A stretch of DNA of 32,000 nt from an uncultured delta proteobacterium. Lineage in GTDB: Bacteria; Desulfobacterota; Syntrophobacteria; Syntrophobacterales; Syntrophobacteraceae. Location: NCBI GenBank assembly GCA_963717485.1, contig OY970341.1, positions 1,316,067 to 1,348,066 on the forward strand. The letters run 5' to 3'. How positions within the stretch are numbered: position 1 is the stretch's first letter; the number at the start of each line of letters is the position of its first letter. Made by a program: the position numbers and the translations under genes. The notes beneath the pieces are model-generated. The model searched no databases. It had not been told where the DNA came from and worked only from the letters and a program-made list of their open reading frames with translations. Positions 1-32,000 of the stretch are shown in pieces.

Positions 1-1
1 G

Positions 2-2005
2 ATGGAGGAGCAGATCAGGGAAACCAATGCATACCTTGAGAACATATTTGAGGATTCTCCCGATTCCACCGCCATTGTGGATAAGCATGGAAGGTTTATC
101 AGGTGGAACAAAATGGCGGAAGACCTCTACGGCTATACTTTTGAAGAAATGAAGGGCAAGTCTGCCTTCGATCTATACGCTGATAAAGATGAGCTAAAAA
201 GAATGCTTGTGAGCTTGCGCCGGGAAGGCTCGGTTAAGAAATGGGAAATGAGAATGAACAGAAAGGATGGCAGCACTGTCCCATTTGAAATTTCCATTGT
301 CTTGCTCAAAGACAGCCAAAACGAAACTCTTGGGAGTGTTGGCGTTGCAAGGGACATTAGCGGCCACAAGGAGGCATTGGCCGCCCTCAAAGCTTCTAAT
401 GAGCGATTGTATCAGGAAATCACCGAACGTAAACAGGCAGAGGAAACACTTGAACGGCTCAGGCGCCATAACGAGCTAATTTTGAACTCGGCAGGAGAAG
501 GGATTCTGGGATTGGACAGGGAGGGGAGACACACCTTTGTCAACCCCGCCGCCGCCAGGATGCTGGGGTATATGGCCGATGAGCTTATCGGCCGGAAGGG
601 TCGAGATCTTTATCATCATACCAGAGAAAATGGAGGGCTGTACACTCAAGAGGATTGTCCGATTTTTCAAGCTTTCAGGCACGGCAAATCCTGCCAGGTT
701 GCCGAAGAAGTCTTCTGGAGAAAGGATGGGAGCGGTTTTCCGGTCAGATACAGCAGCGCGCCCATTATCGAGGAGGGTGAGGTTGTGGGGGCCGTGGTCA
801 CGTTTCGCGATATCACGGAATACAAGCGGGGAGAGAGGGAAAGAAAAAAACTTGAGGGACAGCTCTTCCATGCTCAGAAGATGGAATCGGTGGGACGGCT
901 GGCCGGCGGCGTGGCGCACGACTTCAACAACATGCTGGGCGTGATCATCGGCCGGGCGGAAATGGCGTTGAATACGGACGTTTCCGTTGAGGATCTTCAA
1001 AGTAACCTCCAGGAAATCCTCAAAGCAGGTCTGCGTTCAGCGGCCCTTACCCGGCAACTGCTGGCATTTGCGCAAATACAGACCTGCATCCCGAAGATAC
1101 TGGATTTGAACGGCACGATCTCGGGCATGCTAAAGAAGTTGCGGGGGCTTATCGGCGAGGATATCGACCTGTTATGGGGGCCGGAGCCGGATGTGTGGAA
1201 AGTCAAAATTGATCCCTCACAGGTGGCGCAGATTCTGGCCAATCTTGTGGTCAATGCCCGCGATGCCATTATCGGAGTCGGCGCCATCGCCTTGAGGACC
1301 GAGAACATTGTGATCGATGATTCCAAGAGGGCCGAGACCCCGGAATTCATTAGCGGACAATACGTCCTGCTGACCGTGAGCGATACCGGAACCGGTATGA
1401 GCCGGGAAGTGTGCGAGAAGATCTTCGAGCCTTTTTTTACGACCAAGGAACTGGGCAAGGGGACCGGGCTGGGATTGGCCACAGTCTTCGGCATCGTTAA
1501 ACAAAACGGCGGTTTTATTTATGTCGCCAGCGAACCGGAGAAAGGAACAACGTTTAAAATCTACCTGCCGCGGTTCGAGGCCGAAACCGCACAGGTTGCC
1601 TCTGAAGAGGTTGCCGTTAAGCCCCCGGCCGGCACTGAAACCATCCTGTTGGTCGAAGACGATGAAGCGATTCTGAACCTCGGTAGGATGATTCTAGAAG
1701 AGCTGGGCTACAGGGTTCTTGCAGCGCCGACCCCACGACACGCCATTCATCTTGCCCAGGATCATGCGGGAGACATTCATCTGCTTATCATGAACGTGGT
1801 AATGCCGGAGATGAACGGGCGGGAACTGGCAGAACAGCTTAGTGTCGTACGCCCGAACCTCAAGTGCCTGTATATGTCAGGCTATACTGCCGACATGGTG
1901 ACACATCGCGGCATCATGGACGCAGGAGTAAATTTCATTCAGAAACCTTTCGGAAGGGATAGTTTCGCGGCAATAGTAAGGCAAATTTTGGACCACGTGA
2001 AATAG
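2..2005 (+). CDS. Hybrid sensor histidine kinase (PAS-PAS-HisKA-HATPase_c-receiver); the true 5' end may lie upstream of the window
   Basis: Track ORF 2..2005. Two PAS-like blocks. H-box VAHDFNNMLGVI. ATPase N/G boxes (NLVVNARDA, DTGTGM, GKGTGLGLA). C-terminal receiver (ILLVEDDEAIL ... YMSGYT ... IQKPF). The frame is open to base 2, so the start is not defined. Confidence 0.9.
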   Translation: MEEQIRETNAYLENIFEDSPDSTAIVDKHGRFIRWNKMAEDLYGYTFEEMKGKSAFDLYADKDELKRMLVSLRREGSVKKWEMRMNRKDGSTVPFEISIVLLKDSQNETLGSVGVARDISGHKEALAALKASNERLYQEITERKQAEETLERLRRHNELILNSAGEGILGLDREGRHTFVNPAAARMLGYMADELIGRKGRDLYHHTRENGGLYTQEDCPIFQAFRHGKSCQVAEEVFWRKDGSGFPVRYSSAPIIEEGEVVGAVVTFRDITEYKRGERERKKLEGQLFHAQKMESVGRLAGGVAHDFNNMLGVIIGRAEMALNTDVSVEDLQSNLQEILKAGLRSAALTRQLLAFAQIQTCIPKILDLNGTISGMLKKLRGLIGEDIDLLWGPEPDVWKVKIDPSQVAQILANLVVNARDAIIGVGAIALRTENIVIDDSKRAETPEFISGQYVLLTVSDTGTGMSREVCEKIFEPFFTTKELGKGTGLGLATVFGIVKQNGGFIYVASEPEKGTTFKIYLPRFEAETAQVASEEVAVKPPAGTETILLVEDDEAILNLGRMILEELGYRVLAAPTPRHAIHLAQDHAGDIHLLIMNVVMPEMNGRELAEQLSVVRPNLKCLYMSGYTADMVTHRGIMDAGVNFIQKPFGRDSFAAIVRQILDHVK

Positions 2006-2072
2006 ATGGCCAAAAGATCGTGCCGGCGTTGCTCTTCCCGCCCATGACAAAATAAACTATGCTTCACTATGA

Positions 2073-2106
2073 CCCCGCCGATCATTGCTGGCGGGGTTTG
2101 TTTTTG
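2073..2106 (+). terminator. Rho-independent terminator after the hybrid kinase
   Basis: ccccgcc (2073-2079) / 10-nt loop / ggcgggg (2090-2096), followed by tttgttttt. Confidence 0.7.
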
Positions 2107-2301
2107 ACTATTTGCCATCATTCCCACCATTGCCCCTCTACGAAATCCCCCTCCCTTGATTGTTGCCCCAGTAGATCTTTTCGCACCGCAATGTACTCCC
2201 TGGTTTGATTTTTATCGGGAACTTTTTCCAGTTTCAAATGTACACAATGGGTGAGAGATTGCGATAATCCCAAGAGCACAGGGGGGAGCGGGGCCTACCA
2301 T

Positions 2302-2445
2302 ATGGATGTGATCGAGGAAGCAAAGATAATCCGTCAGGTGCAGGCCGGCAGCACCGATGATTTCGCGTATCTTGTGCACCGTTATAAGAGCGGACTGTTC
2401 CGGGTCGTGGGCAACCTGGTCCGTTCGGCCCCCGCTATACGCTGA
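2302..2445 (+). pseudogene. N-terminal stub of an ECF (sigma-70 family) sigma factor
   Basis: MDVIEEAKIIRQVQAGSTDDFAYLVHRYKSGLFRVVGNLVRS resembles the region 2.1/2.2 start of ECF sigma factors. The ORF stops after about 48 aa, and no region 2.4 or region 4 follows in any frame. Confidence 0.5.
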
Positions 2446-2805
2446 ATATTGGTTCCAAAATCAAGGTGCCAGGGGTATATTTCAAAATGTCCTGATTGTA
2501 GTTAGTTTCCGTCCGGAAAGGGTCCTTTTCCGCCCTGGGGCGGTGGGACCGCCAGCCGACTTGGCCGCTGCCTTCGGCGGCGGCACAAACATGATCTCGA
2601 CGCTCCGCGAGGCGGTACCCAGGTACGCCTCCGCGCAACCCATCGATTTCCTTGCCAGTACGAAAAATGCCTCCTTTTCGAACAGAAACCTCGCGGGGCG
2701 TGGAATTTGTCCCGGAGTTTCCGGATGGACACTAGTTAATGCCCTATGATTATCCCTGCACGAAGAATCTCAAGTTGACCTTGCAGGCCGGGAGGCCATA
2801 CGACC

Positions 2806-4004
2806 ATGTCCAAAACGTTTACGCATCTGTTTGCTCCTTTGCAAATCAAGCATCTTACCCTGAAAAACCGTATCTGCATGTCGCCGGTGAGTACCAATTT
2901 TTCCACTCCCAAGGGGAGGTGACGCCGCGCCTTCTTGATCACTATGGGGCGAGGGCGCGTGGAGGGGCCGGTTTGATAATCGTTGAGGGAACTTGTGTCC
3001 ACCTCAGCGGAAAGGCCTTTGTTAACCAACTCGGAGCTTATGAGGACGGTTTCATTCCAGGGCTCGAGAGTCTGGCACGGACCATCAGGACAAATGGCGC
3101 CGCAAGCATCATGCAGCTTCACCATGGCGGACGGCAGGCCAACCAGAAGATTTCCGGCATTCACCCCCTTGCTCCTTCGGCCGTTGCCTGTCCTATATCT
3201 CGGGTCATGCCCAAGGAGATGACCCATCAGGAGATTGCCGAAATAAAAGAGGCCTTTATCGAAGCTGCCTCCAGAGGTAAAGAAGCAGGATTTGACGGGG
3301 TGGAGTTCCACGCCGCTCACGAATATCTGGTCTCTGAGTTTCTCTCACCGTACACCAACAAAAGAACCGATGAGTACGGCGGGAGCCTGGAAAACAGGCT
3401 GCGGCTCCTGGTCGATATAATCCGGGGCGCCCGGCTCAAGCTGGGACCCGACTTTATAATCTCTGTGCGAATAAATGGCGAGGACTACATACCAGGGGGG
3501 CTGACCATCGCTGACGCAATTGAGATAGCGAGGGTGCTGGAAGCCGAGGGCGTAGACATTCTCAACGTATTGGGCGGGGTCTACGTAACGCCGCATCTGG
3601 TCATCCCTCCACTACCTCTTGGCCCTGGAGTTCATCTCCACCTCTCCGCTGCTATTAAGGGCGCCGTGAGCATCCCGGTGATCGGAGTGGGACGGATTCA
3701 CCCGGAATTTGCTGAACGCGCCCTGGCAGAGGGTAAGGCGGACCTTGTGGCACTGGGTCGCGCTCTTGTTGCCGACCCCGAGTGGCCCCAAAAGACCTTG
3801 GATGGCAATATAGAAGATATTCGGCCTTGTCTGGGTTGTAACCAGGGATGCATCGACAACTTGCTAAGGCACAAAGATATCACCTGTACGTTGAACCCTG
3901 CGGTGGGAAAAGATCGGGATTATGCCTCCGAAGCAGCGGAACATCCTCAAACTGTGGTAGTCGTGGGGGCAGGACCGGCGGAGATTCGCCGCCCGGATCA
4001 CTAG
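2806..4004 (+). pseudogene. Old Yellow Enzyme / 2,4-dienoyl-CoA reductase-type NADH:flavin oxidoreductase, frameshifted near the 5' end and truncated at the 3' end
   Basis: ATG 2806 (GGGAGG 10 nt upstream) encodes MSKTFTHLFAPLQIKHLTLKNRICMSPVSTNFSTPKGR and stops at TGA 2920-2922. The family sequence continues in the -1 frame (track ORF 2739..4004): GEVTPRLLDHYGARARGGAGLIIVEG...MQLHHGGRQA...EFHAAHEYL. The ORF ends ...VVVVGAGPAEIRRPDH*, just as the FAD/NAD(P) GxGxxG domain begins. Confidence 0.75.
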
Positions 4005-4048
4005 CGTCTTCTTCCTTACCGAACCTGCCCGACCGCATCCCGCAGTAG

Positions 4049-4114
4049 TTCAACGAAACGGTTGCCGGCCGGTTCTCGATTGGCTGCCCGGCTGAGGGGC
4101 TTTTCCGATATGAC
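4049..4114 (-). pseudogene. arfB remnant R1 (about 20 codons)
   Basis: The minus strand translates VISEKPLSRAANREPAGNRF. Compare intact ArfB VISQKTRSQAANRELALERF (12301..12726) and remnant R2. At DNA level it is a near-repeat of 6791-6852. Confidence 0.6.
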
Positions 4115-4337
4115 TTACATACTTTGAGACGGGGCAAAGTTAATGTGTTGGCAAGATTTTCTGATTTTCCTAAGCTCCATTTCTTGCCCGCCTCCGTTCC
4201 CGCTATGCCCGGTTGCCTGACCGCCCAATAGGCCGCAACACTCTTGGTCTTCACCATCGAGCTCTTTGCCCGAAGATCTGATTCGAGCCTGCGCAACGGC
4301 AAATATCATGAAACCTGACCTTGTGGTGAAAAACTCC

Positions 4338-4366
4338 TTGACGCGCGGACAATCCCTGTTTATAAA
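4338..4366 (+). promoter_or_regulatory. Sigma-70-like promoter upstream of the TetR gene
   Basis: TTGACG (4338-4343), 17-nt spacer, TATAAA (4361-4366). It lies 46 nt upstream of ATG 4412. Confidence 0.5.
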
Positions 4367-4367
4367 A

Positions 4368-4381
4368 CAGACCGGTCGGTC
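4368..4381. promoter_or_regulatory. Inverted repeat AGACCG-gt-CGGTCT; candidate TetR operator at the predicted transcription start
   Basis: Two 6-bp arms around a 2-bp centre, immediately after the -10 element. TetR regulators commonly autoregulate through such palindromes. Confidence 0.35.
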
Positions 4382-4411
4382 TTTTTTGAGCAAGAGAAGC
4401 AACGTCCATCA

Positions 4412-5020
4412 ATGGGAGAAGCAATGTCAACCAAAGGCCTTCGCACCCGCCAGGAAATCGTCGAGGCGTCTCTCCAGCTCTTTTCCGTCAAGGGCTACTA
4501 CAATACGTCGATCTCCGACATCCTCCAGGATACCGGCTTGACGAAAGGGGGGCTCTACGGCCACTTCGGAAGCAAGGAGGAAATCTGGGGTGCGGCCTAC
4601 GAGCGTTCAGTGCAGATCTGGCAAGGGATCGTATTCGAGGGAGTCCGGGAGATCTCGCACCCCGTCGAGCGGGTCATGCACGCCTTGGAGAACGACCTTC
4701 GCAACTACATCGGAGGCGAGGTCTTCCGGGGGGGATGTTTTTTCTTCAACATGCTCGTCGAGCTTTCCGGCCAGTCGGAGCCGATGGCACGTCGGATTCT
4801 GGACGGCTATCGGACCTTCTCGAACCTCCTCGCTTCCTGGATCGAAGAGGCCCGCGAGTTCGGGATCCTGAGGGCTGAAGTGGACTCCCGAGAGGTGGCC
4901 GACTTCATCCTGACTGCCATCAACGGCGCCGCAGTGCTCTACGCGGCAAGTCGAGAGCCGACGATCCTAGAGGAGACGATCCACCAGCTCCGCCTCCACC
5001 TGGACTGTCTGAAATGCTAG
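4412..5020 (+). CDS. TetR/AcrR family transcriptional regulator
   Basis: N-terminal helix-turn-helix TRQEIVEASLQLFSVKGYYNTSISDILQDTGLTKGGLYGHFGSKEEI. The in-frame ATG at 4424 has a better SD (GGGAGAAG) and may be the real start. Confidence 0.9.
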   Translation: MGEAMSTKGLRTRQEIVEASLQLFSVKGYYNTSISDILQDTGLTKGGLYGHFGSKEEIWGAAYERSVQIWQGIVFEGVREISHPVERVMHALENDLRNYIGGEVFRGGCFFFNMLVELSGQSEPMARRILDGYRTFSNLLASWIEEAREFGILRAEVDSREVADFILTAINGAAVLYAASREPTILEETIHQLRLHLDCLKC

Positions 5021-5053
5021 AAGCCCTGACCGCCAGCAGAAAAGGAACAATCC

Positions 5054-5158
5054 ATGACAAAGAAAGCGATCCGAGAATACGCCCTGAGCCTGGGCGTGGA
5101 CGACGTGGACATCGCATCCACTTCTGACATGACATCCAACCAGAAGTACAAGCTGTGA
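5054..5158 (+). pseudogene. 34-aa ORF resembling the N-terminus of a QueG-like Fe-S protein (stub of a displaced paralogue)
   Basis: MTKKAIREYALSLGVDDVDIAS has the same pattern as the start of the next gene (MKKLTSLVKAFALQSGAQVVGIAS). AAAGGA lies upstream. Its TGA (5156-5158) overlaps the GTG start at 5155. Confidence 0.4.
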
Positions 5159-5970
5159 AGAAGCTGACAAGTCTCGTAAAAGCATTTGCTTTACAATCCG
5201 GAGCCCAGGTTGTCGGAATTGCATCCGCTGAAATCATGAATCAACATGCATTGGAAGGACAAAAGCCTGAGCAAAATCTCCCTGATGCCAAGGCGGTGAT
5301 TTCTTTCGGGATCAGAATGTTGGATTCAATTTTCAAGACACCCAATGTCCGCATTTCGAGACTGAGCTACATGTACCTTCATGATGCTCTGGACAAAACC
5401 GCCTGGAAGATGGCGACCCAACTGGAGGATATGGGATTTGACGCCATTCCGATGCCTTCTCTTGGACCAGTAGAGATGATGGAGAAAGGAGGGATCGTGG
5501 GAGATATATCGCTGCGCCATGCGGCGGTCCAGGCAGGATTGGGACGGATCGGTTTGAGTCATCATCTTCTGCATCCCGATTTCGGTCCGCGCCTGCGGTT
5601 AGGCTGTGTGATTACCACTGCTCCATTAATTGCGGATGAACCCATAAAGGATGAAATATGTTTGGGCGAGAAATGCAGCTCATGCGTAAAATCCTGTCCT
5701 GGGGAGGCGCTAAAGAAAAGGTTCGGGCTGAAAGGATGTTTGTCCGTCACACATAAATACAATCTGTATGGGCTATTGAAGCAGATTAACAAAATTATGG
5801 ATACAAATGATCCAGAGGAGAAAAAAAGGCTCATTTTTGACAGGACAATCAGCGAAGTTTATATGAGCTTACGTACGGGAGACCCGCCTTTTTGCATTAA
5901 ATGTGTTGAGGTATGCCCCATAGGAAAATCCAGAAGTATCAGCGTTCGATCGAAAGGAGGCCTGTCATGA
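5155..5970 (+). CDS. Epoxyqueuosine-reductase-like / reductive-dehalogenase-related 4Fe-4S protein
   Basis: Track ORF with GTG start. Central RHAAVQAGLGRIGLSHHLLHPDFGPRLRLGCVITTAPL block. Two ferredoxin-type Cys clusters (CLGEKCSSCVKSCP, CIKCVEVCP). Confidence 0.7.
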   Translation: MKKLTSLVKAFALQSGAQVVGIASAEIMNQHALEGQKPEQNLPDAKAVISFGIRMLDSIFKTPNVRISRLSYMYLHDALDKTAWKMATQLEDMGFDAIPMPSLGPVEMMEKGGIVGDISLRHAAVQAGLGRIGLSHHLLHPDFGPRLRLGCVITTAPLIADEPIKDEICLGEKCSSCVKSCPGEALKKRFGLKGCLSVTHKYNLYGLLKQINKIMDTNDPEEKKRLIFDRTISEVYMSLRTGDPPFCIKCVEVCPIGKSRSISVRSKGGLS

Positions 5971-6284
5971 TAGTTACTGCCACGGAAGCAAAGCAAAGAA
6001 ACTTTCTGGGTGTGGATTTCGTAGTTCTGTCTTACGGGCCTGATACGATTGTGACCAAAATGTTATATAAGAAAGAAGACAACGTTCCTTTTCACAAGCA
6101 TCCAAATGAGCAAAGCGGATTTGTAATATCGGGGAAGTACAGAATTCAATTTGAAAATTGGATTCAAGAAATTGGACCCGATGATACCTACTCTATTCCA
6201 CAAAATATCGAGCATAGGATAGAAATTTTAGAGCCTGGTGAGGTGGTGGACTTCTTTTCTCCTCCGAGACTAGATTATTTGTAA
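5967..6284 (+). CDS. Cupin-domain protein
   Basis: ATG 5967 overlaps the upstream stop (ATGA) and is preceded by AAAGGAGG (5953-5960). Cupin-like motifs FHKHPNEQSGFVISG and IPQNIEHRIE. Confidence 0.75.
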   Translation: MIVTATEAKQRNFLGVDFVVLSYGPDTIVTKMLYKKEDNVPFHKHPNEQSGFVISGKYRIQFENWIQEIGPDDTYSIPQNIEHRIEILEPGEVVDFFSPPRLDYL

Positions 6285-6309
6285 ATAGCTCGGACGAAGG
6301 AGCCAAGAG

Positions 6310-6765
6310 ATGCAGGGCTGTGTACCTCAAGACGACAACTACGAAATGCGAGTCCGAGAGAGCTTCTCCAAGCAGAAGCTGATGCAAACCATTGGAGCGA
6401 CTCTAACGAAGGTGATACCGGGGGAGGTTGAAATATCACTCGAATTCCGAGACGATCTAACGCAACAGCACGGCTTCATCCATGCCGGTATTGTTGCCAC
6501 CCTTGCCGATACCGCCTGTGGCTATGCCGCATTCAGCCTGATGGCTCCTGATGCGGCAGTGCTCACCGTAGAATACAAAATAAACCTGCTGTCACCTGCC
6601 GTAGGGGAATCATTGATTGCATGTGGAAAGGTAACCAAACCGGGACGCACTCTCACGGTGTGCTCAGGAGATGTATTTGTATTGAAAGATGGAGAGAAAA
6701 AGATGGTAGCTACCATGATTGCCACGATGATGAGCATTCGTGGTCGGGAAGGGTTGATTGGGTGA
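6310..6765 (+). CDS. PaaI-family hotdog-fold thioesterase
   Basis: GAAGGAG lies 7 nt upstream. QQHGFIHAGIVATLADTACGYA ... TVEYKINLLSPA ... GRTLTVCSGDVF is typical of PaaI/YdiI-type thioesterases. Confidence 0.85.
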   Translation: MQGCVPQDDNYEMRVRESFSKQKLMQTIGATLTKVIPGEVEISLEFRDDLTQQHGFIHAGIVATLADTACGYAAFSLMAPDAAVLTVEYKINLLSPAVGESLIACGKVTKPGRTLTVCSGDVFVLKDGEKKMVATMIATMMSIRGREGLIG

Positions 6766-6790
6766 CCAAAATGTGAAGGCAAATGTTTTT

Positions 6791-6952
6791 TTCAAAACGG
6801 TTGCTGGCCGGTTCCCGATTGGCTGCCCGGCTGCGGGTCTTTTGCGATATGACGCGAAGAACGCCATCTCTGCCGATGCGGCTGCCAATGCGGCGCACAA
6901 TAAGTTCTTTCTGCTCCGGAGAAAGGGTAGGGGAGTTTATCACGTCGAACCA
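6791..6952 (-). pseudogene. arfB remnant R2 (central part of the gene; the GGQ region and the 3' tail are missing)
   Basis: The minus strand translates LWFDVINSPTLSPEQKELIVRRIGSRIGRDGVLRVISQKTRSRAANREPASNRF. This is collinear with residues ~39-95 of the intact ArfB at 12301..12726. DNA is clearly alignable with 12467-12609. Homology breaks at 6952. Confidence 0.85.
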
Positions 6953-7142
6953 CAGGGGCATTCCAGAACTTACCGTGTTCAATTTATAAAATATTTAACC
7001 CGACAGAAATCAAGCCCTCGCAAAACTGCCTTATAAACCCGGCAACTGAAATGACACCATTTGGAAATAGCTTCGTCACAATTCAACTGTAGACTAAAAA
7101 ACTTCTGTTTCGTGGGCTTGTGCATTGGCCGAGGAGGTTTCC

Positions 7143-8785
<1,643 letters not shown>

Positions 8786-8845
8786 TCGAGCAAAGGCATC
8801 AGAGTGTGGTTACAAATCAGTGTTTTCAATAATGGCTAAAACTGC

Positions 8846-9646
8846 GTGCAGGAAAATGATTTCGATAATCTGATCCGAGGGCTCTGGAGAAGTTGGTACT
8901 CTAAAGCTTTGCAGATGGCGGTGATCGTCGTGATCATAATCATCTGTTTTTATTATGTAGGTCTACTGGACGGTCCCCGTCTCAAGGATGGGATCCCCAG
9001 TATATTCCAACTGATGGTGGAGAGCATTCCACCCGATTTCAGTGATGCCGAGAGCTGGATAAGGCCGATTTTTGACACGCTTGCAATGAGCATCGCTGGA
9101 ACGGCCCTTGCCATTTGCTTTTCACTGCCCATTTCGGTTTGTGCAGCCAGGAACACCAGCCCGCATCCGATTTTATATCAGGCATCGAGATGGGTTCTTA
9201 ATGGACTGCGCTCCATTCCCGAATTGATAATGGGCATCATCTTCGTGGCGGCTGTGGGTTTCGGTCCTCTGCCGGGCGTCCTGGCGCTGGGACTCCATTC
9301 AGTAGGAATGGTGGGCAAATTCTTTGCTGAGGCGATCGAGCACGCGGCCGTCGAGCCGATCGAGGCGGTCAAGGCCGCCGGGGCGGACAATATTCAGGTG
9401 ATTCTGCACGGCGTGCTTCCCCAAGTTCTCCCCCAGATGATGGACGTCTCCATTTACCGATGGGAATACAACTTCAGGGCTTCCACGGTTATGGGCATGA
9501 TAGGCGCCGGCGGAATCGGGTTTCAACTTGTCGCATCGCTTCGTATCATGCAGTACAGGGAAGTCTCTGCAATTCTTTTGGTAATCCTGTTCATGGTTAC
9601 CGTGGTGGATACCCTGGGGTCGCATCTTCGAAAAAGATTCAAGTAA
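8846..9646 (+). CDS. ptxC: Phosphite/phosphonate ABC transporter permease (PhnE/PtxC type)
   Basis: Multi-pass membrane protein with PhnE-like blocks (RSIPELIMGIIFVAAVGFGPLPGVLAL, WEYNFRASTVMGMIGAGGIG). GTG start without a clear SD, so the start is uncertain. Confidence 0.8.
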   Translation: MQENDFDNLIRGLWRSWYSKALQMAVIVVIIIICFYYVGLLDGPRLKDGIPSIFQLMVESIPPDFSDAESWIRPIFDTLAMSIAGTALAICFSLPISVCAARNTSPHPILYQASRWVLNGLRSIPELIMGIIFVAAVGFGPLPGVLALGLHSVGMVGKFFAEAIEHAAVEPIEAVKAAGADNIQVILHGVLPQVLPQMMDVSIYRWEYNFRASTVMGMIGAGGIGFQLVASLRIMQYREVSAILLVILFMVTVVDTLGSHLRKRFK

Positions 9647-9667
9647 TCTCAAGGCTGGAGAAGCGCA

Positions 9668-10663
9668 ATGAAACCACGTGTAGTTGTTACGCATTGGATA
9701 CATAACGAGGTTGCGGATTACCTCGGAAGTTCGTGTGATCTCCTGCTGAACCAGACCAGGCTCACGCTCCCTCGATCAGTAATTACCGAAAGGACGGAGG
9801 GGGCGAACGCAATAATGGTATTCATGCCGGACAGCTTAGATGAGGAGTTTCTCTCCGCCTGTCCGAATCTGAAGGTTGTGGCGGCGGCGCTAAAGGGCTA
9901 CGATAACTTCGATGTTGACGCCTGCACCCGGCGGGGCATCTGGTTTACCATTGTTCACGATCTCCTGACGGTCCCTACCGCGGAACTGGCAATCGGTTTA
10001 CTGTTGAGCCTGACGCGAAGGATGCCGGAGGGAGATCGGTTGGTGCGAACCGGACAGTTTGCCGGCTGGAGACCGCAGCTCTATGGGACCGGGCTTAGTG
10101 GAGCGGTATGCGGGATCATCGGACTTGGGGCCGTTGCAAGAGCATTGGCCAAGCGGTTGAAGGGTTTTGACGTGGATGTCCTATATTCTGATATCGTTCC
10201 GCTGCCTGCATCCGAGGAAGAGGAGATTGGCGTCCGGAGGGTCTGTCTGGAGGATCTGCTTCGGAACAGTGACTTTGTATTTCCGCTCGTGCCACTTCGG
10301 CCTTCGACTTTTTATCTTATCAATCGAAAGACCCTTTTACTCATGAAAAAGGGAGCATTCCTCATAAATGTCTGTCGTGGGTCGGTGGTCAATGAGGAGG
10401 ATGTAGCCGATGCGCTGCGGTGCGGACAAATTGCAGGATACGCGGCCGATGTTTTCGAAATGGAAGACTGGGCAAGAACGGAGCGGCCATCCGCCATCTC
10501 ACCTTATCTCATTGAGAATATTGAGAATACTTTCTTCACCCCGCATCTCGGATCGGCTGTAGATTCAGTTCGTCGCGAGATCGCAATGGAGGCAGCACGA
10601 AACATTATCCAGTGCCTGAATGGGGAAGTTCCAATGGGTGCGGTCAACCGGCCTGTTTCATAG
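9668..10663 (+). CDS. ptxD: NAD-dependent phosphite dehydrogenase
   Basis: Collinear by eye with Pseudomonas stutzeri PtxD as I recall it: ALKGYDNFDVDACTRRGIWFT, DLLTVPTAELAIGL, NVCRGSVV, YAADVFEMEDWAR..RP, FTPHLGSAV (Arg/Glu/His catalytic positions present). It follows ptxABC-type transporter genes. Confidence 0.9.
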   Translation: MKPRVVVTHWIHNEVADYLGSSCDLLLNQTRLTLPRSVITERTEGANAIMVFMPDSLDEEFLSACPNLKVVAAALKGYDNFDVDACTRRGIWFTIVHDLLTVPTAELAIGLLLSLTRRMPEGDRLVRTGQFAGWRPQLYGTGLSGAVCGIIGLGAVARALAKRLKGFDVDVLYSDIVPLPASEEEEIGVRRVCLEDLLRNSDFVFPLVPLRPSTFYLINRKTLLLMKKGAFLINVCRGSVVNEEDVADALRCGQIAGYAADVFEMEDWARTERPSAISPYLIENIENTFFTPHLGSAVDSVRREIAMEAARNIIQCLNGEVPMGAVNRPVS

Positions 10664-10746
10664 CTCCCTTTCAGCATCAACTTGCCAATTGAAAGTCTTG
10701 GCGTGTCTTATCGCCGTCGCCGCCACCCTGTTGTCAGGGCAATGAA

Positions 10747-11121
10747 CTATCTCTTGTCTGCTGCCCAAGTCCACGTTTGGCCCTTGACGTTCCAGGCGTT
10801 GCCGTTCATATGTCTGCCGGAGATTCGACCCTGCCGTTCGGCGAATTTTTTGTTTGTTTCCATGTAGATCGTATCGCCATCCTGTTTCCAGGCACCGTTC
10901 TTGTAGAAACCTTGCGGAGACTTGTAGTGCAAGGCGCCATCCGGTTGGAAGTGGTACTCGTAGTAATCGCCGTCGGAATCTATACCAGCCCAGATAGTCC
11001 CAGCGACGCTTGGAGTCGGAGAATGGCTTGGAACGGCAGACGGCTGATTGGTCTGCTGTGCGGCGACAAGAGCCGGCAGCAGCATGAGCAGCATGAGTGC
11101 AAATACCGAAAATCTCTTCAT
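10747..11121 (-). CDS. Small secreted protein of unknown function (paralogue 1)
   Basis: Signal peptide MKRFSVFALMLLMLLPALVAA. The mature part is rich in W/G/D/Y (GTIWAGIDSDGDYYEYHFQPDGALHYK...WNVKGQTWTWAADKR). I recognise no family. Confidence 0.7.
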   Translation of the reverse strand: MKRFSVFALMLLMLLPALVAAQQTNQPSAVPSHSPTPSVAGTIWAGIDSDGDYYEYHFQPDGALHYKSPQGFYKNGAWKQDGDTIYMETNKKFAERQGRISGRHMNGNAWNVKGQTWTWAADKR

Positions 11122-11203
11122 CTCTTTTTCCCCTTTTGTAGTGCCCTGATAATAATTGTGTGTGGGTCTCCCTTCGCCTCCACACGATTGTCAGGGTAAT
11201 GAA

Positions 11204-11563
11204 CTATCTCTTGTCTGCCGCCCAGGTCCACTTTTGGCCCTTGACGTTCCAAGCCTTGCCTTTCATATGTGTGCCGGAGATGCGACCCTTCCGTTCGGCG
11301 AATTTGTTGTGTGTTTCCATGTAGATCGTATTTCCATTCTGTTTCCAGGTGCCTTTCGTATCGAAACCGGCCGGAGCCTTCCAGTGCAAGGCGCCATCCG
11401 GTTGGAAATGGTACTCGTAGTAATCGCCATCGGAATCTATACCAGCCCAGATAGTCCCAGCGACGCTTGGAGTCCGGGAATGGGGCTGATTGGCCTGCTG
11501 TGCGGCGGCAAGGGCCGGCAGCAGCATGAGCAGCAAGAGTGCAAGTACCGGACATCTCTTCAT
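11204..11563 (-). CDS. Small secreted protein of unknown function (paralogue 2)
   Basis: Signal peptide MKRCPVLALLLLMLLPALAAA. Most mature residues are identical to paralogue 1, with a 5-residue gap after the signal peptide. Confidence 0.7.
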   Translation of the reverse strand: MKRCPVLALLLLMLLPALAAAQQANQPHSRTPSVAGTIWAGIDSDGDYYEYHFQPDGALHWKAPAGFDTKGTWKQNGNTIYMETHNKFAERKGRISGTHMKGKAWNVKGQKWTWAADKR

Positions 11564-11621
11564 CTCTTTTTCCTCCTTTTGTAGCGCCCGAAAAATAATT
11601 GGGTTGTGGATCTCCCTCCGC

Positions 11622-11685
11622 CTAATCCTCGACCGGGACTTTTTTTGATCTCTCCTGTTTCTGGATGCTACTGCTGCCGCTTGGG
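11622..11685 (-). repeat. arfB remnant R3 (3' tail of arfB), direct repeat of 12301-12363
   Basis: ctaatcCtcgacCgggactttttttgaTctctcctgtttCtggatgc vs ctaatcTtcgacAgggactttttttgaCctctcctgtttTtggatgc. It translates ..IQKQERSKKVPVED*, as does the ArfB C-terminus. The toxin's last codons and stop lie inside it. Confidence 0.8.
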
Positions 11686-11973
11686 AATTCGTGTCTTCCA
11701 GGATTGGGGCTCACGGTGAAGATGCATGATGGCAATGATGAGCAGGGTCTTGCCCCTGATCTGATAGATGATTCCATATGGAAAGCGCTTCGTGCGACAG
11801 CGCCTTGTTCTCTTTGAAACCAAGGGCCAAGCTTCAGGGTATTCGGCGATTCTGACGATTGTTGCCTTGACCTCATCAGAGAACTCGAAACCAAGTCCTT
11901 CAGTTTGGGCATTATAGTAATGGACGGCCTCGATGAATTCTGATTGTGCCGGCTCAAGGAACCGGACGTTCAT
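11668..11973 (-). CDS. Type II toxin, RelE/ParE family
   Basis: 101 aa. ParE-like pattern (FLEPAQSEFIEAVHYY ... RFPYGIIYQIRGKTLLIIAIMHLHREP). Start overlaps the antitoxin stop (ATGA at 11970-11973). Confidence 0.8.
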   Translation of the reverse strand: MNVRFLEPAQSEFIEAVHYYNAQTEGLGFEFSDEVKATIVRIAEYPEAWPLVSKRTRRCRTKRFPYGIIYQIRGKTLLIIAIMHLHREPQSWKTRIPKRQQ

Positions 11974-12200
11974 CGGGGCTTCTTATCCATCTGCTCAAAA
12001 ACTTGCCTGGCGGAAATGGCCTGAATTTCGCCGCGGTCAAATGCATCCAACCGCTCTTCCGCCTCTTTCCCCCACAACGCGTCTATTGCCTCTTGAGATG
12101 GCAGGTCCAGGCTCGACAGGAGACTCTCTGCGATTTCTGCCCGCTCGGCAGGGGTGAGCGATAATGCCTCTTTGAGAACCTCTGTGCCTTTAGATGACAT
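11970..12200 (-). CDS. Type II antitoxin ('addiction module component' / Unstab_antitox-like)
   Basis: 76 aa. LSLTPAERAEIAESLLSSL...WGKEAEERLDAFDRGEI is the typical pattern of this antitoxin family. AAGAAAGGA SD upstream. Confidence 0.75.
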   Translation of the reverse strand: MSSKGTEVLKEALSLTPAERAEIAESLLSSLDLPSQEAIDALWGKEAEERLDAFDRGEIQAISARQVFEQMDKKPR

Positions 12201-12300
12201 GCTAATCGATCCTTTCTTGCCAAAATTCTAACACAAAAGGGTAGCTTAGAGCGAGATGGTTTTGCCTTATGCAACTGACCGGGCGATGAGTGCCTTCCGG

Positions 12301-12726
12301 CTAATCTTCGACAGGGACTTTTTTTGACCTCTCCTGTTTTTGGATGCCATGCTGCTTCTTCTCATTCAGGCGGCGGAGCTTTGCCGCTCGGCTCACTCGC
12401 GTCTTTTTTCTTGTCGGGACCTGTTTAACAGCATTGCGCAGAAGTTCGATAAAGCGCTCGAGAGCCAGTTCCCGGTTGGCAGCCTGGCTGCGGGTCTTTT
12501 GCGATATGACCCGAAGGACGCCATCCTTGCCGATGCGGCTGCCAATACGGCGCACAATAAGTTCTTTCTGCTCCGGGGAGAGGCTGGGGGAGTTTACCAC
12601 GTCGAACCAGAGCGTCACGCGAGAGCTCACCTTGTTAACGTTCTGGCCTCCGGGTCCGCTGCTTAGTGATGCGGTGAACCTGAGTTCATCCTCGGGCAGA
12701 GAAACTTTATCTGTTATCGCAATCAT
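12301..12726 (-). CDS. arfB: Alternative ribosome-rescue factor ArfB (peptidyl-tRNA hydrolase, GGQ protein)
   Basis: MIAITDKVSLPEDELRFTASLSSGPGGQNVNKVSSRV..., with the GGQ motif and the basic C-terminal tail typical of ArfB/YaeJ (~140 aa). Start taken at the internal Met 31 of track ORF 12301..12816. Confidence 0.85.
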   Translation of the reverse strand: MIAITDKVSLPEDELRFTASLSSGPGGQNVNKVSSRVTLWFDVVNSPSLSPEQKELIVRRIGSRIGKDGVLRVISQKTRSQAANRELALERFIELLRNAVKQVPTRKKTRVSRAAKLRRLNEKKQHGIQKQERSKKVPVED

Positions 12727-12884
12727 GCGCTTTCCCTCTACGGGGAGAATCCTGCCCGCACCGGTAAATAAAGAGCACCGCCCGTTCACTTGAGAAATAG
12801 GTACTCCGTTCCACATGGGAGACTGGAAAGATAATATGTACCTGCTGAGATAGACTATAGATAAGGTAATTAACCCAAAGAAAC

Positions 12885-12925
12885 ATATAAAAAGCCGCTA
12901 CGCGCACATTAGTGCGCTACGCGGC
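12885..12925 (-). terminator. Rho-independent terminator after the carbonic anhydrase gene
   Basis: On the minus strand: gccgcgtagcgcac-taat-gtgcgcgtagcggc (5 bp + 3x3 internal loop + 6 bp), followed by ttttt. Confidence 0.6.
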
Positions 12926-13031
12926 ACAACCCGCGCCGGCCCACATTGGACTGCGTCTTTCAGTCGCGGTGGGCCGGCGGCGGGTGGCCTTTACAATCAC
13001 CGGCAAAAAGTTTGCTTCTCCAGAGGTATCG

Positions 13032-13718
13032 CTATTTCTCAAGGAGCCTTACCGTCCCGTCATCGAGATCATATTTGGCGCCTACTATCTTTAGCTTTCC
13101 CTCATCGACAAGCGACCGGATTACCGGTGACTGCTTGACCAGGGATTTGGCAACCAGTTTGATGTTGTTGTCAATGGCCGATTCCACGAGGTCCGATTTA
13201 CCGGCGCCCTTGACATCTTTTTTAGCCTGCTTGACCGCCGGAGCAATCGTTTTGATAATGGCGCCGATATTTCCGTGCGGAGGGCCTTGCGATTGGACGG
13301 CAGCAGTCACGGCGCCGCAGCGTTTGTGACCAAGGACCATGACCAGAGGGCAGTTGAAGTGCTCGGCGGCATATTCGATGCTTCCGAGGATAACGGGGTC
13401 CGGAACGTTGCCGGCCACTCGCACGACGAAGATTTCACCCAACCCCTGATCGAAGATAATTTCGGGAGGGACCCTCGAGTCCGAGCAGGCAAGGATTATG
13501 GCAAAAGGTTTTTGCCCGGTTGCCAGGGCCTCCCTTATACTGGGAGTGCTCGTCTCACGAATCGTTATCTGGTTTGCTACAAAGTGCAGGTTTCCATCCA
13601 TCAGTTTGCTAAGAGCTTCATCTGCCGTAAGACCGGGACCTGCTTCAGATGCGGACACAAGCGCTGAGGCAAACAACACAACGTATAAACATAGAATAGA
13701 CAATAAGTGACACTTCAT
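13032..13718 (-). CDS. Beta-class carbonic anhydrase with N-terminal signal peptide
   Basis: AGGAGG SD before ATG 13718. Signal peptide MKCHLLSILCLYVVLFASALVSA. Beta-CA motifs CSDSRVPPE and GHKRCGAV. Confidence 0.85.
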   Translation of the reverse strand: MKCHLLSILCLYVVLFASALVSASEAGPGLTADEALSKLMDGNLHFVANQITIRETSTPSIREALATGQKPFAIILACSDSRVPPEIIFDQGLGEIFVVRVAGNVPDPVILGSIEYAAEHFNCPLVMVLGHKRCGAVTAAVQSQGPPHGNIGAIIKTIAPAVKQAKKDVKGAGKSDLVESAIDNNIKLVAKSLVKQSPVIRSLVDEGKLKIVGAKYDLDDGTVRLLEK

Positions 13719-13825
13719 TTTACGGCCTCCTGGAATTGGGGGTCTTGTGTTATGAATCAATCTATAATTTGCTGCAAATCATAATCTGTTTCAAGAGCAA
13801 AAGGCGGGAAACGGGTCCGGATTAA

Positions 13826-13863
13826 AAGTAAAAAGCCGAATCGGTGGGGCGGACCGATCGGCT
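13826..13863 (-). terminator. Strong rho-independent terminator, about 390 nt downstream of the nearest minus-strand ORF
   Basis: On the minus strand: gccgatcggt-ccgcccc-accgattcggc (10 bp, one bulged U), followed by tttttactttt. Confidence 0.7.
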
Positions 13864-13986
13864 TTGAGGAGGAAAGAGTTTATTTTCGCTATATTAGTAG
13901 AGCAACTTTGATGCCAAATCGGGCTAAAAATATTTCACGAATAATTATAGCTATGTAGAGCCGAATCAGTAATAGTTATTATAACT

Positions 13987-14030
13987 AAATCACGACATAA
14001 AGCAGCCATTTATTGGAAATCACGCCATAA
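13987..14030. repeat. Two 14-bp direct repeats, AAATCACGaCATAA / AAATCACGcCATAA, spaced 30 bp start to start
   Basis: 13987-14000 and 14017-14030 differ at one position. They lie in an AT-rich non-coding stretch. Confidence 0.6.
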
Positions 14031-14253
14031 TCGCGCCTCCTAACGGTGGCTTTGGATGCGCTCGGCGGGATTTTCGAATTTTCAAAATTGTCTGGATTCC
14101 AGGATTATCTGAATTTCTCGGTGGAAGAGACCTATGTCGTAGAATTGTTCAAGGTGCACCTGGAGCGCTAAATACAGAGACCACATATCGAAGAGCGCAG
14201 CCAACCCCCTTTTTGGGGACTTCCGCATTCCTTCAAATGTTCATCAGGCGGCA

Positions 14254-14511
14254 TTAGCCGTGTATTTCCTGGGCAATCTCAACGGCGCCGCTCACGAAAG
14301 CCAGGGCGATGCATCGGGCGTAATCCTCACTGAGAGCGTCCCCCTCAAGCCTTTCGTGTTCGTAGCTCTCGCAGCTCTGGCAGGAAAACCCTGGCCATTT
14401 ATTACGAATGGTGTGGTCGAGACATTCACCATAGTTTCGGCAGAACACGTTTCGCCTCACCTTGTCGCAACTTTCCACAGCCATGTAGCGTTCCGGTTTC
14501 CTACTTCCCAC
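14254..14511 (-). CDS. Cys-rich small protein of unknown function (85 aa)
   Basis: GTG 14511 lies 5 nt after GAGGAGG. Six Cys, including C-x7-C-x5-C-x13-C-x2-C (SCDKVRRNVFCRNYGECLDHTIRNKWPGFSCQSC). I recognise no family. Confidence 0.55.
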   Translation of the reverse strand: MGSRKPERYMAVESCDKVRRNVFCRNYGECLDHTIRNKWPGFSCQSCESYEHERLEGDALSEDYARCIALAFVSGAVEIAQEIHG

Positions 14512-14532
14512 GACAGCCTCCTCAAGTTTTAA

Positions 14533-14550
14533 GGACCATGTTTATGGTCC
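14533..14550. promoter_or_regulatory. Inverted repeat GGACCAT-gttt-ATGGTCC just upstream of the Cys-rich gene's SD
   Basis: Perfect 7-bp arms, 10 nt upstream of the SD. Possible operator or 5'-UTR hairpin. Confidence 0.3.
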
Positions 14551-14773
14551 ATTAAATAACTGCCCGTACGCTGAATTGAAATAAGGTCAAGCAGGGTATT
14601 TGAATACTTTATCACTGTATTTTCCTGGCATGGATATACTGGCAAGTAGAGCGTCTTATTTGTCGGATTATTTCTATCAACTCGAATCAATTAAATTTCC
14701 CTCCTCAGCACGAGTCCGCAGGTCATGTAGCTAAGGTGACATGAGCCTTTTTCGCTCGCCGATATCGCTGCGG

Positions 14774-15835
14774 TCATTTGTTTTGGGCCTCCGGCTGACC
14801 GGAGTGATTAAGAACATTCACCAGCACTTCGACTTTTGCATCAGGGCTGAGATCCGTTTCGATTTTCAGGACAGCCTGTTTGCGGGACCCGGCCGGAACA
14901 TTCTCCAGCTTTGGCTGGACCTCGAGGATGAAGCCCGTTTGATCTTCCAACGTCTCCTGCCAGACCGACATCAGGTTCTGGTCATAGGTTAGCCGGGTAA
15001 TCTCAAAAGGTTTGTTCCGATTGCTGACCACCACCACTCTGCCAACACGTTCCGGCTGGCCGGTGCACAGTTTTCCGATCAGAATATTTTGCGGCTTTGC
15101 GGAGATCTCGCCCTCGATAAACCCACTCACACGGATGATTATGTCAGGTTTCTGAGCCAGATCGGTATCCAACTTGATAAACCCGCCGTAGTTTCCATTA
15201 CTTATCTTATTGGAAACCCTCAGTCTGTAGTGCTCTCCCTCTGCGACTGTTTCGAGTGTGTAGGCTATGTCTTCACTGAGGTTGCTCTCAGTGCCTGAAA
15301 TATGAAAAGGAGTAGATCCCTCCAGGTCCAAAACGGATTCGGAGAGCTGGTCGGGCATTCCCCTAAACAAAATGTTCGTTGAAGGTTTGACATCGACAAT
15401 GGCCTGAACAGTCCCCTCGATCCTTACGACCATTTCCGGGTTATTCGGATCGTTGCTCAGGACGGTTGCCTTTTTGAGAACCTTCCCCTGAAAGTTTTTC
15501 AGGTTTACCTTCACTATCACCTTTCCCTCGCCACCGGGAGGGATTGCCGGATCGAACCGGGCGGCTGTGCACCCTCACTCAACCCGGACGCGCTCAATAT
15601 TGAGCGGGACCTTCCCGGTGTTTCTGACGGTGAATTCGTGTTCTATCTCGGTGCCTTCCATGACCACGCCGAAATCATATTCGGGCTGCTTTATCTGAAT
15701 CGACGGCTGAGCCGTGGCCGCAGGAGCCTGGTGCTTTGCACTTGGCGCCGTTGTTGCGGTGAATGCGGGCGAGGAGCAAAAAGCGATGCAAAGAGCGACA
15801 GCGATAGTAGTTTTTTTCCGAGCGCAAGTTTTCAT
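14774..15835 (-). CDS. DUF1573-domain secreted protein with an in-frame UGA (15575-15577) at the conserved Cys position; selenoprotein candidate or nonsense pseudogene
   Basis: Track ORFs 15575..15835 and 14774..15520 share one frame. Read through, the sequence is signal peptide - YDFGVVMEGTEIEHEFTVRNTGKVPLNIERVRVE-UGA-GCTAARFDPAIPPGGEGKVIVKVN. DUF1573 proteins have ..SCGCT.. at this point. The downstream part has no start, SD or signal peptide of its own. Confidence 0.65.
15524..15560 (-). promoter_or_regulatory. Candidate SECIS-like hairpins downstream of the UGA
   Basis: mRNA sense. CCGG-UUCGAU-CCGG (15560-15547) has its loop starting 18 nt after the UGA. UCCCUC-CCGGUGGC-GAGGGA (15543-15524) is a 6-bp stem whose loop can refold to a GGU apical triloop about 39 nt after the UGA. 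Confidence 0.3.
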
Positions 15836-15929
15836 TCGGTTTCCCTTCAGGTACGGACATCGGATATTTGAACTCAGAGGGCTGATATCGCAATTTGTAA
15901 ACTCATGTCTTCGCCCTCCGGCAATCGTC

Positions 15930-17096
15930 TCACTTGTTCATCAGGTCATGGACTGCAACGATCTCGATTCCTTTTTCACCGAAATAAGCAGCCCCTTCCT
16001 GCAATGATCTTAAAGTTGTCTTACGAGGATGTCCAATAGCGAGAGCCGTGCCACGGATCTTGGCTATCTCCACAAGTCGTGCAATTTGGGAGCGAATGGC
16101 TTCCGCAGATGGATCGTCATCAAGAAAAACGTCACGCTTAAGGGTCGGAATCTTCAGTTCCCGTGCCACTTTCCACCCTTTGCTCTCATTGGTCGTCATA
16201 CTGTCGACAAAAAAGAGACCGCGTCCTTTGATCTCAGAGAGTACGGTTTTCATGACCTGGGCATCTCGGGTCATCCGCGAGCCCATGTGGTTGTTGACCC
16301 CATCGAAGTAAGGGGAAGTATCGAGGGCCGCCTTGATGTTCAGTCGTATTTGATCGGCCGGCATTGAAAGCATGAGCGCCCCGGGGCCCGGGTTCTCTTT
16401 GGGGTTCAAAGGCTCCATCGGAAGGTGAAGCATGACTTCCCTGCCTTCCAGATGGGCGAGTTCTGCGATCTCGCGGCTGTGCGCCAGGTGTGGCAAAACA
16501 GACAAGGTCACAGGGAAAGGAAGCGAGGCGAATTGTTTGGCGATCCCTACGTCGATTCCAAAATCGTCTATAACGATTGAAACTTTCGCCCGCGTAGGCG
16601 AGATATCCGGGGAGGCCACGCCGGCGGGTTGAGGCGGGGGCTTGGCCTTGGGCGCGTAGGCGAGAGGAGGTAAAGCTTGGCGCAAGGGCAACTGAGCCGC
16701 ATTATCGCTGCCCAAAGGTGATCTTTCGGTCTTTTCTTCAGACTGTTCCACAACGGGGGGTAAATCGCTGAAATGTTCCCGTTTTGGGCTTGCCGGTTCC
16801 ACTTTAGCGCCTGATGGCGCAGTGCCGCCTTGGGAGTTTTTTGCCGTCTTCGGGTTCGACAGGTCGGCAGTCGCCGGATCAGGAAGGCGGCGGTTTTGTG
16901 CGGCGAAATAGATAAGAGACGTCAAAAATATGACCGCGACTGCCCATGCAACCAAAAGAGGAATCGGAGGCCTTTTTTTCGGGGCGGGGGGACCTCCCTT
17001 TGGACGGTCTTTTTTGCGCCCGCCCCGTGCCCTCGAGGTTTCAGTCCGTTTTCCCGGCGGCAAATTCTTTTTCTCCGGCTGCCTGCCTTGAGTCAT
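15930..17096 (-). CDS. Divergent polysaccharide deacetylase family protein (YibQ-like) with basic/Pro-rich N-terminus and one TM helix
   Basis: KVSIVIDDFGIDVGIAKQFASLPFPVTLSVLPHLAHSREIAELAHLEGREVMLHLPMEP matches the YibQ-type domain. It follows a CtpA-type protease, a common gene pairing. Confidence 0.8.
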   Translation of the reverse strand: MTQGRQPEKKNLPPGKRTETSRARGGRKKDRPKGGPPAPKKRPPIPLLVAWAVAVIFLTSLIYFAAQNRRLPDPATADLSNPKTAKNSQGGTAPSGAKVEPASPKREHFSDLPPVVEQSEEKTERSPLGSDNAAQLPLRQALPPLAYAPKAKPPPQPAGVASPDISPTRAKVSIVIDDFGIDVGIAKQFASLPFPVTLSVLPHLAHSREIAELAHLEGREVMLHLPMEPLNPKENPGPGALMLSMPADQIRLNIKAALDTSPYFDGVNNHMGSRMTRDAQVMKTVLSEIKGRGLFFVDSMTTNESKGWKVARELKIPTLKRDVFLDDDPSAEAIRSQIARLVEIAKIRGTALAIGHPRKTTLRSLQEGAAYFGEKGIEIVAVHDLMNK

Positions 17097-17126
17097 TCAG
17101 ACCAAAGCCGTAAGGTCGCCATTCTC

Positions 17127-18446
17127 TTACTTGTTTTGCGTTTGAGCCAGTATTCTGTAGCCCTTGAGCAGATCGAGCGCCCGCCGCACCTGGTTGTCCC
17201 CTTCAACCAATTTCTTCCCATTTGAGGGAGCACCCGTTTCCCCCTTGCTCTGAGTCTCCAGCTTCTGGTTTTCCATATGCCTCGGGAGATCTTTTTCCCG
17301 AATACGCATCAAGTCTTCGCCCTGAGTCTCTTCGCCTTTCGGACTCTCCTTTTTTACTACGATGTCGGGCGTGATTCCCTTGGCCTGAATGGACTTGCCC
17401 GAAGGAGTATAGTAGAGCGATGTGGTAAGCCTGAGGGCTGAGCCGTCGTTGAGCGGAATAACCGTCTGAACCGAGCCCTTGCCGAAGGTCTGCTCACCCA
17501 TGATAATGGCTCTTTTGTGGTCCTGGAGCGCTCCTGCAACGATCTCCGAGGCGCTCGCCGACCCCGAATTAACCAGCACTACAATCGGATAGGTCTTTGG
17601 CTTTGCTTTCTTGTGGGCCTCGAAACGCATTTTTTGGTTTTCAAGCCGTCCACCAGTGTACACGATCAGCCCTTCGTCCAAGAACTCATCGCTCACTTCG
17701 ACCGCCTGATCGAGCAGACCGCCTGGATCGTTTCTCAAATCGACTACCAGTCCCTCTAGCCCTGGATTCTCAGATTCGAGTTGGCTAAGCGCCTTTCGCA
17801 GATCGTTTGCCGTTCCGCTCTGGAAACTCGAAATCCTGACGTAGCCGAACCCGGGCTCAAGTGAGCTTGACTTTACACTCTGAATTGTGATGATGTCCCG
17901 GACCAGTTCAAATTCGAGCGGTTTCTGCTTGCCTTTCCTCAAGATCGTCAGCTTCACCTTGCTGCCCTTGGGGCCTCTCATCTTCTGCACCGCGTCCATC
18001 AGGGACATGTCCTGGGTGGGCAGGTCATCGATTTTCAGGATCTGATCATTCGACTGAATGCCGGCTTTATCAGCCGGAGTATCTTCGAGCGGGGAGACAA
18101 CCGTCAAAATGTTGTCCCGAATGGTTATCTCTATTCCAAGGCCGCCGAACTTTCCCTTCGTCTCGATCTGAAGTTCCTTGTAATCCTCAGGCTTCAGAAA
18201 TGAAGAATGCGGGTCGAGTTCCCGAAGCATGCCGGTTATAGCCCCGTACATAAGCTTCTTCTGATCGGTCTTTTCTACGTAGTTGTCCTGTACGATTGAG
18301 ATGACGTCGCTGAAGAGCTTCAAATACTGATAGGCGTCCTGGTTTTCCGGGGTAGTTGTCTTGGCCTTGAGAGTCGGCCATCCACCGAGGGCCAAAATCA
18401 CTGATGCGGCTGCAATGAGAAGTAAAAGTTTGCGGGTCTTCGACAT
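17127..18446 (-). CDS. ctpA: Carboxy-terminal processing protease (S41 family, PDZ domain)
   Basis: Signal anchor, PDZ block (GGLGIEITIRDNILTVVSPLEDTPADKAGIQSNDQILKID), and S41 catalytic blocks (VVLVNSGSASASEIVAGALQD, GEQTFGKGSVQ). Confidence 0.9.
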   Translation of the reverse strand: MSKTRKLLLLIAAASVILALGGWPTLKAKTTTPENQDAYQYLKLFSDVISIVQDNYVEKTDQKKLMYGAITGMLRELDPHSSFLKPEDYKELQIETKGKFGGLGIEITIRDNILTVVSPLEDTPADKAGIQSNDQILKIDDLPTQDMSLMDAVQKMRGPKGSKVKLTILRKGKQKPLEFELVRDIITIQSVKSSSLEPGFGYVRISSFQSGTANDLRKALSQLESENPGLEGLVVDLRNDPGGLLDQAVEVSDEFLDEGLIVYTGGRLENQKMRFEAHKKAKPKTYPIVVLVNSGSASASEIVAGALQDHKRAIIMGEQTFGKGSVQTVIPLNDGSALRLTTSLYYTPSGKSIQAKGITPDIVVKKESPKGEETQGEDLMRIREKDLPRHMENQKLETQSKGETGAPSNGKKLVEGDNQVRRALDLLKGYRILAQTQNK

Positions 18447-18875
18447 AGGATTTCCTTATTGTATTGAATTTTAAAACCGGACGGCGCAAAAAGCCCCGGA
18501 TTTTAAGGCATTCAGTGCCCCGCTGCCCGGGGCGCTCTGAAAAAACAATTACAACCTATCAAATTTAACAGTGCTGCCTTCAAAGGGCAACTCAATTTTT
18601 ATGCCGGAACAAAGACGGCGGGGTTGGGGCCGTGCAACCGCCGAGATCCCGTGTATAAGCCCAAAGCACTAATCGGGCCAAAAGCATTCAGCATCTGAAT
18701 TAGAAATTGGAAGGAACTTTAGTATGATTCACCCTAAAAATATAAGTCCACTCACACACGATGTACCAAAATATTTTTGATGTTCGTGGCGATGCCGTTT
18801 CTAAGGTTGGGTGGATATGCCGTAGTAAACACGAACACGGTCGCATCTATAATCGGTTATAAACCCCGTCCGTGC

Positions 18876-19973
18876 TCAGTTAGTCTCCGCACCAACCTTA
18901 TGAGCGCATTCAGGGCATATGCCATGGCTGAAGTCGGCTTCAGAATGGTCGCGAATATAGGCTTCGATCTGCTGCCAATAGCCCTGATCATTACGTATTT
19001 TCTTGCACCAGGCGCAAATAGGCAGCAAGCCTTTCAATGCTTTGACCTTGACAAGCGCTTCCTGAAGTTCTGCGATAAGCTTCTCTCGCTCTTTGCGCAC
19101 CCGTTCCCGCTCTGAGATGTCTCTTGCAATAGTCGATACCCCGATAATGTTGCCGGCGCTATCTTTGATAGCAGAGATGCTTAAAGAAACACCAATGTCA
19201 TGGCCGTCCTTGCTGCGGTAGGTGGCTTCATGGTGGAAAATACGCTCACCACGACCTACTCTGTAAAGCAAGTTTGATATTTCATCAATGTGGGCGGGCG
19301 GTATATGTAAAGATGTGGATTTCTGTCCGGTTGCTTCTGCGGCGGTATAGCCGTAAAGGATCTCAGCAGCCTTATTCCAGCTCGTGATTACGCCGTCCAA
19401 TGTCTGTGATATTATTGCGTCATCGGAGCCTTCGACAATGGCCGCCAATTGTCTGCTGGCCTCCTCGGCCTTGCGGCGCACATCGATTTCGATCTGGAGC
19501 TTGGTGTTGGCTTGCTGGAGTTCCCCTGTGCGTTCCAGAATAACCTCTTCCAGATGATCACGGTATCTTCTCAGTTCTATATCCGCATGTTTTTGCACTA
19601 TTGAGTATCGGATGGAGCGCTCGAGGAGCTCGGCAGTGATTTGTCCCTTGACCAGGTAGTCAGATGCGCCGGCCTCCATGGCTTTGACATCCACATCGTA
19701 TCCTCCCTGGCCGGAAAGCAGGATAATCGGAATCTCGCACTCTCGTAAGGCTGCCTCGCGCAATAGCTCCAGGCCGCTTCTTGCGCCAAGGCGATAGTCA
19801 AAAAGGCAAACATCGTACTCAATACGGCAAATCTCCCGCAAACCCGCTTCATATGTATCCACCCATTCCAGCCGAAACGTTGTCGAACTAATCTCTGAGA
19901 ACAGGCTTTTCAAAAGTGCGTAGTCATCCTCATCATCTTCGATAAGAAGCACGCTAAGATACTGTTTTTCCAT
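18876..19973 (-). CDS. Response regulator: receiver - coiled coil - PAS - C-terminal Cys4 'LLPICxxCKKIR' tail
   Basis: Receiver (VLLIEDDEDD ... LFDYRLG ... ILLSGQG). PAS (DAIISQTLDGVITSWNKAAEILYGY). Tail LLPICAWCKKIRNDQGYWQQIEAYIRDHSEADFSHGICPECAHK. Confidence 0.85.
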   Translation of the reverse strand: MEKQYLSVLLIEDDEDDYALLKSLFSEISSTTFRLEWVDTYEAGLREICRIEYDVCLFDYRLGARSGLELLREAALRECEIPIILLSGQGGYDVDVKAMEAGASDYLVKGQITAELLERSIRYSIVQKHADIELRRYRDHLEEVILERTGELQQANTKLQIEIDVRRKAEEASRQLAAIVEGSDDAIISQTLDGVITSWNKAAEILYGYTAAEATGQKSTSLHIPPAHIDEISNLLYRVGRGERIFHHEATYRSKDGHDIGVSLSISAIKDSAGNIIGVSTIARDISERERVRKEREKLIAELQEALVKVKALKGLLPICAWCKKIRNDQGYWQQIEAYIRDHSEADFSHGICPECAHKVGAETN

Positions 19974-20569
19974 TGTTTAGTCCGGCATAAGTGGAGCGTT
20001 CAGTAAAAGCCTCACGTTGACATTCGGAGTCCCGCAGGACGCTTGCGTCTATTAGGACTCACGCTATCCAATAATAATGATAACTCAGAACCAGCCGATA
20101 TGATAGAAAATATAACAGTAGGGAACTGAGATGGCCTGCTCTGGCGCAGTTTGCTCAGAGGGTCGCGCGGCTTTGCCGGCATCTTTTTCCTCACCTCATT
20201 CATCCGGTCTGGCGTCCCTAATACGCGGCGGCTATTTCGTCCTTCTTGCAGTTCTCATCGTGGAAGCGGTCCATACTTTTCGCTGGGCACGCGGACAGAA
20301 TGATTTCGGCAGAATTGTTTCTGAATGCTCTTTTTTCCGGCATTGCTAAAGTCTGAATCTTTTTCCTGATCAGGCCCCTCGATAGCGTGAATGGTCATAT
20401 CACCTCCTGGAATATCGCAGCACGCCGCGGTGTAAAATAAAAAAATTTCTTTGTGCATTGTCAACTATATTCGGGTACGGTTCGTCATTATAGTGAATCC
20501 AAAAGGTAAAAATCAGCGGGCAAGGGACAGCCTGCATTATCAGTCAAAGAGGGAAGGGAGGTAATTGAG

Positions 20570-20857
20570 ATGAGATTGGCTCGAAGCTTAAGAATAGCTC
20601 TGGTTGTGATGGTGATTCTGGGCACGCTTTGCATGGCGGCGCCCGGATATGCCTGGCGCGGAGGCGGAGGCGGACACGGAGGCTGGGGCCGCGGCGGCTG
20701 GGGCTGGGGCGGCTGGGGCTGGGGTTGGGGCGCCCCTTTGTATTGGGGGGCATATGCCTATCCCTATTATGGGTATGCTTACAACCCATATTATGGGTAT
20801 CCTTACGGCCCCTATTATCGGCCCTACTATTATCCCTATTATCCTTACCGTTATTGA
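20570..20857 (+). CDS. Secreted low-complexity Gly/Trp/Tyr/Pro-rich protein (95 aa)
   Basis: GGGAGG SD 8 nt upstream. Signal peptide MRLARSLRIALVVMVILGTLCMAAPGYA. Mature part WRGGGGGHGGWGRGGWGWGGWGWGWG...YPYYGYAYNPYYGYPYGPYYRPYYYPYYPYRY. Confidence 0.6.
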   Translation: MRLARSLRIALVVMVILGTLCMAAPGYAWRGGGGGHGGWGRGGWGWGGWGWGWGAPLYWGAYAYPYYGYAYNPYYGYPYGPYYRPYYYPYYPYRY

Positions 20858-20918
20858 TCGTAGATAGGGTTGTGCTTCCATATCGGACGCCGTGGTGTAA
20901 CAGCCAACGGGTAGCCTT

Positions 20919-20955
20919 GACAATGGCAGGGCCTCCCAAGCCCTTGTCATTTTCT
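20919..20955 (+). terminator. Possible terminator after the Gly/Trp/Tyr-rich gene
   Basis: gacaa..gggc-ctcccaa-gccc-ttgtc imperfect hairpin followed by atttt. Confidence 0.35.
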
Positions 20956-21109
20956 TGCTGTTCCGCTGTCTGAGGTGTTTCGTTCCCATCCTCAGATTGA
21001 TCGGAGCTCACGGGTCCATACCACCAGGCTTATCAAAAGCAGGCGGATAAGTTTTTTTCCTTTTTTCATCCCTGAAACTTCCCTGTTTGTCAAATTTGGA
21101 CCCTGCACG

Positions 21110-21118
21110 TGGTATAAT
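21110..21118 (+). promoter_or_regulatory. Extended -10 element TGgTATAAT
   Basis: Exact TGnTATAAT match about 200 nt upstream of the RR-HPt gene. No good -35 at 17-bp spacing. Confidence 0.3.
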
Positions 21119-21323
21119 CACCTCAGATTCCAACCCGCGATTTTTGCCCTCCCGCACGGATTCTGCGGCAAAGAGTCAGGAGGACGTGCTGTTCGCTTGC
21201 TCTGGTTGCCGGATTCGCTGGATGAGTTGATAAGCATTCAAGATTTTTCTGTGGATTCCGATTATTGTATAAGGCCTGGTTTTTGTTCTTTTGAAGTGGC
21301 CTTGTTTGGAGAAGAGTGCTGTC

Positions 21324-22133
21324 ATGAAAATGTTCAATTGTAATGTGCTTCTGGCTGAAGACAATCCTGTGAACCAGCATGTAGGGCGCGCTATGATGGA
21401 GGCCTTTGGATGTCGTGTCGATGTGGCCTCGAATGGCTCTGAAGTGCTGGATCGGATGGAATCCACCAGATATGACATCGTTTTCATGGACTGCGAGATG
21501 CCCGTGATGGGTGGTTTGGAAGCGACTCGCTTAATCAGACAGAGGGAGAAGCAGCAGAGGAAGCCCATGGCTACAATAGTGGCGCTTACGGCGTATGTCG
21601 CCGATGAGGACCGCTGCCGATGTCTCGAAGCAGGAATGAATGATTATCTGGGCAAGCCTTTCCGGATGCAGGATCTTTCCAGTATGATGGAAAAGTGGCG
21701 CGGCGGGGTCTCTGTGCCGGATTCATCGGCGAGCTGTCAAGAGTTTCAGTCGGGTTCGGGACCGCTGGAAAATGTCACCGAAAATTACCTGGATCGCGAT
21801 GACCTGGATAACATAAGGTCGCTGGGACCAAATGGCCCCAGGATGCTTTCTGCGGTTATAGGCATTTATTTGGATGACTCTCCGATTCTGCTCGACAAGC
21901 TAAGTGAAGTTTTCAACGCGGGTGATGTGGAAGGCGTTGCCAAAGCGGCGCACGCGATGAAATCGACCAGCGCCGGCCTCGGAGCGACTACTCTTGCTGC
22001 GATGTGCAGGCAGCTCGAAGATCTCGCCCGTGGAAGCTCCATAGATGGCGCCGACACGCTGATTGCCAAGATTCGATTGGAGTATGGGAAAGTGAAAGCA
22101 GCGCTGATGCGAGAGATTCAAAAGGGGCTTTGA
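21324..22133 (+). CDS. Response-regulator receiver fused to an HPt phosphotransfer domain
   Basis: Receiver (VLLAEDNPVNQ ... VFMDCEMPVMGG ... LTAY ... LGKPF). HPt motif AAHAMKSTSAGLGA. Start is ambiguous (ATG 21291 or 21324; GGAGA precedes 21324). Confidence 0.85.
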   Translation: MKMFNCNVLLAEDNPVNQHVGRAMMEAFGCRVDVASNGSEVLDRMESTRYDIVFMDCEMPVMGGLEATRLIRQREKQQRKPMATIVALTAYVADEDRCRCLEAGMNDYLGKPFRMQDLSSMMEKWRGGVSVPDSSASCQEFQSGSGPLENVTENYLDRDDLDNIRSLGPNGPRMLSAVIGIYLDDSPILLDKLSEVFNAGDVEGVAKAAHAMKSTSAGLGATTLAAMCRQLEDLARGSSIDGADTLIAKIRLEYGKVKAALMREIQKGL

Positions 22134-24280
22134 TGGATGATTTGTTTAGCCTAGACGATAAGCCGGTTGCCCTGGTCGTGGATGATGATCGAGGGACGCG
22201 CCTTATTGCGCGCACGCTGCTGGAGGAATCAGGTTTCATCGTCGAACAGGCAGCGGACGGGATCGAGGCATTGTCCTCCTTTGAGCGCTCCAAACCCGAC
22301 ATAGTGCTGCTCGACGTGGTCATGCCGGAGATGGACGGATTTGCCGTTTGCAAGGAGATAAGACACAGATCGGAGCAGGGCCGTCACATTCCCGTGCTGA
22401 TGATGACGGGGCTGGATGATATAGATTCGATTCATCGCGCCTACGATGCGGGCGCGACTGATTTTATTACCAAACCGATCAACTGGACCATCTTCCAGCA
22501 TCGCCTGCGCTACATATGGCGGTCGAGCCTTGTGAGCGAGGATCTCAGAAAAAGCGAGATGAAGAACCGGGCGCTTATCGGCGCCCTGCCTGACCTTTTA
22601 CTTCGGATCACCAGCGATGGCCGGATCCTCGAGTCGCGTGAACCGGCCGGCTTCGACCAGATCTTTTCCGGTAACGGACTGTTGTCTAAAAAAATCGATG
22701 AAGTTTTTAGCGAAGAGGTTTCCCGGCCGATTATGAAAAACCTCGATCGGGCGCTAACTTTTGGCGGGATGCAGTTTCTCGAACATAACCTCCAGGTGAA
22801 CGAAGATGCCCGGCATTATGAGTGGCGAATTGTGGGCAGCGGCAAAGATGAGGCCATGGCGATAGTACGCGACATTACGGAGCGTAAAAGGACCGAGGAG
22901 CGCATATTCCGCCTGGCTTATCACGATATCCTTACCGGATTGCTCAACCGCAATTCTTTCAAGGAACATCTGGCTCAGGCGCTTGCTCAGGCCCAGCGTC
23001 ACGACCGTTATGTTGGGACCCTGTTCCTTGATCTGGACAGATTTAAGCGCATAAATGACACCTTCGGCTACAAAGTTGGAGACCTGTTACTTCAGGGCGT
23101 TGCCGAGCGGATACGGGAAGGCGTTCGCAAGGGCGACAAACCGGCCCGTCATGTAGACAGCATTTCTCGGCTTGGCGGCGATGAGTTTACGATACTGCTG
23201 CCGGAAATAAGCGATATTCAGGACCCGGCCAAGGTTGCAACACGTCTGCTGGAAGCTGTATCAAGACCCATCATCATAGCCGGCCACGAGATATTCATGA
23301 CCGGGAGCATCGGGATCACGGTCTACCCTATGGATGGGGAAGATCCAGATACGCTGTTGAAAAACGCCGATGCCGCGATGTATAGCGCCAAAGAGCAGGG
23401 CAGGAACAATTATCAGTTCTACTCCGAGGCGATGAACGCTTCATCGTTCAAAAGACTCTCGCTCGAGAACGGGCTCAGGAAGGCGCTGGACCGTGAGGAG
23501 TTCGTGCTTCACTATCAGCCCATGATCGATATCCATTCGGGCAGGATCGTAGCTATGGAAGCCCTGCTTCGCTGGCATCATCCCGACCTGGGAACTGTTT
23601 CTCCCGCTGATTTCATTCCGCTGGCCGAAGAGACCGGCCTGATCATATCCATAGGTGAGTGGGTATTAAACACCGCATGCATTTATAATAAGACCCTGCA
23701 AGAGATGGGACTGCCTCCCAAACGCATAGCCGTCAATATATCAAGCGTTCAGTTCAGGTCTCAAATACTGATCGAGACAATAACGCGCGCCTTGAAAATA
23801 TCGGGCCTCGATGCCCCTTGGCTCGAAATCGAACTCACCGAGAGCTCCATTATGAAGAATATGGAGGCATCCTCTGATATACTGCGCGAGCTAAAACAGA
23901 TGGGGCTGCGGGTCGCCATCGATGACTTCGGGACCGGCTATTCATCACTAGCCTACCTTAAACGATTCCCGCTGGATATTCTCAAGATAGATCGCTCATT
24001 CATTCGTGACATTCCAGGCGACCCGGACAACGAGGCGATTGCCACGGCAATTATTGCAATGGCCCACAGCCTCAATCTTGAGGTTATTGCCGAGGGGGTC
24101 GAGACCGAAAAACAACTTGCGTTTATGCGAAGCCATGAATGCGATGGGGTGCAAGGGTATTTTTTCAGCCCCGCCCTGCCGGGCGAGCAGATGAAAGAGT
24201 ACCTTAAAAAGGAGCCGGAATTGATGGCCTGGACAGCCAGCCTAGCCAGGCCTCTGCGCGTTGCCGGAAATGAATCGTGA
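22133..24280 (+). CDS. Response regulator with PAS, GGDEF and EAL domains (c-di-GMP turnover)
   Basis: ATG 22133 overlaps the upstream TGA (TGATG). Receiver (LVVDDDRGT ... LLDVVMPEMDG ... KP). RHVD I-site followed by GGDEF. EAL motifs EALLRW, DDFGTGYSSL, KIDRSF, EGVET, QGYFF. Confidence 0.9.
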   Translation: MDDLFSLDDKPVALVVDDDRGTRLIARTLLEESGFIVEQAADGIEALSSFERSKPDIVLLDVVMPEMDGFAVCKEIRHRSEQGRHIPVLMMTGLDDIDSIHRAYDAGATDFITKPINWTIFQHRLRYIWRSSLVSEDLRKSEMKNRALIGALPDLLLRITSDGRILESREPAGFDQIFSGNGLLSKKIDEVFSEEVSRPIMKNLDRALTFGGMQFLEHNLQVNEDARHYEWRIVGSGKDEAMAIVRDITERKRTEERIFRLAYHDILTGLLNRNSFKEHLAQALAQAQRHDRYVGTLFLDLDRFKRINDTFGYKVGDLLLQGVAERIREGVRKGDKPARHVDSISRLGGDEFTILLPEISDIQDPAKVATRLLEAVSRPIIIAGHEIFMTGSIGITVYPMDGEDPDTLLKNADAAMYSAKEQGRNNYQFYSEAMNASSFKRLSLENGLRKALDREEFVLHYQPMIDIHSGRIVAMEALLRWHHPDLGTVSPADFIPLAEETGLIISIGEWVLNTACIYNKTLQEMGLPPKRIAVNISSVQFRSQILIETITRALKISGLDAPWLEIELTESSIMKNMEASSDILRELKQMGLRVAIDDFGTGYSSLAYLKRFPLDILKIDRSFIRDIPGDPDNEAIATAIIAMAHSLNLEVIAEGVETEKQLAFMRSHECDGVQGYFFSPALPGEQMKEYLKKEPELMAWTASLARPLRVAGNES

Positions 24281-24326
24281 TGAAACCGGTGGGAAAAGCG
24301 ATCTGTGGCCGGAATGGCGAATGGAA

Positions 24327-25604
24327 TTATTTCGGACTGAAATATCCTTTCGGCACGACAACTATCCCCCGAGGAGTTACGGTAAATCTCTCCCTGTCCG
24401 CCTGCGGGTTTATTCCAATTTCAGTGTAAGACGGGATAACGTTTTCTTTGTCTATGATTGCTTTTTTGATTTTGCAGTGGCGGCCCACTTCCACATGATC
24501 CATAATCACGGATTCGTCAACCTGCGCCCAGCTTCGCACAGTTACATCCCAGGAAAGCACCGAACTTCTTACTGTCCCTCCGCTTATTATGCAGCCATGT
24601 GAAACCAGTGAATCCACCGCAGTCCCGGTCCTCGGGTCCGTGTGTTCGGGGTGGTTGAAAACGAACTTGGCCGGCGGGTACTGGCGCTGTCGTGTCCTCA
24701 CAGGCCAAAGAGACCCATAGAGGTTGAAGAAGGGGTCCACGCCGGTCAAATCCATGTTGGCGTTCCAGTAGGAGTCGAGCGTACCCACATCCCTCCAGTA
24801 CTGCGAGTCGCGGGTCGCTTCCATCAGATGAAGCCTCCTGGATCCGTCGGGATCTACCTGGCGGATATAATCGGAAATCCGGTTCATGCGCTTGTAGGGG
24901 TAAGCTTGGATTTTGAGTTTGTCTATGAGTGTGGGGATTATGTCTTTTCCGAAATCGTCATAGTCTGTTTTGTGAAGCAGGTCCAGTAGCAGGTCGGTCC
25001 TGAACAGGTAAATCCCCATCGAGGCAAGACACCGCTCCGGATCGTCTGGAATAGGCTTCGGCTCCTTTGGCTTCTCTTCCCATGTGCGGATTCTGAGATT
25101 GTCGTCCACTTCAGCAATCCCGTATTCATGGCCTTGTGACCGGTCCACTTCCAAAAGAGCCACGGTCACGTCGGCCTGGACTTTTTCGTGATAATCCCGA
25201 AACGCAGCATAGTCCATCTTATACACATGGTCCCCGGAGAGGATCAGAAGGTGCCGTGGCATCTCATGCTCGATCAGATACAGGTTCTGGCGCACGCAGT
25301 CGGCTGTCCCGCGGTACCATTGTTCTCCCGTTCTCTGTTGAGGGGCAACTACTCGCAAATAATGGCCGAGATCGCCGGAAAATATATTCCAGCCCTCTTC
25401 AAGGTGGTCCACCAGGGATTGTGATTTATACTGTGGAAAGATCAGAATCTTGTAAAGCTGAGAATTGATGCAGTTGCTCAGGGGGATGTCGATCAGCCGG
25501 TATATGCCCCCAAAAGGGACAGCGGGTTTGGATCGGTCCCTGGTGAGCGGCATCAGCCGCTTACCCCTGCCTCCGGCCATGATGACAGTAAGCACATCTT
25601 TCAT
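24327..25604 (-). CDS. glgC: Glucose-1-phosphate adenylyltransferase
   Basis: VIMAGGRGKRLMPLTRDRSKPAVPFGGIYRLIDIPLSNCINS, and length and architecture typical of GlgC. Confidence 0.9.
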   Translation of the reverse strand: MKDVLTVIMAGGRGKRLMPLTRDRSKPAVPFGGIYRLIDIPLSNCINSQLYKILIFPQYKSQSLVDHLEEGWNIFSGDLGHYLRVVAPQQRTGEQWYRGTADCVRQNLYLIEHEMPRHLLILSGDHVYKMDYAAFRDYHEKVQADVTVALLEVDRSQGHEYGIAEVDDNLRIRTWEEKPKEPKPIPDDPERCLASMGIYLFRTDLLLDLLHKTDYDDFGKDIIPTLIDKLKIQAYPYKRMNRISDYIRQVDPDGSRRLHLMEATRDSQYWRDVGTLDSYWNANMDLTGVDPFFNLYGSLWPVRTRQRQYPPAKFVFNHPEHTDPRTGTAVDSLVSHGCIISGGTVRSSVLSWDVTVRSWAQVDESVIMDHVEVGRHCKIKKAIIDKENVIPSYTEIGINPQADRERFTVTPRGIVVVPKGYFSPK

Positions 25605-25629
25605 CGATCCTGCTTTCTGTTCCCCCTGC

Positions 25630-26148
25630 CTACTTGAGTAGATTCATCGGGTCCGAGGGCAGTCGGTTGCCTTCGTATTTGACCTTTCCGTTTTTGTCCA
25701 GCAAGACGAAATGGGGTATTCCCTCCACCCGATAGGAACGCGTGACCTTCGTATCAGCGTCATATAAGACGGTATAAGGCGCAGGATTGGCATCTTCGAA
25801 ACGCTTCACCTTCTCCAGCGAATCTCCGCTGCCTACATTGATTGCAAATATTTCAAGATCGGCATCGGGGACGGACTTCCGCAGCTCGATTACCGCAGGG
25901 CGCGCAGCCAGGCAAAAATGGCACCATGTGGCCCAGAAATAGAGAAGAACCGGCTTTTGTCCTTTAAACTGGCTTAGAGTTACGGTTGTTCCATTCAGGT
26001 CCTGGAGCTGAAAATCAGGCGTAGCTACAGCCTGCGCCGTCTCTTTTTGCTCGTCAGCGACGGCCGGTAAACCGATTAGAACCGTTATCAACAAAATGAA
26101 GGAAAAGAAAAGCGCCCCGAACATTGTGCCGCTTTTAAAACAGTTCAT
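25630..26148 (-). CDS. TlpA/ResA-like periplasmic thiol:disulfide oxidoreductase
   Basis: Signal anchor then a thioredoxin fold with WCHFC (LLYFWATWCHFCLAARP). ATG 26148 overlaps the ccdA stop (ATGA). Confidence 0.8.
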   Translation of the reverse strand: MNCFKSGTMFGALFFSFILLITVLIGLPAVADEQKETAQAVATPDFQLQDLNGTTVTLSQFKGQKPVLLYFWATWCHFCLAARPAVIELRKSVPDADLEIFAINVGSGDSLEKVKRFEDANPAPYTVLYDADTKVTRSYRVEGIPHFVLLDKNGKVKYEGNRLPSDPMNLLK

Positions 26149-26852
26149 ATTAAAAACCCTCCACTCTTTACGAGGAAATATTCCGCCGCCAGAATCATAA
26201 GCACTCCGAAGACCCTCTGCACCCGAATCATCCATATCCCGGATCGCGGCAACGAGGTGAGCAATCCGGTGAACGTACCCACTATAATCACGAGCGCGCC
26301 CAACCCGATTGAAAAAGAGAAAAGCATTCCAACCCCAAGGGCGATCTGGTGCTGCGCCGCAACCATGGCCAGAAGAACGCCCAGAACGGGGGTGGTGCAG
26401 GTACTCACCACTAAAGCCGATGCCCCGCCAAGTATCATGCTGGTAAAAACATCGTGGCCGGAAAACTCCTTCACCCTCAGGCTATTGAGAAAACCGGGAG
26501 GTGCAAGGGGGACCGCATCGAGCATCACGAGCCCGAAAAAAAGGCAAAGATTGCCAACGATAAGATAAGCCCAGAGGCTGGCGGTAAGAGCCCCGAACAA
26601 CTGTCCGGTCAGGGCCGCAAAAATGGCTAAAGCTGAATAAACAATCGCCATGCCCAGGACATAAAAAAGCGAAAGCAAAAACCCCCTGCGCCTGCTGCCG
26701 TTCGCCTTCCCGCCGATAAAGGCAACCGTTATCGGCATCATGGGATAGGTGCATGGGGTAAAGCTCGCCAGAACGCCTCCGGCAAACGAAAGAAGTATTG
26801 CAAGCCACGGGGAGCTGCGAGCGATGCCCTCGAAATGGCTGATCCACTCCAT
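26145..26852 (-). CDS. ccdA: Cytochrome c biogenesis / DsbD-type thiol-disulfide transporter CcdA
   Basis: Six-TM protein with SFTPCTYPMMP and a second conserved Cys (VVSTCTTPV). Confidence 0.85.
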   Translation of the reverse strand: MEWISHFEGIARSSPWLAILLSFAGGVLASFTPCTYPMMPITVAFIGGKANGSRRRGFLLSLFYVLGMAIVYSALAIFAALTGQLFGALTASLWAYLIVGNLCLFFGLVMLDAVPLAPPGFLNSLRVKEFSGHDVFTSMILGGASALVVSTCTTPVLGVLLAMVAAQHQIALGVGMLFSFSIGLGALVIIVGTFTGLLTSLPRSGIWMIRVQRVFGVLMILAAEYFLVKSGGFLI

Positions 26853-26906
26853 AAAAAACCCTTCTCAAAAGTGCCGACTCCGGTTTAGACGGGGTCAGCA
26901 AATGGT

Positions 26907-27713
26907 TTACGAATCCCTTTGCCTTGCCGAATCTTTTCTGTTGACCGGCCAGGAAAATCCACATGATGGCAAAATTTGCTCGAGCACCTTGATGCTCTGG
27001 ATTTCCTTTCTGGTATGATAGCAGAACCAGTCGAGAAGTCCCATCAAAAGAGGCGCCTTAATTTCACGGCGCATTCGAAGCCGCCATGTTCTCTCAAGCG
27101 GAATCTTGCGCAAATAATGTATTAACGCCAATGTCCCCGTATCCAAAGCGACATAGCTGGTATTCGGACAAATGTGATCCTCGCATACAAGTTTGCCGCC
27201 TGCCGCCTGCCAAAACCATTTGTTGGCGGTTTGCAGCTTGCTTTTGCAAATCGCGCATCCGTCCAGGGCAGGCATATATCCCATCAAAAACTGAAAACGC
27301 AACAGCGCCAATACTAACACATTCTGCGGGTCTTTGTCCCGTTCCAATCTTTCCAGGGTCTCCTTGTGAAGAAGAAACGGGTCGAGGTGGGATTCCCCTT
27401 CGGGGACCATTTCAAGAATGATTTCGGAAAAAAGCGCTGCATATGCCCATTTCTCGATGTCTGCGCGCATTGGGAGATAAGGTTCCACCAGTTTGCAGGC
27501 TTCGATCCAGATAAAAGAATTCCTTTCCCGGCACTCCACGCGCACAAGGCTGCACGGCTCAAATACATTGGCGAATCTTTTCCTGCTTCTCCTTGCGCCC
27601 TTGGCAATTCCGCGCAATCTCCCGAACCCGGCGGAGTGAAACGTGACGAGGCGATCAGATTCGCCATAGTCGCGTGTGCTCAAAACGATTGCATCGGTTT
27701 CGAATGTTTTCAT
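26907..27713 (-). CDS. recO: DNA repair protein RecO
   Basis: N-terminal OB-fold pattern AIVLSTRDYGESDRLVTFHSAGFGRLRGIAKGARRSRKRF and a Cys-containing zinc motif (CAICKS ... C..H). Confidence 0.85.
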   Translation of the reverse strand: MKTFETDAIVLSTRDYGESDRLVTFHSAGFGRLRGIAKGARRSRKRFANVFEPCSLVRVECRERNSFIWIEACKLVEPYLPMRADIEKWAYAALFSEIILEMVPEGESHLDPFLLHKETLERLERDKDPQNVLVLALLRFQFLMGYMPALDGCAICKSKLQTANKWFWQAAGGKLVCEDHICPNTSYVALDTGTLALIHYLRKIPLERTWRLRMRREIKAPLLMGLLDWFCYHTRKEIQSIKVLEQILPSCGFSWPVNRKDSARQRDS

Positions 27714-28113
27714 TTTTCCCGGCCGACCGGGCTCAACTCCTTAATCGATTAAGTATTTTAATACATGTAGGGCAATTTGTACAAGAAGGCTTTGATAAGA
27801 TTCTGATGCAGGGGCATTGGACCCCGGTTCGAAGGGGAAAAGATATTGACTATTTTCCCATTAGTATGCATTTTAATTCACGAGCTTTCCTGTCCCCCAT
27901 GGCGCTCATTCTTTCCGCTTTGTTGCGCGGTTTGCACTATGCGTCAGCGGGGGCCATCGTCAGTCTGCGTTGGGACCTTCAAAAAAATGTTAACGCTAAC
28001 CCTGTAGCAAGGAGGTTTATTTTGTCCGCTTAGTTTCAAATTAACCATCACATGGCGCCTTCTAACTTCATTCTCAATTTATTTTTCGGTTTCCACCCCT
28101 GAGGAGGGCTAAG

Positions 28114-28506
28114 ATGAGCTCGAGGACCAAGGATGATGCAAGGGATTGGGTGAACAACGCCAAATCATTTTATAGGGCCGCAGGCAAGAGGATCGCTCTT
28201 GCCGAATTTACCAACCCTACGGGAATGTTTATCCAGGACGAAATGTACATTTACGTGCTCAACCCAAAGGGAACCATGCTGGCCCATGGGGTAAACGAGA
28301 AGTTCGTGGGAGAGGACTTCATTGACCTGATGGATTCAGACGGAAAAAAATTCATAAGAGAGATAGTGGATGTGGCTAATACCGAAGGGAAGGGCTGGGT
28401 CGAGTATAAATGGTATCATCCGACCACCAAACAATGGCTCCCCAAAGTGGCTTATTTCGAGAAAGTGGACGATTTGATAATCGTAAGCGCCATTTACGGG
28501 AAATAG
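28114..28506 (+). CDS. Standalone single-Cache (sCache_2-like) domain protein, no signal peptide
   Basis: GAGGAGGG SD upstream. YIYVLNPKGTMLAHGVNEKFVGEDFIDLMDSDGKKFIREI...GKGWVEYKWYHPTTKQWLPKVAYFEKV matches the Cache pattern. Confidence 0.7.
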   Translation: MSSRTKDDARDWVNNAKSFYRAAGKRIALAEFTNPTGMFIQDEMYIYVLNPKGTMLAHGVNEKFVGEDFIDLMDSDGKKFIREIVDVANTEGKGWVEYKWYHPTTKQWLPKVAYFEKVDDLIIVSAIYGK

Positions 28507-28514
28507 ATCCGAAT

Positions 28515-28563
28515 CCGGATACCGGATAAAGACTCCAGGTTTCGCGGAGTATCCGGTATCCGG
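28515..28563. repeat. Perfect 14-bp inverted repeat (each arm is a tandem CCGGATA heptamer) with a 21-nt spacer, between convergent genes
   Basis: ccggataccggata (28515-28528) and tatccggtatccgg (28550-28563). A T6 run follows 10 nt later on the plus strand. Possible shared terminator. Confidence 0.5.
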
Positions 28564-28669
28564 CACGCAGCATACTTTTTTGCGCGAAGGTGTGCCTCAG
28601 AGGCGGCCCTGCACGCGATCAGCGGGCGCCGGTCTCCACGCTCCGCAGGCTCGCACCGGCATCCGCATA

Positions 28670-30199
28670 TCAACTTTTGATCGTCGCTGCGCCGCCGTTT
28701 GCAAAGTATCGATTATAAGCGTTCAGATAAGCGCGGGCACTGGCCTCTATCACGTCCGGACTGGTTCCTATACCCGAATAGATCGTATCGCCGATCTGCA
28801 CTCTTACCATGGCTTCACCAAGTGCGTCCCGGCCCATTGTAACCGCCTTAAGGTCATAATCGCGAAGCTTGCCCGAAACTCCGGTGATTCGCTCTATCCC
28901 GTTGAAAACGGCGTCAACCGGACCATTCCCAGTCGCGGCGTCCGTATAAAGTTGTCCGTCCCTCTCAAGAGTTACCGATGCGAGCGGGACCATTTTGCTT
29001 CCGCTCATGATCTGCAGGCTGTGCATTTTATATGTTTCAGGCGCCTTGGAAACCTCGATCTCAACGATCGATTGAAGATCCTGTGTGCCGATTTCTTTTT
29101 TACGGTCAGCAACATCGATGAAACGATTGTAGACGCGCTCAAAGACTTCGGGAGCGACCGAAAAACCGAGTTCGGTGAGGCGGTGCTTGAGGGCGGCTCG
29201 CCCTGAGCGGGCTGTGAGCACTATCGTGTGCTGCTTTATCCCCAGGTCCTCGGGTCTCATGATCTCGTATGTGGTCCTGTCCTTGAGAACCCCGTCCTGA
29301 TGAATCCCGGCAGAATGAGAAAAGGCGTTGCTTCCAACTATCGCCTTGTTCGGCTGGACGGGGATGTTCATGATCCTGCTCACCATTCGGCTCGTACGGT
29401 ATATCTCTGAGGTATCGATGGCCGTAGTCGCCTGGTAATTTGCAAACCTTGTCCTGAGCACCATTACGATTTCCTCGAGGGATGCGTTTCCAGCCCGCTC
29501 CCCGATGCCGTTGATCGTGCACTCAACCTGGTCCGCTCCATTGCGAATAGCGGCGATACTGTTGGCGACCGCCAGCCCGAGGTCGTTGTGGCAGTGGACG
29601 CTCAGAAGGGCGCGGTGAATGGAAGGAACGGTCTCGCGAATTCTGTGGATAAGGTGGCCGAACTCCTCGGGCAGGGCATATCCTACGGTATCGGGAACAT
29701 TGATAACAGTTGCCCCGGCCTGAATGGTCGCCTCGATAATACGGCACAGGAAATCGAAATCCGTCCTCGACCCGTCTTCGGTGGAGAATTCAATGTTATC
29801 GCACAGGTTCCTTGCATATTTTACCGCCCCCACAGCCATCTCCAGAGCGCTTTCACGGTCTTTCCGCAGTTTTTTCAGTATGTGAATATCCGATGAGCCA
29901 AGGAAAACGTGAATCCGCGGCCTTTGCGCCTCGCGGACTGCCTCCCATGCCATATCGATATCCTCTTTCACCGCGCGGGCAAGGGCCGCTATCACCGGGC
30001 CTTCGACCTGTTGCGAAATTGCCCTGACCGCCTGGAGATCGCCTGGAGAAGAGCAGGGGAAACCCCCTTCAATTACGTCAACTTTGAGCTTTGCAAGCTG
30101 CTGGGCGATTTCAATTTTTTGTCTCTTGTTGAGCTTAGCGCCCGGGACCTGTTCCCCATCCCTGAGCGTGGTGTCAAAAATATGTATTTTTCTGCTCAT
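28670..30199 (-). CDS. leuA: 2-isopropylmalate synthase
   Basis: [17 protein letters not shown]..., [13 protein letters not shown], and a C-terminal LeuA regulatory domain. About 509 aa. A Leu-rich leader lies upstream. Confidence 0.9.
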
Positions 30200-30243
30200 C
30201 GTGTTCCCCTTTGTCCATGCCGGCTGTTAAAAATCAAAAAAAG

Positions 30244-30340
30244 CTTCAAAACGCAAAAAGGCCATGGGGAGAACCCATGGCCTTTAGTTGTCAGTCAGTC
30301 TCAGTTTGCGTCATAGGAAGAGAAAGGCAAAAGGTTCTCC
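30244..30340 (-). promoter_or_regulatory. Transcription attenuator: antiterminator/terminator alternative structures upstream of leuA
   Basis: Terminator AAAGGCCAUGGG-UUCUC-CCCAUGGCCUUU plus UUUUUGCGUUUU (30285-30244). The upstream segment GGAGAACCUUUUGCCUUU (30340-30323) is complementary to AAAGGCCAUGGGUUCUCC (8 + 6 bp), which excludes the terminator. Confidence 0.75.
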
Positions 30341-30403
30341 GGTCCGGCGAAGCGGACTAAGTAGTAGAATGAGTAGCGCGAGTAGAGTGAGGGAAGTGAT
30401 CAT
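30311..30403 (-). CDS. Leucine-rich leader peptide (30 aa) of the leuA attenuator
   Basis: GGAGA lies 6 nt upstream of the ATG. MITSLTLLALLILLLSPLRRTGEPFAFLFL: 8 Leu in codons 5-15. The antiterminator arm lies in codons 22-27. Confidence 0.7.
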   Translation of the reverse strand: MITSLTLLALLILLLSPLRRTGEPFAFLFL

Positions 30404-30443
30404 GCTAAGTCTCCAACGTAATGCATTTTCTCACGTTCGGGTC

Positions 30444-30472
30444 CATATACCCGCCGGCAACGAACAAGTCAA
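30444..30472 (-). promoter_or_regulatory. Candidate sigma-70 promoter for the leu leader
   Basis: Minus strand: TTGACT, 17-nt spacer, TATATG. About 40 nt upstream of the leader ATG. Confidence 0.4.
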
Positions 30473-30615
30473 GACCGAATACCATAGGCAATGGCAAAAC
30501 AGACCGCAATCTCCGCGAAAAAAATGAGCATGTTGAGAACGTATTTCCTGATGGGGAAATCTTCGATTATACGATTTGCTGCTTGCATGTTGTCGTATGC
30601 CTGTTTTGTATCCAT
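30469..30615 (-). CDS. Possible 48-aa single-TM protein (below the track's size cutoff)
   Basis: AGGA lies about 7 nt upstream of the ATG. MDTKQAYDNMQAANRIIEDFPIRKYVLNMLIFFAEIAVCFAIAYGIRS has one hydrophobic helix. There is no other support. Confidence 0.25.
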   Translation of the reverse strand: MDTKQAYDNMQAANRIIEDFPIRKYVLNMLIFFAEIAVCFAIAYGIRS

Positions 30616-30766
30616 CTAAAAATCCTGCCTTGCAGATTATATCGGCTAATCGGCGGATTCGATTAAGCCTTAAAGTTGCTTGCCCCAAGTCATATCTCGC
30701 TATTATATTTGCCGTGGCGAAAAGATCAAGCCTTTTTGAAAATCGCAATGGTGGAAGGATCGCAGC

Positions 30767-32000
30767 GTGGTTGGTGAAGATCTATGCTGGAGTACAGCGG
30801 GGCAGGTGAGAGTCGGACTCCGCTTTGTCCCTGACGATGTTCTCGGGGTAATGGAAAAAATCCACAAGGCTGGAGCTGAGGTGTGGGTTGTTGGCGGCGC
30901 GTTGCGGGATTTTCTTCTCGAGATCGAACCAAAAGATTGGGACCTTGCAACCAGCGCAAGCACCGGGCAGATTGTCTCACTTTTCCAAGGGGTGATCCCG
31001 GTGGGAATCCGGCACGGCACTGTTCAGGTCCGCACAAGGACCCGCGATATTGAAGTAACCAGCTTTGAGCCTCATGGGGAGGCCGGAATATTGAAAGACC
31101 TCGGGCGGCGGGATTTTACGATCAATTCGCTTGCGCTTTCATATCCGCACGGTGACCTGATCGACCCGCATCGAGGCCGCGAGGACTTGAAAGCGGGTCT
31201 GATCAGGGCGGTTGGAAATCCTCGGGACAGGTTTTCTGAAGACCCGCTGCGGATCGTTCGGGCCGCAAGGATTTGCGGAATTTACGGCTTCAGGGTCGAT
31301 CACACCGCTTTAGACGCCATGCGGGAGTTGTCTGGAAAGCTTCAGAGCGTTTCAGGCGAGCGGATTCGCAACGAAATACTCAAGATACTCCTGGCCGCCA
31401 ACGTGTCCGGGGCTTTTGACCTGCTCAGAAAGAGCGGAGCACTTGGAAGGTTGCTTCCCGGCCTCGATGCGCCCGTGAACATCGAAACCGGCATGGGATC
31501 AGCCGTCAGCATCTTCGATCATACCCTTGCATGTATCGTTAATTGTCCGGAGACTATTCGGGTAAGGCTTGCCGCTCTTTTTCACAAAATAGCCTCTTCA
31601 ACTGCCGAGGCGGGAGATCACGGGCAAAAGATGGACTTAAGGCGCGAAAGCGCCCGAAGCGCAGGGGAAACAATGAAGATGTGGAACATGTCGAACAAAA
31701 GCATCCATGAAGTGTCCACGCTTGTTGCACAGCAGCTTCCTCCGGAGGCGCCCTTCTGGAAAGACGCCCATATCAGGCGGTTCATAGCGGCTGTCCAGCC
31801 GGAGCTTATCGACGATTTCATAGCGCTTGCCGAAGCCGAAGTCCTCTCCGGAGGGTATGTGGAATGCGGAATCGAAGAAATCAGGCAGCTTCGAGCCAGG
31901 ATGAAACTGCAACTCGACCGGATGTCGGCTCTTAGCGTGCGCGAGCTTGCCCTTGGCGGACATGATGTTATGAAAATTCTCGATCTTCCGCCGGGGCCGG
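30767..32000 (+). CDS. cca: CCA-adding enzyme / tRNA nucleotidyltransferase with HD domain (3' end beyond the window; absent from the ORF track)
   Basis: The frame is open from 30740 to the window end. VWVVGGALRDFLLEIEPKDWDLATSA, RDFTINSLA, EDPLRIVRAARI and IFDHTL motifs. Start is uncertain: GTG 30767 (GGAAGGA 7 nt upstream) or GTG 30806. Confidence 0.8.
   Translation, partial: MVGEDLCWSTAGQVRVGLRFVPDDVLGVMEKIHKAGAEVWVVGGALRDFLLEIEPKDWDLATSASTGQIVSLFQGVIPVGIRHGTVQVRTRTRDIEVTSFEPHGEAGILKDLGRRDFTINSLALSYPHGDLIDPHRGREDLKAGLIRAVGNPRDRFSEDPLRIVRAARICGIYGFRVDHTALDAMRELSGKLQSVSGERIRNEILKILLAANVSGAFDLLRKSGALGRLLPGLDAPVNIETGMGSAVSIFDHTLACIVNCPETIRVRLAALFHKIASSTAEAGDHGQKMDLRRESARSAGETMKMWNMSNKSIHEVSTLVAQQLPPEAPFWKDAHIRRFIAAVQPELIDDFIALAEAEVLSGGYVECGIEEIRQLRARMKLQLDRMSALSVRELALGGHDVMKILDLPPGP

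Follow-up and report, generated by a model that had tools for sequence, protein, structure and literature searches.

A probable selenocysteine codon in a DUF1573 gene of the OS_HP2 family from an uncultured Syntrophobacteraceae-type bacterium

In the window analyzed here (the whole 32,000-nucleotide stretch of contig OY970341.1), two open reading frames (ORFs) lie in the same frame on either side of a TGA, and the question is whether they are two genes, the remains of one, or a single gene in which UGA encodes selenocysteine (Sec). By its sequence, ORFs, and translation, the minus strand from 15835 to 14774 is a single 353-codon frame whose sole interruption is the TGA at 15577..15575. The 86-aa ORF (15835..15575, minus strand) ends in this TGA, the 248-aa ORF (15520..14774, minus strand) starts with a GTG in the same frame, and exactly 18 sense codons (15574..15521) separate them, as an earlier sequence-only reading of this DNA had described. 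The joined translation around the UGA, NIERVRVE*GCTAARFDPAIPPGGEGKVIVKVN with the stop as an asterisk or RVRVE-U-GCTAARFDP with U inserted, is identical to the one quoted there. We conclude that 15835..14774 is very probably a single gene of the OS_HP2 / DUF1573 selenoprotein family, from an uncultured Syntrophobacteraceae-type bacterium of peat or wetland. Table 1 lists the features of the locus.

Table 1. Coordinates of the candidate selenoprotein gene, its RNA and protein features, and the neighboring genes
Feature	Position	Strand	Remarks
Complete gene, probable selenoprotein	14774..15835	-	353 codons + TGA stop; ATG 15835..15833; Sec = codon 87
Terminator TGA of the gene	14776..14774	-	stop-codon usage
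Shine-Dalgarno-like GAAGGGA	15842..15848	-	6-7 nt 5' of ATG; by eye from the sequence
Putative N-terminal export signal MKTCARKKTTIAVALCIAFCSSPAFTA	15755..15835	-	about residues 1-27
DUF1573 / OS_HP2 Ig-like domain	15407..15700	-	residues 46-143; UGA inside
In-frame UGA, probable Sec codon 87	15575..15577	-	first position of U-G-C; sequence and column alignment
UGC codon, Cys89	15569..15571	-	partner of Sec87 in U-G-C; Cys in 61/61 unique Sec forms; invariant C88 in Cys homologues
Two more Ig-like beta-sandwich domains (predicted)	14801..15400	-	about residues 146-345; no Pfam match; AF2 model of homologue
Internal GTG, false start of the 248-aa fragment	15518..15520	-	chosen by gene callers
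Hairpin 1, best SECIS candidate	15543..15565	-	family-level stem = columns 13-35 from U of UGA
Hairpin 2, over the IPPGGEG codons	15524..15543	-	CCCUCCC-GGU-GG(C)GAGGG; 7-bp stem, bulged C, loop GGN
YibQ-like divergent polysaccharide deacetylase	15930..17096	-	Pfam; co-directional, upstream
CtpA S41 protease	17127..18446	-	Pfam; co-directional, upstream
85-aa Cys-rich ORF	14254..14511	-	downstream; in 22/35 loci; called as an 84-87-aa gene elsewhere

For the family assignment, the protein was scanned against profiles with U entered as C. PF07610 (DUF1573) matched residues 46-143 over profile positions 1-98/98 (E 5e-23, 81.3 bits vs 26.1), and NCBIfam NF041425, named "OS_HP2 family (seleno)protein", matched residues 49-144 over profile positions 2-98/98 with 112.4 bits vs a curated cutoff of 100. 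No Pfam match was obtained past residue 143. The sequence-only reading had named a CGCT motif in DUF1573 domains and had placed the UGA on its first Cys. The motif proved real, as C86-G87-C88-T89 is invariant in 24 full-length Cys homologues. In the alignment, G88 of the window protein pairs with G87 of the homologue P0004, which puts the UGA on the first Cys of CGCT, where the conserved CxC motif (UxC/UGC in the literature on pfam07610) begins. CGC occupies the motif columns in 82 of 88 more distant DUF1573 cluster representatives, and a further 44 are truncated, their first residue lying 3-4 codons past the Sec/Cys column. Cys homologues at the U-G-C column, together with further independent TGA homologues, are the pattern that the criterion of PMC1976440 describes.

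The site set used for comparison comprised 101 related sites from Syntrophobacteraceae-type MAGs and from peat or wetland metagenomes, plus the window. The Sec codon column has TGA at 80 of these sites and TGC or TGT at 21, and the 66-mers compared comprised 61 unique Sec forms and 15 unique Cys forms. All of the nearest relatives are MAGs of Syntrophobacteraceae or Syntrophobacterales. Some members of the clade carry U-M-C.

Two hairpins after the UGA, one with a GGU loop, had been noted from the sequence alone, with the remark that neither is a textbook SECIS element. Both were found (hairpins 1 and 2), and we agree with the remark: neither gives a clean fit to the E. coli fdhF type, and Rfam returned no match for the whole window at gathering thresholds or for 15480..15600 at E up to 10. 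Folded singly, the post-UGA region of the window did not outperform shuffled sequences (z +0.73 and +0.88, the latter from the dinucleotide shuffle for hairpin 1). Due to this result of one-sequence thermodynamics, comparative tests were adopted.

Hairpin 1 was defined by hand because its stem occurs in two registers, which belong to different subclades. The stem begins about 12 nt past the UGA (column 13-16, 10-13 nt across the family), and the loop, at columns 20-28, is 17-25 nt from the UGA. This agrees with the bSECISearch spacing, which sets the hairpin about 11 nt 3' of the UGA and the apical loop roughly 16-37 nt from it. The stem contains compensatory pairs with a covariation score above that of 500/500 shuffles, and 79-83% of cells are paired vs about 40-60% with the partners slid. 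The mean stability was -9.5 kcal/mol in Sec forms vs -4.0 kcal/mol in Cys forms (Mann-Whitney p 3e-8; here, as in all Sec vs Cys comparisons, p-values are overstated because the sequences compared are phylogenetically related). The synonymous recodings of Sec forms averaged -5.3 kcal/mol, and this gain of about 4 kcal/mol over recodings is restricted to the Sec forms. Four loci (L021, L023, L028, and L033) have 7-bp stems of differing sequence. The loops across the family read UUCGAU, UACGAU, or AUUUYGAYN, with U22, G25, and A26 invariant, but this G stands four to six positions into the loop.

In the window itself, hairpin 1 is weak (-6.3 kcal/mol), and 23% of its synonymous recodings equal it. 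Only the upper part pairs, from 15562 to 15546, as a G-C pair, a bulged C, CCGG/CCGG, and the loop UUCGAU, and two lower-stem pairs that relatives retain are lost. The bulged base, C17, is present only in the window's subclade. RNA folding had been proposed as a check in the sequence-only reading. At the family level there is a SECIS-like stem-loop just 3' of the UGA, Sec-specific and with compensatory changes, whereas the hairpin of the window alone is not significant.

Hairpin 2 lies 33 nt downstream (15542..15525 in the window, with loop GGU), and its loop, 39 nt from the UGA, is just beyond the bSECISearch spacing. RNAalifold on 32 Sec forms returned this hairpin alone, without covariation, and its stability is nearly equal in Sec and Cys forms (-10.6 vs -9.4). 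The paired synonymous sites differ, as column 36 is C in 61/61 Sec forms and column 39 is U in 59/61, against 10/15 and 9/15 in the Cys forms (Fisher p 1.6e-4 and 5e-4), and column 45, in the loop, is fully degenerate. The idea that the PPGGEG codons alone account for hairpin 2 was partly rejected: the hairpin is still there in the Cys forms, but fixation of the synonymous paired sites is confined to the Sec forms. Hairpin 2 may belong to the SECIS element as an accessory or an extension.

The genes selA, selB, selC, and selD are absent from the 32-kb window and from the flanks of 35 related loci; none was found by Pfam annotation of about 30 window ORFs, and no tRNA-Sec was found in the window or in the 35 locus flanks. 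The lineage points to Sec machinery in the source genome, as the largest prokaryotic selenoproteome known is that of Syntrophobacter fumaroxidans, with 31-39 genes (PMC1976440, PMC9312934). A search for a second selenoprotein gene gave no convincing candidate in the window, with every in-frame TGA read through, or in the flanks of the 35 loci; 11625..12227 was rejected as an antitoxin merely ending in TGA. TGA is the commonest ordinary stop codon, used by 11/24 window genes, and it terminates the Sec gene too. A global reassignment of UGA was rejected on this ground, and the recoding is local rather than due to an altered genetic code.

Decoding of the UGA without selenium would yield C-G-C or W-G-C instead of U-G-C, either by near-cognate Cys or Trp insertion or from tRNA(Sec) mis-charged with Cys. 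No Sec machinery was seen in the window or in the flanks of the 35 loci, and W is recorded at the Sec/Cys column in four distant representatives, both of which speak for such a readthrough. However, the W entries are more simply expected if genes were called with TGA as a Trp codon, and the conserved hairpin at canonical SECIS distance is specific to the TGA forms, which argues for a dedicated recoding signal. The lineage is also the richest known in selenoproteins, and the family is curated as a selenoprotein family (NF041425). Selenium-free readthrough is improbable.

The locus might also make two products, an 86-aa secreted fragment ending at the UGA and, after a restart at GTG 15520, a 248-aa cytoplasmic protein. 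Gene callers choose this GTG, 18 codons downstream, because the purine-rich GAGGGAAAG stretch precedes it, and the ORF is annotated in many databases; dozens of 246-252-aa entries (NCBI, JGI, ENA) span just the last 70% of the protein. The purine-rich stretch is, however, nothing more than the conserved GEGK codons. Between the UGA and the GTG, the 18 codons are kept as protein, with Cys89, Asp94, and PPGGEGK invariant or nearly so while third positions vary, and the Cys homologues are continuous, single unbroken ORFs of 347-396 aa. In addition, the GTG falls within a beta-strand of the DUF1573 domain. The sequence-only reading had held that the downstream half has no Shine-Dalgarno sequence, start, or export signal; it does lack a signal peptide and begins mid-domain, but a GTG start with a purine-rich stretch exists. 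Overall, we regard two separate products as highly improbable.

The sequence-only reading had named as its alternative a simple nonsense mutation from TGC or TGT to TGA, which would make the locus a pseudogene and its two ORFs decaying remnants. A single base change separates these codons, a 93%-identical Cys relative (P0001/L104) has TGT, and the hairpin of the window is not significant when folded alone. Nevertheless, the same TGA occurs at the 80 sites of the comparison set, in 31/35 species-level genome loci, and in orthologues down to about 43% identity, so that other genomes do carry TGA in this column, as the earlier reading had suggested looking for. Divergence on either side of the TGA shows a third-codon-position bias. 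Of the Sec loci long enough to include the stop codon, all except 3 keep the post-TGA frame intact over 258-335 codons. To judge from these substitutions, the reading frame 3' of the TGA is under purifying selection. A nonsense mutation would not pass with an intact frame through so many species, and the hairpin with its compensatory changes is specific to the TGA form. The pseudogene is scarcely credible, and the simple nonsense mutation can be set aside for practical purposes. Close relatives with TGC had been expected to count against Sec; such a relative exists in P0001/L104 (TGT), but three of the RNA positions fixed in Sec forms are gone there, and Sec/Cys interchange is the normal pattern among selenoprotein families. 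A sequencing or assembly error hiding a TGC or TGT is conceivable for one assembled sequence, but its chance is negligible, as the TGA recurs in two peat metagenome contigs, L036 and L037, which are independent and 98% identical to the window, and in dozens of other assemblies by different technologies.

The reading of the UGA as one half of a Sec/Cys pair, proposed from the sequence alone, is strongly supported by the invariant-Cys alignment, TGA in 80/101 sites, the selected frame, the Sec-specific hairpin, and the NF041425 match.

For the protein structure, we used the AF2 model of P0004, a 63%-identical Cys homologue. The model is all-beta with three domains (mean pLDDT 87.8); its CGC lies in a turn between strands 77-84 and 89-93, and a low-confidence helix occupies positions 1-35. 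Foldseek with this model returned only generic tandem Ig/ASH/cadherin-like arrays, which are uninformative on mechanism, and a PDB sequence search gave only marginal HYDIN matches. All full-length homologues have a hydrophobic N-terminus equivalent to that of the window protein, in which the putative export signal runs from a basic n-region through a hydrophobic core to an A-x-A-like end with a putative cleavage site. Immediately upstream lie the genes of the YibQ-like deacetylase (34/35 genome loci) and CtpA (32/35), and a Polysacc_deac_2 gene is upstream of Cys homologues as well. The 85-aa Cys-rich ORF had no Pfam match. One distant Cys homologue adjoins a DsbD_TM gene.

By analogy with the established bacterial mechanism, SelB-GTP with Sec-tRNA(Sec) would recode UGA codon 87 via hairpin 1, and the second hairpin over the IPPGGEG codons may assist. 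The comparisons show that translation continues past the UGA, completing the DUF1573 Ig-like domain and adding two further beta-sandwich domains. The putative N-terminal signal peptide would direct the protein to the periplasm, and the homologue model would place Sec87-Gly-Cys89 in domain 1, in the tight turn that links two beta-strands. Sec87 and Cys89 would most likely act as a selenol/thiol pair, either in redox chemistry through a selenenylsulfide or as ligands of a soft metal. The conserved order ctpA - yibQ-like deacetylase - OS_HP2 - small Cys-rich ORF suggests a cell-envelope role for the protein.

Two modestly new readings can be offered tentatively and are rather unlikely. In the first, the recoding signal may be bipartite, with hairpin 1 as the conventional SelB-binding hairpin and hairpin 2 as an obligatory second one, its paired synonymous sites being fixed in 59-61 of 61 Sec forms and relaxed in Cys forms. 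In the second, the Ig-fold protein with U-G-C may serve in the periplasm as a selenol/thiol oxidoreductase, or may bind a metal or metalloid, as a partner of CtpA and the YibQ-like deacetylase in cell-envelope maturation; if true, this would make it a redox selenoprotein with a fold other than thioredoxin. For annotation, the dozens of 246-252-aa "hypothetical protein" fragments, NCBI MAG entries included, should be merged to give selenoproteins of about 353 aa. The set of 61 Sec and 15 Cys unique sequences defines the recoding hairpin of the family and shows the ctpA-yibQ-OS_HP2 order; the first functional test of a DUF1573 selenoprotein could build on both.

Among known recoding signals, the SECIS of E. 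coli fdhF is a stem-loop directly 3' of the UGA, whose upper minihelix, about 11 nt downstream, binds SelB and in which the loop G/U and a bulged U are important. Hairpin 1 resembles it in being intracoding, in starting 12 nt past the UGA, in a single-nucleotide bulge in the 5' arm (in the window's subclade), in the invariant U...GA of its loop, and in its presence in Sec forms and absence from Cys forms. In contrast to fdhF, the loop is not GGUC-like, the bulged base is C, the stem has two registers, and a second conserved hairpin with a GGN triloop follows 33 nt downstream, at the edge of the usual spacing.

CxC motifs of thiol-disulfide proteins include the C-G-C tail of Erv2, the C-P-C of Mia40, and the CGC peptides that serve as PDI mimics. 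The window protein shares with them two chalcogen residues one residue apart in an exposed turn, a probable periplasmic location, and DsbD_TM beside one homologue; however, its family has an Ig-like beta-sandwich and not a thioredoxin or Erv fold. We know of no DUF1573 protein with known redox activity. It also differs from the thioredoxin-fold UxxC selenoproteins, as its motif is U-x-C, with one residue between, and the homologue model is all-beta and Ig-like. Domain 1 matches the HYDIN/ASH/PapD-like PF22544 (E 1.5e-11), and the best PDB folds are HYDIN-type central-apparatus proteins. These are, however, structural repeat arrays of eukaryotic cilia without CGC/UGC, and the likeness is in fold only.

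The closest known system is OS_HP2 itself. The sequence-only reading, unaware of DUF1573 as a selenoprotein family, had implied novelty, but the family has been established computationally since 2007 (Zhang & Gladyshev, PMC1976440), pfam07610 / UxC was tabulated in the GOS paper of 2008 (PMC2398784), and "DUF1573, UGC" is an entry in the reviews of 2022 and 2026 (PMC9312934, PMC13188914). Newness is thus small, as family, motif, and Sec/Cys pattern are already catalogued. These four papers report a selenium incorporation experiment for no member, and the literature on DUF1573 function holds only incidental mentions (Bacteroides iron stimulon, Tannerella vesicle proteome). The window protein shares with OS_HP2 the Pfam domain, a score above the NF041425 cutoff, U-G-C in the same column, abundant Cys homologues, and a deltaproteobacterial (Desulfobacterota-type) host. 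The founding members, however, came from the Olavius algarvensis delta1/delta4 symbionts and GOS ocean data, whereas the window belongs to a Syntrophobacteraceae lineage of peat or wetland, and its protein has two extra Ig-like domains, a ctpA-yibQ cluster, and a clade in which the Sec form predominates (31/35 genomes). These differences from the founders leave its class unchanged.

The minus-strand frame of the gene runs from an ATG at 15835 to a TGA stop at 14776..14774, and its sole interruption is the TGA at 15577..15575, codon 87. The mechanical ORF listing splits the gene into an 86-aa ORF and a 248-aa ORF, the latter from the GTG at 15520; both share one frame, with 18 sense codons between them. 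Translation across the UGA (..NIERVRVE-U-GCTAARFDPAIPPGGEGK..) gave the same joined sequence as the sequence-only reading. That reading had also described the downstream half as lacking a start, an SD, and an export signal. On the start and the SD this was slightly inaccurate, since a GTG does follow GAGGGAAAG there; the missing export signal was confirmed. The 248-aa ORF opens within a domain. Two separate genes with 86-aa and 248-aa products are very unlikely.

C86, G87, C88, and T89 were invariant in the alignment of 24 full-length Cys homologues. BLASTP paired G88 of the window protein with G87 of the homologue P0004, so the UGA falls at the C86 column, as had been proposed from the CGC motif. 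The 56 residues C-terminal of the UGA were run with HMMER, in a full scan, against 1.84 billion cluster representatives; of the 88 internal matches reaching the motif, 82 have CGC. Forty-four further representatives begin 3-4 codons past the Sec column, the signature of a TGA-truncated gene call. Four distant DUF1573 representatives (among P0091-P0240) have W-G-C at this column, where the gene caller probably turned TGA into Trp under an alternative genetic code. In one subclade, U-M-C replaces U-G-C (..RVRPE-U-MCTVARYD..; loci L006:5259, L011:5259, L017:5259, L044:1759, L045:428, and L054:841); therefore, the middle motif residue is not strictly Gly.

Scanning one genome per species gave 35 related loci, every one from a Syntrophobacteraceae or Syntrophobacterales-type MAG. 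Scanning metagenomes gave 58, chiefly from peat or wetland, and eleven look-ups of Cys homologues completed the set. The codon 87 column is TGA in 80 sites, the window counted, and TGC/TGT in 21. A pseudogene arising from a nonsense mutation in a DUF1573 gene is very unlikely: 31 of 35 species-level genomes share the TGA, with protein identity ranging between 87% and 43%, and, three excepted, every Sec locus that extends to the stop codon has an open downstream frame of 258-335 codons. Only L032:5263+, L034:5124+, and L056:203+ have frame breaks, 46-103 codons past the TGA. These are probably indel errors of long-read MAG assemblies, not pseudogenes; in L034, the protein carries on in another frame past the break. 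Divergence from the window at codon positions 1/2/3 was 0.19/0.24/0.48 per site upstream of the TGA and 0.23/0.16/0.40 downstream, with third positions holding most of it on either side. A sequencing error at the TGA is also very unlikely: two independent contigs, each 98% identical to the window, have the same TGA, and a base-call error is therefore ruled out. TGA is the commonest ordinary stop among the window genes (11/24) and also terminates the selenoprotein gene, so recoding must be local and context-dependent. A second TGA-containing paralogue (L033, CAVUGX010000032.1; 43% identity), without ctpA/yibQ neighbours, lies in the same MAG as L014; thus, at least some genomes hold two Sec-form DUF1573 genes.

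Folding recovered both small stem-loops that had been noticed 3' of the UGA, and they were tested on 32 Sec sequences, then extended to 61 unique ones. In distant orthologues, hairpin 1 has a 7-bp stem and a 7-9-nt loop, and its pairing is kept with wholly different sequences (GUCGCCC/GGGCGAU, GUUGCCC/GGGCAAU, and UGGUGGA/UCCACCA); the window's subclade has an upper CCGG/CCGG stem with a bulged C. Compensatory changes occur in 3-4 pairs, the covariation score exceeded 500/500 shuffles, and about 80% of cells were paired versus 40-60% with partners slid. Against protein-preserving synonymous recodings, Sec forms were 4.2 kcal/mol more stable (z -1.7), whereas Cys forms showed no extra stability (z about -0.3). 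The sequences are kin by descent, which inflates the p-values of the Sec versus Cys statistics, including that for raw hairpin 1 stability (-9.5 versus -4.0 kcal/mol, p 3e-8). In the window itself, hairpin 1 folds weakly (-6.3 kcal/mol), two lower-stem pairs having been lost. Hairpin 2 is about equally stable in Cys and Sec forms. Its paired, synonymous columns are fixed in Sec forms but relaxed in Cys forms: column 36 is C in 61/61 Sec versus 10/15 Cys forms, and column 39 is U in 59/61 versus 9/15. Column 45, in the loop, shows complete degeneracy. Rfam gave no match for the window or the post-UGA region. We read hairpin 1 as the putative SelB-binding SECIS, since a start 12 nt past the UGA is the canonical position, and hairpin 2 as a possible accessory element. 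The 93%-identical relative L104 (P0001, JGI Ga0187870_1037241; L104:1-180) has TGT and differs at three Sec-fixed RNA positions (column 30 G>U, column 36 C>U, and column 39 U>C). It illustrates in nature how RNA positions relax once Sec has given way to Cys, although a chimeric assembly is possible: the site sits where the contig ends, and the N-terminal portion looks like that of another subclade.

Features of the recoding region and the neighbourhood (window positions; columns are RNA positions counted from the U of the UGA)
Feature	Position	Strand	Remark
Hairpin 1	15565..15543	minus	columns 13-35; two registers among relatives
Hairpin 2	15542..15525	minus	columns 36-53; GGN loop, over conserved IPPGGEG codons
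Cys-rich 85-aa ORF (MGSRKPERYMAVESCDKVRRNVFCRNYGECLDH..)	14254-14511	minus	directly downstream of the selenoprotein gene; no Pfam match
Unstab_antitox (PF09720), 76 aa	11970-12200	minus	Pfam
111-aa ORF after the Unstab_antitox gene	11622-11957	minus	no Pfam match
CcdA/DsbD_TM membrane protein	26145-26852	minus	
TlpA/AhpC-like periplasmic thioredoxin	25630-26235	minus	overlaps the CcdA/DsbD_TM gene

The N-terminal stretch, MKTCARKKTTIAVALCIAFCSSPAFTA, resembles a signal peptide of the Sec pathway. As a structural proxy, the AlphaFold2 model of P0004 (63%-identical Cys homologue, mean pLDDT 87.8) is built of three beta-sandwich domains, with C-G-C in a four-residue turn joining strands 77-84 and 89-93. 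The fold search with this model returned only tandem Ig/ASH/cadherin-type arrays, and the PDB sequence search only marginal HYDIN matches. CtpA (S41 protease) and a YibQ-like divergent polysaccharide deacetylase are encoded immediately upstream and co-directionally in 32-34 of 35 genomes. The Cys-rich ORF is kept downstream in 22/35 related genomes, is also called beside Cys homologues (84-87 aa), and may encode a functional partner. A DsbD_TM (CcdA-like) gene directly upstream of one distant Cys homologue (L101:1-194, next to P0057) hints at a thiol-redox connection. The signal-like N-terminus, modelled turn, gene order, and DsbD_TM neighbour suggest a candidate periplasmic selenol/thiol function tied to the cell envelope. 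Elsewhere in the window, some 10 kb away from the selenoprotein gene, the overlapping CcdA/DsbD_TM and thioredoxin genes resemble a reducing pathway of the periplasm. A putative toxin-antitoxin pair lies at 11622-12200. No sel genes, tRNA-Sec, or second selenoprotein gene were found in the 32-kb window or the related-locus flanks. We infer Sec competence of the source genome from its lineage and the conservation pattern; Syntrophobacter fumaroxidans has the largest reported prokaryotic selenoproteome (PMC1976440, PMC9312934).

Taken together, the UGA at a conserved Cys, the TGA kept across relatives, and the hairpin favoured in Sec forms support the selenoprotein interpretation of the sequence-only reading. 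Profile scans were run with U entered as C. Pfam DUF1573 matched over its whole profile (residues 46-143, E 5e-23), and NCBIfam NF041425, "OS_HP2 family (seleno)protein", scored 112.4 bits, above the curated cutoff of 100. Public databases (NCBI, ENA, JGI) contain dozens of protein records of this gene, including P0002, P0006, P0007, P0019, P0021, P0030, P0033, P0037, P0042, and P0044, that are 246-252-aa fragments from the internal GTG, some titled 'hypothetical protein [Syntrophobacteraceae bacterium]'; the mis-annotation of this known family of selenoproteins is systematic. What remains of value is the mending of the many truncated ~248-aa entries, a definition of the recoding hairpins built by comparison, and the conserved ctpA-yibQ context. 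The earlier hint of a new family did not hold, as OS_HP2 has stood on record for nearly 20 years as a computational prediction (PMC1976440, PMC2398784). OS_HP2, "Olavius symbiont's hypothetical protein 2", was among the six new selenoprotein families of Zhang and Gladyshev 2007 (PMC1976440), and the 2008 GOS selenoproteome paper lists it under pfam07610, giving the motif as UxC and the number of Cys homologues as 354 (PMC2398784). The gene is thus a further member of this known, curated selenoprotein family.
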